DNA from: a virus
Virus record (IMG/VR): IMGVR_UViG_3300037470_000856
Coordinates: 77,030 to 141,029 of that record
Strand: one strand, 5' to 3'
Length of the DNA: 64,000 nucleotides
Shown here: one piece after another, positions 1 to 64,000 of the stretch
How the letters are laid out: every line of letters starts with the position of its first letter
How positions within the stretch are numbered: position 1 is the stretch's first letter
Position numbers and translations under genes: made by a program
Notes under the pieces: model-generated
Told to the model about the DNA's origin: nothing
Databases searched by the model: none
What the model saw: only the letters and a program-made list of their open reading frames with translations

Positions 1-111
1 GGATGCCGAGCTTCCTGAGTTCAGCCTCCTGCTCCGTCGTGAGCAACACGGCCGCCATCACCATCGGTCCGAGCACGGGACCGCGACCGGCCTCGTCGAT
101 GCCAATCAACC

Positions 112-363
112 TCATCGCCTGGGCACCCCTGCCTCCGCCATGCACGCGGGGCAGACGATGCCGTCCTTGTTGCAGCGTCCGATCTCAATGCGCTTCTGGA
201 GGTCAGCGAGCCCCTTCCAGACGTGCCCTCTTCTGCGCGCGAGCTCAACCTCGAACTCCTCCGTCGGGATGCTCGAGAGATTGATCCCGAACGCGTCTCC
301 TCGCTCCCTCTGGCGCTCGATGGCCCGTCGCGCCGCGGTGTAACTCTTCCCTGTCTCGGTCAT
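112..363 (-). CDS. small hypothetical protein with C-terminal Cys pair (start uncertain)
   Basis: 3' part of ORF 112..942: [16 protein letters not shown]...[11 protein letters not shown]; upstream KFKKVVRVR suggests the true start may lie slightly further upstream. Confidence 0.45.
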
Positions 364-803
364 CCGGACACGGACGACTTTCTTGAATTTCCCACGTCTT
401 CCCTCTTCCTCCGCGCCAACGTGTCTCTCAGGTTCTCGATCCCGAGCGCAAATTCGTCTCCCTCGACGAGACGCCTCAGCGCCACGGTGACGTGATCGCG
501 CAGCAGCGTGCGGATCTCGGGGTTGTTCAGCACGTCCTTGAGCGGGGAGGAGAAGCGGGGCTGCGGGACGAACACAGAGACGCACGCGAGATGCGGCACG
601 TCGGCGAACCCCGCGGCCCTCACCGCTTCCCGGACGCCGAGGACGTGGGACCCGGAGCGCGTGCGCACCGTGTTGCCCCAGGAGAAGAAGGTCTCGCCGT
701 CGCCCATCTCTTGGCCGGTGTGCCACTGGAACGCGACGTCGAAGGAGAGACCACCCTGATTGACGCGGAGACGGAAGGGTCGTGGAGAATCTATTCGGCC
801 CAC
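360..803 (-). CDS. stand-alone GyrB/ParE transducer-domain-like protein (fragment)
   Basis: FDVAFQW...FFSWGNTVRTRSGSHVLGVREA...CVSVFVPQPRFSSPLKDVLNNPEIR resembles the GyrB transducer (VALQW..SFANNIRT.GGTH..G...ISV.VP.PQF...K.KL.N.E.R); GTG at 803 is in frame. Confidence 0.6.
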   Translation of the reverse strand: MGRIDSPRPFRLRVNQGGLSFDVAFQWHTGQEMGDGETFFSWGNTVRTRSGSHVLGVREAVRAAGFADVPHLACVSVFVPQPRFSSPLKDVLNNPEIRTLLRDHVTVALRRLVEGDEFALGIENLRDTLARRKREDVGNSRKSSVSG

Positions 804-1085
804 CGAGCCTTCGGATCTCGATGTGGGTTGGCCACAGAGGCCGGGCGCCAGTCCGGGTCCACACGGGCGAATCGCTCGTGCTCTCGGGAGAACTCTCCGA
901 GGCGCTCGGCGATCTCGTCCTGGGACATGTCCTGCGCGGCATCGTGTCCGATGACGATGTTGATGTGGAGGGACCGCAGCCATCCCCGGAGCATCTCGAT
1001 GCCAGCCAAGTGGTTTCTATCGGGTTTCTCCGCGTCGAGGCGAATTTTGCGGAGTTCGAAAAGAGGGTCTTGGTTCGGGCTCACC
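791..1085 (-). CDS. hypothetical protein
   Basis: protein-like 3' part of ORF 791..1255 (VSPNQDPLFELRKIRL...), fits between neighbours. Confidence 0.5.
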
Positions 1086-1097
1086 TGCGTACTACTC

Positions 1098-1563
1098 CTA
1101 CAGGGTTGTGCCCGCATCGGCGTCGAGGAGCGCCTTGCGGAGCATGTCGAGGTTCGGGGCCTCGGTCTCGATCTTGAGTGCAGGCGTGTACCAACCCACC
1201 CGGAACGGACGCTCAAGTTCGTGCGGCACATGGATGACGACGTCGGAGTCTCCAAGACCCAGGAGTACTATCGTGTCCACGAGCCCCTTCTCCATCGCTG
1301 CGGCCGCCACCTCGGCATGATCGTCTTCCGCCAGGAAACGGAACACCTCTTCCAACTCGCGGTCTTCACGAATGATGGTGTCGTGGGTGTGGTCCCAAAC
1401 CCCGTGCTCGCCGTCGAACCAGAAGATCTCCGGGGAGCTCGAGAAAGAGGCACCTCGGATCGTCGCGACGACTTCTTCGAGATGCTTCCGGTACTCTCCG
1501 CGGACACGCTCGGATTCCTTGAGATCGGAGAGGGCCTTATCTCGGAGTTCCGCCAGTTTCATG
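1098..1563 (-). CDS. hypothetical protein (start approximate)
   Basis: MKLAELRDKALSDL... portion of ORF 1098..1955. Confidence 0.55.
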
Positions 1564-1579
1564 GGTAGCCTCATGCGTT

Positions 1580-1955
1580 CTACTCTCTGAAGAAGCTTGG
1601 CCGTCGAGGGCCTCTGAGTGTAGGGGTCGATGCCTCGAGCCGCAGCCAGAGAGCAAAGCCATGCCGCTGCCCGGCGCGATTTTTTCGATCCCGGATGCGG
1701 GTCAACATCACCCGGTCCGTCACAAGGCCCTTGCGCCACGCGAGCAGCTCCTCGGGCGGCAGGTACCCGTGCCTCGTCGCCGCGGTCACCCCGAAGTAGA
1801 TCAATCCCGAGCCCTCCTTGGACGGCCCAAGAGTAGGTCCATGTGACGTCCTCGACGGTGAGTTCGGGCACCTCCTTGTGGAACTTGGCCATGATGTGTG
1901 CCACCAACTCCGGGTGATGCTCCACGACTTGCTTGGGTTTCAGGTGGCGTTCCAT
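1580..1955 (-). pseudogene. hypothetical protein with apparent frameshift near 1805
   Basis: MERHLKPKQ...WAVQGGLG in one frame continues plausibly as LIYFGVTAATRHGYLPPEELLAW in the 1580..1804 frame. Confidence 0.35.
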
Positions 1956-1958
1956 CGC

Positions 1959-2354
1959 TCAATCCGTGAACGTCCCATCAGGACCAATGCCCAACGCTCC
2001 CCCAAGGCTCTTCGTGCCCGGAGCCTGATGAGAGATCGAGCGGGCCTCCACGGTGCCCAGGAGTTGACGGACACCCTTCTTCCACTCCTCGACGTCGTCC
2101 CAGTCCAGCGACTTCCCATCGTAGGACAGGAGTCGTTTCAGGGCGACTATCCCAGCCGTCAAGTCCAGCGCCAAGTCCCCGGGCCAGATGCCCTGATACC
2201 CGAGGCGTTGCAGCAGGTCGGCGCAGGCGAACACCTCCACCGTGAAATCCGACCGGAGACCTTTGCGAACTTTCGCAACGACGTCCTGGAGAGCCTCCGC
2301 ATAGAACTCCTGGCCCATGTCGCTCTCGACGGGATGGTAACCCCAAGCACCCAT
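1959..2354 (-). CDS. DUF4259-like hypothetical protein
   Basis: N-terminal MGAWGY..ESD motif typical of the DUF4259 family. Confidence 0.5.
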   Translation of the reverse strand: MGAWGYHPVESDMGQEFYAEALQDVVAKVRKGLRSDFTVEVFACADLLQRLGYQGIWPGDLALDLTAGIVALKRLLSYDGKSLDWDDVEEWKKGVRQLLGTVEARSISHQAPGTKSLGGALGIGPDGTFTD

Positions 2355-2576
2355 AGCAGCACCCTACCTGGCTGGCGGCTTCAGGGCCACTCCGAACAGG
2401 CGACGACCTCCGGCTTGGTCGCGTCGCGTGCCATGTCCCAGAGGAGCCGCTTCGCCCCGGTGCCGTCGTCCTGGATGTGGATCCCGGCAGCCTCCGACTG
2501 GTCTTCCTTGAGTTTCGTGACCGTCACGCTCCTTCTACTCCGAGCTCAACGCGTTGCTACCGCCGCAGGCGCCGGC

Positions 2577-3113
2577 TCAGCCCTCTTCCGAGATCGCGTG
2601 GAGAAGCTGCGAGCAGACCTGGACCCACTGGCGCATCTTCTTGAAGTGATCCTTCGATCCCTCGTCCTTCGGCATGCGCACCGAGGTCTGGATGCCGGGG
2701 CGCACCGGGTCGTCGAGAGGCAGGTCCCGAGGCACCTCCACGATCGTGCACGTCAGGATCTCGCCCTCGGGATGCTCGCTGGAGACGCGAACCTGGGCAG
2801 CGCGGAACGTGCCGTGCAGCTCCTTCTTCGATGGGTTCCCGTGGCGGTCGAAGCGGAAGCACTCCGCGAGGTCCTCGCCGACCGGCCGCCAAGCACCCAC
2901 GATGCGCCCCGCATCGGCCACGACCACGATTGGCCTTTCGAGGCGAGGGAGCGCAGGCTCGTCCGGCATCCACTTGTCCACGTCGTGCAGGTACAGCACC
3001 TCCGCGACGAAGCCGTGGGTGACGTCGGCGATGACGCTGAGAGAGTCGATCAGCGTCTCCTGCGAGATGCCGGGCATCTTGCCGGCCATGAAGTCTCCGA
3101 GTGTGAAGGACAT
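2577..3113 (-). CDS. hypothetical protein
   Basis: MSFTLGDFMAGKMPG..., ATG preceded by AGGAGG. Confidence 0.6.
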   Translation of the reverse strand: MSFTLGDFMAGKMPGISQETLIDSLSVIADVTHGFVAEVLYLHDVDKWMPDEPALPRLERPIVVVADAGRIVGAWRPVGEDLAECFRFDRHGNPSKKELHGTFRAAQVRVSSEHPEGEILTCTIVEVPRDLPLDDPVRPGIQTSVRMPKDEGSKDHFKKMRQWVQVCSQLLHAISEEG

Positions 3114-3355
3114 GTCCCTCCTTTTACACCTTCGTCGGTCCGCGATCCTACGGCTTGCGGAACACCAGGATGGGCTCTCGTGCCTGGTCCTGCGACCGGT
3201 TGAGAGACGAGGTGGGTCGGTGGCGGTGCAATGGCGGTGACCCCGAGACGACCACTGATCCCACCGGTTCGCCACAGCCTCAAACCCCATCTCGACCGTA
3301 GGTCTGCTCGTCCCGCTCCGCGCTCCACGGACAGACGCCAGTAGCCGCGATCCTC

Positions 3356-5872
3356 CTACGGCTGATCATCGAGCATGGGGTCGGGCTTGCGGAAATCTTG
3401 GACTGACCCCACCTCACCGCGACGCAGCAGTTTCTCCCGACGCCGGTGCTCCTCGTGACAGAACTTCCCGCTGTTCTGCTTGCTGTAGTCCACGAACTCC
3501 CGGCCACAGTGACGGTACGCGCACGTCTTCGTGCGACGTCGAAACTCGTCGGCCTCCATCATCTCGACGCGGCATTTGGGGCAGTGCTTCGGACGCCCTC
3601 CCGTCAAGGACACCTTGAAGTCTTGGCCGCAGCTTTCGTTCTGGCAGGTGAACACACGATGGTCTTTCCGAGGATGCCTCCTCCGCTGCGCCCTACGTCG
3701 TGCTCGAGTAGCACAGGATTCGCCACAGAACCGGTTGTTCGTCCGCGACGCGTGGAACTGGCGCGTGCACCCTTCGCACACCTTCACGATCTCCTTCTGT
3801 GGGCGCTCTGGCAAAGGCATCACTACCTCGACAGGCTCGCGGAACTCCTGCTCCTCGGCGAGGGCCCCGCGTCTGCACCACACCAAGACCCACTCGCAAT
3901 TATCAGCCTTCACCGGCGACGGCATCGCGTACCGTATGCGTTCCGGTTGCCCGAGACCGAGTTCGATGCCGATGGCGGCGGTGTCTTCCACGAGGTTGTA
4001 CTTCACACCCCGGTAGATGAAATCGTCCACGTTCAGCACGAGCCAGCCCCCTGGCGCCAAGGTACGCACGGCACGCTCCACCACAACCTTCCAGAACCGC
4101 TCAAGCCATACCTCGTAGGTCCCATAGCGCGCGCTCGACTGCGTGTTCTCGTCGGCGTAGTGCTCCTGTTTCCAGTACGGAGGCGATGTGAGCACCATGT
4201 CAACGCCGGGGGGAGGCTCAAACTCTTCGGCAGCCACGCAGCTCAGCTCGACGCGCTTTTCAGATCCCGGCACGTAACGATCCACCCACCGCGCGAGCTC
4301 GTGCAGCCCTTGGAACGATTTCGTGCTCGGCTCGCAGGCGATGTACCGTGCCTTGGCCGAGGAGGTGAGCGCCCCGAGCATGCGCCCTCCCCATCCCCCG
4401 CACGGGTCGAACACGGTGCCCCCCTCGGGGCAGTAACGGTCCACGAGGACCTTCGCCACCGAGGGTCGGAAGTTGTAGACGCCCGACAGCCGGTAGCGGA
4501 GCCCTCTGCGAACGCCGGCCGCGTTGGGGACTTGTCCACGCTCAAGCACCCCCTCAAGGACACGGCGCAGCTCTGTGTCGTCGTCGAACATGGCCTTCGG
4601 ACTGACGCGGCTCCCCGCGTTGTGGGCGTCCCAGATGTGAGGCATGAACGCCTGGCAGCTAGACTGACCCACCTGCCGCGCCTTGAGGGTGTCTCTTTGC
4701 AGGATGTGGCCGAGTTCAAGACGCGCGAGGGTAGACAAGTCCTCTGGCCGTGCGACGTGATAGGGGAACCCGGCACCTCTCCAGAAAGCGAGCAGATCAT
4801 CAACTAGCTGATTGTCACCCTTCGCCCATGCCTTGCAGCGCTCGCGAAGTTCCTTCGGCAGCGATATCCTCTCGCTGGTCTGGATCTTCGGAAGCGGCCG
4901 CACTTCCTTCGGCCAGAATCGTTCCGGGAGCTTGTGCAGCATGTCGGGGGTGATATGCGGAGCGACTATCTCGAACAGGCGCCTTGCTGAGGCGGCTCGA
5001 ATTTTGACCATCTTGCAGGTGGGATGGTGAGTAGTGACGTAGATCCTCAGGTTGAATCGCCTTCCCAGACCCTCCGCAATCTCCTGTGCTTGCTCTTCCG
5101 AAAAGTCCCCCACAGCGAAAGCCGGGATGCCGCCGTCCTCCAAGGTTCCATCATCGAAATACCAGAACGCCAAGGACCTCTCCGTCAGAGACTCGATGAT
5201 CGAGGGCAGGAATACTTTCTCGCCGTTCGGATAGAGCAGCCGCCGCATCGCTTTAAGCCAGACGTGCTGGTCTGTGCGGAACCCGAAGCCGGCCCGTACC
5301 TCACCGGAGTCGTGCATCTGCTTCTCCTCGTAGAACATGGGGCGCGAAATCGGGGACAAAATGTCGTGGACGTGCTTGAGGTAGGCGTGCGTGACCTTGA
5401 AAATCCCTCGCTCAAGCAGATGCCCGTCGCCCAGCATCGACCCGATGATGACCTCCTTCTGCTCTTCGGTGAGCTCAACGACCGACGTTGACCGCTCCGT
5501 CTTACTGATCGCCTCGATGCCCCACAGTTTCCGGAGCCGTTGGATCGCGGACTTTTTGACGCCGTAGTGCTTGGCGATTTGGCGCTCGCCCATACGGCTG
5601 TAGAGGTCCCGCAGGATGGCGGGCGTCACGTCGTCGAGAGACGGCCCAGCATGGCCCTCCTGCCGTTCCCTCCTCTGTCGCGGGGTGATGGGGCCGATGC
5701 CCCAACGCTTCCTCAAGCGCGCCACAGCAACGTCGCTGAACGCCGTCTCAAGGCCAAGGTCAGCGGCCACCTTCGCCGCGATCTGCGCGTCGGTCAGCAG
5801 ATCCTCTTTGTAAAGGCGCCGCAGTTTCATCTCATCCAGGGCCTTGGAGAGCATCCCGTATTTGGTGGCCAT
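3356..5872 (-). CDS. HTH + LAGLIDADG endonuclease + amino-DNA methyltransferase + Zn-ribbon fusion
   Basis: VIIGSMLGDGHL and LAFWYFDDG (LAGLIDADG_2 motifs); NFRPSVAK, VFDPCGGWGGR (SAM binding), TSPPYW (N4C/N6A catalytic motif); several CxxC pairs at the C-terminus. Confidence 0.85.
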   Translation of the reverse strand: MATKYGMLSKALDEMKLRRLYKEDLLTDAQIAAKVAADLGLETAFSDVAVARLRKRWGIGPITPRQRRERQEGHAGPSLDDVTPAILRDLYSRMGERQIAKHYGVKKSAIQRLRKLWGIEAISKTERSTSVVELTEEQKEVIIGSMLGDGHLLERGIFKVTHAYLKHVHDILSPISRPMFYEEKQMHDSGEVRAGFGFRTDQHVWLKAMRRLLYPNGEKVFLPSIIESLTERSLAFWYFDDGTLEDGGIPAFAVGDFSEEQAQEIAEGLGRRFNLRIYVTTHHPTCKMVKIRAASARRLFEIVAPHITPDMLHKLPERFWPKEVRPLPKIQTSERISLPKELRERCKAWAKGDNQLVDDLLAFWRGAGFPYHVARPEDLSTLARLELGHILQRDTLKARQVGQSSCQAFMPHIWDAHNAGSRVSPKAMFDDDTELRRVLEGVLERGQVPNAAGVRRGLRYRLSGVYNFRPSVAKVLVDRYCPEGGTVFDPCGGWGGRMLGALTSSAKARYIACEPSTKSFQGLHELARWVDRYVPGSEKRVELSCVAAEEFEPPPGVDMVLTSPPYWKQEHYADENTQSSARYGTYEVWLERFWKVVVERAVRTLAPGGWLVLNVDDFIYRGVKYNLVEDTAAIGIELGLGQPERIRYAMPSPVKADNCEWVLVWCRRGALAEEQEFREPVEVVMPLPERPQKEIVKVCEGCTRQFHASRTNNRFCGESCATRARRRAQRRRHPRKDHRVFTCQNESCGQDFKVSLTGGRPKHCPKCRVEMMEADEFRRRTKTCAYRHCGREFVDYSKQNSGKFCHEEHRRREKLLRRGEVGSVQDFRKPDPMLDDQP

Positions 5873-5938
5873 ACTCGGGATACTACCGAACCCATGCCCG
5901 AACGTCCAGACTAACGGATGAGTCCAACCGTAGACGTA

Positions 5939-5973
5939 GAAAAGGCCACTCCGGCGAACCGGAGCGACCTTCT
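5939..5973 (-). terminator. intrinsic terminator after the major capsid gene
   Basis: minus strand AAGGTCGCTCCGG-TTCG-CCGGAGTGGCCTT-TTC hairpin with UUCG loop just 3' of the MCP stop. Confidence 0.7.
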
Positions 5974-5990
5974 CAGATCAGTCGCTATTC

Positions 5991-6866
5991 CTAGCGAGTG
6001 ACCGTCAGGCGCGTCAACCCACGTGGGTTGTAGGCCCCAATGCCAAGGTTCTCGAACACACTGAAGCCAATGGTTCTAGCCTTCGGATCGTCGGCAGACA
6101 GAACGGTCAGCTCCGTCCTGACCGGGATCCTCCCGAACATCTCGGGTTCGCAACACACGTACACGGTGCCCGCGGGCACGATGCGGCTCGTGATGACCTG
6201 GGAACCCCAGAGGGTGGCCTGGAGGCCGGTCTTGAGCAGTGTCGCCTGGCTCTCGATGTCCAGGATGTCCCGACCGAACTTGCGGATGTCGGCGTAGTCC
6301 CGAGCGTTCAGGTACACGCGCGCGACCCGGAGGTCGTGGCGCTCGATGAGCGCGAAGGCATCGGCCAGCACCGCACCGGAGATCGGAGCGACCACCGGGA
6401 TGTCGGGGTTGGTTCCACCGGGGATCGAGTCGAACCCGTTGGTGGCGATGGCATCCAGAACGGCGAACACTCGCTCGTCCTCGGCGGCCTGGATCTGCGC
6501 TCGCGCGAGGTTCTGGGCACGCTCGATGAGGTCGAAGCGGCGCTCCTTGATCTGGGTGAGGGGAATCTCCGGGTTCGAGGCGATCTCGAACAGCGGGAAG
6601 ATCACGCGACGCGGCTTGGTGACCGCGATGATGTTCTCGCCCTCTTCGCCGACCACGAACGCGGTGACGTCGGGGTCTTTGTCGTAGATGGGCAGAGCAC
6701 CGTCGGGGAGTTGCTCGACCAGGAAGGTCTTGCGTCCCACCGAGGTGTAGTCTCGCCGAGTACGGAGAGGCTGCGTCAGCGACGCGGCCAGCTTGGCACG
6801 ACCCGCGGGGGTCTTGATGTACTCGGAGATGAGTCTTTGCTTCACAGCGTTGGAAACACCGGTCAT
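5991..6866 (-). CDS. major capsid protein, HK97 fold (Bxz1/encapsulin-like type)
   Basis: LAASLTQPLRTRRDY..VGRKTFLVEQLPDGALPIYD...FEIASNPEI...AQIQAAEDERVF; strong RBS AAAGGAGAAG before ATG 6866; follows protease and scaffold. Confidence 0.85.
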   Translation of the reverse strand: MTGVSNAVKQRLISEYIKTPAGRAKLAASLTQPLRTRRDYTSVGRKTFLVEQLPDGALPIYDKDPDVTAFVVGEEGENIIAVTKPRRVIFPLFEIASNPEIPLTQIKERRFDLIERAQNLARAQIQAAEDERVFAVLDAIATNGFDSIPGGTNPDIPVVAPISGAVLADAFALIERHDLRVARVYLNARDYADIRKFGRDILDIESQATLLKTGLQATLWGSQVITSRIVPAGTVYVCCEPEMFGRIPVRTELTVLSADDPKARTIGFSVFENLGIGAYNPRGLTRLTVTR

Positions 6867-6882
6867 TGTCTCTTCTCCTTTC

Positions 6883-7542
6883 CTAGACGCGCTGGTCGTA
6901 GACCAACTCGAACTGCTCCGAGTCGGGCGGCATCTTGAGGATGCCCAGCAGGGTGGAGGCCGCCGCACCGTTTGCGACCTGGGACGTGATCGTCGCGATG
7001 TCGAGGGACACCGCGGCGCCGGTTTGGGTGGTGACACGCATCATCAGGTAGCCGTTGCGCGAAGCGACGAGTTCCTGACCGGCCGTGTAGATGAGGTCGT
7101 CGCCCGCGGCGAGCGGAGCGGCGGCGGCCAACGCCTGCGTCTCGAAGAGTTGGTTCCCGTAGGTTCCCTGGGCGGACACGTAGGTGTTTTTGCCCGAGGC
7201 GGGTCCCGGCTGGTTCTCGAACGCGTTCCCGACAGCCGTGTTCACGAACACGCCGAGAGGCTGGATGAGGATGTTGTCGGGGGCGCCCGGCTCGACCGGA
7301 CCTCCGATGAAGTTCGACCCTTGGTCGGGTCGGGTGAAGGCGACGCTGCCGCTCAGGACACCGAGCACTCCGGTGTTGGTCTGAGTGGAAATCGTGCCTG
7401 CGGTGGTGACGATGGGCGGGTTGGTCTGAGTGAAGCCATCCGCCGTCAGAACGCCGGTGGCGTTCCTGATCCCTACGTGCAAAAGACGCAGGGCAGCGGA
7501 GCTCTCGGTCCACCCACCACTCGCCTGTCCAAGCATCGGCAT
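6883..7542 (-). CDS. putative capsid decoration/cement protein
   Basis: Gly/Ala/Thr-rich 219 aa directly upstream of MCP, AAGGAG RBS. Confidence 0.6.
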   Translation of the reverse strand: MPMLGQASGGWTESSAALRLLHVGIRNATGVLTADGFTQTNPPIVTTAGTISTQTNTGVLGVLSGSVAFTRPDQGSNFIGGPVEPGAPDNILIQPLGVFVNTAVGNAFENQPGPASGKNTYVSAQGTYGNQLFETQALAAAAPLAAGDDLIYTAGQELVASRNGYLMMRVTTQTGAAVSLDIATITSQVANGAAASTLLGILKMPPDSEQFELVYDQRV

Positions 7543-7655
7543 TTGCTGTTGCTCCTTGTTTACTGGCTGAGTGAGGTGGGGTTCGTGTCGGCGGACCTGG
7601 GAATCAGAGTCACTTCACGCTACCGGCCCGAACCATTCACATATAGGCGCCCTGG

Positions 7656-7670
7656 ATAGGGGCTTTACCG
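7656..7670 (-). promoter_or_regulatory. putative late promoter motif CGGT-AAAGCCC-CTAT
   Basis: matches YGGT-N7-YTAT seen at four other minus-strand structural gene starts. Confidence 0.55.
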
Positions 7671-7713
7671 AGGTCGAAGGGGCTTATAGGGAAACTAAAA
7701 ACCCCTTCGACCT
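7671..7713. repeat. 12-bp inverted repeat AGGTCGAAGGGG / CCCCTTCGACCT
   Basis: perfect inverted repeat between the scaffold stop and the putative late promoter. Confidence 0.7.
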
Positions 7714-7728
7714 GGAGGGGCCGTTCGA

Positions 7729-9189
7729 CTAGCGCGAGCGGGGGAGTCCGAAGACCTCGGCGACGTCGGGAGCGGTGTCCCAGATCTTGCCGAGCTCGGC
7801 GATCTCATCGTGGGCAGCCTTGGGCATGCCCGCGACGTTGCCAAGCGACTTGGCGCCGGCGGAGGCGGCCTTGGGCTGCGGGCGCAGCTTGGGGGCGCCG
7901 GCCTTCTTGCCGCCCTTCTTCTCGTCGGAGCCGAAGTCGAAGTCGTCCTTCTCGGCCTTCTCGTCGGTGCCGGCGTCGGCGTCCTCGGGCTCCTCCTTGG
8001 ACTCCTCCTCCATCTCCTCTTCCTCGCCGCCCTTCTTGGCGGTCTTCGGGAGGTCGAGGTCGGCGTAGAGCGCGAGCAACTCGTCGTCGGCGGAGGCTTC
8101 CTTGTCGGACTCCATGAGGCCCATCGGGTCGGTGCCCGCGGTGATCTCGATGTCGTTCTCGGTCGGGTCGCCCTCGCCGGCCTTCTTCTCCGAGCCGTTG
8201 CTCTGTGCGACGACGGGGGTGTGTGCGGCGGGATCGGGGTTGACGTTGCCGCCCTCGCCCGACTGGATATCCGCGCCCTTGGCGAGGGGATCCCGGTTGT
8301 CCTCGGCCTTCTTGCCGGCCATGACGGACATCTCCTCGTCCATCTCCTCGAGCATGGCGCGGAGCATAGCCTCTTCCTCCTCTTCCTCCTCTTCCTCCTC
8401 CATGGCGCCCTTCTCGCCGGAGTAGCTGTAGTCGGCCTTGTTCTGGTCGACGCCGTCGCCGTCCATGTCCTCGGCCATGAGGTAGGCCATGAGTTCCTTG
8501 TCGCTCATGCCCTCGTCCTCGTCGTCGTCGGCGCCAAAGAAGTGGCCCATCGCCTTGACGATGCGGCCAAGCGCGCCATCGATCTTGTCGAGGCGGGCGG
8601 TCATCTCGTGAGCGGCCTTCTTGCCGCCCTCGTCGAAGAGTTTGGTGCCCTCCGACTCCTCGCCCTTCTCGAAGTCCTTCTCGAAGTCCTTGTCGTCGTC
8701 AGCATCCTCGCCGGCGAGGACGGAGAAGGTCTCCATCGCCGCCTTGAGTTTGGCGTCGTCGAGGTCCATGAGCCGCACGGCGCGGTCCTCGACCGCGCTG
8801 ACCAAGGCGTTGGGCAGCATGGCCGACGCGAGGCGGACGCACAGTGCGGCGCGCTGCTCGGCGAGCTGCTTGAGGGATGCCTGCTTGCCGCCACCCTCCG
8901 CCATCGCCTGCTCGGGCTTCTTCTGGAATTCCGAAGTGGCGGGATGGTCGAGTTTCTCCGTCGTCAGGTTGCCGGGCATCGCCGGAGACGGAGACTCGGG
9001 CTCCATCGGCTTGTGGAGGTCTTCCGCCCACGAGATAGTGTCGCCGTTCTCGTACTTGTCGGCGTCGGGATCAGGGTAATAGGCTGGGGACGCAGGGCCT
9101 TCGGTGCGGTCCACCGCAGGCATCTGCGGAGGCGGCGAAGCCTTCTTGCCCTGCTCGGCCAGTTTTCGGGTGAGTCGTTGACGTGCCAT
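7729..9189 (-). CDS. putative capsid scaffolding protein
   Basis: 486 aa, very acidic and low complexity, between protease and MCP; many KKA/KQA/KTA/KEA sites. Confidence 0.65.
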   Translation of the reverse strand: MARQRLTRKLAEQGKKASPPPQMPAVDRTEGPASPAYYPDPDADKYENGDTISWAEDLHKPMEPESPSPAMPGNLTTEKLDHPATSEFQKKPEQAMAEGGGKQASLKQLAEQRAALCVRLASAMLPNALVSAVEDRAVRLMDLDDAKLKAAMETFSVLAGEDADDDKDFEKDFEKGEESEGTKLFDEGGKKAAHEMTARLDKIDGALGRIVKAMGHFFGADDDEDEGMSDKELMAYLMAEDMDGDGVDQNKADYSYSGEKGAMEEEEEEEEEEAMLRAMLEEMDEEMSVMAGKKAEDNRDPLAKGADIQSGEGGNVNPDPAAHTPVVAQSNGSEKKAGEGDPTENDIEITAGTDPMGLMESDKEASADDELLALYADLDLPKTAKKGGEEEEMEEESKEEPEDADAGTDEKAEKDDFDFGSDEKKGGKKAGAPKLRPQPKAASAGAKSLGNVAGMPKAAHDEIAELGKIWDTAPDVAEVFGLPRSR

Positions 9190-9216
9190 CGTGGTTTCTC
9201 CTCTTGGTGTGCCTGG

Positions 9217-12200
9217 CTAGAACCGGGTCTGCTTTCGCAGCGAAAGGATTCGCCCAAGACGCACCAAGGTCTTGGCTTCTCCCGTTTGTGGTTTGCGACC
9301 GAGCACCTCGGCACAGCGCGCGAGGTACTTATCGAGGGACGGATGCCCGTCGGTAGACCCGACCCGGAGAGCGGTCCTGTAGAGATCCCTCGAAACTTGG
9401 AAGTCGTGGGTCTGCTTGAGCCGGGCGATCCCGTCGATCAACTCCACGTCGGACCGGGCGATGCAAAGCAGCGCCTCGGTCCCGGCGGCCAGCTTGGCCA
9501 TGGCCGCCTGGTGGTTGATGTTCTCGTTGGTGGAGGTCTCGAGTTCGGCGGGCGAGGGCTCGTCCTTGTCGCCCTCGTCGCCCTGCATCTTGTCGCGGAG
9601 CTTCTTCTTGATCTTGTCGAGGACGTACTTCTCGACCGCGTCCTCGAGATCCTTCATCGGGTCCGCGTCCTCGCCCCCGCCCGGGTCGCCTGGCATCCCG
9701 GGCATGCCGCCTCCGGCGTCGTCTCCGGCGTCGTCTCCGGGAGGAGCGGTGAGCTGCGCGAGGCGAGCGTGCGCGAGGCGGGCCTGGCGACGCTCCTCGG
9801 CGAGCTCGGCCGCGGTCTTGGATCCCTCGAAGCTGACGGTCATGTCGCGCGCGGCCTTGGCCATCTCGTCCTCGCTGGCCGTCCACTGGCGCGGGGGCTC
9901 CGAGAGGAGGCGCTGCATCTGGCTGCGTGTGTCGAGGTTGATACTGTCGGGCTGCAGGATGTTGCGCATCACGGCGCCCTGGAACGCCGGGACGTCGACC
10001 CAGGATGCCTCGATGAAGGTAACGCCACCCGTGGGGTCGAGCGTCTCGTGGCCGCACAACTCGGCGACCCGAAATTTGTTGCCAAGCTGGTCGTACTCGT
10101 ACTGGCCCTTGCCATACTTGACGTGCTCGCAGTTGTGAACGGCAAGGCCCTCGACCACATATGAATGATCGCCCTCGACCCCGAAGTTGTGGACCGGACC
10201 AGAGTAGGGCTCGCAGGAGACGCCCCGAACGCGGTAAATGAGCCAGTTACCGACGCGCTTGAACCCATCGGTCACGGCCGACATCGTGACACGGGCTGTC
10301 TCCCGGTCAGAGAACCTGACCTCATCACCGAACCCTTGAGGATCGGAGACCACAAGACCGAACGAGGGGAGCCACCCACGGTGGTCGCGTACGGTAACGG
10401 AACCGTCACCGTTCACCACTTGGTCGAGGGTCGCGCTGCGACCTCCAAAGGTGACCTTCTTGTACGAGTACAAGCCGCACCGCGCGGCTAAGATGTGCAT
10501 CTGGTTCAACAGGTTGAGTGATGTAGTGGAGCCAACGATACCGACGTCCGCCTGCGTTGCATCACCGCCGAGCCACCCGAACAGGACGTGCTTCTGCACC
10601 TCAGGACTCCATCGGAGAATTGAGGGATCAAGACGTTTTTCGTGCGAATACTCGCCGCAGTACCGGAAAAAGAACTCGGCGACCTGGGCATCCATGAAAC
10701 GGACATCCACGGACCCGCTGTCCTCTGTGCTGCCGGAATTCCGGTTCCGATGCACCCGGACCGACCTGTCTGCGCTCCCCACCCACTGCCGGTTGCAAAC
10801 CTTGCACTGGTAACAGTCATCGGCCCCTTTCTTGAACCGGACGTTGTACGCGTACTCCGAGGGAGCCCGGCACCCCGGGCACATGACGTCAGAGGAGACC
10901 GACCGGCTCGTGCTACGTCGATGGACCGGAGTCACGCTGTCGCGGGCGACCAAGGTGCGCCAGTTTTCCGACGAAACCCGTCGCTCGTCGCGGCCGAACT
11001 CCTCGTTCAGGAGCTTCTCCACCTCAGCCGCGAGAGTGTCATGCTCGTGGTGGCCGAATGTGAAACTGACCCCGACCCTCTCACTGTCCCGCTTGATGAA
11101 GGATCCCTCGGCCAGGAAATAGCCAATAAGCCGCGCCCTGTTGACGGTAGCGTCGTCTGTGTTCTCCGTCTCCTGCGGGATGGGGAAAGCGAGATAGTCC
11201 CCAGCCCTGAGGTCTCTAGCCGCGACGAATTCCAAGTCCACGTCGAACAGGCGTTTATAATCCCCCATCTCCACGACGTTCACGGCATAGGGATTCGGGT
11301 TTTGCAGCCGCGTGTTGTGGCCTGGGAGGAACCGGCGCCGGAACGCCTTCACCGAACCGCGCTCGTGCTCCACCGTACGCCGAAGCGGAGCTCCACAGCC
11401 GCACGCGCAGATCTGTGCGGGTCGGAGCGTCCAGTACGGATGGTTGGGGGTGGAGCGCAATCCAACTGGGACCCCGTCGACGTCGAGCGAGATGAGATGC
11501 CCCTCGTACGGACGGCGCATTGTCTCTGTGACGGCGCCCGTCAAACCTGTGTGGGTAACGACGGCATCTCCCTCGACAATCTCCTCGATCGGCACGTACC
11601 GTCCGTCCGCCAGGAGCACACGGGTGCCGGGAGGGAAACACATCTCGGTCTCGTCCGCAGCCACGTTCCCGCACTTCGTGCAGATCGTCTCCGTGACGCT
11701 GCAGCCCATGCTCATCGTGCCCATGCGGCCCGACTCGATGTCGCGGATCAGGCTCGCGTGGCGACGGCTCGTGGCGATGAGGATGTCGACGTAGACCGAG
11801 TCGCCGATGTCGCGGGCGGCGGCGTCGATGATGCGGCCCTTGGACTGGTCCTCGATCTGGACGTGCTCCACGAAGTTGTGGGCGCCGACGAAGGTGCGGT
11901 AGCTCTTGAGCAGCACCGGGCGGTCCCACGCGTCGTGGTTGTTGTTGATGTAGATGTCGCACTTCGGGAGGATGTGGTAGTTCGCCCACCGCCGATTCAC
12001 CCGACGTCCCATCTCGCTGACGTTGCCGAGTTTGACGTTCGACACCTCGGAGGTGTCCACCGACGCCACGATGGTCGCGTGCGTCAGGAGATACTTCTCC
12101 GGGGAGAACTGGTCCTGGAGGATCTCCGACGCCTGCGCCACGAGGTTCGGCGAGCTCGAGGCGGTGCGGACGCGGCCCCTGGCACGCTGCACGAAGTTCC

Positions 12201-12264
12201 CCCAGTAGTCGATCGACCACGAGGGCTGTGTCACGTCCGCGCGGGCGTACTTGAGGAAGGCCAT
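9217..12264 (-). CDS. prohead (capsid maturation) protease with intein
   Basis: NNNHDAW...YRTFVGAHNFVEH...GRIIDA...SMGC...FIEASWVDVPA motifs of Bxz1-type maturation proteases; position upstream of scaffold and MCP. Confidence 0.8.
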   Translation of the reverse strand: MAFLKYARADVTQPSWSIDYWGNFVQRARGRVRTASSSPNLVAQASEILQDQFSPEKYLLTHATIVASVDTSEVSNVKLGNVSEMGRRVNRRWANYHILPKCDIYINNNHDAWDRPVLLKSYRTFVGAHNFVEHVQIEDQSKGRIIDAAARDIGDSVYVDILIATSRRHASLIRDIESGRMGTMSMGCSVTETICTKCGNVAADETEMCFPPGTRVLLADGRYVPIEEIVEGDAVVTHTGLTGAVTETMRRPYEGHLISLDVDGVPVGLRSTPNHPYWTLRPAQICACGCGAPLRRTVEHERGSVKAFRRRFLPGHNTRLQNPNPYAVNVVEMGDYKRLFDVDLEFVAARDLRAGDYLAFPIPQETENTDDATVNRARLIGYFLAEGSFIKRDSERVGVSFTFGHHEHDTLAAEVEKLLNEEFGRDERRVSSENWRTLVARDSVTPVHRRSTSRSVSSDVMCPGCRAPSEYAYNVRFKKGADDCYQCKVCNRQWVGSADRSVRVHRNRNSGSTEDSGSVDVRFMDAQVAEFFFRYCGEYSHEKRLDPSILRWSPEVQKHVLFGWLGGDATQADVGIVGSTTSLNLLNQMHILAARCGLYSYKKVTFGGRSATLDQVVNGDGSVTVRDHRGWLPSFGLVVSDPQGFGDEVRFSDRETARVTMSAVTDGFKRVGNWLIYRVRGVSCEPYSGPVHNFGVEGDHSYVVEGLAVHNCEHVKYGKGQYEYDQLGNKFRVAELCGHETLDPTGGVTFIEASWVDVPAFQGAVMRNILQPDSINLDTRSQMQRLLSEPPRQWTASEDEMAKAARDMTVSFEGSKTAAELAEERRQARLAHARLAQLTAPPGDDAGDDAGGGMPGMPGDPGGGEDADPMKDLEDAVEKYVLDKIKKKLRDKMQGDEGDKDEPSPAELETSTNENINHQAAMAKLAAGTEALLCIARSDVELIDGIARLKQTHDFQVSRDLYRTALRVGSTDGHPSLDKYLARCAEVLGRKPQTGEAKTLVRLGRILSLRKQTRF
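10132..11640 (-). mobile_element. intein with LAGLIDADG homing endonuclease in the protease (503 aa)
   Basis: starts CFPPGTRVLLADG, block B TPNHP, LIGYFLAEG, ends VHN followed by Cys. Confidence 0.9.
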
Positions 12265-12265
12265 C

Positions 12266-12916
12266 TCAGCAGGCTCCTTCCGCGGGCGCGCAGTGGTCGT
12301 CGAGGATGTCCGAGGCCCGGATCATGAACAGGCACCGCGGACACGCGTGGAGTTTGACCATCTGGCCGTCCTCCATCTTGTAGGAGGCGCGACGCAGGGT
12401 GCCGCCGCACGCCTTGGCGGGGCAGCCGTAGCTCCCGCTCGCGTGCTCGTTCCGGCTCACGCGGTACTTTCGGTCGCGCGCGTGCCAGTAGAGCGACTTC
12501 TTCACGAAGGCCTGAGCGACGCGCTGCGTCATCACGCTGCGGCTGGCGGCCTGCTTGCCCCCGACGCCGTCGGGGCCGACCTCGTGGACGAGCTCGACCT
12601 GGGGGACCTTGCGCTCGATCGTGTTCGTCGCGGGAGCGCCCACGGCCACGTCGCCGGAGATCCCCGCGCCGCCGGGCACGTCCTCGTGCATCGGGGAGAT
12701 GAAGGGGTTGTCGCCCGGGTTGACAATCTGGAGGGACTCGACGGGGATGCGGTACGATGTGTGCGGGAACTGGACGTCGCACATGCCGATCCCGGGCCAC
12801 GTCGCGACGACGCGCCCGATGTCGGTCGCCCCGCCGTTCACGAGCCGGACGGAGTGCCCGACCTCGAACTCCTGGCCTCGGGCCTGCCAGTTCCCCTCGT
12901 CTGCGCGTCGTTCCAT
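12266..12916 (-). CDS. hypothetical virion-associated protein (SH3-like N-terminus, Zn ribbon C-terminus)
   Basis: FEVGHSVRL..IGRVVATW..CDVQF; CPAKAC...CPRC; carries QRVAQAFVKK. Confidence 0.65.
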   Translation of the reverse strand: MERRADEGNWQARGQEFEVGHSVRLVNGGATDIGRVVATWPGIGMCDVQFPHTSYRIPVESLQIVNPGDNPFISPMHEDVPGGAGISGDVAVGAPATNTIERKVPQVELVHEVGPDGVGGKQAASRSVMTQRVAQAFVKKSLYWHARDRKYRVSRNEHASGSYGCPAKACGGTLRRASYKMEDGQMVKLHACPRCLFMIRASDILDDHCAPAEGAC

Positions 12917-12921
12917 AGTCC

Positions 12922-13869
12922 CTACGCGGTCAGGCTGTAGCCGTGATCCGCGGCCTCCTTCCCCTTGTCGTCGGTGCGGTGGCCCGGGACCCACCCCTCG
13001 TCCTCGTCGCCCTCCTCCTTCGGTCCCTTGGACTCGTTGCCGGGGACCCGCGACTCCGCCGTGAGGACGTAGCCGTGCTCGGGGACCGGGACCGACGCCT
13101 TCTTGTCGTCCTTCTTGTCGTCCTTCTTGTCGTCCTTCTTGTCGTCCTTCTTGTCGTCCTTCTTGTCGTCCTTCTTGTCGTCCTTCTTCGCCTTGGCCTC
13201 GTCCTTCTTCTTCTGCGCGTTCTCGAGGAACTCGGGCGGCAGGCCGGCGGTGAGGCTGTAGCCGTGCGCGCTGGCCTCGACGTCGACCTCCTCGACGTCG
13301 CCGGGCTCCACGACCTCGACCCCGGACTCCTCAACCTCGGGGGCCGTGGCCTGGGCCGGCTCGTGCTCCTTCATGCCCTCGCGGATGGCCTTCTCGGCCG
13401 CGTCGCAGATCTTCTCGACCGCCTTGGCGCTGGCCTTCGCGGAGATGTCTCCCTCCTTGCCGGCCCTCGACTCGCGCATGTCCTTGACGGCCCCCGCGAT
13501 CCTGCGGAGCGCCTCGATCGCCTCGCTGACGAGGGTCTCGACGTGGTGCTCAAGGGCGCGGCCCATGCAAGCCCCGACCTCGTTGAGATAGGAGACCCGG
13601 TGCGGTCGCTTGAGTGACTCCCGGATCTTCTCCGTCTGCGCGTGCAGGAACCCGTCGAACTCGAGAAGATGTTCCTTGGCCCCCCCGACGTACTGGACGT
13701 GCTCTCGCGCGGAGTCACAAGCATCCTTGAGCCTACCTGCCGCGACCGCCTGGTCCTTGCCGGCGTCCTTGGCCATCACCTCGGCGACACGGCAAGACCG
13801 GGTGAGTTCGTTCTCAAGATCACCCAGCTTGTCGATGTACGCTCGGGTCTGGTGTAGGGAGAGTGCCAT
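12922..13869 (-). CDS. hypothetical head protein with (KKDD)7 tract and three HGYxLTA motifs
   Basis: 315-aa ORF with coiled-coil-like N-terminus. Confidence 0.7.
   Translation of the reverse strand: MALSLHQTRAYIDKLGDLENELTRSCRVAEVMAKDAGKDQAVAAGRLKDACDSAREHVQYVGGAKEHLLEFDGFLHAQTEKIRESLKRPHRVSYLNEVGACMGRALEHHVETLVSEAIEALRRIAGAVKDMRESRAGKEGDISAKASAKAVEKICDAAEKAIREGMKEHEPAQATAPEVEESGVEVVEPGDVEEVDVEASAHGYSLTAGLPPEFLENAQKKKDEAKAKKDDKKDDKKDDKKDDKKDDKKDDKKDDKKASVPVPEHGYVLTAESRVPGNESKGPKEEGDEDEGWVPGHRTDDKGKEAADHGYSLTA
13099..13188. repeat. 12-bp tandem repeat CTTCTTGTCGTC x7.5 encoding KKDD
   Basis: perfect tandem array in the sequence. Confidence 0.95.
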
Positions 13870-13890
13870 TCGTGCTTCCCAGGGGGGCTA

Positions 13891-14406
13891 CTAGCCGGCG
13901 GCGACCGGGACCTTGACGTCGTTGGTGCTCAGGAGTTTGGCCATCTTGGCGATGAGCGCCGAGGCGGCCTTGGCGTTCGAGAACATGCCGTCCTGCTGGA
14001 CCTGGCGAAGCTGGTCGAACTCGTCCTGCTTGAAGACGTCCATGTAGGGCTCGTCCTGGTTGCGCAGGAGGGCGCCGGACTGCTCCTCCCCGATCTCCGC
14101 GGGGTTGAACTCGTTCGGCTTCACGTCCTCCATCGTGTAATTCTTCTTCGGGTCCATCTGGGCCCGCTTCGACAGGGCGGAGGCGTACCTGGCCAGCTCG
14201 GGGTCCTTGAGGGTGCCGTCTTCGGTGCGCTCGACGCCGGCACGCTTCTCGACGTGGTCGGAGAGGATGTCGCAGCGGAGGGCGAAGTCCTTGGCGATCT
14301 TCGCGGAGAGCCTCAAGGTCTCGGTCTCGGACATGAAGAGGGTGGCGAGGCGATCGAGGTCGGCGGTGACCTGCAGGGCGCCCTGTTTCGTGAGCTGATT
14401 CGGCAT
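13891..14406 (-). CDS. hypothetical head protein
   Basis: 171 aa, AGGAG RBS, first gene after a putative late promoter. Confidence 0.7.
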   Translation of the reverse strand: MPNQLTKQGALQVTADLDRLATLFMSETETLRLSAKIAKDFALRCDILSDHVEKRAGVERTEDGTLKDPELARYASALSKRAQMDPKKNYTMEDVKPNEFNPAEIGEEQSGALLRNQDEPYMDVFKQDEFDQLRQVQQDGMFSNAKAASALIAKMAKLLSTNDVKVPVAAG

Positions 14407-14514
14407 TGAACTTCTCCTGGCGTGTCAGCGAAGAGGTTTGGTTGCTGACGAAAGCGGGCGCGCATAGGACCCTCAAGATGGAGGGGCAGCCCTTCGTCCT
14501 ATTTGGGCCGCGCT

Positions 14515-14529
14515 ATAAGGCGAAAAACG
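14515..14529 (-). promoter_or_regulatory. putative late promoter motif CGTT-TTTCGCC-TTAT
   Basis: near-identical to the 36668..36682 copy; lies in a ~345-bp intergenic gap. Confidence 0.6.
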
Positions 14530-14752
14530 GCGACTTCTGCACTTTTTCTGGGAGGCAAACCTCCCCCGAACGCGCCCGTCCGACCTCGACCGGAGTTTCT
14601 CGGGAGGATCTGACGACTCTCAGGTGCCCAAGGAGGACAAACCGTTCCAGTCAAGGGATCTCTGCATACTCGGAACCCTTCTAAGGAGCATTCAGGCCCC
14701 TAGAACCCACGTGGCCGGAGACCGCGTGAGGTTCTAGGGATGTTTTCGACCT

Positions 14753-17700
14753 TCAGGCCACGTCGAGCACGACGACGGGGCGAAGCGGGTCGTCCGGGTG
14801 GAACGACCGGACGTGCGCGAGCCAATCGCCAGCCATACGTCCGTGGCGACCGCGCTCAAGCCACACCTGGGCAACGCGCTCAACCGCGAAGCGGGTCGGG
14901 CCGCGCTCCTCGAAGTCGCCGAACTCGGCGGAGAATTCCTCGCCGGGAGCCTCGCCCCCGCGCGCCGGCTTCTTCTCGTCCTCGTCGCCACCCTTGTCGG
15001 CGTAGCGCTCGGCCTCGTCGCGCTTCTTGAAACTCTTGGGGACGCCGTCCTCGTTCTTGGCGCGCCAGTTCCCCTGCTCGGTCCCCCAGACGTCGCCGGG
15101 GCCGTGCTCCTCGTCGTCCTTGACCTCCTCAGAGTCCGCACTCTCGGGAGTTTCACGATCGGAGGTCTCTGCCTTCTCATGCTCCTCCCTGGAGCGTGGC
15201 TCCTTGGCCTTCTCGTCGGGGTGCGGCAGCGTCTCCTGCTCGAGCACCTCACGCTCGCCGGTCTGCACGAAGTGGTTGAGCACCGCGGAGGCAGGCGAAA
15301 TCACCACCTTGTCGAACTTGTCGCGGATCGTGTTGAGGATGGCCTTCGCCTTCTCGCGCAGTCCGGTTCCCTTCTTGGGATCGAACGTGCCCTCGACCAT
15401 CTCGAGGTCCTCAGCCGAGGGCTGCTCGCCGTTCCTCTGCGCCTCCGCGATCCGCTCCTGCGCCTCGAGCACCTTCTCCATGCGGGGCTTCATCCGGGAG
15501 GTCGCCTCGCCGAGCACCTCGGCGCGCGCCTCGGGGTCGTCGGCGTCGGCGATGCCGGCCGCCTGCATGGTGTCGCGCACGGCCCGGTCTCCCCACTGGT
15601 CGTTGAGGATGTCTTGGACCAGGAAGTCCTTCATCATCGCTCGCAGGACGTCGGGCGTGCCGTCGTTCTTCATGAGGTCGACGAGGTCCGCGTAGCCATG
15701 CTCCTCGTCGCCGCCCGTGGTGAGATCGCCGAGCTGCTCAAAATTCATGTCGTCGAGCCCCTCCTGCATCTTGCGGCGCGCCTGCTCGGCGAAGTAGTCC
15801 TCGGTCGTCCTGAACAGCTCGGACCCCTTCCCGTCCACGACCATCTGCTTGACCAGCGCGGCCATGCCCTTGCTCGGCTGCGGACGACCTGGGAGCGACT
15901 CGCCAGTCACGGCGACCTGCGCGATGTTCATGCCGGTCAAAATCGCGTTGAGCTCCTGCGCCCGGTTGGTCTCGGGATCGAGACCCTTGAGGGCCCGCGC
16001 GACCTGATCGGCCGCGCGCCTGCGCAGGGACGACGGGAGGCGCTCGAACTGCTTGAACGCCGCCTGCGCCCGCTCCGAGTACTTCTCGGAGTCCATCTCG
16101 GTGACGCCGACCGGCGTCCCTCCGATGTTCATCGGGTTGCCCACGATGCGCTCGGCGTAGCTGAGTTGTGCGAGGCGCTCCGCGAGCTCTTTCGGGTCGG
16201 TGAGGCCGTGCAGATCTCCGAACTTGGCGGCTCTCGACGCGACGTCGACGGCCTCCTCGGAGCTTGGGTCCATCTGCTTGAGATTCTTGAGCGTGTCCTG
16301 GAAATCGATCGAGAAGCTCTCGACCTGCGCCTCGTCGAGGTCGTTGAGGGCGCCGCCGATCTGCGTGGCGAGGTCGGGGGGAAGCCGCGTTTCCTTGCCG
16401 AGCATCTCCTCCATGTTGGTCTGCGCGCGCTCGACGGCGCGCTCGACCTTCTTGGCCCGCTCCTGGCGCAGCTTCTCCTCGCGCTTCTCCTTGGCGAAGC
16501 CCGGGTCCTTGCGCTCGCGCCTGAGCTCGTCGACGCGCGCCTTGGCGTCCGCGTGCTCCTCCTTCTTGTCGTCGAGCTCGTCCTGCTTGCGCCCCATCTC
16601 GCGCTGCATCTTCTGCATCGAGTCGAGTAGCTGCTGCCTGCCGGGGCCCTCTCCCATGTGAGGCAGGTACTCGTCGCGCTGCTGATTGATCTTGGACTTG
16701 AGGTCCTTGATCTCGTCGGTGAGGTCCCCCATCTGGGCCTCGATGTCGCGCATCTCGTCGCGCGCCTGCTCGAGCTCGACGTGCACGTCCTCGGTGGTGC
16801 GCTCCTTGTCCTCCTCGGTCTTCTTCCCCTTGTCGGTGCCCTCCTCCTCGGGCTGCTGCTGGCCCCGCCACTTCTCGCGGATCTTGGTCTGCTCGTCAGG
16901 GGGCAGCGAGGTGAAGCCGACGTCGTTCCCGGTCTCGGGGTGCTTGAACTTCTGGTTCTTGACCCACTCCTCGAAACTCAGGCCGCTCTTGGGCTGCACC
17001 GGGGCCTCGGCCATGACGTGGCGCAGGGCCACGCGACGCGCGACCTTGTTCCACTTCATGGACAGGTCGGGGTCTCCCTTGTCGCCGCCGCCCATGCCGT
17101 CGAGGTCAGGGTCTTCCTCGTCCAGAGTCCGGTTGTCGCGGAGGTCGTAGCGCGGAGGCTTCTTCTTGGGCTCCGTGCGGAGCATCTTCTCGACGGCCTC
17201 ATCCTCCTTCTCCGCGGGCGACTTCGTGGCCGTCTTCGCCTGCGGAGTCCTGATCATCGCGTCCTGAAAGCGGAAGTCCTTGTTGCGCCCCTTGTTGGGC
17301 CCCTTGTTGGGCACGAAGCCCATGCCGCGGTACCACTTCTCGAGGTGCTTCTTCGACGAGCCGAACTCGGAGGTCGGGGTGAACGTCACGGTCACGCCGT
17401 TGCTGTCAACCCAGTCGAGCGTCTCCTCCATTGCTCTCGAGGCGCTGCCCGACCCGCGCCTGTCCTCGTTCACCCGGATCAGGTCCACGGACATGTGGCG
17501 GTGCTGCGGACGGTAGGCGGCGTGGGAATCTGTGAGGCTGTGCCTCTCGATCATAGACTTGCGCAGAGCGTCCCACTCCTCGCGGCTCGGGGGCTCGCGC
17601 TCGGGCGCGTCCTCGTCGTCGACGCCCATGACCCTGGCCTCCCACTCTTCGCGGGACAGAGCGGGACCTCCCTCTCGGCGCTTGCGCTGCACGTAGGCGT

Positions 17701-20700
17701 CGTAGGTCGGAGCGGCGAGCCTCGCGTTCGGGCGCGGCCGGTACTGCTCCTCGGGCGAATTGTCGACGTGCCGGCACATGTCGCAGCGTGTCCCGCACCG
17801 CCAGTACTCCTCGGAGTCAAAGGGGTAGCCGTCGTCGAGACCGTAGTGGTCGAGCAGCACGTTGAGGCAGCGCTCGCAGCTCTTCGCGGCGACCATGATG
17901 GCGTCGCCGACGTCCCACTGTCCGCTGCGCACCATGGTGTTGACGAGGTCGGTCGGGTACGACGACTCGCCCGCGCCTACGTCGGTGCTCGTGCCATCCT
18001 CGTTCAGACGTAGGATGCTGTGGTGCAAGACGTGGGGGAACTGGCTGTGCATGTACTCGGCGCCCTCGGGGGGCTGCCACGTCTCGTACTCGCCGAGGTC
18101 GCCGCCGCCGAGGCGGTTGCCATGGGCGTCCTCGTACCAGAGGATCGTGAAAATCTGGGGGTCGAACTCAAGCCCCTCGACGTGAGGGCGCGGACGCTCG
18201 TGCTCTCGGGCGATCCGGTAGACGGCCGGCGCGTTGCGGAGCCACCACCGACGGTCTCGGGACACGAGGACCGGGGCAACCCCGGCGTGCGCCAAAATGA
18301 GGCGCTCGGTGTCGGTGCCGAGGAGCGCCGCCGTGCGCATGATTTTGGGGTCCGACGCCTTCCTCGTGTGGCTCTCGTTGACGGTGCCGTCCTTCATGTA
18401 GCCGTCCTCCAAACCCGGCACGAGGTACTGGCTGCGAAGGGTCGAAGGATCGTGCCCCACGGCCTCCGCCGTCGCTTCGAGGGCCTTCTTGAACTCGTCC
18501 TTGAGTTTCTTCTCGCGCTCCTTTCTGTCCTCGGGGAGTTTGCCCTTACGGACCTTGCGGAGTTGCGCCTTCATCTCGCGGTTGGCGTGGAACCCACGGA
18601 GGTCCTTCGCGGTGATGTCAAGCGGCTCGAGGTACTCGTTGACCTCCTGCGCCGAGACGCTCAGGACGCAGTCGTTGGGCTTCTTGCCCTTGCACGCCTC
18701 CTTGAGCGCCGAGACAACTCGCGGGTTACTGATCTTCTTCTTCTGCTCGACGCCCGACTTGCCGACGTAGGAGACCGTGACGGAGCCCCGGCCGAGGGTG
18801 ATGTGCTTGACGCGCCAGGTTGTGACGCCGAAATGGCCCTCCTTGGCGCTGTCGTCGTTCCCGACGCGCTCAAACGTCTCGTCCATGAGGCCCACGGCCA
18901 ACGCGAGATCGCGGGTCTTTTCGTCCTTCGACTTCACGTCCTTGCGGACCTTGGTCTGGAGTTTCTTCATCTGGCGTCGCAGCTTCTCGACGCGCTCCGC
19001 CTTCTTGCGGTTGCGGTCGGCCACCTGACGGTCGCTGTACTCGTAGACCGTCATCTCGTCCCCGTCCTTGGTCTTGACCTTCTTCTTAGACTTGTAGCGG
19101 ACGGCGATGGCGGAGCACGTCGCCATCTTGCCCAGGTCAGGCTCGCGGGCCTCCATCTTGTCGCGGTAGCGGAACACGCGGACGGGGATCTTAGGCTCGC
19201 GATCATCGGGCAGCAGGTTGCGACGCCGCACCACCTCCGCGTGCTCAGGGACGAGGTACAGGAACAGCGCGGGGTGCGTGGTGTCGATGGTGAGCTGGCT
19301 CGTCGTCCGCATCTTGTCGGTGACGCGAACCGGGTTGAAGGGGCTGTCGGCGTCGTGAATCGCCTTGACGAGGGCCACCGCGGCGGCCTCGGGGCGTCGC
19401 ACGTCCTGAAGGCGCTTCTGGGCCTCCCACCGGCGCACGATCGAGCTGACGTAGTCGTCGCCGTGCGTGTAGCCGGCGTCCGGGTAATTCACACCGTGGT
19501 TCGTCCGCGTGTTGACGCGGTCCGAATCGAGCTCAGTGACATGCGCAGGGTGATTCTTGCTGCACTCGATGCTGAACAGCTTGTTGCCGTCCGCCACAAA
19601 CGTGTGTCCCCGGATGCCGCCGTTGTCGGTGCGCAGGGATCCCACGGCGTCGTCGATGTTGTCAAACGCGAGCGCGCGGTAGATCTTGGGGCCGTCCTTG
19701 GAGGTCAAGGGCCTCTTGCCCTTGCCCTTCCCCGGCGACTTTTTCTTGCCCTCGGCCTCGTCGCGTACGACCATGAGGGTGGTGTTGACGGCCGCGATGC
19801 CGTGCTCGTTGACCCCCTCGAGGTAGCCGGTGACCGTGTCGAGGACGACGGCCATCTCGGTGCCGTCCTTCTCGATGTGCACGATCTCGAGCTTCGCGTC
19901 GTAGGCTCGGTCGCGGTTCTTGAGCAGGCACAGGCTGTCGCCGAAACGGCGCCCCGCGATGATGCACGCCTCCCTCAGCATGGCGGTCTTCTTGACGGAC
20001 CTTCCCGAGTCGAGCACGACGATCTCGGACGTGTACGGCTTGCCTCGCACCTCGGTCACCGTGACGACCCCGTCGTAGCCGTCCTTCTGGAGCGCCTTGG
20101 TCAGCGCCTGCCCGCGCTTGCGGTACCGTCGCTCGAGCTGCGCCTTCCACGAGTTGTCGTCGTAAATCAGCCCGTCGGGGTCGGTGTTGACGGCGAGCAC
20201 GAGAGGGTTGTCGAGTTTCACGGTGCCCGTGACGTATCCGGGCAGCGGGTCGTCGTCGTCGTCGTCGGTAGTTTTGTGCGTGACGTAGAACCCCGCGGGC
20301 TCGATCTTCTGCTGGTACGGGTCCGACCCCTTCGGGGCCCGCGGTGCCTTCTCGGTGTTGCGCAGGAACTCAAACTCGACCGGCGTGCCCGTCTCGAACT
20401 TGCGACCGCGCTCCTCGACGGTGCGGAGGGGCATCTCGTCGGACCTCCGCGAACTACTCCAGCGCTCGTAGACCTTCCGCTGTTCGGCGTCCGGCAGCGA
20501 GTCGAAGACGACGTCGTTGCCCGTGTCGGGGTTGCGGAAACGCTGCCCCTTCACCAAGTCGAGAAACTCCCTGGAGTACGCAGCCTGCTTGCGCCGGTCG
20601 GCTCGCCAGATCTTGTAGAGACCGATGACGCGGTTCTTCTTGCGGCCCTTGGGGATCGGCTCGATCTCCACGGACGGCACCCCGCGATCGTCGTCGAACA

Positions 20701-20812
20701 GGCGCACGACCCGGCCGCGCTTGTTCTTGCCGAACAGCACCTCGTCGCCGACCTTGAAGTCGTCCTGCGCTGCCAGGTGGCGCATGGCCACGCGTGCGAC
20801 GAGAGCACTCAC
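14753..20812 (-). CDS. giant polyvalent protein (~2019 aa): SH3-like, ART-like, Ntn-hydrolase, topoisomerase IB, Zn domain, GNAT, coiled coil
   Basis: GTG 20812 overlaps the upstream TGA; GFYVT..LDNPL..GYDGV..EIVVL (ART-PolyVal-like); CIIAG..KNRDR (Ntn); RVGN/GKSG/KDLR/GH/SQYL (TopoIB catalytic set); RRGSG..LEKWYRGMGF (GNAT). Confidence 0.8.
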   Translation of the reverse strand: MSALVARVAMRHLAAQDDFKVGDEVLFGKNKRGRVVRLFDDDRGVPSVEIEPIPKGRKKNRVIGLYKIWRADRRKQAAYSREFLDLVKGQRFRNPDTGNDVVFDSLPDAEQRKVYERWSSSRRSDEMPLRTVEERGRKFETGTPVEFEFLRNTEKAPRAPKGSDPYQQKIEPAGFYVTHKTTDDDDDDPLPGYVTGTVKLDNPLVLAVNTDPDGLIYDDNSWKAQLERRYRKRGQALTKALQKDGYDGVVTVTEVRGKPYTSEIVVLDSGRSVKKTAMLREACIIAGRRFGDSLCLLKNRDRAYDAKLEIVHIEKDGTEMAVVLDTVTGYLEGVNEHGIAAVNTTLMVVRDEAEGKKKSPGKGKGKRPLTSKDGPKIYRALAFDNIDDAVGSLRTDNGGIRGHTFVADGNKLFSIECSKNHPAHVTELDSDRVNTRTNHGVNYPDAGYTHGDDYVSSIVRRWEAQKRLQDVRRPEAAAVALVKAIHDADSPFNPVRVTDKMRTTSQLTIDTTHPALFLYLVPEHAEVVRRRNLLPDDREPKIPVRVFRYRDKMEAREPDLGKMATCSAIAVRYKSKKKVKTKDGDEMTVYEYSDRQVADRNRKKAERVEKLRRQMKKLQTKVRKDVKSKDEKTRDLALAVGLMDETFERVGNDDSAKEGHFGVTTWRVKHITLGRGSVTVSYVGKSGVEQKKKISNPRVVSALKEACKGKKPNDCVLSVSAQEVNEYLEPLDITAKDLRGFHANREMKAQLRKVRKGKLPEDRKEREKKLKDEFKKALEATAEAVGHDPSTLRSQYLVPGLEDGYMKDGTVNESHTRKASDPKIMRTAALLGTDTERLILAHAGVAPVLVSRDRRWWLRNAPAVYRIAREHERPRPHVEGLEFDPQIFTILWYEDAHGNRLGGGDLGEYETWQPPEGAEYMHSQFPHVLHHSILRLNEDGTSTDVGAGESSYPTDLVNTMVRSGQWDVGDAIMVAAKSCERCLNVLLDHYGLDDGYPFDSEEYWRCGTRCDMCRHVDNSPEEQYRPRPNARLAAPTYDAYVQRKRREGGPALSREEWEARVMGVDDEDAPEREPPSREEWDALRKSMIERHSLTDSHAAYRPQHRHMSVDLIRVNEDRRGSGSASRAMEETLDWVDSNGVTVTFTPTSEFGSSKKHLEKWYRGMGFVPNKGPNKGRNKDFRFQDAMIRTPQAKTATKSPAEKEDEAVEKMLRTEPKKKPPRYDLRDNRTLDEEDPDLDGMGGGDKGDPDLSMKWNKVARRVALRHVMAEAPVQPKSGLSFEEWVKNQKFKHPETGNDVGFTSLPPDEQTKIREKWRGQQQPEEEGTDKGKKTEEDKERTTEDVHVELEQARDEMRDIEAQMGDLTDEIKDLKSKINQQRDEYLPHMGEGPGRQQLLDSMQKMQREMGRKQDELDDKKEEHADAKARVDELRRERKDPGFAKEKREEKLRQERAKKVERAVERAQTNMEEMLGKETRLPPDLATQIGGALNDLDEAQVESFSIDFQDTLKNLKQMDPSSEEAVDVASRAAKFGDLHGLTDPKELAERLAQLSYAERIVGNPMNIGGTPVGVTEMDSEKYSERAQAAFKQFERLPSSLRRRAADQVARALKGLDPETNRAQELNAILTGMNIAQVAVTGESLPGRPQPSKGMAALVKQMVVDGKGSELFRTTEDYFAEQARRKMQEGLDDMNFEQLGDLTTGGDEEHGYADLVDLMKNDGTPDVLRAMMKDFLVQDILNDQWGDRAVRDTMQAAGIADADDPEARAEVLGEATSRMKPRMEKVLEAQERIAEAQRNGEQPSAEDLEMVEGTFDPKKGTGLREKAKAILNTIRDKFDKVVISPASAVLNHFVQTGEREVLEQETLPHPDEKAKEPRSREEHEKAETSDRETPESADSEEVKDDEEHGPGDVWGTEQGNWRAKNEDGVPKSFKKRDEAERYADKGGDEDEKKPARGGEAPGEEFSAEFGDFEERGPTRFAVERVAQVWLERGRHGRMAGDWLAHVRSFHPDDPLRPVVVLDVA

Positions 20813-23800
20813 CGGCGCAGCTCCTCGATCACCCGGTCGGTCAAGTGTTGTCCCTTGACCGCGAGCTTGGGGTCCTGGAGGATGATGTGACGAGCCGTCG
20901 GCACGATGTGACGACGGTCGGGCCCGGGCAGCTTGAGGACGTCGATGATGCGGGGGTTGTCCACGGGCGGCTTGATGAGTTTCTCGACGAGCGCGACAGC
21001 GTCCTTCTCGGGCATCGAGACGGTCAGGGCTCGCAGGCGGTCGCGTCCCGACGGATCGAGGAAGGAGATCGGCGTGGAGGCGGGCACGCCCAGCTCGAGC
21101 AGGTCGAGCAAGAACTGCACCTTTCGGTTGCGCCGGAGCTGGTTCGCCATGTACGCGGCGAAGGGCTTCTGCTCCTGGATCATCTCGGACACCACGTCGA
21201 GCAGCCCGAGCATCTTCATCTCCTTGAGGGAGCGCCGGGCGGTCGGCTGGTTGAGGACGTCGTTGACGAGGATGGACGCGACGGCCTCCCATGGCATGCG
21301 CTTGAGCTTGGGCGCGTTCTTGCGGATCGACCGGATCACGTCGGGAGGGATCTTGAACCCGTACTTGCCCGTGAACTTGATAGCCCGGAGCATGCGCGTG
21401 GGGTCGTCGGAAAACACCCGGTCGGGCTCCTGCGGGCACTTGATGACGCGGCGCTTGAGGTCGGCTCGGCCGCACCCCGTCAGGTCGATGATCTCCGCCT
21501 TGTCGGGCCCGTGCGCCAGGTCGAGCATGCGCCACAGCAGCGTGTTGTGGACTACCACCCCGTTTGCAACGAAGGCCGGCTCGATCCCGTCACCCATCGA
21601 GATGTCGAATACGTCTTGGTCTCCGGCGTCCTCAACCGAGACGACCTCAACGTACTGGTATCCCAGTTCAAACAACCGTTGGAGTTTGACATGTTCACTT
21701 GCGCTGATAGCCATGAGGCTCGCCAGGAACTCCCCGAAATCACCGCGAACGTAAGCGTCGTGCAGAAGTCGTTTCGGACGGCGGAGCGCCTCCAAAATAC
21801 CGCTTTCGGCGACCTCACCACCCTCGTCCGTTCGGTACATCGAAGGTCCTTGGTTGTTTCCGACCCGTGTCCTGCGTCCCTTCAAAAACCCTTGGAGGTG
21901 TTCTTTCGGGACCCCATACCGGTTCCGGCTCTTGCAGGTCTGCTGCGCGTAGTCGAACCCCTTGGTCACCATCCACGGCTGGATCTTTTCCCACAGGAGG
22001 GCCGAGTCCACGGCATTGAGGTAGACGAACCTGTCCTTCACCTTGCTCAGGACGCCGTGAGCACCGAGGAGCGCCTGCAACTGCTGTCGGACATGAGGCG
22101 ACGCCGAGCAGAAGGTGATACGACCCGTGTCAAGTCGAATGGAGCCGTCACCCTCGAGGTAGGCGGCCAAGAAGGCCCACTGACTCCGCTCGTCGGCTTG
22201 GAGGATGGACCAAGGCACCACCTTGTGGTGAGAAGGAGACTTTCCATCCCGCGCACCTCCGCAGTACAGGCCCAGTTCATCCAGCCACCCCACAACTGCC
22301 TTGCTGTCGGCGTAGATGTCGTAGCCGTCTGAGTTCGCGACGAACTCGACGCCCCGCAAGACCCTCACCGAGCCCTTCTCGATCACCTTGTTCTGCAAAG
22401 GTTGGAACCCGAACACAGTGTTGAAACACTCGACGTAGCGGGAAATGAGAGCCCGATCCGAGTTGCTGAATGACACCCGCTTGTGTGTGTTCGATCCCTC
22501 AGCCACCACGCACCCGATCACGAACGCCAGCTCGGGCGTCATCGCTTCGGGTTTGTGCGCCGCCTTGAGAGTGCCGCGCTTCGGCTGTGCGGGGTCTTTC
22601 AACTCCAAAGTCAGCGGCTCCTGCCTCGTCACCTGCCGCACGGGAACGCAGAGAAGGTCGCCCTCTTCAAGTTGATCGGCCTGCACCCAAACGTGGTTGT
22701 GCCCTCGGAGGACCAAGACTGGATGGTGGTGCGTGCAGGAGAAGGAGTGGCCCCACTCGGTCGTCACCCGAAGCGTAGGGGCACAGCCGCTGTACTGCCA
22801 CCCCACAGCCACCGCGGGACCGTCTTTCCCCGCCACGGTCAAATTGAGATCCTGATGGTCTCCCTTCTCTCGAGAGGCGATCTGGTCGATGCGAAGGATG
22901 CCCCTCTCCGTAGGAATGAGGGTGTCTCCGGCCATGCAGTTGAAGGTGAACTCCCGGCGCAGGACGTCCTCCTCGATCGTCGCGGGGGCGACCGAGTGGG
23001 GCTTGTACCCCTTGCCGCCGCTGCCCCCGTAGCTCTCCTTGCGGGCGTTGGCGATCTCGAGCACCTCGCCGTCGAGATCCTCGCCGCCCACGATCCACGG
23101 CCCCTTCACGGTCAGGATGGCGACGCCGTACTGGTTCGTCGTTACGTTGGTCGGCGCCGGGATGTTCCGGGCGATCTGCTTGGCGAGCCAGTCGGAGTCG
23201 CGGCCGGCCTTGGTCATGTCGATGACGATGTCGATGTCCTTGATCGGCTGGTTGATCAGAAAGTTGCGCACAGCCCCGCCCACGACGTAGGTGTCCCGGC
23301 CCACCCCGAGGCGACGGGTGAGATCGGACAGCCACTTCATCAGGGCCACGTTTTTGCGATGGACGGAGCCTTCCACGGTCAAGGATGCTACCCGACGCCG
23401 GATCCACGTCGAGGCGACCTTCGCCGCGGAGGGCCCCATCTTGAGCTTGTGGACCTCGGGGAGCCCCCAAACCTCCATCTCGTCGAAGGCCCATGATCCC
23501 TCGGGCACGGGGCCGTCCCACTCGGCGTCCATGCCGGGCATGTAGGCGAGGGTGACGTGGGGCTTGTACTCGGGGAAGCTGTCCCCGACCTCAATGCCCG
23601 CGTCGTGGAGCTCCTGCTTGACGCGGTGCTTGAAGCCCGACAGATCCTTGTCGAACTCGACGGCGACGTGCGGGACGCGGCGATCCTTGTCGTGGTGATC
23701 GAAGTACTCGAGTCCGTTGAGCCGCGCCTCGCACTTGGGCCACCACTTGCGGCAGCACTCGCGGAGCACCTCGACGAGCTTCTCCTGCTGCTTCTCGCCC

Positions 23801-24915
23801 TTGAAGTCGCCGATGTAGAGGAACGTGACGTGGCTCGGAGAGTCGTCGTTCTCGCCCAGGCTCGGAAACTTCTTCGCCAGGTCCTTGGGCAGCGGGATGA
23901 ACATGCCGACGGACTCGCCGTCCCCGGTCTTGCTTCCCGTGGCCTTGGCTGTCTTGCCCTTGGGGTACTCGCCGTACTTCTCGCCCACGACGCCGTCGGG
24001 CACCCTGCGCTCGCGCACGATGTCCTTCGGCATCTCGGACTTCTCGTTCTTCCAGGCCTCGAAATGCTTCTCGCAGAACCAGGCGCGCCCGCGACCGTCT
24101 GCCCAGATGCCCTCGCGCTCGGGCGGCTTCTCGCATCCGGCGTGCATGCACTTCGACATGCTGTGACGGCTGGCGGCGTATCTCCAGAGCTGCGCCACCC
24201 GGATCGCGGTTTTCCGGCTGCCTCCGCGCCACTCCGCGAACTCCTTCTGCACCTGGGCGCGGAAGTGCGGACTCGTTTTGAGCAGCGTGGAGGCAGCTAC
24301 CTCGGGGTAGCGCTTCCGCGTCTGCGGATTGGTGTTCAGGACCTTCTTCTTGCCACCGTCGTAGCGTTCCGCGAGGAACTGCTCCCACTCGGCGCTGGTG
24401 GGCTTGCCAGGGTCCTTGGGAGGCTCCTTCTTGGGAGGCTCCTTCTTGGGCTCGGGCTTTTTCTTCGGCTGCTCCTCGGAGGCCGGCCCCACACGCTCTC
24501 CGTGGAGCGCGTTCTTGCCTCGGCCCAACTGGCTCGACGGGCGGTCCACGAGGGCGAACAGGCGTCCTCGATCCACAAATCTCAGACCGTGCTTCGGGGC
24601 CACGTCCGAGAATTCCATGAGGGGGCCCGAGAACAGGGAGGAGCCGTCGGGCTTCTTGATGTGCACCTCGGTGTTCGTCACCTTGTCGGCCCACGCCTTG
24701 GCCTCGTCCTCCGTCTTGAACCCTTGCAAGACGGCGCCGCCCCTCTGCTGGTGCGCGATCGCCTTGTGCCGGTCCACCACGCGGACGGGGCCCGAGGGCC
24801 ACTGGTTCGGGTTCACGTCGGCGACGACGGCGTAGTTGGCCTTCGCCTTCGCCACCCGCACGCGCAGCCAAGAGTTTGCGGCTTTCGTGAAGTTCTGAAT
24901 TGCGGAACGCGGCAC
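20809..24915 (-). CDS. multidomain protein: Zn finger + 2H phosphoesterase + CCA-adding/poly(A) polymerase-type nucleotidyltransferase with intein
   Basis: HVTF and HVTL 2H motifs; VVGGAVRN..KDIDI..EDVLRREFTFN..FSDDPTRMLRAIKF class II NTase motifs. Confidence 0.85.
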   Translation of the reverse strand: MPRSAIQNFTKAANSWLRVRVAKAKANYAVVADVNPNQWPSGPVRVVDRHKAIAHQQRGGAVLQGFKTEDEAKAWADKVTNTEVHIKKPDGSSLFSGPLMEFSDVAPKHGLRFVDRGRLFALVDRPSSQLGRGKNALHGERVGPASEEQPKKKPEPKKEPPKKEPPKDPGKPTSAEWEQFLAERYDGGKKKVLNTNPQTRKRYPEVAASTLLKTSPHFRAQVQKEFAEWRGGSRKTAIRVAQLWRYAASRHSMSKCMHAGCEKPPEREGIWADGRGRAWFCEKHFEAWKNEKSEMPKDIVRERRVPDGVVGEKYGEYPKGKTAKATGSKTGDGESVGMFIPLPKDLAKKFPSLGENDDSPSHVTFLYIGDFKGEKQQEKLVEVLRECCRKWWPKCEARLNGLEYFDHHDKDRRVPHVAVEFDKDLSGFKHRVKQELHDAGIEVGDSFPEYKPHVTLAYMPGMDAEWDGPVPEGSWAFDEMEVWGLPEVHKLKMGPSAAKVASTWIRRRVASLTVEGSVHRKNVALMKWLSDLTRRLGVGRDTYVVGGAVRNFLINQPIKDIDIVIDMTKAGRDSDWLAKQIARNIPAPTNVTTNQYGVAILTVKGPWIVGGEDLDGEVLEIANARKESYGGSGGKGYKPHSVAPATIEEDVLRREFTFNCMAGDTLIPTERGILRIDQIASREKGDHQDLNLTVAGKDGPAVAVGWQYSGCAPTLRVTTEWGHSFSCTHHHPVLVLRGHNHVWVQADQLEEGDLLCVPVRQVTRQEPLTLELKDPAQPKRGTLKAAHKPEAMTPELAFVIGCVVAEGSNTHKRVSFSNSDRALISRYVECFNTVFGFQPLQNKVIEKGSVRVLRGVEFVANSDGYDIYADSKAVVGWLDELGLYCGGARDGKSPSHHKVVPWSILQADERSQWAFLAAYLEGDGSIRLDTGRITFCSASPHVRQQLQALLGAHGVLSKVKDRFVYLNAVDSALLWEKIQPWMVTKGFDYAQQTCKSRNRYGVPKEHLQGFLKGRRTRVGNNQGPSMYRTDEGGEVAESGILEALRRPKRLLHDAYVRGDFGEFLASLMAISASEHVKLQRLFELGYQYVEVVSVEDAGDQDVFDISMGDGIEPAFVANGVVVHNTLLWRMLDLAHGPDKAEIIDLTGCGRADLKRRVIKCPQEPDRVFSDDPTRMLRAIKFTGKYGFKIPPDVIRSIRKNAPKLKRMPWEAVASILVNDVLNQPTARRSLKEMKMLGLLDVVSEMIQEQKPFAAYMANQLRRNRKVQFLLDLLELGVPASTPISFLDPSGRDRLRALTVSMPEKDAVALVEKLIKPPVDNPRIIDVLKLPGPDRRHIVPTARHIILQDPKLAVKGQHLTDRVIEELRR
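21544..22938 (-). mobile_element. intein with LAGLIDADG endonuclease inside the CCA-adding enzyme (465 aa)
   Basis: starts CMAGDTLIPT, THHHP, VIGCVVAEG and FLAAYLEGDG, ends VVHN followed by Thr. Confidence 0.9.
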
Positions 24916-24943
24916 GCGGAAGGTCTCCGCTAGACGGGACGCG

Positions 24944-24958
24944 ATAGACCGAAAACCG
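24944..24958 (-). promoter_or_regulatory. putative late promoter motif CGGT-TTTCGGT-CTAT
   Basis: 28 nt upstream of the 24915 start; matches the consensus. Confidence 0.6.
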
Positions 24959-24961
24959 TCG

Positions 24962-25498
24962 CTAAAACCCGCTTGGCCGTGATCTTCGCCGGGCCTGTCG
25001 GGCGGCTTCCTCAGCGGCCGCGGCCTCCTGCTCGAGCATCTCGGCCTCGCTCTCCGCGAGCTCGCGGGCGTGCTCCACCTGATCCCTTGCGTGCCGTGCC
25101 TGCTTCCGGGCCGTCTCGGCCCGACCCTCGGCGATCTCGGCCTTGGCTTCGCCGAACGACTGCACCCGCATCTTGCGGCCTCCCGTCATTGGAGAATGCA
25201 CATGGTCGGGAGGTACCGGAACGAAGGGCCCCGTCAGGTTCCTCGGATCGGCCGGCACCGTGATTCCCCCCATGTCGGGAATCGGAGGGCCTTCGTGGTA
25301 GGCCCCGCGCTCGGGGTATTCCTCGGCCACGCGATGACCTTCTCGGGCCTGCTCCATCTGGCGCTGGATGACGCCCCTGGTCGGCGCGAGCACCTCGACG
25401 ATGTGCTCCTCGGGATCCCCGTCTCCGGGCATCATGGAGGTGCGGTTCTCGATGAGTGCGTGGAGGGTCTCAATCTCCTCGTCCAAAAGGTCGGTCAC
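24962..25498 (-). CDS. hypothetical protein
   Basis: 178 aa, start overlaps the portal stop. Confidence 0.6.
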   Translation of the reverse strand: MTDLLDEEIETLHALIENRTSMMPGDGDPEEHIVEVLAPTRGVIQRQMEQAREGHRVAEEYPERGAYHEGPPIPDMGGITVPADPRNLTGPFVPVPPDHVHSPMTGGRKMRVQSFGEAKAEIAEGRAETARKQARHARDQVEHARELAESEAEMLEQEAAAAEEAARQARRRSRPSGF

Positions 25499-27477
25499 TC
25501 TTCGCTCTTCTTCCTGGTCCCGATCAGACGCTCGACCACCGCGTCGGCGATCTTGGCGACCATGTCGTCGGAGAGCTCAAGGGCCTTGGCGGAGGCGGTC
25601 CGGAGCGATGCGAAACGTCCCATGGGCCCCTCCTCCGGCTTCGTGTAGTCGAGCCCGAGCCGCTCGGCGATCTTCTCGGCGATGTTGGAGTTCTCGGCGA
25701 GCTGGTCTCCAGTGCGACCGTAGACGGACCGAAGCACCTCGTTGAACTGCGCGTCGTTGAAGGTGGCGAAGTCCCGCTCGAGGCGCTCCTTGACCACCAC
25801 GGGGTCGATGTTGAGCAGGTCGAGGATGGTCTCGACGTCCAGGGACCCCTTCTGGTAGAGTTGCATGAGCGCATCGAAGGTGTCCTGGTTGTCCCGGAGC
25901 GCGAGCCTCGTGAAACTCAGCTTCGGGTAGATGACGACCATTTCGCCGTCCGCGTCCTTCTCCACGAATCCCATGCGGCGGCACATGGGCTTGAAGAAGT
26001 ACTGCTCGACGAGACGCTGCACGTTCTCGCGCAGCAGCATGTAGCGCGTGTTGATGACCTCGAGGTTGATCCGGTCACCGCTGTAGGAGGACTCGCCGTT
26101 GAGCAGCGTCTCGGTCACGCCGAGGCCCGCGTAGAGCTGCCGGCTGATCAGGTCGTACTCGCCGGTGAGCTCGAGCAGGCGCCCGTTCGAGTTCATCTCC
26201 TCCCAGGTGACCGGGAAGTTCGTGACGATCGAGTAATCCGGGTCCTGAAGCGCAAGGTCAATCTGGTCGCGCAGGTTCTCCGTGTCAGACTCGCTCATGT
26301 CCTCCGCGTACACGAGCCGCACGGGCGTCATGTGGCGCGAGGCGATGGATGTCTGTGCCTGGCGGAGTTTGTCGAAGTAGACGAGGACGCGGAGGCAGCG
26401 CTGGAGGATGCTGTGGCCGCGAGGCTCGTACTGCGACTTCTTGTTCGCCATGTAGTGGACGAACGAACCCCCGTCGGGGTCCGTCGAAAGCGGAATGTTG
26501 TCGCCTCGACGCAGGGCTTCGACGACGACGGGGTCCATCGACTCGGCGACGCGCTGCGCGTTCCTGTCGCCCTGCTCCGCCATCTCGAGAACGTGTTTCG
26601 TCTTCGCGTCGGGGATCAACTCGATGATGACTTGGTCCGTGAACGGGAAAGTCTGGATGTGCACCTGCTCGGGAGGCAGGATGCGGATGTTCGTGAGACC
26701 CCGGTAGTTCTGCTTGAGCCAGTCGACCGCGAGGTCGTCGGCCTCGTCTCGCTCGACCCACTCCTCCCTCAGCGTGCTGTCGCGCTCGACGCGACGCACG
26801 ATCTTCTCCCGGATCTCCCGAGGCATCTCCGGGTTTCCATCCTCGCAGAAGATGAACACCTCGCCGATGAGAAAGTAGTCGTGGACGATCTCGAGCAGCC
26901 GCTGCAGCAGCCCGATGTTCTCCACCCACTTCTCGCAGAACCTCAGGGCCCTGTCCGCGAGGTCCCGGCTCTTGGCCTTCGGACGCGCGAGCCGGACCTT
27001 CGACAGGGGAAGCTCCGTGTGCAGGTCGATGGCCTGCCCGACGAACGGCTCGTTGTTATAGAAGAACCGGTAGTAGTTCCACTGCTCGTTGAGCGACTGT
27101 GGGAGCTCGAGGAAGTCGGGGGACAACTCGGGCGAGTAGAAGTTGCCCGCGGACGCCTGCGAGACCGCGCCGGGTCCCGCGTTGCCCCCGAAACCTCCGC
27201 CCCCTCCGAAACCTCCGCCCCCTCCGACCACGCCGCCACCGAAGCCAGTACCCCCGAACGAACCGGAGCCCGGGCCGCAGGAGGCAGCCACCTTGGCGCG
27301 GAAGCTCGTGGTCGCCTTCGACCTCATGGAGCCGACAACGACGCGCGATGGCTTGCCCACGCGGACGTGGGTCCGGTGGTTGGGCACCTCTGCGACGACG
27401 CGCTCGTCCTCGTTCCGCCGCGTAGACGCGACGGTCGCGGGGCCTGCGATCGCCTTACCTGATCCTTCCGCTGGCAT
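25495..27477 (-). CDS. portal protein
   Basis: YRFFYNNEPFVGQAIDLHTELPLSK, YFLIGEVF, RGHSILQRCLR, AGLGVTETLLNGE; downstream of terminase; Gly-rich N-terminal extension. Confidence 0.8.
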   Translation of the reverse strand: MPAEGSGKAIAGPATVASTRRNEDERVVAEVPNHRTHVRVGKPSRVVVGSMRSKATTSFRAKVAASCGPGSGSFGGTGFGGGVVGGGGGFGGGGGFGGNAGPGAVSQASAGNFYSPELSPDFLELPQSLNEQWNYYRFFYNNEPFVGQAIDLHTELPLSKVRLARPKAKSRDLADRALRFCEKWVENIGLLQRLLEIVHDYFLIGEVFIFCEDGNPEMPREIREKIVRRVERDSTLREEWVERDEADDLAVDWLKQNYRGLTNIRILPPEQVHIQTFPFTDQVIIELIPDAKTKHVLEMAEQGDRNAQRVAESMDPVVVEALRRGDNIPLSTDPDGGSFVHYMANKKSQYEPRGHSILQRCLRVLVYFDKLRQAQTSIASRHMTPVRLVYAEDMSESDTENLRDQIDLALQDPDYSIVTNFPVTWEEMNSNGRLLELTGEYDLISRQLYAGLGVTETLLNGESSYSGDRINLEVINTRYMLLRENVQRLVEQYFFKPMCRRMGFVEKDADGEMVVIYPKLSFTRLALRDNQDTFDALMQLYQKGSLDVETILDLLNIDPVVVKERLERDFATFNDAQFNEVLRSVYGRTGDQLAENSNIAEKIAERLGLDYTKPEEGPMGRFASLRTASAKALELSDDMVAKIADAVVERLIGTRKKSEE

Positions 27478-27518
27478 TGCTGCTCATCTCCTGTGGTCCT
27501 GTATTCTGTGGGTGCAGA

Positions 27519-27977
27519 TCACCCGACGTCGAGATCGAGATCGACCTCCACGTTGGCTTCGTCAAGCTCGGTCGTGCGAACGCGGCGAAGACAGTTCATG
27601 GCGTCCTTAATGGCACGGATGATCTGGACCTGAGCGCGGTGCTCGGCGCTGTGGCGAGGGAGGGAGACCTCGCACGCGTCCCGGAGAGCGGCCCGCAAGG
27701 AGCAACTGGCCGCGAGAATGTGCCTTGTCGCTCGGACGTTGGCCTCGTTCAGGGTCCGCAGACGGCGTCCCTTCTGGTCTCGGGCCTCGCGAATGGACGT
27801 CTCCCGGCGGCGTTCCTGCTTCTCGTGCCGGACCCGTCGCCGTTTTGCGGCCTCACGCTCCTGGAGCCCCAGGAGCTCCAGGCGGTGCGCTTCGACCTGC
27901 GCGAGGATAACCTCCCGGATCGTCTGGCGATCGACGGGAAGTTCACGGTCCTGGTCGTTGTCCTGACCTTCAGACAT
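27519..27977 (-). CDS. hypothetical protein
   Basis: 152-aa ORF between terminase and portal. Confidence 0.55.
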   Translation of the reverse strand: MSEGQDNDQDRELPVDRQTIREVILAQVEAHRLELLGLQEREAAKRRRVRHEKQERRRETSIREARDQKGRRLRTLNEANVRATRHILAASCSLRAALRDACEVSLPRHSAEHRAQVQIIRAIKDAMNCLRRVRTTELDEANVEVDLDLDVG

Positions 27978-27986
27978 CTCGACACC

Positions 27987-28244
27987 CTACCGAAAAGACG
28001 GCTCCTTGGTGACGTAACCGTGCTTGACGGCCAGCTTGAGAATCTTGCGGAGAAGCACCACGTCGCGAGCCGATCCCCTGAACAGGCGCTCCCACGAGCC
28101 GCCGGCTCGGGCGAACGCGCGGGCCACCCTGTCGAACTCCTTCGGCAGATGAAGGCACTTCGGCTTCATGAAATTGTCGAGTTGATAGGCGATGAACCGG
28201 TGGTCCGCCCGGTTGGGGTCGCCCGGCATGATCCCCTTCGCCAT
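27987..28244 (-). CDS. hypothetical protein
   Basis: 85-aa ORF directly after terminase. Confidence 0.6.
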   Translation of the reverse strand: MAKGIMPGDPNRADHRFIAYQLDNFMKPKCLHLPKEFDRVARAFARAGGSWERLFRGSARDVVLLRKILKLAVKHGYVTKEPSFR

Positions 28245-28247
28245 GGC

Positions 28248-31200
28248 CTATCGCCCCCGCCTGCGAGGAACCTGCCGCTTCGGGTCGGAGCCGCCGAGCA
28301 GCCTCTTCCTGTGGTTGATGCGTCGGACCTTGGCCGAGACGCCGGGCTGGTTCGGATCGGCGTTCGTCTGGGAGCCCGCGATGTGCTTCAGCTTCCCAAG
28401 ATGCATACTCGCGAGATAGAGCGAGCGCGCGAGCGCGTCCGCCATATCGTCGTGCTTCCCGTCGGACTGCGGCGCCTGGACGTCGATGATGTACTTGGCC
28501 TTGTAGGTCGCTTGGAGGGAGCGGATCTCCTCAAGGTACTCAAGGTGCTCGGGAGGGGTCTCCTCGCGCCGGAGGTATGCCTGCTTCTCCTGGTCGGTGA
28601 TGTCGTAGAGGGAGAGGCGCGACGTATCACCGACGCGGTCCCACAACAGCGACTTGAAGTTCTGCCAGATCTGGCTCTTCTCGGTCTGCGAGAAGAGTTT
28701 GCCCTCGAGCATGGTCAGGCCCTTCTTAGCGAGCGCCTGCTCAAGGGGGATGGCGCCCCACTGGTCGAAGAGGCCCTTGTAGAACCGGAAGCGGCGGGAG
28801 AGCAGGTAGATCCAGTTGGCGACGTCCTCGAACTCAAGCCGGTCCTTGTCGATGAACTCGCCCTCGCCGGCCTTCATCTTGCCGATGAAGTCGAGGATGA
28901 TGCGGCCCTGCGGGTCGATGTGCGTGATGGCGATCGACGAGGCGTCGTGGACGAGGCCGAGGTCGAACCCGACGAAGTACGCCTGCCGAGGCTCCCCGCG
29001 GTGACGTGGGCGAAGGTTCTTGTCGATGCAGTCCCACAGATCCTGGTCCGAGTCGAGCCAGCCGAGGGTGCGGTCGGTGAACTCAGCCCCGAACTCAACC
29101 TGGAACTTGCGCGGGTCGAAGGCGTACTCCTCCTTGAACGCGGCCGCGGACATGGTCGGGTTCACCTCCCACGTCGGCGCCTGCACGGCGAGCATGTTGC
29201 GGGTAGAGTCCCCCCCGTTCATCGCCTGCTTGAACTTGTCGTAGAAAAGACCCTGCTTGCCGAGGGGGCTCGAGATCATGATGATCCGGCCCTCGGACTC
29301 GGTGTCATCGCCGTCGGCCGGGTTGCCGAACGCGTCCTTCGGAGTGAACGTCTTGTTCGACGGCGACAGGGCCGTGTAGACCTCCTCGGCCGAGCTGCCG
29401 CCCTGCTCGAGGAAGTGCGCGACCTCGTCGAGGATGATGACGATGTTGCCCGGACCGCGGAGGCTCTTGGCGTTGCAGGCCGCGAACGAGACGCGCACGG
29501 AGGCGCGGGCCCGGGGGTTCTCGACGTAGGAACCGAACTCCTCGATGTCGTACGGAGTCTGGAAACGCGCGTAGGAGAGGGTGTTGTTCGCCGTGTACCG
29601 CTTGAAGAACGAGCACTTGGCGAAGTGGTGGCTCACCTCCTCGTAAAGAAGACCCGCCTGGTCCTTGCCCGTCGCCACCGAGAGGAGGCGGATCGGGTTG
29701 GAGGGGGCGAGCCCGTAATACCTCTGCGGGTTGCCTTTGTTGATCAGCTTGTACGTCTCGTACGCGGAGATGCACGCGGAGATCGTCGTGTTGTGATTGG
29801 TCAGACCGTTGGCCACGAAGCTCTCGCCCTCGGGCACGTTGAGATCGTAGACCTCGTCATGGTCCTCCACCACGAACTCGACGGGATCGTAGAAGTAATC
29901 GGCGGAGAAAATCTCGTCGAAATGCTCGATGAAGTCACGAGACGCTCCTTGGCCCAGGGCCACCGGTCGCGCCTCCCTCCAACGGGGGTAGGTCATCTCG
30001 TCGGGCGCAGAGAGCTTGATCGTGTTGCCGAGTTTGTCGCGCAGCTTGGACCGTTGCCAGCCATTGCCCATGCTTTTGTGCTCCGTGGGAACGGAGTCCA
30101 GCAGTCTCCGGCACCACGAGCGCTGGTGAGGAACACCCTCCGTGTCGCCCCTCTCTCGGGACACCGACCGAATCTTTGCGACAAGAGGGGCCATCTTCTT
30201 GCGCGTCATGAACCCCACGCGCTCAGCAAACATCGTGCGCGACCGCAACCCCCGAATCGTGAGGACGTGGTAGTCGCGTCGATGCTTCTTGTTCCACTTG
30301 GCCTTGCGACGGCTCACAATGCCCAAGTTAAGGAGCAACACCTGAACCTCGCGAGCAAGACGCTCGCTGGCCGTCGAGAACGAGACGGTGTTTCCGACTG
30401 ACTCGACGTCTCCGTCCGTCTCGAACAGACCCCGCAGGAACGCCTGCACGACAGGTACCGGAGACTTCATGATCGACCACGGGACGTGCTTGCTGTACCG
30501 GTCGCAGTCCCAGTCCCACCCCAGCTCGTGCAGGAATTCGCGAGCGGCCACGCTGTGAAAGCGCAACGCACCCGTGTTCTCCGTCCTCTTGTCCATCGTG
30601 CGTGTGGATGGCCCGAGCAGCTCCTCGAAGAGACCCTCAGCCAGTTCCCACATCTCGTCGTGCTCGACGGTCATGCAGATGCCGTTCTGGGGCTTCCAGT
30701 GACCGTCTCCCACCAGCATCCCGAGAAGGAGGCCCCACTTCTCGTCGACGTGAGCTGGGAATTGAACGTTCTTGCGTCCCGGATGAAGCAGACGCTCGAC
30801 AACATCGGTCGTCGAGACCTGTTCGGACGCCCACAGATCCGTCCCACGGTGAACCGCGATCTGATCTCTCTCACGGATCTCGTCCAGCCTGCGCCAGTCG
30901 ATGACCCCTTCCTCCGTCATAACCCTGACGCGGTGGTTGGGGGTGCCCGCGATCTCGTACCCGCAGTGCGTCTTGACTCGACGAATCTCTCGGTGGCCTC
31001 CTCGATAGAAGTAGGCCGACTTGCTGCGCTTCCGTGCCCCCTCCTGTGCGACGGTGATCTCGAGAGGGAAGTGCTCCTCGCCAGGGTACTGAACCCACGA
31101 CAAGAAATCGTCGAAGCTGTCGATCCTGACCACTCCTTGGTCGGTGAAAACGAGAGTGTCGCCGACAACACATTTGCCCGAGCGGCGTCCGATGGGGAGG

Positions 31201-31535
31201 ATGAGGTTGCGACGCTCGTGGCCCGGCTCTACCTCGGCGATGTTGCACTCATCGCGGTCGTGCTTCCACCGCAGGTACTCGGCCTCGGTGAACCACTGCT
31301 CATTCTCCCGTTTCCAGTCCGTGATGCGGAACCGGTTGTTCGAATTGTCGTCGAGCGGGATGCCGTAGTGCGCCTTGAGGATGACGCGCTGGACGGGCCA
31401 GAGCTTGAAATTGAGGCCCCAGTCCGCCTCGATGAACGTGACGATGTCGACGACGTCGCGCTTGCCGTCGTCGACATGGAGACGCCCGGCGTTTAGTGCG
31501 ATCCGGGCAAGGTTCGCTGCTGCCTTCCCTGCCAC
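28248..31535 (-). CDS. terminase large subunit with intein
   Basis: Walker A GRRSGK|T, Walker B IIILDE, ISSP coupling motif, nuclease GFDLG...HDDMADA. Confidence 0.92.
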   Translation of the reverse strand: MAGKAAANLARIALNAGRLHVDDGKRDVVDIVTFIEADWGLNFKLWPVQRVILKAHYGIPLDDNSNNRFRITDWKRENEQWFTEAEYLRWKHDRDECNIAEVEPGHERRNLILPIGRRSGKCVVGDTLVFTDQGVVRIDSFDDFLSWVQYPGEEHFPLEITVAQEGARKRSKSAYFYRGGHREIRRVKTHCGYEIAGTPNHRVRVMTEEGVIDWRRLDEIRERDQIAVHRGTDLWASEQVSTTDVVERLLHPGRKNVQFPAHVDEKWGLLLGMLVGDGHWKPQNGICMTVEHDEMWELAEGLFEELLGPSTRTMDKRTENTGALRFHSVAAREFLHELGWDWDCDRYSKHVPWSIMKSPVPVVQAFLRGLFETDGDVESVGNTVSFSTASERLAREVQVLLLNLGIVSRRKAKWNKKHRRDYHVLTIRGLRSRTMFAERVGFMTRKKMAPLVAKIRSVSRERGDTEGVPHQRSWCRRLLDSVPTEHKSMGNGWQRSKLRDKLGNTIKLSAPDEMTYPRWREARPVALGQGASRDFIEHFDEIFSADYFYDPVEFVVEDHDEVYDLNVPEGESFVANGLTNHNTTISACISAYETYKLINKGNPQRYYGLAPSNPIRLLSVATGKDQAGLLYEEVSHHFAKCSFFKRYTANNTLSYARFQTPYDIEEFGSYVENPRARASVRVSFAACNAKSLRGPGNIVIILDEVAHFLEQGGSSAEEVYTALSPSNKTFTPKDAFGNPADGDDTESEGRIIMISSPLGKQGLFYDKFKQAMNGGDSTRNMLAVQAPTWEVNPTMSAAAFKEEYAFDPRKFQVEFGAEFTDRTLGWLDSDQDLWDCIDKNLRPRHRGEPRQAYFVGFDLGLVHDASSIAITHIDPQGRIILDFIGKMKAGEGEFIDKDRLEFEDVANWIYLLSRRFRFYKGLFDQWGAIPLEQALAKKGLTMLEGKLFSQTEKSQIWQNFKSLLWDRVGDTSRLSLYDITDQEKQAYLRREETPPEHLEYLEEIRSLQATYKAKYIIDVQAPQSDGKHDDMADALARSLYLASMHLGKLKHIAGSQTNADPNQPGVSAKVRRINHRKRLLGGSDPKRQVPRRRGR
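29790..31172 (-). mobile_element. intein with LAGLIDADG endonuclease in the terminase P-loop (461 aa)
   Basis: starts CVVGDT, TPNHR, LLGMLVGDG and FLRGLFETDG, ends TNHN followed by Thr. Confidence 0.92.
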
Positions 31536-31539
31536 GAAC

Positions 31540-32238
31540 TCACGACCCCCTCATCCTCTTGCGGGCCTCTTCCTCCCACGTCTCGTCGGTCATGCGCTCC
31601 GACAGTTCGACAAAGACGGTCTCGGCCTGGTCGCGCGGGACGCCTCCCTTGTGCATGGACTCCCGGAAGCAGTCGAGCATGAACTCAAACAGCTTGCGGA
31701 AGGCCGGGCTCTCAAGGTCGATCATGCGACCCGCGAGCTGTTCCTTGCGCTTGATCCACGTCTCGCCGAGGGCCTTGAGGGCGTTGATGCGACGGATGGA
31801 GAGTTGGCTCGTCTCCTTGCCGGTACGCTCGGCCTCGATGCGCTCGAAGTTGAGCGACGCGGCCTCCTGCGCGAACCCGGTCATGACGAGATGGAGCACG
31901 TCCTCCGCGTCGATGCCCGACTCGAGCTGCTGGAGCAGCGCGTCGTTCTCGAAGAACTCCTGCTTCTGCTGCACGAGCACCGCGACCGTCTGGTTGACGG
32001 GAGGCGGGGGCTTCGGTACCGGGGCCTGCTTGCGGCGCCCGGGCTTGTCCTGCATCACGACGAGTTTGCCGCGGTGGACGACAATCTCGTCCGAGTCGAG
32101 GATCGCGTCGAGACCGTCACTCGCTACATCGCGGTAGCGCTCGTTCCCCTTCTCGTCGATCACCTTCACCCGGACGGCGTCGTCCGGGATCATGGAGAGG
32201 ATCTGGTCTCGTGTCTTCTTGGCTGCGCTCATGCTCAC
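31540..32238 (-). CDS. hypothetical protein, candidate terminase small subunit
   Basis: 232 aa helical ORF immediately upstream of TerL; assignment by position only. Confidence 0.4.
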   Translation of the reverse strand: MSMSAAKKTRDQILSMIPDDAVRVKVIDEKGNERYRDVASDGLDAILDSDEIVVHRGKLVVMQDKPGRRKQAPVPKPPPPVNQTVAVLVQQKQEFFENDALLQQLESGIDAEDVLHLVMTGFAQEAASLNFERIEAERTGKETSQLSIRRINALKALGETWIKRKEQLAGRMIDLESPAFRKLFEFMLDCFRESMHKGGVPRDQAETVFVELSERMTDETWEEEARKRMRGS

Positions 32239-32250
32239 CGTGCCCGGCTA

Positions 32251-32874
32251 CTAGGGAGCCACCCCGTTCGGCGTACCGGGCGGAAGTATGGTGGGGGGCT
32301 CGACTGGACCCTCTCCGATGCCCTGGCTGAGGACGCCATCCTCGGCGACGTACGTGAAGTCGAAGTTCATCTCGCCGCCTCTGTAGGCGGCGACGAAACG
32401 CAGGGTCGCCTGCCCCTGCGGGCCGTTGACCGTCACGACCGCCCCGACCAAGACGGCCGAGTAACCGGGTAGCGCGTCGATGGCCGCCTCGATGTTGGCG
32501 GCCGTCGCCGCAACCCCGCCCCCGGTGACGAAGTCGCGATTCGAGACGAGCTCGAACGGTCCGACGAAGAGGCTCGCCGAGGTCCCCGCGAAGACGTCGC
32601 TGACCACTTCGACGTCGCCGGTCGGAGGAGGCGTCCCGACGAACGGGTCGAGCCGCGCGTTGATCGTGTTGGTGATGACAGACCGCGCGGGCGCGTAGGT
32701 GTCGTTCGTCAGGTTGTCCGAGAACCCGAGGTTCTGGACGTGCTGGAAGACGAACCCCGTCCTCGTCTTGGTGGGGGCCATGTGGGACGTGTCCGAGCCC
32801 GTGATGAGGCTCTGCGTCGGCCGCGAGAAGTTCGCGACGAGCAGTTCGTACGGGGGCTGTGCGGCGGTGGGCAT
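32251..32874 (-). CDS. putative virion structural protein
   Basis: Gly/Val/Thr-rich beta-type composition; ATAANIEAAI motif shared with the 37321..38928 protein (TTAANLADAI). Confidence 0.55.
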   Translation of the reverse strand: MPTAAQPPYELLVANFSRPTQSLITGSDTSHMAPTKTRTGFVFQHVQNLGFSDNLTNDTYAPARSVITNTINARLDPFVGTPPPTGDVEVVSDVFAGTSASLFVGPFELVSNRDFVTGGGVAATAANIEAAIDALPGYSAVLVGAVVTVNGPQGQATLRFVAAYRGGEMNFDFTYVAEDGVLSQGIGEGPVEPPTILPPGTPNGVAP

Positions 32875-32877
32875 GGC

Positions 32878-33351
32878 TTACCTCTCTGCGGCCTCCTTGG
32901 ATCGCAGCACCTGCCGCAGAAGGTACTGGTTGGTCTCGTGGTCGCTGGCGATCGACATCAGAAAATCGTCCATCCCGAGGCTGAGCTCACCGAGACCCTT
33001 GAGGCGGTCATAGCACTTGCGCGTCACATCCTGAAAATCGTTCTCGGACAGCAGACCGCGCTCGTGGAGGCACGGAACCTGAATCCATCGAGCCACGAAC
33101 TTCTGGAATTTCGGAGAGACGTGGGCGGCCGAGACGACCTCGGGGCCGTAGGTGCCAACCATCTTCTCCGCGAGCGTGTCGATCTGGTCGGCGACACTCT
33201 CGTAGAGGCGCTGAAACAGCAGGTGATTGCCATAGTAGGCGGAGCCGCGCGTCTGCCAGTGCGACTCCTGGTAGTTCCAGATCTGCGCGCGGAGCAGCCC
33301 GAGCAGGTGCTGCAGCAGGTAGATCGCCGTCTGCTTCTCGGGGGTCATCAC
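32878..33351 (-). CDS. Dps/ferritin-like protein
   Basis: HWQTRGSAYYGNHLLFQRLYESVADQIDTLAEK matches the Dps ferroxidase motif HW...G..F...H..F...Y......D..AE. Confidence 0.8.
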   Translation of the reverse strand: MMTPEKQTAIYLLQHLLGLLRAQIWNYQESHWQTRGSAYYGNHLLFQRLYESVADQIDTLAEKMVGTYGPEVVSAAHVSPKFQKFVARWIQVPCLHERGLLSENDFQDVTRKCYDRLKGLGELSLGMDDFLMSIASDHETNQYLLRQVLRSKEAAER

Positions 33352-35617
33352 AACTCAAACCCCCCGAAGAATATACCGTCGAGGCTGGGGCGGGTCGCGT
33401 CCTCGGTCTCCACCTCGTCGAGCGACGAGTTGTGCAGGCCGAACTCGTCCACCGGGTTGGGATTGGACGCGGCCCGGATGTCATTGTCGTGGAACATCGA
33501 CGCCGTCTCCTCGGCGTCGCTCATGTCGTGCGACGCCAGTGCCTGGCGCCGGAACGCCTCGGCCCCGTCGGGGATCTCGTCGATGAGCGTCTTGTTGTAC
33601 TTCTGGCAGACGCCGTCCACGTTCTTGAACACGCAGCCGTCGCACCGCTCCATGGCGAGCACGTAGCGGAGCTGGTTCGCACGGTGGCGCAGCGCCCCCT
33701 CCTCGCACCCCTTCGCGGTTTTGGGCGTCGCGTAGGCCGCCGCGTCCACGTAGAGGTGACCCGAAAGACCCTCGTGCTTCCCGCGGACATGGACGAGTTG
33801 CTGCTGTGCCGCCCATTTCACGCGGGGCTCCACACGATAAGCGATGAGCGAGTCGAGGTCTCGCGACGCGAACCCCTCGCTCATCTGCTGACGAGCCCAC
33901 CGGACTGTCTGGGCGATCTCCTTCGGAGACACAACCTGCTCGGGGTGACGGTACTCCGCCTCCCGCTGCACGGCGCCCTGGTACTCGCGAGGCTGGCCCG
34001 CGTTCTCGTCGTCGTAGTAGCCACCCTTGACGAGCACGGGGTCCATCTCGGCCGCGATCATCTTGCGCTCGGCGTCATCGAACAGGCTCCCCACCATCTC
34101 GCGCAGGCCTGGGCCGTCAACCTCGCGCTTGAGCACGGCGTCGAGCACCTTGGCGAACTTCTCCCGCGCGGCCTGGTAGCGGGCCTCGAGACGCTTGAAC
34201 CCCTCGAGCAGCCGATGACGCTCGGCCTCCTCGGAGACGGACGCGGTGCGGGCGTGGTACTGCGCCTGCTTGCCCCGCCCCCCGGCCGCGGCGAACTCCT
34301 CGGCCGTGATGGACACGCGAGCGTCGCCGGACATGCCCCCGCTGTACTCGGCCGTCTTGGTCCGTGCCGCGAGCCGGTGTGCCATGCGGAGGCGCGTCTG
34401 CATCGGCTGGTCGGAGTCCATGAGGATCTTGGTCTCATCGAGCGTGATCAGGTTCACTCTCGCCAGGGCGCCGAGTTTCCTGGCGAGTTGGCGTCGCTGC
34501 GCCTCGGACTCCTTCCCAGAAAGGTCGAGGCGCTCGCGCTGCTGCCGATACGCGAGGATGGTCTGCACGGCCTCATGACGAGAGACCCGATCGGCCTCCA
34601 CCGTGTGGCGGACCTTGGTGGTCTCGACGTGGGTGGTCGGGACCTTTTCCTCCGCCAGGAAGGCGTGCTGGAGCGCGACGCGCTTGTCCATTACCGTAGC
34701 CGTGCGATCGAGACGGCCGGTGGCATCGAGTTTGGGGGAGTAGTGGTCGTAGGCGTCGTTCCAGTCGATCTGGTTCGGGTGCTCGACGAGCGTGAGGCCG
34801 AGGCTGCACGCACAGCTCGAGCAATCCTGCCCGCACGCGGCGACCATGTAGCGAGCGCCCTTGGCGGCCTTCACGAGCTCGTCGCGCCACTTGCCTCGCT
34901 CGAGACCTGGGTACGCCGAGGCTCGTACGTAGACCTTGCCCGCGAGCCCGTGCTCGGCCTCGACGGCCTTCACGGCGTTGGCAATCTTGCGTGCCGACGC
35001 GACGTTCATCTGAGACGCGAGACGCCGCTTGATGGAGCCCATCAGCTCGCCGGCCGCGGACCGACGCATGGTCGACTGCACCAGAGCCGCGAGTTTGTCG
35101 GCGTGCAAGGTGTCGTCATCCTCCTCTCCCTGGAACGCGTCCTCGTAGCGAACCGCGTCGCGTTCTCTGAGGTCGAGACGCACGATGCCGTCCGTGCGAT
35201 CACCCCACGCCTCCTGGAGCTCGCGGATGCCATTGTCGACGGGCTTGTCGGGCAGCCGCGTGGGGTCCTGGGCGGCGCCCCCGAACCATGTGTGGTCGAC
35301 GATCCCCATGTCCGCGCGGTCGACGTCGAAGTCGATCGTCGGGTGGACTTCGCTCGCCACGATGCCGAGGCCCTCGAGATTGAGACCCTCCTTGTCATCC
35401 TGCGCGAGCACGTCGAGCTCCTCCTCAAGTGCGAGGATCATCCCGTCGGGGAGTTGCGCCATGCCGGAGGTGGCCGGCTGCGGCACCGGCTGCGATCCCG
35501 GGTTCTCTCGAAGGCCGTGCTCGTACTCCATGTCGTGCCAGAAGCCGTCCATCATGTAGTTAGAGCCCCAGTTCTCGTTGAGCTCGGCGGGAAGTTTGGA
35601 CTCAGACTTCTTGGACA

Positions 35618-35618
<1 letters not shown>
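33348..35618 (-). CDS. large hypothetical virion-associated protein with internal duplication
   Basis: 756 aa; EHGLAGKVYVRASAY and HEGLSGHLYVDAAAY, each followed by a Cys cluster; RTA/KTA sites. Confidence 0.7.
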
Positions 35619-36640
<1,022 letters not shown>

Positions 36641-36667
36641 TGTGAAACTTCCTGCCAAGGGATGTCT

Positions 36668-36682
36668 ATAAGGCGAAAACCA
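36668..36682 (-). promoter_or_regulatory. putative late promoter motif TGGT-TTTCGCC-TTAT
   Basis: 27 nt upstream of GTG 36640; matches the consensus. Confidence 0.6.
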
Positions 36683-36728
36683 CGCCCGCTCGGCCGCTAC
36701 GGCCCAGACGCAACACGCGCCCTGTGTC

Positions 36729-37310
36729 CTACACCTTGAGTGGCTCGCCAGAATCATCGAACAGGCGCGAGATCACGAAGCTGTTGCCCATGTTCTCGAA
36801 GGCCCACAAGTCTTTCGTGGCCTTGTGGACGAGTTCGTTGTTGTTGTTGTTGTCGCCCCCCCGAAGGAACCCAGAAAGATCACCGAGGCTCGAAACACGC
36901 ATCGCGAAGTTGCTCGCGCGCTTACGGTTAGGAGCAGCCGCATGAAGGTGTTCGGGGTGGATCGCCATGAACTGCCCGGCATCGAATTTCACGAAGACCC
37001 ACCCTCCGAGTCCGGTCTGGTCCCCCTCGACCGTGCGCACCATGACGACGGTGCCCTCCGCGTCGGGAACTGGCGGGTCGGCGTAGGACAAGACGCTCCC
37101 GATGTTCGTCACGAACGAAACGCGCGTCCCCGCCTCCACCGGGATCTCGAGCGCGTTGGCGGCCCGTCCTCGATCGGTGAGGGACCGAAGGCCGGCAAAC
37201 TCGACACGCTCCTCATGCTCCTCACGACTGCTCAGGTAGTCGTCGAGCGCCGAGGCCGTACGGCTCTGCTGACCGAGCATCAGGTTCTCCCAGAATTCGT
37301 CGTTGGACAT
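36729..37310 (-). CDS. hypothetical virion-associated protein
   Basis: 193 aa with SRTAS and KRAS sites, GGAG RBS. Confidence 0.7.
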   Translation of the reverse strand: MSNDEFWENLMLGQQSRTASALDDYLSSREEHEERVEFAGLRSLTDRGRAANALEIPVEAGTRVSFVTNIGSVLSYADPPVPDAEGTVVMVRTVEGDQTGLGGWVFVKFDAGQFMAIHPEHLHAAAPNRKRASNFAMRVSSLGDLSGFLRGGDNNNNNELVHKATKDLWAFENMGNSFVISRLFDDSGEPLKV

Positions 37311-37320
37311 GACTGTTCTC

Positions 37321-38928
37321 CTAGATATCGCGCTTCACAACGTAGTTGATGGTCAGCGCCTGCGGAGCGCCAAAGGCGATATCGAACCCGAGGACGGTCT
37401 TGGCCGCGTTCGGCACGAACGGGATGTCCGTGACAGCGACCGGAGGCCCCTCGGGCTCGATAAGGACCGTGTAAGCGGTGTCGGGCTGTGGCTCCGGGAA
37501 GAGCACCGTCACCACCATCCCGGCCGCGAACACGGCCGACCCGTAGGCAGTCGTCTCGGCCAGCGTCCCCGTGCTGGCGCCGACCAGAGCACCGCGCGTG
37601 CAGTTACTCAGAACCGTGGCCGGGGCGACTCCGCCGACGATCATCGGACCGAACGCGCACCTGCGCGCCGTGAAACTCTGCGCAGGCGCGTCGCCGCTGT
37701 ATGTTGTGGACCCGGCGACCGTGCAGTCCGTCAGCGTCAGGCTGCCCACGCCGACGTAGCCCGCCAAAAGCCCCGTGCCGCCGATCAACACGTTGTTGAG
37801 TTCGTAGATCGAGGTTCCGATGACGGGGAGATCGGGGTTCGTGTTATCGTAGTTGAGAGCCGCCCCTTCGATCTCGACGCCGTACAGGTGGCACGCGGCG
37901 CAGTCGTCGACACTGAAGGTCGTGCCGGTCGCGGCTTCGAGCCAGTTGCCCCCGCTCACATAGAGGTTGTTGACGGCCGAGGCACGCAGGGTGAACCCGG
38001 TCGCCGCGGCGGGCACAAGGTCGCAGCCGAGGACCTGGATCAGGTCATCTCCGACCGTCGATCCTGGCGAGCTGTCCGCGCCCCCGGTGAGCGTCGCACC
38101 CGAAGGGACGATGACCAGGACGACCGTGCTCAAGAGCGTGATGGCGTTGCCCGCCACGCCGTCCTCAAGGGCTCGGATCGTCACGACGGAGCCCGTGACG
38201 GTGGCTACCACGAGACCCGTGATGCCGTTGACGGGGTCGTTGATCGCATCGGCCAGGTTGGCGGCAGTCGTGTTCTCGTCCGTCCCCAGCTCGAACTCTC
38301 CGGGCGCCGGGACGCTGCCGTTGGCGATGGCTGTGAAGGTGGTGCCGTCGACGTCCGCGACGTCGCCGATGTTAGGAACTGAGGCGATAGTGAACGACCC
38401 CGCTGCGAACTGCGCGCTCGAGATGTCGATGCAGGCCTCGCCGGGCTCTGTGTTCTCGATCCGCATGTCGCGGATCGCGACGCGGCGAGGAACCGTGTTG
38501 ACGCCCTCGCGCATGCGGAGGGTCGAGACGGCCGAGGCGTTGCGTAGTCGCACGGTGCCGAGACCCTGGAGGGTCACCCCGTCTTTGAGGAAGTAGACGT
38601 CCTCGACGTAGAAGCCCGGAGCCACGAAGACCGTCCATGGGTCGTTCACGTCGGACCCGTCGGGCACCGCGTCGAGGGCCGCCTGGATGGTCGTGATCGG
38701 GTCGCCGTTGGCGTCCTTGCTCGCGCCAGCGCCGGTCGGGGAGACCACGATCGTGTTGTTGACCTGCTGGAGGCCCGCAAGTTCATAGAGGCTGATGCCT
38801 CCGGGGATGCGAATGTCCGTGAACCGCAGCGACCCGTCGCTCACGGCGGCCTCGATCAGGCGTGGGCCCGCGGGGGCGTCGGCGTTCTCGACTTCGTATG
38901 CGTCACTTCTGAATGGAGGCTGCGCCAT
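37321..38928 (-). CDS. putative fibre/spike protein with pectin-lyase-like beta-helix
   Basis: ITTIQAALDA...VFVAPGFYVEDV...VTLQG is the typical entry into a parallel beta-helix; Gly/Thr/Val rich. Confidence 0.6.
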   Translation of the reverse strand: MAQPPFRSDAYEVENADAPAGPRLIEAAVSDGSLRFTDIRIPGGISLYELAGLQQVNNTIVVSPTGAGASKDANGDPITTIQAALDAVPDGSDVNDPWTVFVAPGFYVEDVYFLKDGVTLQGLGTVRLRNASAVSTLRMREGVNTVPRRVAIRDMRIENTEPGEACIDISSAQFAAGSFTIASVPNIGDVADVDGTTFTAIANGSVPAPGEFELGTDENTTAANLADAINDPVNGITGLVVATVTGSVVTIRALEDGVAGNAITLLSTVVLVIVPSGATLTGGADSSPGSTVGDDLIQVLGCDLVPAAATGFTLRASAVNNLYVSGGNWLEAATGTTFSVDDCAACHLYGVEIEGAALNYDNTNPDLPVIGTSIYELNNVLIGGTGLLAGYVGVGSLTLTDCTVAGSTTYSGDAPAQSFTARRCAFGPMIVGGVAPATVLSNCTRGALVGASTGTLAETTAYGSAVFAAGMVVTVLFPEPQPDTAYTVLIEPEGPPVAVTDIPFVPNAAKTVLGFDIAFGAPQALTINYVVKRDI

Positions 38929-38937
38929 GGTCTACTC

Positions 38938-39381
38938 CTAGACGAACACGTCGTACTGAACCGTCCCCGTGTAGGTCACGTTGAGCTCGATGTCGAAGCC
39001 CGTGGTGGTCTTGTTAACGATCCGCCAGTCGATGAATTCCTCGAGCGTCACGTACACGCGGTAGTTCGTGTTCGCGAACGGCGTGGCGAACACGATCGAC
39101 TGGCTCGTCTGGTCGACGAAGTTGAGAGTCCCATTTACTGCGCTCGACTGTGCCAAGATGTTCTCCACATCCGCCTTCGCGGCGTTGATCTCGTCGAGGA
39201 CGCAGCCTGGGATCTGCGTGTTCGAGCCGCAGATGCTGCCGTTCGGCGACTTGATGCCGCTGACTCCGCAGGTCCCGTCCTGGTTGACGTCGATGGTGAA
39301 CATCCACGACGGGTTGCATGGGTCGTTGACCCGCACCATGTAGACGAAGCAACTCTTGATGCGCGTTCGAACACCCGACAT
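38938..39381 (-). CDS. putative structural protein (fibre-associated beta domain)
   Basis: SIVFATPFANTNYRVYVT...NKTTTGFDI resembles the C-terminal domain of the adjacent gene (VLFPEPQPDTAYTV..KTVLGFDI). Confidence 0.55.
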   Translation of the reverse strand: MSGVRTRIKSCFVYMVRVNDPCNPSWMFTIDVNQDGTCGVSGIKSPNGSICGSNTQIPGCVLDEINAAKADVENILAQSSAVNGTLNFVDQTSQSIVFATPFANTNYRVYVTLEEFIDWRIVNKTTTGFDIELNVTYTGTVQYDVFV

Positions 39382-39382
39382 C

Positions 39383-39700
39383 TCACCAGATCCAGTTGGT
39401 TTCGAGTCCGCGCTTCGCGAGCCAGCGCTCCAGGGTCCTCAGGGCGTCACGGTCCGAGGACCACACGTAGAATCCCTCGAAGTCCTCGCTGACTCCGAGA
39501 TCGGGGATGGGCTGAACTTCCGAACCACCTGAGCCGAGCTTGAGTTTTCCATCCCGGAACGAGCGCAGCACCGAGGCGTAGTCTTTCGCGTTCGGGTTGA
39601 ACACGCGGAACCGGTACTCGGGACTGGCCTGCGCCAGCAGCCACTGCCGGGCGACCTTCTTGGTCATGATGGCCCGACGTGCTGAGTGTTCCTCGGACAT
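39383..39700 (-). CDS. hypothetical protein with KVARQWL motif
   Basis: 105-aa ORF, GAGGAG RBS. Confidence 0.65.
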   Translation of the reverse strand: MSEEHSARRAIMTKKVARQWLLAQASPEYRFRVFNPNAKDYASVLRSFRDGKLKLGSGGSEVQPIPDLGVSEDFEGFYVWSSDRDALRTLERWLAKRGLETNWIW

Positions 39701-39725
39701 GGGTTGCTCCTCGCCGGCCGTCCGG

Positions 39726-40502
39726 CTAGCCCTCCTTGCACCCGCTGAGGTCGATAACCACCGAGGGGACGGGCATCTTGCCGTCCGGCTCCGCGATCTC
39801 GTCGGCGACGGGCTTGATCATCCCCCCAACGTAGTTGACAGCACCGATCGCAGCGGTGCCCTTCTTGCAGTTGGCGCTCTGTAACTTCGTCGCGTAGTGC
39901 AGGACCGCGGCGATGGTGATGCCGGCGATGGCCTCGACGAGCGCGGCCGCCTCGGGGTGACCCATCGTAGCCGCGACGTCGGGCTCGACCGGGGGCTCGG
40001 GCTCCTCTGGGAGGGCTTCCTCGGCCGGAGAAACTTCCTCGGCCGCGGGCTCCGGCTCGGCCGGGGGGGCTTCTTCGGACGGCGCCTCTTCCTTGGCCGG
40101 AGCGACGTAACCCGCGATCTGTGTCACGACGACGATCGGCCCGTGAAGGCTCACGCTCTCGGTCACGTCCGCGTCGGCCCGGAGTGCCAAGCACCCGGAC
40201 ACGTCGATGTCGACGGCCGGGATGACGATCTTGTCCTGGAGACGCCCGGCGAGCACCTCGGCCGCGCTGTCGAACGCGGTGATGAGGAATGTGGCAGCGA
40301 CGCACCCTTCGAAGTTCTTGGCCTTGATCGCCTCGTTGTAGCCAATCATGGACGCCGTGCCGCCGCCCGCGAACGCGACCTGGATCAGGGGGAAGTATTC
40401 CTCGGGATTCGCAGTGCCTTTGGTGGGCCTGCATCCGCCGAGGGCGATCGGGAGGATGAGAAGGGCGCTTGCTGCGAGTTTGCCGAACCGGGCCATGGAC
40501 AT
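39726..40502 (-). CDS. lipoprotein
   Basis: basic N-terminus, hydrophobic stretch, lipobox LGG|C; Pro/Glu-rich linker. Confidence 0.65.
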   Translation of the reverse strand: MSMARFGKLAASALLILPIALGGCRPTKGTANPEEYFPLIQVAFAGGGTASMIGYNEAIKAKNFEGCVAATFLITAFDSAAEVLAGRLQDKIVIPAVDIDVSGCLALRADADVTESVSLHGPIVVVTQIAGYVAPAKEEAPSEEAPPAEPEPAAEEVSPAEEALPEEPEPPVEPDVAATMGHPEAAALVEAIAGITIAAVLHYATKLQSANCKKGTAAIGAVNYVGGMIKPVADEIAEPDGKMPVPSVVIDLSGCKEG

Positions 40503-40525
40503 GGTCTCCTACCCGATGTGCCAAA

Positions 40526-40540
40526 ATAGGAGGAAAACCG
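40526..40540 (-). promoter_or_regulatory. putative late promoter motif CGGT-TTTCCTC-CTAT
   Basis: in the short gap ahead of the whole structural block; matches the consensus. Confidence 0.6.
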
Positions 40541-40550
40541 GCGCCCGGGG

Positions 40551-41162
40551 TCAGTCCACGACGAAGTGGACCTTCTCGTCCCACTTCGGGCGGTCCACCT
40601 CACGCATGATGTTCAAGTTCTCCGCGATGGCCTGAAAGATTTTCGCGTAGGGTCCCATCTGCGGGTTCTCGACCATCCTACGCGTGGACCGCATGAACCG
40701 GTGCCGCACCTTACCCTGCGTGATGCGCATGGCCTTGGCCACCGCGCTCTGGCAAGTCGTCTCATACATCCGCATCATGATCTCGACGTCCTCCTCGTCG
40801 CCGAGGAACTCCCGAAGCGCGCGCTCCATCTCGTGCTCCAAAATGTCGGGCAGGCTGAGCACGAACTGGATGCGAGCTGTCGCGCGCTGCAGCCGGTAGC
40901 AGACGGTCGGCTGGCTCACCCGGAAAATCTCGGCGATGTCGGTCTGCGTCTTGTGGGAGAAGAAGTAGAGTTCGACAAAGTCGGCCTCGCGCAGGGGGAG
41001 TTCCTGCATGATCTCCCGGACGCGCTCGAGGTTGCGAGCAGACTCCTCGGTGGGCTCCTCGGAGAGGACCTGCTCGAGGAACTCCATGTTGTCCTCGACG
41101 CTAACGCGGGACTCTATCTCGGAAGGGTCTACGGATCGGCAATCGGCCCAAACGCTTGGCAT
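40551..41162 (-). CDS. sigma-70 region-4-like tandem HTH regulator
   Basis: ELPLREADFVELYFFSHKTQTDIAEIFRVSQPTVCYRLQRA plus a second HTH QSAVAKAMRITQGKVRHR. Confidence 0.7.
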   Translation of the reverse strand: MPSVWADCRSVDPSEIESRVSVEDNMEFLEQVLSEEPTEESARNLERVREIMQELPLREADFVELYFFSHKTQTDIAEIFRVSQPTVCYRLQRATARIQFVLSLPDILEHEMERALREFLGDEEDVEIMMRMYETTCQSAVAKAMRITQGKVRHRFMRSTRRMVENPQMGPYAKIFQAIAENLNIMREVDRPKWDEKVHFVVD

Positions 41163-41168
41163 CGGTAC

Positions 41169-41702
41169 TCACACGGTCTCCAAGAACACCTTCGGCACCT
41201 TGAAGATGACTACGAGGGAACGCAGCTCAAAGCGGACGATCGCGTAATCGCCCTCCACGTCGAGGACTTCGCCCTCGAGTTTACTGTAAATTCCGTCCGT
41301 TACCAAAACAGTCATGCCTGGGACGATGTCGGACGCGACCTCCTCGTTGAGCTGTCGCCGAAGTTCGGTGACTCGAGAGTCGGGAATCGTCGAGAGGACC
41401 CGGATCCCCCGTGGCCCCTTGCGTTCCGAGAGGACCTGCTCCACGAGTTTCGTCTGCTCGAGACGGAAGTAGCGCACCTCGTCGAGTCCCGTAGCGACGA
41501 AGGCGTACCCCTCCATGAGATGCACGGCGACGCTGCGGCCCTTCTTCTCGTAGATCCAGGCCGGCACGAACACCGGCCAGTCCGAGTCTACCTCCAGGGC
41601 CTTGCGAATCTCCTGTGCGAGGGTGCCATTCTCGACGAGTTTCTCGCCTGGTTGGCTCAGCTCAAGAGCTACCCACGTCGTTGAGTCTCGCTGGTCTGCC
41701 AC
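41169..41702 (-). CDS. NusG-family transcription elongation factor
   Basis: NGN-like VFVP...LMEGYAFV and KOW PGMTVLVTDGIYSKLEGEV. Confidence 0.8.
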   Translation of the reverse strand: MADQRDSTTWVALELSQPGEKLVENGTLAQEIRKALEVDSDWPVFVPAWIYEKKGRSVAVHLMEGYAFVATGLDEVRYFRLEQTKLVEQVLSERKGPRGIRVLSTIPDSRVTELRRQLNEEVASDIVPGMTVLVTDGIYSKLEGEVLDVEGDYAIVRFELRSLVVIFKVPKVFLETV

Positions 41703-43134
41703 TGGACGACTGTTCCTCTGTCAGCTCAATGACCCGGCGCTTGAGTATTTGGGCGAACGCGCCCGCCTCCAAGGAGGGGAGCTCTCCCGCCGAAGGCCGA
41801 ATTTCTCGGCCCCGAAGGGTGTTCTGCGCGAGCGGGTGAATGCCGATGCCCATGCGTGTGAGAATCGGTCCTTCGGCTACAGTACCCGTGCTCGTCACCT
41901 GTTTCTCGGCAATCGAAGCGTTCTGAGGCTTCGGCTTCGGTGATTGTTCGATAGGAGCGGAAGCCAAGTTCCCGGCCAGTGGAGAAGTGGCAGTCGAGGT
42001 CGAAACCGACGCTGGAGCGCCCGTGACGGCCGGGACGGCCACCTCGCTGCGCGTGGCAACCACAACAATCCCGGCGCGGCGCTGATGAAGAGCCGCGACG
42101 TCGCAGGCGAACATAGCGGACGAGGCGTGCGCAGGGCGCGACGCGAACCGCTGTGCGAACTCGACGAGGAATTCCTTGTGGAGATCTCCTGCCGCCTGGA
42201 GGCGATCCCGGTCCCAGTAGGACGGCACCGAGGCGGCACCAAAGCGCGAGAGACGATACGCGATCATACACACGTCGGCCATGCGCTCGTACCGGGTGGC
42301 CGGCGAGACCTTCTCGTCGAGTTCGTCGAGGGCCTTCACGACGGCCGCCTGGTCGGACCCGATCTTCTCGAGCAGGTCGAGGTACAGGGCGTTCGCGTCC
42401 ATGTGGAGGTACGCGGTGACGTTGGCCAGGTTGACCTTGCCGAGCATCGAGACGCCCTCGACGGCCTTGATGGAGTCGCGGACGTGGCACTCGCACACCT
42501 CAGCGACGAGGGGGAGCACGTCGGGCTCGTACTCGATCTTCTCCTCCTCGCAGATGTACGCGAGCCGGGCACCGATCTCGTTCGGAGTGTTCTGGCGGAG
42601 ACGAAACAGCGGCGCGCAGCGGGAGAGAATGGCTCCCCGCATCTTCTCGGGTTCCGTCGTGCAGAAGATGCAGACGAGCTGCTTGTCCTGCGTACCGCGG
42701 AGGTTGTCCTCGAGCGGCTTGAGCATCGCGTCCATGGCCTGGCGCGAGAGCTCGTGGCACTCGTCGAAGAGGTAGATCTTGCGCTTGCCCGAGAAACTCC
42801 CGAACTGTGCCTCCTGCGTGATGCGCTTGACGTCGTCCTTGCCCGAGTTGGTCGCGGCGTCGACCTCGAGGAAGTTCTCGGACTTGTCTGCCAGCATCGC
42901 CTTGCACGACTGACACTCGTCGCAGGGCTCCCCGTCCTGCGGGTTCTCGCACAGCAGGGCTCGCGCGAGGATGCGGCCGCACGTTGTCTTGCCGCCACCG
43001 TGGGCCCCCGCGAACACGTAGCTCTGCCGGAAACCATGGCCCGTGCGCACATACTCCTTGCAGACCTTGATGGTCGCGTCCTGGCCCAGCACGTCTGCGT
43101 AGCGCAGCGGTCGATACTTGGTGTCGAGGCTCAC
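41662..43134 (-). CDS. dnaX: DNA polymerase III gamma/tau (clamp loader)
   Basis: KYRP..YADVLGQ, GAHGGGKTT, PCDECQSC, EVDAATNSG, DECHEL, ILSRC. Confidence 0.9.
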   Translation of the reverse strand: MSLDTKYRPLRYADVLGQDATIKVCKEYVRTGHGFRQSYVFAGAHGGGKTTCGRILARALLCENPQDGEPCDECQSCKAMLADKSENFLEVDAATNSGKDDVKRITQEAQFGSFSGKRKIYLFDECHELSRQAMDAMLKPLEDNLRGTQDKQLVCIFCTTEPEKMRGAILSRCAPLFRLRQNTPNEIGARLAYICEEEKIEYEPDVLPLVAEVCECHVRDSIKAVEGVSMLGKVNLANVTAYLHMDANALYLDLLEKIGSDQAAVVKALDELDEKVSPATRYERMADVCMIAYRLSRFGAASVPSYWDRDRLQAAGDLHKEFLVEFAQRFASRPAHASSAMFACDVAALHQRRAGIVVVATRSEVAVPAVTGAPASVSTSTATSPLAGNLASAPIEQSPKPKPQNASIAEKQVTSTGTVAEGPILTRMGIGIHPLAQNTLRGREIRPSAGELPSLEAGAFAQILKRRVIELTEEQSSSGRPARLNDVGSS

Positions 43135-43188
43135 GTCTCCTCTTCTACCCCTCCGGGCCGACGGGCCAGGAATCTACCCGTGCCAGCC

Positions 43189-43743
43189 CTAGTTGTCATC
43201 GTCATCGTCGGCGCCGTTGAGGGCGTCGAGCACGTCGTCGAGGTCGTCCGTGTCGGCCACCCGCTTGCGTACCTCGGCCGCGTGCTCCTCGGCCTTCTTG
43301 CCGAACATCTGCTCGATGATGCTGAGCGTGTCCTCGTCCATCGGCCGCCACATGCCGTGGCGCTCGACCTCCTCCTTGTAGCCGACGAAGTCGGGAGGCC
43401 GGAGGCTGCACTTGAGGCCCCCGTTCTTCTCGTCCTCCTCGACCTTCATCGCGCACAGGTGGTGGTCGAGGAGCGCCTCGCGCTGGTTATCGGCGAGTTC
43501 GTTCCACACGTCGGCGCCCAGCTCGACGATGAACTTGTAGTCGAACTTCTTGTCCGTCAGGACCCTCATCAGCGGGGGAGCCCTCTTCGTGTTGCCCGGG
43601 ATCACCAGGCCGCACTTCTCGGTCGCCTTGTCCTTGAACACGACGACGATGTCATCCTCGATCAGCGCGAGGTGGGGGTGATGATTGGCGATGAGCGTCT
43701 TCACGATGCTCATCACTTCCTTGCCGGCTTTCCAGTAGTCCAC
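43189..43743 (-). CDS. phage metallopeptidase-like protein
   Basis: HHPHL..I...F..K...G...DYKFIVEL..DVW..L...QREALLDHHLC...PPDFVGY.EEVERHG. Confidence 0.6.
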   Translation of the reverse strand: MDYWKAGKEVMSIVKTLIANHHPHLALIEDDIVVVFKDKATEKCGLVIPGNTKRAPPLMRVLTDKKFDYKFIVELGADVWNELADNQREALLDHHLCAMKVEEDEKNGGLKCSLRPPDFVGYKEEVERHGMWRPMDEDTLSIIEQMFGKKAEEHAAEVRKRVADTDDLDDVLDALNGADDDDDN

Positions 43744-43755
43744 GATTGTTCTCCT

Positions 43756-44448
43756 TCAGAGGTGGGGAAACGTTTCCCGGAGGGCCTCGACGCCGCCCTT
43801 GTCCCAGATGGCGCCCGGGTCCTCTCCGGCGCGCCCGTAGCGAATCCTGCTGCACGCTACCCGAGCGCCATTCAGGTATTTCAACGCGTCGTCGGTGCCC
43901 TTACGGCCGGCCGCGTCGTTGTCGTAGGCCATGTAGACGTCGCCGAGCACCCACCGTCGCAGGAACTCGACGTGCTTCCAGGTGAGATGGGCGGAGTTCG
44001 ACCCCAGGATGGCCTGCTCTCGGGTGACGGCGTGGAGCATGGCCCACACGTCGTAGCGGCCCTCCACGACGACGACGTCGCGTCCCGCCCAGATGCCCGA
44101 CATCGCCGACGGCATGCCCGACCAGACCACGTTCCAGCGCGCGGCGGGGAGGAGGTACAGGTCGTCGTCCTTCCGGTACGGCGTCCGGCTGTCGAAACCC
44201 ATCAGCTTCCCCCGCGGGCTGTAGAGCGGGTAGATGAGTTTGCCCTCAAAGCGGTCGAAGTGCTCGCCGAAATGGTGGTGCAGTCTCGGGTCCGGGCACG
44301 GGTCCGGGGGCGTCTCGAACGTCCTGATGCCCCACTCGTCGATGATCTGGTCGGTGGCTCCGCGGCCCATCACGTAGTCGCGCCCCTCCTCGGAGATCGA
44401 GCAGAGCGAGAACGCGGAGGCCAACCACGCACCGACCGTGGTCGTCAT
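43756..44448 (-). CDS. DNA primase catalytic core (TOPRIM) without Zn-binding domain
   Basis: YVMGRG..IYPL...GFDSR...VVVVEGRYD...AYDNDAAG...EDPG. Confidence 0.8.
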   Translation of the reverse strand: MTTTVGAWLASAFSLCSISEEGRDYVMGRGATDQIIDEWGIRTFETPPDPCPDPRLHHHFGEHFDRFEGKLIYPLYSPRGKLMGFDSRTPYRKDDDLYLLPAARWNVVWSGMPSAMSGIWAGRDVVVVEGRYDVWAMLHAVTREQAILGSNSAHLTWKHVEFLRRWVLGDVYMAYDNDAAGRKGTDDALKYLNGARVACSRIRYGRAGEDPGAIWDKGGVEALRETFPHL

Positions 44449-45032
44449 GCGACCCCCACGGCGGCGCCGGGGATCTCTTCCGGGCCGAGACGGGCGGCCA
44501 CGGCGATTCCGCGGCTCGCGTTGTGGATGACGGTGAAGGCATTGTACTGGCCGATGGTGCCGAGGGTGCCGACGAACCCGCGGTCCACCGGGACGACGGC
44601 CAGCGCGTTGAGGGGCATCCACTCCGCGTGCAACACCGTGATCTCGGGCAGCACGACGCCCTCGAGATTCGTGTCGGGTGCCACGAGAATCTCGAGCGGC
44701 TTGAGCTCGTAGGACGCGACGTGCTCGACACACATGAGGACTCCCTCGGTGGTGAGATCCTGGACGTTCCCCCACTCGGCCTGGCGCCCCATGTGCGTGA
44801 CCGCCGCAACAACGTCGGCCTCGATCCCCTGACGCTTGCGCACGGCGGCGCGGATGATTCCGGTCTGAGACGGCGCCGCGACCCACTGCACGGAGCGCGT
44901 GCTCGAGACAAGGTACGGCGCGAGGTCGGCGTTGACGTGAAACTCCATCATGAGAGGAGCGGCCGCTCCTCGGCGCGTCTGCTTCACCGTGGAGTCGAAG
45001 TTGACAATCTCAAGCAGGCTAGCGCCCATCAT
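44445..45032 (-). CDS. hypothetical protein
   Basis: MMGASLLEIV... part of ORF 44445..45395, overlapping both neighbours. Confidence 0.6.
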   Translation of the reverse strand: MMGASLLEIVNFDSTVKQTRRGAAAPLMMEFHVNADLAPYLVSSTRSVQWVAAPSQTGIIRAAVRKRQGIEADVVAAVTHMGRQAEWGNVQDLTTEGVLMCVEHVASYELKPLEILVAPDTNLEGVVLPEITVLHAEWMPLNALAVVPVDRGFVGTLGTIGQYNAFTVIHNASRGIAVAARLGPEEIPGAAVGVA

Positions 45033-45540
45033 CGTCCTCCACGAGCGGGCGTTCGGGCACGACGTCGGGTTCCTCGATGTTCTCGCCGAAAAATGCCAAG
45101 ATACCCGGGCCCTCCGAATCAGAGGGTGCCTTCCTGTCGACGTTCTGGCCGGGGCCCAGGGCCCACATGAGCGCCGCCACGTCCGGGTACTCCTTCGCGA
45201 TGAGGCCGATGTTGACTGCACTGCCGTCGAGCCCGAGTTTCCTCTTGAACTCGTCCTTAAGTTCCTCGCCCGACTTCCGGTGGTGGAAGTAAGGACACTC
45301 GGCCGCCTGCTGATCCCCGGCCATGCTCGAGTCGCAGACGACGGCGTTGCGGTTTCGCCCGTCGGGGCAGTACCCGCAGACGCGGATGACAGCACGGTTC
45401 GCGGTGTGCAGCGGGAGGCGGATCTGTTCGTTATGAGCGCAGTTCTGCGGGCGCTGATCGAGGGCGTGCTCTACATAGTTCTTGCGGTGACGGAAAATCA
45501 CCTGCTTGAGTTTCTGCTTGATCTGACCCTCCGTCTTCAC
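45019..45540 (-). CDS. hypothetical Cys-rich protein
   Basis: 173 aa ORF in operon. Confidence 0.6.
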   Translation of the reverse strand: MKTEGQIKQKLKQVIFRHRKNYVEHALDQRPQNCAHNEQIRLPLHTANRAVIRVCGYCPDGRNRNAVVCDSSMAGDQQAAECPYFHHRKSGEELKDEFKRKLGLDGSAVNIGLIAKEYPDVAALMWALGPGQNVDRKAPSDSEGPGILAFFGENIEEPDVVPERPLVEDDDGR

Positions 45541-46211
45541 CCTGCTACCTCCTTCTTCTTGAGATCCCGCGCCGTCACCTTACGGAAAACCGCCCGGTCT
45601 TTCACGTAGGTCACGTAGTACGCGCTGGAGGCAGCCCCCACAAGGGCCTCATCGTGGGAGATCAGGAGAATGTCGAGGTCGAGGCGCTTTGAGAGCGTCG
45701 ACAGGAACCTCGCCGCGCGATCGACGTACCGATTCGCCACGGCCGCCAGCGTCTCGTCGAGCAGGAGGAGCGGCCGCATCTTCCGGCGGAAGATGACCGT
45801 AATGCGCATGAGCACGCTCTGCATGGTGAGAATCGAGCCGCCGAACGACTGATCGGCCACACCCTCGACGACGGTGCCGTCCTTGCGCTCGCGCGCGGTG
45901 AAGAACGTGACGGACACTTTTCCGCGAGCCTCCTCCACCTCCGCGCGCACGGAGAGGTTCTGGTCGTGGAAGATCTCTTGGAGCCCCTCGGTCTGGAGTT
46001 TCTCGACTGCCTTGACGCCGTCGGTGACCTCCGCGTCGATCAGGCGTCGCAGCAGGTTGCCGACGAGGTCGAGCAACTCGTCCTCGTTCTCGAGCGCCTT
46101 GATCTCCGCGTCGTTCTCCGCGATCTGAGCCTCCAGCGCTGCCCGGAGGGCCAAAGCCTTCGTGGCCTTGGCCCTCGCGCGGGTCAGGTCTGGGAGCTCG
46201 GGCAGAGACAT
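45537..46211 (-). CDS. Rad50/SbcC C-terminal half (ABC signature + Walker B)
   Basis: coiled coil then SFGGS signature, LLLLDE, LLISHD; no Walker A. Confidence 0.8.
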   Translation of the reverse strand: MSLPELPDLTRARAKATKALALRAALEAQIAENDAEIKALENEDELLDLVGNLLRRLIDAEVTDGVKAVEKLQTEGLQEIFHDQNLSVRAEVEEARGKVSVTFFTARERKDGTVVEGVADQSFGGSILTMQSVLMRITVIFRRKMRPLLLLDETLAAVANRYVDRAARFLSTLSKRLDLDILLISHDEALVGAASSAYYVTYVKDRAVFRKVTARDLKKKEVAG

Positions 46212-46215
46212 CGGC

Positions 46216-47370
46216 TCACTGCAACCAGACGAAGAGGGTGAGGTAGTCGTCGCCGTCGCGGTCCTCGCGAAACCGGACCCATCCGCCCTTCGGCTTCCTG
46301 GTCTTCTTATCACGCTGCGGGTTGAGCCCGAACCTGAGGGTGTCTCCGCGATGCTGGCTGAGGAGTTTGAGCAGGTACGGGTACGCGACGTCGAACCCTT
46401 CCGCGGGCATGTCGGCCTGTGCATTCTCGGCCGTGTCACGCTCGATGGTCTCAAGGTGCATCGTCACCTTGTCGCCCGAGGTGCTCGTCATGGACAGCGC
46501 CACGGTGCCGCCCGCGAGAGCGAAGTTGAGGCGTGTGTCCTCCTTGGAGGCCGACGCCGTGAGGGCGTTGATGGTCGACTGCAGGTCGTCCGTCTTAAGG
46601 ACCCACGAATGCGGATCGTCGGGCTTCTTGTCGAGGATGATGTCCGGGAACGCGTGGTGCGGGCGCCCCACCGAAAGGACGCCCTGGTCCTGGCGCACCA
46701 GGAACAGGCACCGCTCGTGCTCGCGTACCTCTACGGGGCCATCTCCGCACGAGCCGAGGAAGGAGATCACCTGCCCGAGGTCCTTGCCGTGAATGCGCAG
46801 GTTGCTGTTCTTGAGCTCCTTGATGGTCACGACCGCGAGCGCGCCCTTGTCCGTGGCCTGGAGAGACTCGTTGTGAACCTCGGTGACGGCCAGCTTCGGC
46901 GTGGTCGTGTCCTTGTCCGAAATGAAGAGTTTGACGTGGCTCAGCGCTCCATGGAGACGCTTGGCGCTGATGGTCGTTCCCTTCGGGGCCTCGGACAACG
47001 TCTCGTCCCAGAAGGGGAACTGCGACGGGTCGAGGGACTGGAACTTCCCAACCCCTTTGGGGCTCGTCGCCCTCACGGTGCCCTCCACGAGTTGGAGGCT
47101 CAAGGGCGCGTCCTCGACGGCCGCGATCCACTTGTTGAGACGCCACGACTCGACCGTGAACGCATCGCTGCTCTCGTCCCCGCTGACGTTGCAGCCCGCG
47201 ATGGGCATCGAGCAGCCGAGACGGTTGTTGTTCGACAGCACCTCGACGACTCCATCGTCGCGCCGCCGAAAGACGTAGTGGGTGGTGAGATCGCCTCCGG
47301 TCGAGGCGGTACCGATCGACACCACCTGGAGGGCCGCCTCGAGATCAGGCTTGGCAACTTCGATTTTCAT
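46216..47370 (-). CDS. dnaN: DNA polymerase sliding clamp (beta subunit-like)
   Basis: 384 aa three-domain size; LDPSQFP, LQATDKGALA, FPDI, YLLKLL patterns of DnaN. Confidence 0.7.
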   Translation of the reverse strand: MKIEVAKPDLEAALQVVSIGTASTGGDLTTHYVFRRRDDGVVEVLSNNNRLGCSMPIAGCNVSGDESSDAFTVESWRLNKWIAAVEDAPLSLQLVEGTVRATSPKGVGKFQSLDPSQFPFWDETLSEAPKGTTISAKRLHGALSHVKLFISDKDTTTPKLAVTEVHNESLQATDKGALAVVTIKELKNSNLRIHGKDLGQVISFLGSCGDGPVEVREHERCLFLVRQDQGVLSVGRPHHAFPDIILDKKPDDPHSWVLKTDDLQSTINALTASASKEDTRLNFALAGGTVALSMTSTSGDKVTMHLETIERDTAENAQADMPAEGFDVAYPYLLKLLSQHRGDTLRFGLNPQRDKKTRKPKGGWVRFREDRDGDDYLTLFVWLQ

Positions 47371-47648
47371 GGGGTTCCTTCTCCTCCGATGAACGGAGCC
47401 AGAGCCCGTTCTGCTTCTTCGGTGTCCTTCTTGAGGACACTGATCTGCTCGCGATACTTGCCCTCAAGCTGCGCGATGATGTCGTCGATCTTGTCCGGGT
47501 CGATGTTCTTCGCCCGGCACTCGGCCTCGACGGCGGCGAGACCGGACTCGGCCTGCTCCTTGCGCCCCTTGAGACGCTCGATGGCCTCCGCCACCTTTTT
47601 CCTGCGCTCGACGATCTGGTCGAGTTCCTGGTCGAGGTTCTCGCTCAT
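47367..47648 (-). CDS. small coiled-coil protein
   Basis: 93 aa, heptad-rich. Confidence 0.65.
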   Translation of the reverse strand: MSENLDQELDQIVERRKKVAEAIERLKGRKEQAESGLAAVEAECRAKNIDPDKIDDIIAQLEGKYREQISVLKKDTEEAERALAPFIGGEGTP

Positions 47649-47659
47649 GGTCCCTCCTT

Positions 47660-48586
47660 CTACTCGCTGCCGAAACCGAACTTCACGACCGATCCCTCGG
47701 CCTGGTCAATGACCGGAAGACTCCGAATTTTACGTTGTCGCTTGGCGGCGTTCTCGGCCTTCGCCTCCTGGCGCTGCGGGCACACGGACTCGTAGTCGCA
47801 GAAGCGGCAGACCTTGTAGGAGGGGGTAGCCTTGAACTTCTCCGTCTCCTGGCCTCGGCGCACCTTCTTGGCTCGATCCACGAGGGCCACGAGATCCCGT
47901 TTCATGAAATCCACCCAGTCCACTCCCTGCTCGCCCGATCCCTCTTCGTAGGGGTAGCGAAACCAGACGAACCCGAGCCGGTCCGGCATCCGCCGGTAGG
48001 CCAGGGAGAAGCACAACGCATACCAGCGGAGCTGGTCCTGATCGACCCACTTCATCTTGGTCCCGCTGTTCTTGCCGTCGAGCAGCGTGATGCCCACATC
48101 ATCGCGCCGGATCACGAAGTCGGCGCGCCCCCCGAGGGGGAGCCAGTTCGCGGCGAACCCGTAGAGCTCGACCTCGCTGCGCGCGTAGACCCCGAGCAGC
48201 TTGTGGGCCTTCATGGTCTGGAGGTAGCCCAGGACGCCGTCGATGCAGACGGTCTCCATCTCCTGGAAGGAGGGCGCGTCGTCCCAGTCGATGTAGAACC
48301 TCGGCAGCGTCGAGGTGAGTTTCTCCTTCGTCGTGTCGACGAGGAGCTTCGTGAGGCCGCTCTGCTGCTTCCACAACTCCTTGTTGTAGAAGTCCTCGAG
48401 GACCGCCTGGATCACGATGCCCATGACTGCGTGGTGCATCGACTTGTCGAGCGGCTTGGGCTTGCCCTTGCCGGGGCCCCGGCCGAGGTCGAGGTCCCCC
48501 CACCCGTACTGCCACAGGCACTTCTGAGGGCACTCCTCGTAGGCTTGGAGATGGGACCAGTACAGGGTCCTGACGTGCTTCACCAT
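47660..48586 (-). CDS. RecB/Cas4-like PD-(D/E)xK exonuclease
   Basis: WSHLQAYEECP...GIVIQ...GRADFV...LDGK...QLRWY...CRFCDYESVC. Confidence 0.85.
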   Translation of the reverse strand: MVKHVRTLYWSHLQAYEECPQKCLWQYGWGDLDLGRGPGKGKPKPLDKSMHHAVMGIVIQAVLEDFYNKELWKQQSGLTKLLVDTTKEKLTSTLPRFYIDWDDAPSFQEMETVCIDGVLGYLQTMKAHKLLGVYARSEVELYGFAANWLPLGGRADFVIRRDDVGITLLDGKNSGTKMKWVDQDQLRWYALCFSLAYRRMPDRLGFVWFRYPYEEGSGEQGVDWVDFMKRDLVALVDRAKKVRRGQETEKFKATPSYKVCRFCDYESVCPQRQEAKAENAAKRQRKIRSLPVIDQAEGSVVKFGFGSE

Positions 48587-48598
48587 CGCGCGATCACC

Positions 48599-49582
48599 CT
48601 ACCTGCGCGCCCTGTCGATGTATTCAACGGCGCGCTCCTTGACCCGGTCGGGCAGGTCGAGCCCCGCGATGATCTCCGGGAAGGGCTTGTCCGAGGACGC
48701 CTCAAGCTCCCTCTTCACCGACTCCACGAACGCGTCGACGGTCATCGCCCTCGTCTCCTCGCGCACTCGCTTCTCCATGTCGAAGATCTCCGTGGCGGGC
48801 TTGACAGTGATTTTCACGAACTCGAGGGTGGGGGGCATCTTGCGATCCCGGGGCCAGAACCCCATGACGACGACGCCCGGCTCGCGCTCCACGTTGTCCT
48901 GGGTCAGGGCCCCGCGCGTCAGGCTCCCGACATTCACCACCCACTTATCGTCGGCGATCTGCTTGACCCCCTGGTTCTTGTGCCAGTGGCCGAACGCCCA
49001 GACGTCCACATTCGGGTTCAGCTTGGGGAGGTCGGAGTAGCGCAGGATGTCCTCGCCCTTGAACATTTCACCGCCCTGGGGAGAGGCGAGGACGTGCGCG
49101 TTGCAGACGAGGTAATCCTCGTCGCGGCGCTCGACGGCGCGGAACCTGTCGAGGTCGTAGCGCGGGCCGTGGTACGGGATGCCCACGACGCGGACCTTCA
49201 CGCCGTCCTTCTCCAGGACGCACTCGTGCTCGTCGTAGAGACGCAGGAACACCCCCGAGGCGAATAGCACCTCGAGCGGGTTCTCGTGGAGGTTGCCGAG
49301 CTGTGCGAGGCGCACGTCGTGGTTGCCGACGTTGGCGAACACCGGGCACGGGTAGCCAGCGTGGACCCGGGCCACGCGGCTCACGAGGCGGTGGGGCGTG
49401 CGGATGGGCGTCTTGTCGTCGAAGAAATCGCCCCCGTCGATGACCGCGTCGCACGTGTACTTCCGCGCGATCTCCCCGACCTCGGTGAGTTTCACCATCA
49501 CGGTGTCGGCCCAGTCGTCGACGCGGGACTCAGGCCCCGAGTCGCTCGTGTGCACATCCGTGCGCCAGAGGAGGCGAATCAT
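48599..49582 (-). CDS. Mre11/SbcD metallophosphoesterase nuclease
   Basis: TDVH, GGDFFD, GNHD, NAH, GHWH, NVGSL motifs. Confidence 0.88.
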   Translation of the reverse strand: MIRLLWRTDVHTSDSGPESRVDDWADTVMVKLTEVGEIARKYTCDAVIDGGDFFDDKTPIRTPHRLVSRVARVHAGYPCPVFANVGNHDVRLAQLGNLHENPLEVLFASGVFLRLYDEHECVLEKDGVKVRVVGIPYHGPRYDLDRFRAVERRDEDYLVCNAHVLASPQGGEMFKGEDILRYSDLPKLNPNVDVWAFGHWHKNQGVKQIADDKWVVNVGSLTRGALTQDNVEREPGVVVMGFWPRDRKMPPTLEFVKITVKPATEIFDMEKRVREETRAMTVDAFVESVKRELEASSDKPFPEIIAGLDLPDRVKERAVEYIDRARR

Positions 49583-49620
49583 CAGGGATTCTACCCACCC
49601 CCGAGGTCAGCTTCGTGAAA

Positions 49621-50163
49621 CTACGAGTCCACTCCGCGACGTCGTCGACGCTTCTTGGAAACGCGCTCCGCGAACTCTTCCCCGTAGTACCACGTCAATT
49701 CTTCGTCCTTCTTGATCGTCCGCGCTGCCCAGAAGTGGTAGTTCTCGTCCATCTCGAGATTGGGGTCGTCGAAGTGGTTGAGGAACCGGAACTCGTTGGT
49801 CCCGACGCGCCAGCCCGTCGGCTCGGCGGCGGGGTCCTCCTCGTCGTAGTTGTAGATGACGTAGCGCTCGTTACTCCGCGTCACGTCGCCATCGTCCACA
49901 CCCTCGTACGTTCCCACGTAGGTGCCCTTTCGGATGTACTGGCCCGCGAAGACGCCGCGCTCGTGGATGGGGGACGTGGCGACGTAGACGACGCACCGGG
50001 TCTTCTCGATCTCCTCTTGGAGAATCGACACTGCCTGCATGATGCAGGTCTCGCAGATGGTCGGGCCCTCCCGGAGCGTCCTCCCGTGGCGCCACAGGGT
50101 CGTATGGTTTCGCGAGGTCGACCGATCGCAGAACGAGCAGGCGGGCTTGGGCGCCTTGGCCAT
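49621..50163 (-). CDS. SET-domain protein with ClpX-type C4 zinc finger
   Basis: CSFC...ICETC; SPIHERGVFA...YEG...RFLNH..DPN...IKKDEELTWYYG. Confidence 0.85.
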   Translation of the reverse strand: MAKAPKPACSFCDRSTSRNHTTLWRHGRTLREGPTICETCIMQAVSILQEEIEKTRCVVYVATSPIHERGVFAGQYIRKGTYVGTYEGVDDGDVTRSNERYVIYNYDEEDPAAEPTGWRVGTNEFRFLNHFDDPNLEMDENYHFWAARTIKKDEELTWYYGEEFAERVSKKRRRRRGVDS

Positions 50164-50349
50164 GACCAGACACCTTACCGGGGTAGGGTGCATCGTGTCG
50201 CGAAGGAAACGCAGGGGGAGCGGGACGGCGTCACGGAAGCGTGACCGAGATCTTGTTGCCCGCTACGAGTGTCTCGGATGCGGTCGGAAGTGGGGCGAGA
50301 GTCTCGACGAGCTGCAACGGATGCGGGCCGACGGGAGTCTTCCCTCGAC

Positions 50350-50665
50350 CTACTCGGGAACGAACTGCTCCTGCAGACACCCTTGGAAACGTCTCCCCGA
50401 CGGCGCTGCTTTCGTGGCCGAGCCGGGTCCGTCGGGAACTTCGAGACCGCAAGCACAACACCTCGGCACGACAAGGTCATCGTCCATCACCCCGTGGCAC
50501 CCTTCCGCTCCGCATCGTCGAAAGTCGAAAGCCCAGTCGTCAGAATCGTCGGCCGTCGCCGGCCACACCTTCTTCGCGACTTCCCTCCCCTCCACACGGT
50601 CGAGTTGCAGGAGGTTCGTGAAGAACTGGGTGAAGAACTGGGCGAAGATCTCGATCTTGGTCATC
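50350..50665 (-). CDS. hypothetical protein
   Basis: MTKIEIFAQFF..., AAAGGA RBS; Cys-rich. Confidence 0.4.
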
Positions 50666-50677
50666 GTGGTCGTCCTT

Positions 50678-51112
50678 TCAGACCGCGTAGCCTTCTTCGG
50701 GTGCGTCGTCTCTGTCTCCCACGAGCCACTCCAGGACGTCCACAAGACCACCGTAGATGATGCGCACGCGCTCCTGCTGTGCCAACGCAGCTGCAGCGAG
50801 GCGATGGTGGCCATCGAGGACGACGGGGTACGGCAGGATGCGGCCGCCTTCGCACACATTGTCCACTTCGATCGGGTCCGGAGGGATGTCCTCGCGCATC
50901 GCGTCGAGGAAGAAACGGATGCGGCCGTAGTCGTAGCTGCCGAAACCGGCGGGACGCTTCCACGGGTCCACGTGCTTGCGTCGAACGGAGTGGGCAAGCA
51001 CCTTCTCGAGGCGGGGCCATTCCTCCGCCCGCCACCCAAGAACCGCGAAGGGGTCCACGTGCTTGAGGAGCCGGCCGGTGAGGGTCTCGTAGACGCCGTC
51101 GGACTCACTCAT
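50678..51112 (-). CDS. ParB/Srx N-terminal-domain-like protein
   Basis: PDPIEV...VVLDGHHRLAAA. Confidence 0.65.
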   Translation of the reverse strand: MSESDGVYETLTGRLLKHVDPFAVLGWRAEEWPRLEKVLAHSVRRKHVDPWKRPAGFGSYDYGRIRFFLDAMREDIPPDPIEVDNVCEGGRILPYPVVLDGHHRLAAAALAQQERVRIIYGGLVDVLEWLVGDRDDAPEEGYAV

Positions 51113-51282
51113 CGGGGAGGAACTCCACCCGGGCCGTAGGGCCATGCTTGACCAAGTTGTACTCGTCTTGGAAGTGCCCCTTCTCGTCCGCGAAGTCCAC
51201 GATCTCGAGGAGGAGCTTCTTGATGATCCCCTTGGCGTCCCAAGGAACCCCTGAGCGTGTTCGCGTTACACCAGGCCCGTTC

Positions 51283-51348
51283 TGCGAACAGAGGTGGTTT
51301 CGATCCACGCACGGCCTTCGTGGCCACCACTGACCTCAGCTTGCTCGC
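51283..51348 (-). ncRNA. small tRNA-like element (degenerate)
   Basis: terminal stem GCGAGCA/TGTTCGC, hairpin GGCC-ACGAA-GGCC, T-like arm GTGG-ATCGAAA-CCAC; no proper D arm. Confidence 0.35.
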
Positions 51349-51352
51349 ATAG

Positions 51353-51436
51353 TGCTCGAAAGGGGAGTCGAACCCCCACGGTGTTTCCACCACACGGATC
51401 TGAACCGTGCGCGTCTGCCAATTCCGCCATCCGAGC
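51353..51436 (-). tRNA. tRNA-Leu(CAG), CCA not encoded
   Basis: anticodon arm CACGG-TTCAGAT-CCGTG, long variable arm, GGTTCGACTCC. Confidence 0.92.
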
Positions 51437-51579
51437 AAACTCTGGGTGTCCCCAGAGAATCAAGAACACCCAGGATTTTCACCCGCCTCGGTCTGTAGAG
51501 GACCAGCTGCCCACAGGGCGCCCTGCGGAGTCGCCCCTACGGTCTGCGAACTTCGGGAGCAGTTGCCAGTTGTGTTGCA

Positions 51580-51664
51580 TGGTGCCGACGGAGGGAATCG
51601 AACCCCCAAGGATTGCTCCACACGATCCTTAGTCGTGCGCGTTTGCCAGTTTCGCCACGTCGGC
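51580..51664 (-). tRNA. tRNA-Leu(AAG)
   Basis: anticodon arm CACGA-CTAAGGA-TCGTG, variable arm, ends ACCA. Confidence 0.9.
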
Positions 51665-51670
51665 AAGTTC

Positions 51671-51815
51671 TGAACAAGAGGAGTGATGGGGATGAGATTG
51701 CTACGCGCTCTACCAACTGAGCTACTTCCCCGTGAAGTGGGGAAGGCAGGACTCGAACCTACGACCTCGGGTTCCGTATACCGATGCTTATGATCTCCAT
51801 CGGTTCTCTCGTTCA
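51671..51815 (-). ncRNA. YrlA-type Y RNA (permuted tRNA-like module)
   Basis: T arm GTAGG-TTCGAGT-CCTGC precedes the closed acceptor hairpin CTTCCCC-ACTTCAC-GGGGAAG and then the D arm TAGCTC-AGTTGGTA-GAGC; outer stem TGAACGAGAG/CTCTTGTTCA. Confidence 0.75.
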
Positions 51816-51818
51816 TAG

Positions 51819-51893
51819 TCGGGATGACAGGACGCGAACCTGCGACCCCCTGTCCCCCAGACAGGTGCGCTAGCCAGACTACGCCACATCCCG
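51819..51893 (-). tRNA. tRNA-Pro(GGG), CCA not encoded
   Basis: CCTGT-CTGGGGG-ACAGG; acceptor CGGGATG/CATCCCG. Confidence 0.9.
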
Positions 51894-52126
51894 ATGGTTT
51901 TTCTTCGCGGATCTCTTGGCCGCCTTCGCCTCTTGCTTCTCCTTTCGTCTCCGGTTTCTCAGATGGGGGTTGGCTTCTTCTGCGGCCGCGCAGCGGGCTC
52001 GCTGCTCGACCAGGAACGCTTCGACTTCCTCTGGGTGGGACCCTTCTCGAGCCCACTCAACGAGGCGGATAAAGACGCCTCCGCGTCGTCCAGGTGATGA
52101 TGTCTGCCATGTCGTTCCTCGCTTCT

Positions 52127-52377
52127 TGGGGAGCATGACCGGAATCGAACCGGCGTAGAGTCAGAGTCCAATTTTGGGGAAACGCGTTTCACCTACGATA
52201 ACAGCTTGGTCGCAGGCCGACCCGAGCCTCAAACCCTGGACAGCTCTTTCACTCCGTACTTCCTTTCGGCATCCCCCTTGGGACCTGTCCGTTTTCGGGA
52301 GCTTCCAATCTGACTCTCCTTGTGGGAACCCTGGTCCGTTTTTACAGGGCGCCCTTCCATCGCGGGCTGCATGCTCC
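52127..52377 (-). ncRNA. 251-nt tRNA-framed structured RNA of unknown class
   Basis: 8-bp acceptor GGAGCATG/CATGCTCC + CCA, D-like arm, T arm GCCGG-TTCGATT-CCGGT, large insert closed by AGAGTCAGA/TCTGACTCT. Confidence 0.6.
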
Positions 52378-52419
52378 ATAGGGTTGTGGATGATGGTGTC
52401 GTCTCCTCGTGGTGGTCTT

Positions 52420-52497
52420 TGGTCGGGGCGACAGGACTCGAACCTGCGACCTCGTGCTCCCGAAGCACGCGCTCTAGCCAGACTGAGCTACGCCCCG
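52420..52497 (-). tRNA. tRNA-Pro(CGG)
   Basis: CGTGC-TTCGGGA-GCACG; ends ACCA. Confidence 0.95.
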
Positions 52498-52636
52498 ATG
52501 TACTTGCTGTCGTTTGCTGCTCGCACTCTTTTGTTCGCGATGGCGGCCGCGTTGCTGAGGAGACCAGCCCCTCGGCGGTACGCGGAGACCCAAGGGGTTC
52601 TCCAGGATCTCTCCCATGCCTTCATCTTCTTCACCG

Positions 52637-52712
52637 TGGCACCCAAGGCGGGAATCGAACCCGCGACCTCTCGGTTCGCAACCGAACGCTCTTTCCCCTG
52701 AGCTACCTGGGT
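52637..52712 (-). tRNA. tRNA-Arg(GCG)
   Basis: TTCGG-TTGCGAA-CCGAG; ends GCCA. Confidence 0.88.
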
Positions 52713-52731
52713 AAGTGGTTGTGCTGGATCA

Positions 52732-52807
52732 TGGCGTTCCCGGCAGGACTCGAACCTGCGACCCCCCGCTTCGGAGGCGAGTACTCTTCCAACTGAGCTA
52801 CGAGAAC
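52732..52807 (-). tRNA. tRNA-Arg(CCG)
   Basis: CTCGC-CTCCGAA-GCGGG; ends GCCA. Confidence 0.92.
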
Positions 52808-52808
52808 A

Positions 52809-52870
52809 TGGCACCCCCGGAAGGATTCGAACCTCCGACCCCACCGTCCGTAGCGGTGTGCTCTTCCGCT
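52809..52870 (-). pseudogene. 5'-truncated tRNA-Arg(ACG)
   Basis: intact anticodon arm CACCG-CTACGGA-CGGTG, T arm and 3' acceptor + CCA, but no 5' acceptor strand or 5' D stem. Confidence 0.75.
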
Positions 52871-52909
52871 TGACACACTTCTCCCGTGATCGTGAAACTT
52901 CGACCTTCT

Positions 52910-52984
52910 TGGTCGGGGTGAGAGGAATCGAACCTCCGACCTGATGGACCCAAACCACCCGCTCTGCCCCTGAGCTACACCCCG
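52910..52984 (-). tRNA. tRNA-Pro(TGG)
   Basis: GGTGG-TTTGGGT-CCATC; ends ACCA. Confidence 0.93.
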
Positions 52985-53284
52985 TCTTCGCGGTTTCTTG
53001 GGCTTAAACGACCGAGGGCGGTGCCCCCTCTGGTCCCGCCCTCGCCCGATGTCCGCCTATGTGCCCCTGCTAAGGGGATAGGACATCGGGCCGTCGCGGG
53101 AGTCGACGCCGCAGGCACACGGGGAGCAGGCCCAGACCACGAAGTGGTTGGGTGAGGCTCGACCCGGTCTTGGTGCTGACGGCGTTCATTGGAAACTCCA
53201 GTAGGAGGACTACGACCCCTCAGACGAGAAGTCAAGAGGACGCTTCACTTTTTCTTCTATCCGGGTTCCTTGGAGGAGGCCGGA

Positions 53285-53941
53285 ATTCCGTCTCGAAATC
53301 TCAGCGCTCGGCGAGTGGCGTCGCTCTGGCTCCAAGCCCAAGCTCGAGGGCTTTCCTCAGACGCGGTGGTCTACACGTTCGTGGACCCGGAGTCTCTTGC
53401 TTCGATCCGACAAAGGGGGCTCCTCTCCGGCGAATTGATTGCGAAGTCTCCGTCGCTCCTCGCGCTTGCGCGTCCCAATGCGAAAGACCGAGCGACTTGG
53501 TTGAAGACCTACCATGCTCTGCACGAGGACCCCAAGAGCAACGTCATTTTCAAAGGCCCAAGCGTCTTCTTTTCGAAGCCAGACTTCTCGAGCATGAGCC
53601 CAGGGCACCCCATCCGTAAGCGGCACCTGCTCCCCGTCCGCGTGCGCCTCGGAGAGTTGCTTCGCGACCACCCTGAGATCCAAGTCTTGGGAGTGGAGTT
53701 GAAGCCCTACCGCAAGGACATGACCGACGAGGAATTCGCACGCCGCGAGCATATCCTAACGCCGACCGAGATTGCAGGGTTCATCCGACAGAGTCCCGCG
53801 TCGCTCTGGCGCCACCACAACCGACGGGACACGACACACTACGCCAGCGACGTCCCGCATGGGATCGTCCTCACTCCTCGGATCGCTCCCCGCTACCTGA
53901 TCTTCCCAGCAGAGCACGGACACGAGTCAGAACTTCCGTAG
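53285..53941 (+). CDS. hypothetical protein, possible ADP-ribosyltransferase-like fold, with RVASLWL motif (start uncertain, possibly ATT)
   Basis: VYTFVDPESLASIRQRGLLS resembles the DarT/Tpt1-type (Y)HxT..NL.SI...GL.S opening; the clearest plus-strand gene in the window. Confidence 0.55.
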   Translation: MPSRNLSARRVASLWLQAQARGLSSDAVVYTFVDPESLASIRQRGLLSGELIAKSPSLLALARPNAKDRATWLKTYHALHEDPKSNVIFKGPSVFFSKPDFSSMSPGHPIRKRHLLPVRVRLGELLRDHPEIQVLGVELKPYRKDMTDEEFARREHILTPTEIAGFIRQSPASLWRHHNRRDTTHYASDVPHGIVLTPRIAPRYLIFPAEHGHESELP

Positions 53942-54260
53942 CACTCCCTTCCGCGTCTACGACGTGGGCGTCCAAATGCGCCGCGACACGTCGGAAGCGC
54001 TCACGGTAGTCCTGAAGAGACTCAAGCGTGTGGAACTCCTCCGTCAGGTCCGCACCGCGCTCTGCAAGGCGTCACTGGCTGGTCTCCGGCGCGCAGTCCA
54101 GGACCACGTAGACCTCTCCTGGTACTGGTGTCAGCGGGACGCTGGAGTCGGTAGCCTTCGTGGGAAGACCACGATCAGACACCTCGATGCCGAGTTCACG
54201 CAACGCGGTGACAAGTGTGGTCTTCCCGGTGCCGTCGTTCCCATCGACGACTACTTTTTG
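53871..54260 (-). pseudogene. nucleoside-monophosphate kinase-like P-loop gene with in-frame TGA
   Basis: VVVDGNDGTGKTT...DR...VVLDCAPETSQ*RLAERG...VVDAEGS; stop at 54072-54074 interrupts an otherwise continuous frame. Confidence 0.55.
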
Positions 54261-54661
54261 AGCATCTTGCACAGGAATTTCCACTTCTCAAGCACTTCCT
54301 CGTGGGAGCCCCCAGCTCGCCACACGTCCTTGTCGAACTCGCCCATGTCGAAGTGGCGGTAGCGTCCGCAGTCTTGGCTGATCTCTCCGAACACCGTGTG
54401 CCCGTCGGCGGAGATGAACAGGCACAGATCGTAGATCACGACGTCGCGCGTGGAGAGGAACTCTTGCAGCGCATCGAACGTTCGGATGACAGTGGCTCGA
54501 GCCGCTTGGGTGTCGATCCACCAGTCGGCGATGTCTTCGGGCATCACCTCGTCCGCCAAGCGCTTGCCCGTCACCGGGTGTTCAAAGGGATTGCGCCAGT
54601 CGAAGCGCACGATCGTGTGCGGGTAGGCATCCATGTCCTGGAACGAGGCTGCTTCGAACAT
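54251..54661 (-). pseudogene. SAICAR synthetase (PurC)-like C-terminal fragment
   Basis: IVRFDWRNP...GEISQDCGRYR...FDKDVWR resembles PurC EISPD..R.W...DKD.FR; N-terminal half missing. Confidence 0.55.
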
Positions 54662-54751
54662 CGAACCCCCACATCCAGTGGACGAACTACGATGAGTTCT
54701 CGCCGCGCCTCTTCGGAGACGCGGGTCGAACTAGTGGAGAGCACTGACGGC

Positions 54752-55243
54752 TCAGAGGCGTCCACGCTCCCGGAGGTACCTCGACCAGACGGTGTACTTG
54801 CGGGTCTCTCTGTCCCTGAACCCCCACGTCCCCACGTACTTGCCCGTGACGAACAGGGTCCACGTCGAGGCCCCGTGTAGCCGGACGACGCGGTGGTAGT
54901 CGTCGCGCCGGATGACGTTCACGCGTCCCGGGCCGAGCTTCCTGACGCCCACGCCGTCGCCGACGAACCGCTCCTCGTCATAGCCCCCCACGAGCAGCAG
55001 CGAGTAGGACGTGCTCCAGGGGTGGTTGTGCAGGTCCCGGTCCTCGTCGGGCTGCTTGAACTCGTGCAGGTACACAACGAAGGGGAGCCACGCGAGACGT
55101 GCCTTGGTCCCCTCAGGCCAGTGCCCCAGGACGCCGTCGTCCCCAAAGACGTAGTGGCGCATGAGGTACTCGCCGCCTTCGCAGTAGATGACGCGCAGCG
55201 GACAGCGTCGAGCGCACCAGCGGACAAACTTGTCGAGGACCAC
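54752..55243 (-). CDS. cupin-fold hypothetical protein
   Basis: YLHEF..PD.DRDLHNHPW...GGYDEE...YHRV...WTLFVTG...WGF. Confidence 0.7.
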   Translation of the reverse strand: MVLDKFVRWCARRCPLRVIYCEGGEYLMRHYVFGDDGVLGHWPEGTKARLAWLPFVVYLHEFKQPDEDRDLHNHPWSTSYSLLLVGGYDEERFVGDGVGVRKLGPGRVNVIRRDDYHRVVRLHGASTWTLFVTGKYVGTWGFRDRETRKYTVWSRYLRERGRL

Positions 55244-55248
55244 GGCGA

Positions 55249-56418
55249 CTACTCCACGGCGCTCTCGAGCACGTCGAGGAGGAGCGCGTCGATCTTGGCC
55301 ACCTCGGGAGACTTCCTGAGGGTGCTCGTCTCGTACGCGCTGCCGATCTCGGCCTGGAGATCCTCGGCCTGATCCATCAACTCGTCGTAGCTCCACTGGC
55401 CGTCCCGAATCGCCATGAGCTCCTCGGCGTCGGGTCGACGCACGCGGATGGTGTGGTCGCGCAGGATCTCGAGCCCCGTGCGCAGCAGCCGGATGAGGTG
55501 CGACGCGTGCTTCGTATCGTATCCGTACTTGGCCTCGAGCTCGGCGCGTACCTCGTTTCGCTCCGTCTTCCACATCGTGTACTGCTGCCAGTGCTTGAGC
55601 GCGGACCGGTAGCGGCGCTCCTGCCTGATCGCGTAGAGCACGTCCTGCGACAGGCCGATGCTCGCTCCCCCGAGTTCGTACACCCTCTCGTCGAGCAGGT
55701 CGTCCCTGCAGAACAGAAGGGTCGCGTGGAAATCCCGGACGCGGTTCATTAACGAGTCGAGCACCGGACCCTCGAGCAGATCCTCGAAACCGTCGGTCAG
55801 CTTCCAGCGCACGGTGATCTTCTTGACCGCCTCGTCAATCTGGTTGCGCACGTCCGCCGACAGCACCGACTCCTCGGGGAGGTCGTAGTCGCCCCGGCTC
55901 GGAGGAGCCTTCGGCGGGTTGAGGAGCCACTCGCGATGTCCCTTGATGCGCTTGAGTTGCGACATCGCGTAGCCCGTGTAGCTATGGCGACACTTCTTGG
56001 AGAGGAAGAGGTCGCGCCCCTCCACGATCCGGTCCCACGCGTCCGCCCACGAGAACAGCACGTCGCGCTCGTCGAGAAACAGGAGCTCGAGCACGTTCGG
56101 GTTGTTGTTCGCGGCGAGGGCGACGAGTTTCGTCAAGGAAAAAATGCACAGGTCGATCTCGCCATCGCGGGTGTACGAGGCCCCGGCCGTGGGATGGTTG
56201 GCGAGTTTGGCAATCGCGACCTTGGACGTCTCGCCCCACGATCCCGCCTGCTTGGCGGCCGTGTACTGCTCAAAGTTGCGGAAGAAGCTGTCCCGTACGT
56301 CACGCGGGGGGATGGCCGCTCCTCGGACGTCCACGTCCGACGTCGGCCGGGCCATGCCGTAGGCGTGGGATCCCGTGACGGCCAGAAAGATGGTGTGCTT
56401 GTCTACGTCGAAGTGCAT
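55249..56418 (-). CDS. Pol-beta superfamily nucleotidyltransferase (YcgL/RlaP-like)
   Basis: GSHAYG..PTSDVDVRG, NNPNVLELLF, GYAMSQ, YDTKHASHLIRLL, IRDG. Confidence 0.85.
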   Translation of the reverse strand: MHFDVDKHTIFLAVTGSHAYGMARPTSDVDVRGAAIPPRDVRDSFFRNFEQYTAAKQAGSWGETSKVAIAKLANHPTAGASYTRDGEIDLCIFSLTKLVALAANNNPNVLELLFLDERDVLFSWADAWDRIVEGRDLFLSKKCRHSYTGYAMSQLKRIKGHREWLLNPPKAPPSRGDYDLPEESVLSADVRNQIDEAVKKITVRWKLTDGFEDLLEGPVLDSLMNRVRDFHATLLFCRDDLLDERVYELGGASIGLSQDVLYAIRQERRYRSALKHWQQYTMWKTERNEVRAELEAKYGYDTKHASHLIRLLRTGLEILRDHTIRVRRPDAEELMAIRDGQWSYDELMDQAEDLQAEIGSAYETSTLRKSPEVAKIDALLLDVLESAVE

Positions 56419-56455
56419 GACGGTCTCTCCCGTGGGAGCCGACTGTTGTACCCCA

Positions 56456-57697
56456 TCAGTGGACATGGTCCAGGCCTCCACCACATGTGGGACAACTCTC
56501 GAAGCCGCCCAGGACGGTCTTGGTGCGCTCATTGAGTGTGTCGAACTCGGAGGACATCGTCTCGATCTGGTGATCCAAGGTGGCGACGGCGTCGCGGCTC
56601 TCGACGTGCCGCCTCTTGAGCCGACGGGCGTTATCGAGGGCCTTGCAAAACTTTCCGATGCAGTCGGCCTTCTGGGGATCGAGAGAGATGGCCCCGAGGG
56701 CCTCCTGCGTCTTCTCCGCGCGGGCGAACTCGGCCCGAGCCTCCTCGTATCGGAGAGCGAGCCCGACGGTCAGGCCGATGGCGTTGCGAAACTGTTGCAC
56801 GTAGGTCACGCGCTTGGTGGAGGGCAGCCTGTCTTCGACCCTCTCAAGGCCCGCCAGAGCCTCCACGTCGCGCCGTGCGGACCCCAGGCGCTCGCCGATG
56901 TGCAAGACCGTGGCAACGACGCGGGAGACGTCTTGGGCCTCCTTGACGCGCTCTGAGGTGGGCACCCTGGAGGCCGCGTCGTCGAGACCGTCGAGGGCCG
57001 CCACGTCGCGTCGAGCCCGCACCACGCGTTCCCCGAGCCTCACGAGGTTGGCGTTGGCCTTGGCGATCTTCTCCGCCTTCTTGTGGCGCTTCTCAAGCGC
57101 TTCGACGGCGGCGGCGGCACCGTCGAGGCCCGCGAACCCCTCGAGCCGCTCGACGAGCGTCTTGGCGTCCTTGCGCCGCACCTTGAGGTTAGCCCTGGAG
57201 CTGCGGCGGTCCGACTCGCAGTCCTTGAGGGCCCGGCTCAGCAAGTTCACGCGCTCGACGTTGGCGACCGCCTCCGCGACGGTCGAGCCCGACTCGTGGA
57301 GGAGGAAACTGACGCCGGTGATCTGCGGAGCGATCTGCGGCCACAGCTCCGAGTTGCTCGCGCGGACGGGCTCGACTCCGAAGATCTGCGCCTCAGAAGG
57401 AACACCGTGTCCGACCTTCGGGATTTCCCGGCCATCGACGATGTACATGTTGACGCTGCGGCCCTTCTTCCACGTCAGGGTTCGGCCGGTCTCCGTGTCC
57501 TCGATGTCGACCGTGCAGTGCTTGGCCCCGTGGCGGACGAAGTCAGAACCGCGGGCGTTGGTCAGCGCCCCCCGGATCGCGCGGAAAAATGCCGACTTGC
57601 CCGCGTTGTTCGTGCCCGTGACGACGGTCAGCCCGTCGATTTCGACGGTGGCGTCCTCGATCGACTGAAAATTCCGGACGCGGACCTTGAGTGCCAT
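56456..57697 (-). CDS. Rad50/SbcC N-terminal half (Walker A, coiled coil, Zn hook)
   Basis: VRNFQSI...GTNNAGKS...; ends ESCPTCGG; no Walker B. Confidence 0.85.
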   Translation of the reverse strand: MALKVRVRNFQSIEDATVEIDGLTVVTGTNNAGKSAFFRAIRGALTNARGSDFVRHGAKHCTVDIEDTETGRTLTWKKGRSVNMYIVDGREIPKVGHGVPSEAQIFGVEPVRASNSELWPQIAPQITGVSFLLHESGSTVAEAVANVERVNLLSRALKDCESDRRSSRANLKVRRKDAKTLVERLEGFAGLDGAAAAVEALEKRHKKAEKIAKANANLVRLGERVVRARRDVAALDGLDDAASRVPTSERVKEAQDVSRVVATVLHIGERLGSARRDVEALAGLERVEDRLPSTKRVTYVQQFRNAIGLTVGLALRYEEARAEFARAEKTQEALGAISLDPQKADCIGKFCKALDNARRLKRRHVESRDAVATLDHQIETMSSEFDTLNERTKTVLGGFESCPTCGGGLDHVH

Positions 57698-59016
57698 CAG
57701 GTCTCTTCGTCGTTCGGGGCGTCGCCGCCGATGGAGGAGAGAATCTGCTTGAGCTCCTCGTCGTTCTGGTACGAATCGGCCCCGAACAACTCGTCCTCGT
57801 TCTCCTCGCCGGGAGACGTGCTGCCCGTGCTGCCCGTGCTGCCCAGGTACGGGAGCACCTGCTTCTCCAAGATCCGCTTGAGTTTCGCGTCCTCGTCGAA
57901 GGCCGCGCGGAACTTCTCCATGCCCTGGAGACGGACCTTCTCGCCGTCGGGGTCGAGCCACTCGAACCACGAACCCGACTTCTTGATCAGGTTGTGGGCG
58001 ATGCCAATTTCGATGAGCGAACGCAGGTCGTCGATGCCCTGTCCGTAGCGGATGTAGAACATCGTCTCGTTGTTTTGCTGCGCGCTGATCTTGCATTTGT
58101 CAAGTTTTACCTTAACCTTCACCCCCACGACCTTGTCCGCCGACCTGTTGACCACGGCGGAGTACTCGGACGCCTTCTCGATCCCCATCGGCTGGAGGCG
58201 CAAGCGGAGCGCGGAGTAAAACTTCCACGCCTTCCCACCCTGCACCGTGAAGGTGTCCCCGTAGCCCGTCGTGTTGATGGCGTCGCGGATCTGAGAGATC
58301 CCGACGACTGTCGTCTGCGTCTTGGTGATGCGCGCCTTGAGTTTGGGCAGGAAGGCGGACCACACGGCGGCGTTCATGCCCACGCGACCCTGCTCGGCGG
58401 TGTCCTTGATCGCCTTGTCGTAGTACGCCTTTGGCACGCCGGCCCCGACCGAGTCGAGCACGATCAGGCTGACGCCGGCGCTCGCCATAGTCCACAGAAT
58501 CGCCACGCCCTCGTCGAGAGTGTCGGGCTGGCAGAGCATGAACTTGTCGGGCTCGCCGATCGGGACGCCGAGCGCCATCGCGTACGCCGGCACCATCTCG
58601 TGCTCCCAGTCGATGTAACCGACGGTGCCGCCCTGACGGATCGTCTCGGCCGCGGTCTCGAGCGCGAGGGTCGTCTTACCCGAGCCTTCCTTGCCGTACA
58701 GGTTGGTGATGCGGCCCTTGGGAAGTCCCGGACAGGGGAGGACGCCCCAGCGGTTCGCCTTCCCGCTGATGAGCAGGTTGATGACGGTCGAGCCGGTGGA
58801 GAGAACCGCCTGTGCCTGGCGGGCCTGCTTGGGGTCAAGATCCACCTGCCACTCCGTCGTCTTGAGCGCGTCCTTGAGCATGCTCTTGGCCTGGAGGAGA
58901 GGCGACGACGCGTTCCCTCCCTTGGAGCCAGAGGACGTCTTCGCCGCGGGCGCGGGCGCGGGCGCGGGCGACTTCTTGGTGGCTTTCTTCTTCGTCGTCT
59001 TCTTCGTGGTCGCCAT
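57697..59016 (-). CDS. recA: RecA recombinase
   Basis: GLPKGRITNLYGKEGSGKTT, YIDWEH, IVLDSV, SQIR, GGKAWKFYSALRL, KKSGSWF. Confidence 0.95.
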   Translation of the reverse strand: MATTKKTTKKKATKKSPAPAPAPAAKTSSGSKGGNASSPLLQAKSMLKDALKTTEWQVDLDPKQARQAQAVLSTGSTVINLLISGKANRWGVLPCPGLPKGRITNLYGKEGSGKTTLALETAAETIRQGGTVGYIDWEHEMVPAYAMALGVPIGEPDKFMLCQPDTLDEGVAILWTMASAGVSLIVLDSVGAGVPKAYYDKAIKDTAEQGRVGMNAAVWSAFLPKLKARITKTQTTVVGISQIRDAINTTGYGDTFTVQGGKAWKFYSALRLRLQPMGIEKASEYSAVVNRSADKVVGVKVKVKLDKCKISAQQNNETMFYIRYGQGIDDLRSLIEIGIAHNLIKKSGSWFEWLDPDGEKVRLQGMEKFRAAFDEDAKLKRILEKQVLPYLGSTGSTGSTSPGEENEDELFGADSYQNDEELKQILSSIGGDAPNDEET

Positions 59017-59026
59017 GGCTAGCCTT

Positions 59027-59671
59027 CTACTCCACGGACCAGAGGAAGAAGCGGTCATTCTCGCGATGCAGGACGCCCTTGATCTCGAGCTGCCCGGCAC
59101 GCTTACCCTTCGTGATGGTCCTGATGTGTGTGAACGTTTTCTTCTCGTAGGGGGTGAGGTCGGGCTCGACCAGGTTGCCCACGAAAAAATCCCAGAATCG
59201 ACCAGAGAACGTCGCCACGAGGTACGCGTCCGCCTCGTTGTGGTCCCACTTGCCTCCGCCCGCGTGCTCCTTCGCGGCCTCCACCATGTCCATCTTGGAC
59301 ATCTTCCATCCCTTGGGTCGCCCGAGCAGGTCGAACGCCCACTTCTTGACCTGCGGCGGAGCCAGCAGCAGGAGATCCTTGGCGTTCCTCTTGATGACCT
59401 CGAGGCTGAACAGGAAAAGACCGTACATGCCCTCCGAGTACTGCTCGTTGAGCACGGGGTGCTCGATGCCCATCACGTCTGGATTGAGTTCCTCGATCTT
59501 GTGGTTCAGGCACTCCCGGAGGTGGAGGTACCTCGAGACCTCGTCCTTGAACTGCCTCGGCTTGGTCCGAAACCGTCCGCGGTCCACGACACGGCCGCGC
59601 CCAGCGGCTTCCGTGTCGTGCAGTGCCCATCCGTAGTTGGTGAGGGAGGGGTCGAGGCCGAGCACGCGCAC
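59027..59671 (-). CDS. RuvC-like Holliday junction resolvase
   Basis: VLGLDPSLTNYG, IEH, PPQVKK, NEADA. Confidence 0.85.
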   Translation of the reverse strand: MRVLGLDPSLTNYGWALHDTEAAGRGRVVDRGRFRTKPRQFKDEVSRYLHLRECLNHKIEELNPDVMGIEHPVLNEQYSEGMYGLFLFSLEVIKRNAKDLLLLAPPQVKKWAFDLLGRPKGWKMSKMDMVEAAKEHAGGGKWDHNEADAYLVATFSGRFWDFFVGNLVEPDLTPYEKKTFTHIRTITKGKRAGQLEIKGVLHRENDRFFLWSVE

Positions 59672-59699
59672 GAGACACCCTACCCCTCCCTCGCGTCTC

Positions 59700-60458
59700 C
59701 TAGTCGTCGTCAAGCAGCATCAAGCCGAGGATGTTGTCGACCTCCTCGTCGCCACCCGCCGCCATGTTCCCCACGGGGGAGGAGACCTCGTGCCCGAGTT
59801 TCTCCTTGAGTTGGTCGAGAGTCAGCTTCTGGCCGATCTCGCGCTCGAGGCTGGGCACCAGGGCACGCACCTGCGCGACGATGTGCACGGCGATCTCCTG
59901 CGCGCGCGGAAGGTCGTTCTTGAGCATCTCCTTGAAAATGCACTGCTTCGCCGGGAGGAAGGTCAGCTTCTGGTACTGAGCGTCCTCGCAGTCCGCCTGA
60001 ACGTCCCACTCGTGCATCGGATAGCCCGAGAGGTGCATTTTCTTGAGCTTCTCATACTTATCACCCGAAAAAATCCAAGGCATGACGTCGGGCAGCTCGT
60101 CGAAGAGGGACTCCTTGGTCAGCTGCCCCTTCTTGCCCAAGGCCCACGACACGATGATCGTGGCGACCATGGGCTTGCCCTGCTTGCCGAGCAGCTCGGA
60201 GAACTGCGGGCCGCCGTCGAGGACGTAACCCGCCCCTTCGGCCCAGAGCCTTCGCGCTCCGATGAAATTGGGCGTCAGGCTATCCGCGTCCTGGCCCTCC
60301 GGGGGAGTCAGGGTCGCGGCCGTCACCTCCTGGCCCTCCTCCATTCCGGGCCACCAGACGAAGCCGATGCGGTAGGTCTTGCCCTTCTCCCCCTTGAACT
60401 TCTGTGCCCGGGATCCGATGCCCGCGTCGTTTTGTCCGAAACCAAACGTGGTGCTCAT
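59700..60458 (-). CDS. putative single-stranded DNA-binding protein
   Basis: KFKGEKGKTYRIGF, aromatic-rich core, acidic tail ending LLDDD; context next to RuvC and RecA. Confidence 0.5.
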   Translation of the reverse strand: MSTTFGFGQNDAGIGSRAQKFKGEKGKTYRIGFVWWPGMEEGQEVTAATLTPPEGQDADSLTPNFIGARRLWAEGAGYVLDGGPQFSELLGKQGKPMVATIIVSWALGKKGQLTKESLFDELPDVMPWIFSGDKYEKLKKMHLSGYPMHEWDVQADCEDAQYQKLTFLPAKQCIFKEMLKNDLPRAQEIAVHIVAQVRALVPSLEREIGQKLTLDQLKEKLGHEVSSPVGNMAAGGDEEVDNILGLMLLDDD

Positions 60459-60549
60459 GGTGTGTCGCTCTCTTTCGTCTTTCTGAAATGGCCGTGTCTA
60501 CTAGATGTGCCGGTTCACTTCTTCTACTCCCTATAGGACGACCATTTTT

Positions 60550-61563
60550 TCAATCGTCGTTTGTAAGGCTCGCGATGAGATCGTCAATGCCCAAGACGTC
60601 CTCTTCGTCGTCCCCGTCATCGGCCTCCTCGTCCTCTGCGCCGCCGATGGAGTCCAGAAATGACTCCACGTCGTCCTCGGAGTTGTCGTCGGCCGGAATT
60701 TCACCATCATCGTCCTCGTCGGGCAGGAGTTTCGCTATGTCGTCCCCGGCCTCCATCTCCTCGTCGGCGTCCTCTTCCTCGCCGAAGACCAGCACCGGCT
60801 CCTCGGCGTGCGGGGAGGGGTCCTGTCCGGCGTCGTCCGTCACCACCTCGTCCTCCTCGTCGTCCTCCTCCTCCGTGTCCTCCTCCGTGTCCTCCTCCGT
60901 GTCCTCCTCCGTGTCCTCCTCCGTGTCCTCCTCCGTGTCCTCGTCGTCAGAGGCGATACCGAGACCCGAGTCCACCGTGGTCAGCATGCTGTCGATGTCG
61001 GCAAGGTTGGCAGACATCAGCGGGGCCATGTTGCCGCCCCACTTGGCACCCATGCTGATGTCATGCTCGATCATCTTCGTCTGATCTCTCATCCGGCTTT
61101 GCGCGTCCTTGAGATCGGTACGCTTGGACTTAATGGAGATCATGAGGGTCTCGAGGTCGTGGGCAGCTCGCTCAAGCTCGGTCAAGTCCTCAAGGGTGGC
61201 CCGGAGTTGAACATCCGCGAGGGCCTCGCGCTCCCCCTGGGATCGCCCCACCCGGACGCGGGTGTCGTTCACCATGAGTTCGCGCTTCTCGAACTCGTAG
61301 AGGGTGCGCTTCGCGTTGATGATGCGCTTGAACAGGTGCAGATCCTCCGAAACCTGGAGGAAGATCTGGTCGACGCGGTTGAGCATCGCTCGCACCCTAG
61401 CGATGCGGGTGTTGAACCGCTTGGGGCCGAACTCGATCGGGTTGGGATCGAGTTTGACCTCCATCTTCTTGAGTTCCGCGTAGGTCTCGCGGATGCGGTC
61501 GAGGTCGACGATGGGGACATCGCTCTGTTCTGGCTCAGTCTTCTTCTTAGTCGCTGGACCCAT
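60550..61563 (-). CDS. coiled-coil protein with very acidic tail (possible recombination mediator)
   Basis: heptad-rich N-terminal half, D/E-rich C-terminal half. Confidence 0.6.
   Translation of the reverse strand: MGPATKKKTEPEQSDVPIVDLDRIRETYAELKKMEVKLDPNPIEFGPKRFNTRIARVRAMLNRVDQIFLQVSEDLHLFKRIINAKRTLYEFEKRELMVNDTRVRVGRSQGEREALADVQLRATLEDLTELERAAHDLETLMISIKSKRTDLKDAQSRMRDQTKMIEHDISMGAKWGGNMAPLMSANLADIDSMLTTVDSGLGIASDDEDTEEDTEEDTEEDTEEDTEEDTEEEDDEEDEVVTDDAGQDPSPHAEEPVLVFGEEEDADEEMEAGDDIAKLLPDEDDDGEIPADDNSEDDVESFLDSIGGAEDEEADDGDDEEDVLGIDDLIASLTNDD
60868..60939. repeat. 12-bp tandem repeat CTCCTCCGTGTC x6 encoding DTEE
   Basis: perfect tandem array. Confidence 0.95.
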
Positions 61564-61957
61564 TTGTGGCTCCCATCTCACGCAGGACGAGTCGGTTGTA
61601 GGTGTCTCTCACGCCGCGCACGTAGTCCTGGAAGACCTGCGGGTTGATGGAGCCGTTGGCGGCGGCGGACTCAAGGGCCGCGATGTCGCACTCCATCGAG
61701 AGCATGTAGCGGGCGAGTTTCGCGTCCTGCATCCGAATGCCCTGCGCCGCGTAAGCCGCGTCGTCCTCGGGCTCGGCCCCCACGTCGGCACCGAAACCGC
61801 CCTGATCGTCCTGCACGGACTGATAGGCCGCGGAGAAGCCCACGAACGAGTCGCCGTTGCGGCCTTTCACCGATCTCGTGCACGAGATCTTCGTGATACG
61901 GATGCCGTCGCGGATGCGGCGGAGACGCTCCTTGATCGCTTCCTTGTCCAGTTTCAT
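61547..61957 (-). CDS. hypothetical protein
   Basis: 136 aa with purine-rich RBS. Confidence 0.65.
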   Translation of the reverse strand: MKLDKEAIKERLRRIRDGIRITKISCTRSVKGRNGDSFVGFSAAYQSVQDDQGGFGADVGAEPEDDAAYAAQGIRMQDAKLARYMLSMECDIAALESAAANGSINPQVFQDYVRGVRDTYNRLVLREMGATNGSSD

Positions 61958-61990
61958 CTCTCCCTTTACTCCTTGGAAGGTTCACGGATC

Positions 61991-64000
61991 TTAGCGGAGG
62001 ATCTGATCGAGGAAATACGTGAGACGGTCCGGGAACAGGGTGTTGCGGGCGTCGACCTTGTTGTTTTCGATGGCCTGGGGGAGCGCCTCGAGATGCCCCA
62101 CGAGGATGACCTTCTTGCGCGCTCGCGTGATCGCCGTGTACAGCAGGTTGCGCTGTAGCTGATGCCGAAAGCTCGAGACCCACGGCATCAGGATCACGTC
62201 GTACTCCTGGCCCTGGCTCTTGTGAACGGTCGTGCAGTACGCCATACGCAGGTGCGTGGGGGCGTCCTTGAACGGCAGGTGGACGAGCATCACCGGAGGT
62301 CCGTGAATCTTGATTTCCACGATCTTGGATCGCGGGTCGAGGCGCACGATCTTGCCAACGTCGCCATTGAAAATCTCGAACCGGTAGTTGTTCTTGGCCA
62401 CCATGACTCGATCCCCCTCTCGAATCATCTCGGAGCCGAGACGCATCTCGCGAAGGCCTGGTGTCTTGGGGTTGAGAAGCTCGCGGATGCGCAGGTTCAG
62501 GCTCGTGACACCGAGCGTGCCGGCGTGACGGGGACTCAGTACCTGGAAATTGGCCTTGCGATCGTAGAGTTTCTGCACGGTCGCCGTGATCGTTGTCAGG
62601 ATCTTGTTCTCGTCACGGACCTCCACAAACGAAAAGTCGAGGCTCTTGTGCTTAAACTCCGGCACATCTCCCCGGTTGATGGCATGCGCCGCGATAACGA
62701 TGTCGCTCGCCTCGTCCTGCCGGAAGATCTCCCGGAGGTCCGTCACCGGGATGCGCCCGCTGTCGATGAGATCCCGGAGCACGTTGCCCGGGCCCACGGA
62801 GGGGAGCTGCGCCGCGTCTCCCACGAACACGATTCGACAATCCTTGGCCGTGCAGGAAAGCACCCGGAACAGCAGGTGCTGGTCCACCATCGAACTCTCG
62901 TCGATGATGGCGACCTTCGCGGGGTGGGGCTGGTGCGCCGAGAAGCCCCAGAACTCCTGCGAACCGTCCGCGTCGATGCCGCCGTCACCGAACCCCACGA
63001 TGCCCGCGTAGGTCGCCTCTCGGCCGTCGTCGCGCTCCTTGCCCTTGGCCCCGAAGGCCCTGTGGATCGTCGACGCCTCGGCCCCCGTGATGGCGGTGAG
63101 TCGCTTGGCCGCGATGCCCGTGGGCGCCGCCAGGAGGAAGGGAATGCCGGCGTCCTGGAGCACCTTCACGACCACCCTGAGCGTCGTCGTCTTGCCGGTG
63201 CCCGGGAGGCCAGTGAGGATAGAGACGGACTGCATGAGGGCGTGGACGGCTCCCTCGAGCTGCTTCCCGGACAGCGTGAGGTGCCCTCCCTCGGAGAACT
63301 CCCGGATCGCGCTTCGGGCGACCTCCTCAAGCGTAGCCTTCTCCCGCTTGGCTATCTTCTTGGTCTTAGGGCCCACGGTGCCGAGGCGTTCGAGGTACAT
63401 GGGGACGTCGATCGCAGAAATGGCGGCCCGGACGACCCTCTCGGCGAGCAGGCGCGCCGACTCGGTCTCGAGCCGGTTGAACCACGGCTCATAGATCGCC
63501 GTGACGCCGTCGCGCGTCTTGTTGTCGATGAGCAGCTGCCCCTCGTCGTGCAGGCTCTTGAGCGTATGGGCGATCTTCGTCTTGTCGATCTCGGGGGCGT
63601 ACTGCATGATGCCCTTCACGAGTTCGCCCGAATTGAGGTAGAGGTGCCCCATGCCGCGACGCACCTTGCAGGTGTAGAGCGCGGCTCCCCGGATGCGGCT
63701 CTCGCTGGCGAGATCGAGGCTGAGCCTGCGCGCGACCTCGTCGGCCTGGTCGAAGTTGATACCGTCGATCTGCACGAGGGCCCATGGGTCCTCGGACAGG
63801 AGGCGCTCGGCGTCGTCCCCGAAGTGCGCGTAGATCTGCTCGATGCGCTTCTTGGGCAGGTTGAGATCGCCGAGAAACTCGAGGCTCTGGAACATAGACC
63901 GGATGGCGCGCCACCGGCTCACGATGTGCTGCGCGGAGAACTCGGAAATACCCGGGACAGACTGGAGCTGCTCGACGTCCCCGAGCCTGTCGACCAATTC
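61991..64000 (-). CDS. RecD2-like SF1B helicase (5' end outside window)
   Basis: HhH repeats, GLPGTGKTT, APTGIAAKR, IIDESSM, VGDAAQLPSV, FRQ, TVHKSQGQE, YTAITRA. Confidence 0.92.
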   Translation of the reverse strand, partial: ELVDRLGDVEQLQSVPGISEFSAQHIVSRWRAIRSMFQSLEFLGDLNLPKKRIEQIYAHFGDDAERLLSEDPWALVQIDGINFDQADEVARRLSLDLASESRIRGAALYTCKVRRGMGHLYLNSGELVKGIMQYAPEIDKTKIAHTLKSLHDEGQLLIDNKTRDGVTAIYEPWFNRLETESARLLAERVVRAAISAIDVPMYLERLGTVGPKTKKIAKREKATLEEVARSAIREFSEGGHLTLSGKQLEGAVHALMQSVSILTGLPGTGKTTTLRVVVKVLQDAGIPFLLAAPTGIAAKRLTAITGAEASTIHRAFGAKGKERDDGREATYAGIVGFGDGGIDADGSQEFWGFSAHQPHPAKVAIIDESSMVDQHLLFRVLSCTAKDCRIVFVGDAAQLPSVGPGNVLRDLIDSGRIPVTDLREIFRQDEASDIVIAAHAINRGDVPEFKHKSLDFSFVEVRDENKILTTITATVQKLYDRKANFQVLSPRHAGTLGVTSLNLRIRELLNPKTPGLREMRLGSEMIREGDRVMVAKNNYRFEIFNGDVGKIVRLDPRSKIVEIKIHGPPVMLVHLPFKDAPTHLRMAYCTTVHKSQGQEYDVILMPWVSSFRHQLQRNLLYTAITRARKKVILVGHLEALPQAIENNKVDARNTLFPDRLTYFLDQILR

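What the first reader, a model, noticed from the sequence alone, without database searches (positions are those of the whole stretch)
52127..52377. 251-nt RNA built on a tRNA frame with a large structured insert
Seen (minus strand): an 8-bp acceptor GGAGCATG/CATGCTCC followed directly by CCA; D-like GCCC..GGGC; a CCCTG..CAGGG arm with a non-canonical 11-nt loop. The variable position holds a 9-bp helix AGAGTCAGA/TCTGACTCT enclosing about 140 nt of further stems (GGACAG/CTGTCC, TCCC/GGGA, CC-GAAA-GG, GGTCG/CGACC), followed by a canonical T arm. It lacks the G3-U70 pair and tag ORF of tmRNA and the UCA anticodon of tRNA-Sec, and the insert is not in the anticodon loop as tRNA group I introns are. 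An 8-bp stem plus CCA mimics the G-1:C73 identity of tRNA-His. Inference: a possibly undescribed ncRNA class that uses tRNA processing as a scaffold, or acts as a decoy.
Basis: partly seen in the sequence, partly recalled or inferred. Interest (0 to 1): 0.85.

Follow-up and report, generated by a model that had tools for sequence, protein, structure and literature searches.

The report
Divergent tRNA-shaped phage RNA
This 251-base gene in a huge phage's tRNA cluster makes an RNA with the ends and elbow of a tRNA but no anticodon and a 160-base extra arm; it is an unusual, stripped-down member of a widespread RNA family, absent from Rfam and from the papers I could search, that in other phages sits next to genes for the RNA-surveillance protein Ro60.

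Summary
Window 52127-52377 (minus strand) folds as an 8-bp acceptor plus CCA, a D arm, a hairpin with an 11-nt loop in the anticodon position, a 9-bp helix in the variable-arm position enclosing about 143 nt, and a T arm. ARAGORN and Rfam 15 give no family for it.

It is not a singleton. About 40 relatives with the same architecture occur in phage tRNA arrays and in Myxococcota and Steroidobacteraceae genomes. Their helices covary strongly: 94% of cells paired, 27 of 41 pairs with double changes. This scan has already met the family on other DNA; I re-tested those earlier notes here.

In phage records the family is linked to Ro60/TROVE genes: 12 of 21 family-bearing records against 1 of 35 random records, always within 14 kb.

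Our copy is the outlier. It keeps the tRNA frame, the AAAACGGA loop, the long helix and the GAARCGCGUUUCC hairpin. It lacks the GGUUGCRGANGCACCG core found in all 30 other aligned members. No Ro60 gene lies in its 141-kb record or in a 92%-complete relative, which has an empty site at this position.

The tRNA-His-like G-1:C73 pair is private to this copy. tmRNA, intron-bearing tRNA and transposon readings are rejected. Function is unproven; a Y-RNA-like adaptor is most likely.

The parts
52127..52377 (-). Whole RNA gene (251 nt, including G-1 and the encoded CCA)
   Evidence: Sequence; MFE cloverleaf frame; matches its own model R1 end to end (by construction, gives coordinates only); family homologues.
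52370..52377 (-). Acceptor 5' strand GGAGCAUG (G-1 plus positions 1-7)
   Evidence: Pairs with 52130-52137. The 7-bp acceptor covaries at 7 of 7 pairs in the family. The eighth pair is not conserved.
52351..52367 (-). D arm GCCC-GCGAUGGAA-GGGC
   Evidence: The D stem has double changes at 3 of 4 pairs in the family. Compensatory change against the G029 copy, GCGC/GCGC.
52328..52350 (-). Hairpin in the anticodon position: 5-6 bp stem, 11-nt loop UAAAAACGGAC holding the family motif AAAACG(R)A
   Evidence: The stem covaries at 4 of 4 pairs while the loop motif stays constant in nearly all members.
52318..52327 (-). Linker UCCCACAAGG, possibly a small CC/GG hairpin
   Evidence: MFE. Relatives have CCGUAAAAGG or CCUCGAAAGAGG at the same place. 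Weak.
52309..52317 (-). 5' strand of the 9-bp helix H1 at the variable-arm position
   Evidence: Pairs with 52157-52165. The equivalent helix covaries at 6 of 6 pairs in the family.
52242..52308 (-). Insert domain 1, with the AGUACGGAGUG segment shared with L207- and L214-type members
   Evidence: Pairwise alignments. The internal pairing is not tested.
52196..52241 (-). Closing helix GUCCA, then GGG, then the region where other members carry the invariant GGUUGCRGANGCACCG core; here it is diverged (GGGUUUGAGGCUCGGGUCGGCCUGCGACC...)
   Evidence: The core motif is absent here but present in 30 of 30 other aligned members. The best local match to the core is not significant (p = 0.22).
52176..52195 (-). 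Family hairpin 2c, variant UAGGUGAAACGCGUUUCCCC
   Evidence: Local alignment score 24, above all 2000 shuffles (maximum 20). nhmmer with the family profile hits 52135-52195, E 5.5e-4.
52157..52175 (-). A-rich internal loop, 3' strand of the closing helix (UGGAC) and 3' strand of H1 (UCUGACUCU)
   Evidence: Same layout as L217: closing helix / AAAC / CCC.
52138..52154 (-). T arm GCCGG-UUCGAUU-CCGGU
   Evidence: 100% of cells paired in the family.
52127..52137 (-). Acceptor 3' strand CAUGCUC, C73 and the encoded CCA
   Evidence: The neighbouring tRNA-Pro also encodes CCA.
52378..52419 (-). 42-nt spacer between tRNA-Pro(CGG) and the RNA. It resembles the spacer after the RNA, so the two form imperfect direct repeats around the inserted unit.
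   Evidence: Comparison with the empty site in G004.

Best explanation
The stretch is a real gene for a non-decoding, tRNA-framed RNA. It is a divergent member of an uncatalogued family whose members keep a tRNA acceptor stem, D arm and T arm. In the anticodon position they carry a hairpin with an enlarged AAAACG loop. In the variable-arm position they carry a long helix holding a conserved multi-hairpin domain.

Inferred biogenesis:
- It is transcribed with the neighbouring tRNAs.
- RNase P cuts it out at the 5' end. Here the G-1:C73 pair would leave an 8-bp stem, as in tRNA-His.
- It is trimmed to its encoded CCA.

Inferred role:
- Canonical members act as Y-RNA-like adaptors for a Ro60-type ring protein.
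- A CGAA-containing stem-bulge-stem in the big arm would be the Ro60 site.
- The tRNA-shaped part would be the second, effector-facing module. This is in effect a YrlA with an open acceptor.

Our copy has lost the CGAA-containing core. It keeps the frame, the AAAACGGA loop and the GAARCGCGUUUCC hairpin. In this phage lineage it therefore probably works without a phage Ro60. It may use a host Ro60 or a different partner, through the parts it retains.
For: Shown:
- Frame and helices are present.
- The gene lies inside a same-strand tRNA array, with no promoter-like or terminator-like site on the gene strand (minus) between the genes; the only site found is a terminator-like one on the plus strand.
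- Model R1, built from our sequence, scores family members up to 52.6 bits against at most 30.6 bits for any tRNA.
- The G029 copy, from the same phage clade, has the same architecture at a similar place in its array.
- The family has 37 or more distinct members. 94% of cells are paired and 27 of 41 pairs show double changes; slid controls give about 47%.
- Our copy shares the loop motif and hairpin 2c.
- TROVE genes occur in 12 of 21 family-bearing viral records (6 of 8 near-complete ones) against 1 of 35 random viral records (0 of 13 near-complete). The RNA lies 1-14 kb from the TROVE gene in all of them and in G029.
- A sub-threshold YrlA element lies two genes downstream in our array.

From the literature:
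- CGAA in a stem-bulge-stem is the Ro60 contact in Y RNAs (PMC4201824, PMC12135203).
- M. smegmatis YrlA is cut by RNase P and receives CCA (PMC4201824).
Against: - Our copy lacks the invariant core that holds the CGAA, and the family model R2 does not align it full length.
- There is no TROVE gene in the 141-kb record (31% complete) or in the 92%-complete relative G004, which also lacks the RNA.
- G006 and G007 have TROVE genes but no family member in their arrays.
- Two complete family-bearing phages have no TROVE gene.
- In bacterial genomes the RNA and TROVE genes are not adjacent.
- The TROVE control was random phage records, not phages matched for tRNA arrays.
- No RNA-level data exist. 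No binding was tested.
Confidence: 0.55

Rival explanations
1. Histidine-accepting tRNA mimic or decoy. The G-1:C73 pair, 8-bp stem and CCA make it a HisRS substrate, or a bait for enzymes that attack or process tRNAs. The big arm serves only as stabilising cargo.
For: G-1:C73 plus CCA are present. The best tRNA-like match of our model is an ordinary tRNA-His of relative G004 with a similar acceptor, GGUGCGUG..CACGCACC-CCA. G-1:C73 as the main bacterial HisRS determinant is established knowledge, cited from memory.
Against: The -1:73 pair and C73 are not conserved in the family: A73 or G73 in most, and pairing at -1:73 in 11 of 21, against 37% expected by chance. There is no GUG anticodon. The decoy target is unknown.
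Confidence: 0.15
2. A decaying relic: a family member that lost its partner-binding core after the lineage lost Ro60, and is now without function.
For: It is the only one of 31 aligned members without the core. There is no TROVE gene in G000 or G004. The gene is absent from the syntenic site of G004. No relative of this variant was found in viral or metagenome contigs.
Against: All scaffold helices are perfect Watson-Crick, including a 9-bp H1 and an 8-bp acceptor. The two other family motifs are intact. Identical copies persist in three other sediment samples.
Confidence: 0.17
3. A reduced or alternative tmRNA, whose big arm is an mRNA-like domain.
For: The topology resembles tmRNA, with a long helix leaving the tRNA-like domain. 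The related phage G006 has a true tmRNA in its array, and G029 lacks it at that spot. R1 weakly hits the 3' half of the G006 tmRNA (11.6 bits).
Against: There is no G3:U70. ARAGORN and Rfam tmRNA models are negative. The only plausible in-frame stop (UGA after ..SRV) is not conserved in G029 or other members. The most conserved segments are hairpins, not a reading frame.
Confidence: 0.02
4. An intron-containing tRNA (self-splicing insert), or a tRNA gene disrupted by a small transposon whose terminal inverted repeats make the 9-bp helix.
For: Phage tRNA arrays do hold intron-bearing tRNAs: L004 16517-16800 carries an Azoarcus-like group I intron. The 9-bp helix looks like terminal inverted repeats.
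Against: The Rfam group I model finds the L004 control at E 7e-8 but nothing here at E <= 10. The insert is not in the anticodon loop. Removing it would still leave an 11-nt loop without an anticodon. There is no second copy of the insert in the 141-kb record and no target-site duplication at the helix. The helix covaries in the family, as an RNA stem does.
Confidence: 0.03

Closest known systems
YrlA-type bacterial and phage Y RNAs (Rfam RF02553; Chen et al. 2014, PMC4201824; phage phiLo Yrl1/Yrl2, PMC12135203)
   Same: Both are tRNA mimics with D-like and T-like arms. Both are linked to Ro60/TROVE genes in phages. Canonical family members have a CGAA-containing stem-bulge-stem. YrlA-like elements occur in the same arrays as family members (L188, L200 and our window). 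M. smegmatis YrlA is cut by RNase P and receives CCA.
   Different: - Topology is permuted. In YrlA the 5' and 3' ends form the Ro60-binding stem and the acceptor is closed by a loop. Here the ends form an open 7-8 bp acceptor with CCA, and the conserved arm leaves from the variable-arm position.
- There is an extra AAAACG hairpin.
- There is no Rfam YrlA hit.
- Members are larger (150-270 nt).
- Our copy lacks the core CGAA context and has no Ro60 gene nearby.
tmRNA
   Same: A tRNA-like domain made by the two ends, with a large structured domain between them. It is encoded in phage tRNA arrays of the same clade.
   Different: There is no alanine identity, no conserved tag frame, and D and anticodon-position hairpins are present. 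ARAGORN and Rfam are negative.
Small stable tRNA-like RNAs of phage tRNA clusters (T4 species 1/2 RNAs rnaC and rnaD; T5 RNA1 and RNA2). Cited from memory and from earlier notes of this scan; not tested here.
   Same: Non-decoding RNAs encoded among phage tRNA genes. They are presumed to be released by tRNA-processing enzymes, and their function is unknown.
   Different: No sequence relation was examined. Those RNAs replace the anticodon domain, whereas this family keeps a hairpin there and adds a conserved arm at the variable position.
tRNA-His and tRNA-Sec
   Same: An 8-bp acceptor with G-1:C73 and CCA, as in tRNA-His. An 8/5 acceptor/T geometry and a long extra arm, as in bacterial tRNA-Sec.
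   Different: There is no 7-nt anticodon loop and no GUG or UCA anticodon. The D stem has 4 bp, not 6. The extra arm is 160 nt.

Membership tests
Uncatalogued Ro60-linked tRNA-shaped RNA family (defined here by models R1 and R2) | tRNA frame: 7-bp acceptor, 4-bp D arm with GG loop, 5-bp T arm with UUCGA loop | tested here: met
   these helices covary in the family.
Uncatalogued Ro60-linked tRNA-shaped RNA family (defined here by models R1 and R2) | Hairpin in the anticodon position with an enlarged (9-13 nt) loop holding AAAACG(R)A | tested here: met
   The loop is UAAAAACGGAC. The motif is present in nearly all members, on different stems.
Uncatalogued Ro60-linked tRNA-shaped RNA family (defined here by models R1 and R2) | Long helix at the variable-arm position enclosing the conserved domain | tested here: met
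   9 bp, positions 61-69 with 213-221. The family helix covaries at 6 of 6 pairs.
Uncatalogued Ro60-linked tRNA-shaped RNA family (defined here by models R1 and R2) | Invariant core GGUUGCRGANGCACCG(A/G)A | tested here: not met
   Absent here and present in 30 of 30 others. The best local match has p = 0.22. R2 gives no full-length alignment.
Uncatalogued Ro60-linked tRNA-shaped RNA family (defined here by models R1 and R2) | Hairpin UAGGGAAGCGCGUUUCC just before the 3' strand of the closing helix | tested here: met
   The variant UAGGUGAAACGCGUUUCC scores 24, above all 2000 shuffles. nhmmer E 5.5e-4.
Uncatalogued Ro60-linked tRNA-shaped RNA family (defined here by models R1 and R2) | TROVE/Ro60 gene in the same phage, within about 14 kb | tested here: inconclusive
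   None in the 141-kb record, but the record is only about 31% complete. The 92%-complete relative G004 has none.
YrlA (Rfam RF02553) | Score against the Rfam covariance model | tested here: not met
   No hit at E <= 10 on 52050-52450. The separate element at 51702-51770 scores 37.3 bits, below the gathering score of 69.
YrlA (Rfam RF02553) | 5' and 3' ends form the Ro60-binding stem; the acceptor-like stem is closed by a loop | tested here: not met
   The ends form an open acceptor with CCA.
YrlA (Rfam RF02553) | GNCGAAN0-1G motif (PMC4201824) | tested here: inconclusive
   GCCGAAAG occurs at RNA positions 108-115. It reads as a CC-GAAA-GG tetraloop hairpin, and a motif this short is expected by chance.
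tmRNA | G3:U70 alanine identity, resume codon with a conserved tag frame and stop, detection by ARAGORN or Rfam | tested here: not met
   The candidate stop is not conserved in homologues.
tRNA-His | G-1:C73 | tested here: met
tRNA-His | 7-nt anticodon loop with GUG | tested here: not met
   The loop is 11 nt and has no GUG. ARAGORN is negative.
tRNA with group I intron | Group I core (Rfam RF00028), inserted in the anticodon loop | tested here: not met
   No hit at E <= 10, whereas the positive control in L004 gives E 6.7e-8. The insert is at the variable position.

The most novel reading that the evidence does not exclude
The family is a second, topologically permuted class of Y RNA. It is an open-acceptor, CCA-ended tRNA body, released by the tRNA-processing machinery, and it presents a Ro60-binding arm from the variable position. 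Our copy would be a natural 'core-less' derivative. It shows which parts (tRNA body, AAAACG loop, GAARCGCGUUUCC hairpin) carry a Ro60-independent activity, and its private G-1:C73 pair may let it be histidylated.
Probability: 0.3. Interest if true: 0.75.

Novelty: new variant of a known kind. Interest (0 to 1): 0.6.

Why it matters
Y RNAs and other tRNA mimics are among the least understood bacterial and phage non-coding RNAs.

- A conserved family of at least 40 members is absent from Rfam. It sits in phage tRNA arrays, close to Ro60 genes. This gives a new, testable partner RNA for phage Ro60 and a new way in which phages use the tRNA-processing pathway to make non-tRNA products.
- This copy is useful as a natural deletion variant. 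It keeps the scaffold and two conserved motifs but lacks the presumed Ro60 site, in a lineage with no detectable Ro60. It can therefore separate Ro60-dependent from Ro60-independent functions.
- For annotation, these genes are missed by ARAGORN, by Rfam and, in my hands, by a prefiltered covariance search.

Tried and rejected
- ARAGORN with lowered thresholds and intron mode gave only implausible calls.
- BLAST of the element against 50,697 phage records matched only T-arm fragments.
- Exact 22-mer of the T arm plus acceptor in viral contigs: no match.
- Pattern built on the D loop plus AC loop: 75 matches, all chance.
- Pattern GGAAGSGCG..AAAAACGRA found only G029.
- Two metagenome scans for variants like ours: none.
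- The genome search with model R1 on 48 related phage records reported nothing. This was a false negative of its first-look filter, because cmsearch on the fetched G029 array finds the homologue. I do not use that blank.
- The neighbouring protein at 50350-51108 has no relatives in viral contigs.
- Sequencing runs: no RNA holder is listed. Three other sediment runs hold identical DNA fragments without variation, so they give no microdiversity and no joints.
- An HMM of the family insert alone does not find our insert significantly (E 0.9).
- The apparent match of our GGAUGCCGAAAGG to the family core is not significant (p = 0.22).
- A third covariance model including the long forms was not built, because the fitted alignment exceeded 400 columns.
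- No complex prediction was attempted, since the tool takes no RNA.
- The alternative nested fold of the invariant core (RNAalifold) and the three-hairpin fold could not be told apart, because those columns do not vary.

Full report
**What is there.** Read on the minus strand, window 52377-52127 starts with GGAGCAUG and ends with CAUGCUCC followed by CCA. Between them lie:
- a D arm (GCCC, 9-nt loop with GG, GGGC);
- a 5-6 bp hairpin closing an 11-nt loop UAAAAACGGAC;
- a short linker;
- a perfect 9-bp helix (AGAGUCAGA/UCUGACUCU) enclosing 143 nt;
- a canonical T arm.

An unconstrained fold gives exactly this frame, although its energy z-score is only -1.5. The gene sits in a same-strand array: Pro(UGG), Arg(CCG), Arg(GCG), Pro(CGG), this RNA, Pro(GGG), a permuted tRNA-like element, Leu(AAG), Leu(CAG). 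ARAGORN, Rfam at gathering scores and Rfam at E <= 10 give no family for it. As a control for the Rfam blank, a group I intron inside a tRNA of a related phage (L004 16517-16800) is found at E 7e-8 in the same mode.

**Where it comes from.** The window is the last 64 kb of a 141-kb IMG/VR virus record estimated 31% complete, GC about 64%, from sediment. Its major head protein has 572 relatives in IMG/VR, including a 619-kb, 92%-complete genome, G004. This places it in a clade of huge phages.

Close relatives L002 and L003 carry a thymidylate synthase gene where our 5.6-kb array region lies. G004 has the same array segment but an empty site. There, tRNA-Pro(CGG) and its spacer run directly into the sequence that follows our RNA. 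In our phage, the spacer before the RNA and the spacer after it resemble each other. The RNA plus one spacer is therefore a gained or lost unit, in the style of tRNA-gene turnover.

**Homologues.** A covariance model built from our sequence alone (R1) found a full-length relative in the tRNA array of clade member G029 (225 nt, E 4e-9). That relative folds on its own into the same architecture (z = -3.1).

Two motifs shared with G029 were turned into patterns. The second, TAGG.GAARCGCG.TTTCC, retrieved 20 viral loci, of which about 17 are true relatives. A pattern on the then-visible core found the same viral set plus five more. It also found 22 bacterial species genomes, mostly Myxococcota (Sandaracinaceae, Polyangiaceae) and Steroidobacteraceae. 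About half of the bacterial copies I checked (5 of 11) lie inside arrays of 7-27 tRNA genes.

Members are 150-270 nt long. Rfam has no match for canonical members either.

**Structure of the family.** On 37 distinct members aligned to a model of the short forms (R2):
- 94% of cells form standard pairs.
- 27 of 41 pairs show changes on both sides.
- Sliding the partners by 1-3 columns drops pairing to about 47% and the covariation score from 0.50 to about 0.1.

The acceptor (7 of 7 pairs), D arm, anticodon-position hairpin (4 of 4), variable-arm helix (6 of 6), one inner hairpin and the T arm all covary. Two inner segments, GGUUGC.GA.GCACC and GGGAAGCGCGUUUCC, never vary, so their fold is open. 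RNAalifold prefers a nested fold for them that resembles a stem-bulge-stem around CCGAA. The alignment was fitted to the model, which favours the structure, but the margins are large.

**How our copy fits.** It shares with the family:
- the frame;
- the AAAACGGA loop on a different stem;
- the long helix;
- a closing helix followed by GGG...CCC with an A-rich internal loop, laid out as in the Sandaracinus copy;
- the AGUACGG.GUG segment of the long forms;
- the GAARCGCGUUUCC hairpin, with an alignment score above all 2000 shuffles.

R1 scores the Sandaracinus copy at 52.6 bits, against at most 30.6 bits for any ordinary tRNA.

Our copy is also the only one of 31 aligned members without the GGUUGCRGANGCACCG core. 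R2 cannot align it end to end. A sequence-only profile of the insert does not find it. No other copy of this variant exists in the viral or metagenome collections. I therefore file it as a divergent member in which one defining feature is not met.

**Link to Ro60.** Earlier notes of this scan, made on other genomes, had read the family as Ro60-linked. I tested that here.
- The Pfam TROVE model hits 12 of 21 family-bearing viral records and 6 of the 8 that are at least 90% complete.
- It hits 1 of 35 viral records that had entered the session as chance pattern matches, and 0 of 13 complete ones.
- Using locus coordinates, the RNA lies 1-14 kb from the TROVE gene in all 12, and 5 kb away in G029.

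The literature gives CGAA in a stem-bulge-stem as the Ro60 contact (PMC4201824, PMC12135203). Most canonical members (24 of the 28 whose core I read) have CACCGAA in such a place. These results speak for a Y-RNA-like role.

The caveats are these:
- The control was not matched for tRNA arrays.
- G006 and G007 have TROVE genes but no family RNA in their arrays.
- Two complete family-bearing phages lack TROVE.
- In bacteria the two genes are not neighbours.

**Our phage.** No TROVE gene is found in its 141 kb, either with the Pfam model or with the clade's own Ro60-like proteins. None is found in the near-complete relative G004. A sub-threshold YrlA-like element lies at 51702-51770 (37.3 bits), and an RlaP-type nucleotidyltransferase of RNA-repair contexts lies 2.9 kb upstream. 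The lineage thus carries Ro60-style RNAs without a visible phage Ro60. The copy studied here has lost the presumed Ro60 site while keeping perfect scaffold helices.

**Rejected readings.**
- tmRNA: there is no G3:U70, no detector hit, and the only candidate stop is not conserved.
- Intron-bearing tRNA: there is no ribozyme hit despite a working control, the insertion site is wrong, and no anticodon would remain.
- Transposon insertion: there is no second copy, no target duplication, and the helix covaries.
- Histidine identity as a family property: the -1:73 pair is present in 11 of 21 members against 37% expected, and most have A73 or G73. It remains a private and testable feature of this copy.

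**Verdict.** This is a real, conserved kind of RNA that I could not find described. The scan has already met it on other DNA. Here it appears as an atypical variant without the core. Function is inferred, not shown.

Noticed in passing
window 51702-51770 (-), inside 51671-51815: A permuted tRNA-like element between tRNA-Pro(GGG) and tRNA-Leu(AAG) gives a sub-threshold Rfam YrlA hit (37.3 bits, gathering score 69, local E 6e-7). The same element is conserved in relative G004 (L167 about 9782-9865).
   Followed up: partly
window 52057-52110 (-): A 17-codon micro-ORF, MADIITWTTRRRLYPPR, lies behind a GAGGAA site directly after the RNA. The G004 copy differs by five synonymous codon changes and one replacement (P to D) and stops at the same place, which suggests a translated micro-peptide. 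The whole 230-nt gap is 73% identical between the two phages.
   Followed up: partly
L004 16517-16800 (+) (IMGVR_UViG_3300033233_000001): A tRNA gene interrupted in the anticodon loop by an Azoarcus-like group I intron of about 210 nt (GUAGAGACUAGA core). ARAGORN and Rfam at gathering score miss it; Rfam in E-value mode gives 36.4 bits.
   Followed up: partly
L162 7687-8092 (-) (G006): A huge phage of the same clade encodes a standard tmRNA (tag ANDSSYDQLAQAA) inside its 45-gene tRNA array. G029 lacks it at the syntenic spot.
   Followed up: no
G006:189699-189848, G029:114472-114627, G007:85603-85734: Ro60/TROVE-like ORFs of 578-594 aa lie inside the tRNA arrays of three huge phages of this clade. 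The Pfam match is weak (21-25 bits).
   Followed up: partly
window 55249-56532 (-): A 427-aa protein with an RlaP domain (Pol-beta-type nucleotidyltransferase of RNA-repair contexts, E 9e-19). It is conserved in L002, L003 and L004, next to the site where tRNA arrays are inserted.
   Followed up: no
window 49600-55250 versus L002 11124-12656: The 5.6-kb block holding the tRNA array and several small ORFs is replaced in close relatives by a thymidylate synthase gene. This is a hot spot of gene exchange between RlaP and the Mre11-like nuclease.
   Followed up: partly
L209, L213, L218 (MAG contigs of Steroidobacteraceae and one 'Clostridia' bin): Arrays of 20-27 tRNA genes that include a family member sit on contigs binned as bacterial genomes. 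They are probably prophages, other mobile elements or mis-binned phage contigs. L213 also has a tRNA called SeC(UCA) by ARAGORN.
   Followed up: no
method: the genome search with a single-sequence covariance model missed a homologue that plain cmsearch finds at E 4e-9 in the same record. Blanks from that route should not be read as absence.
   Followed up: yes
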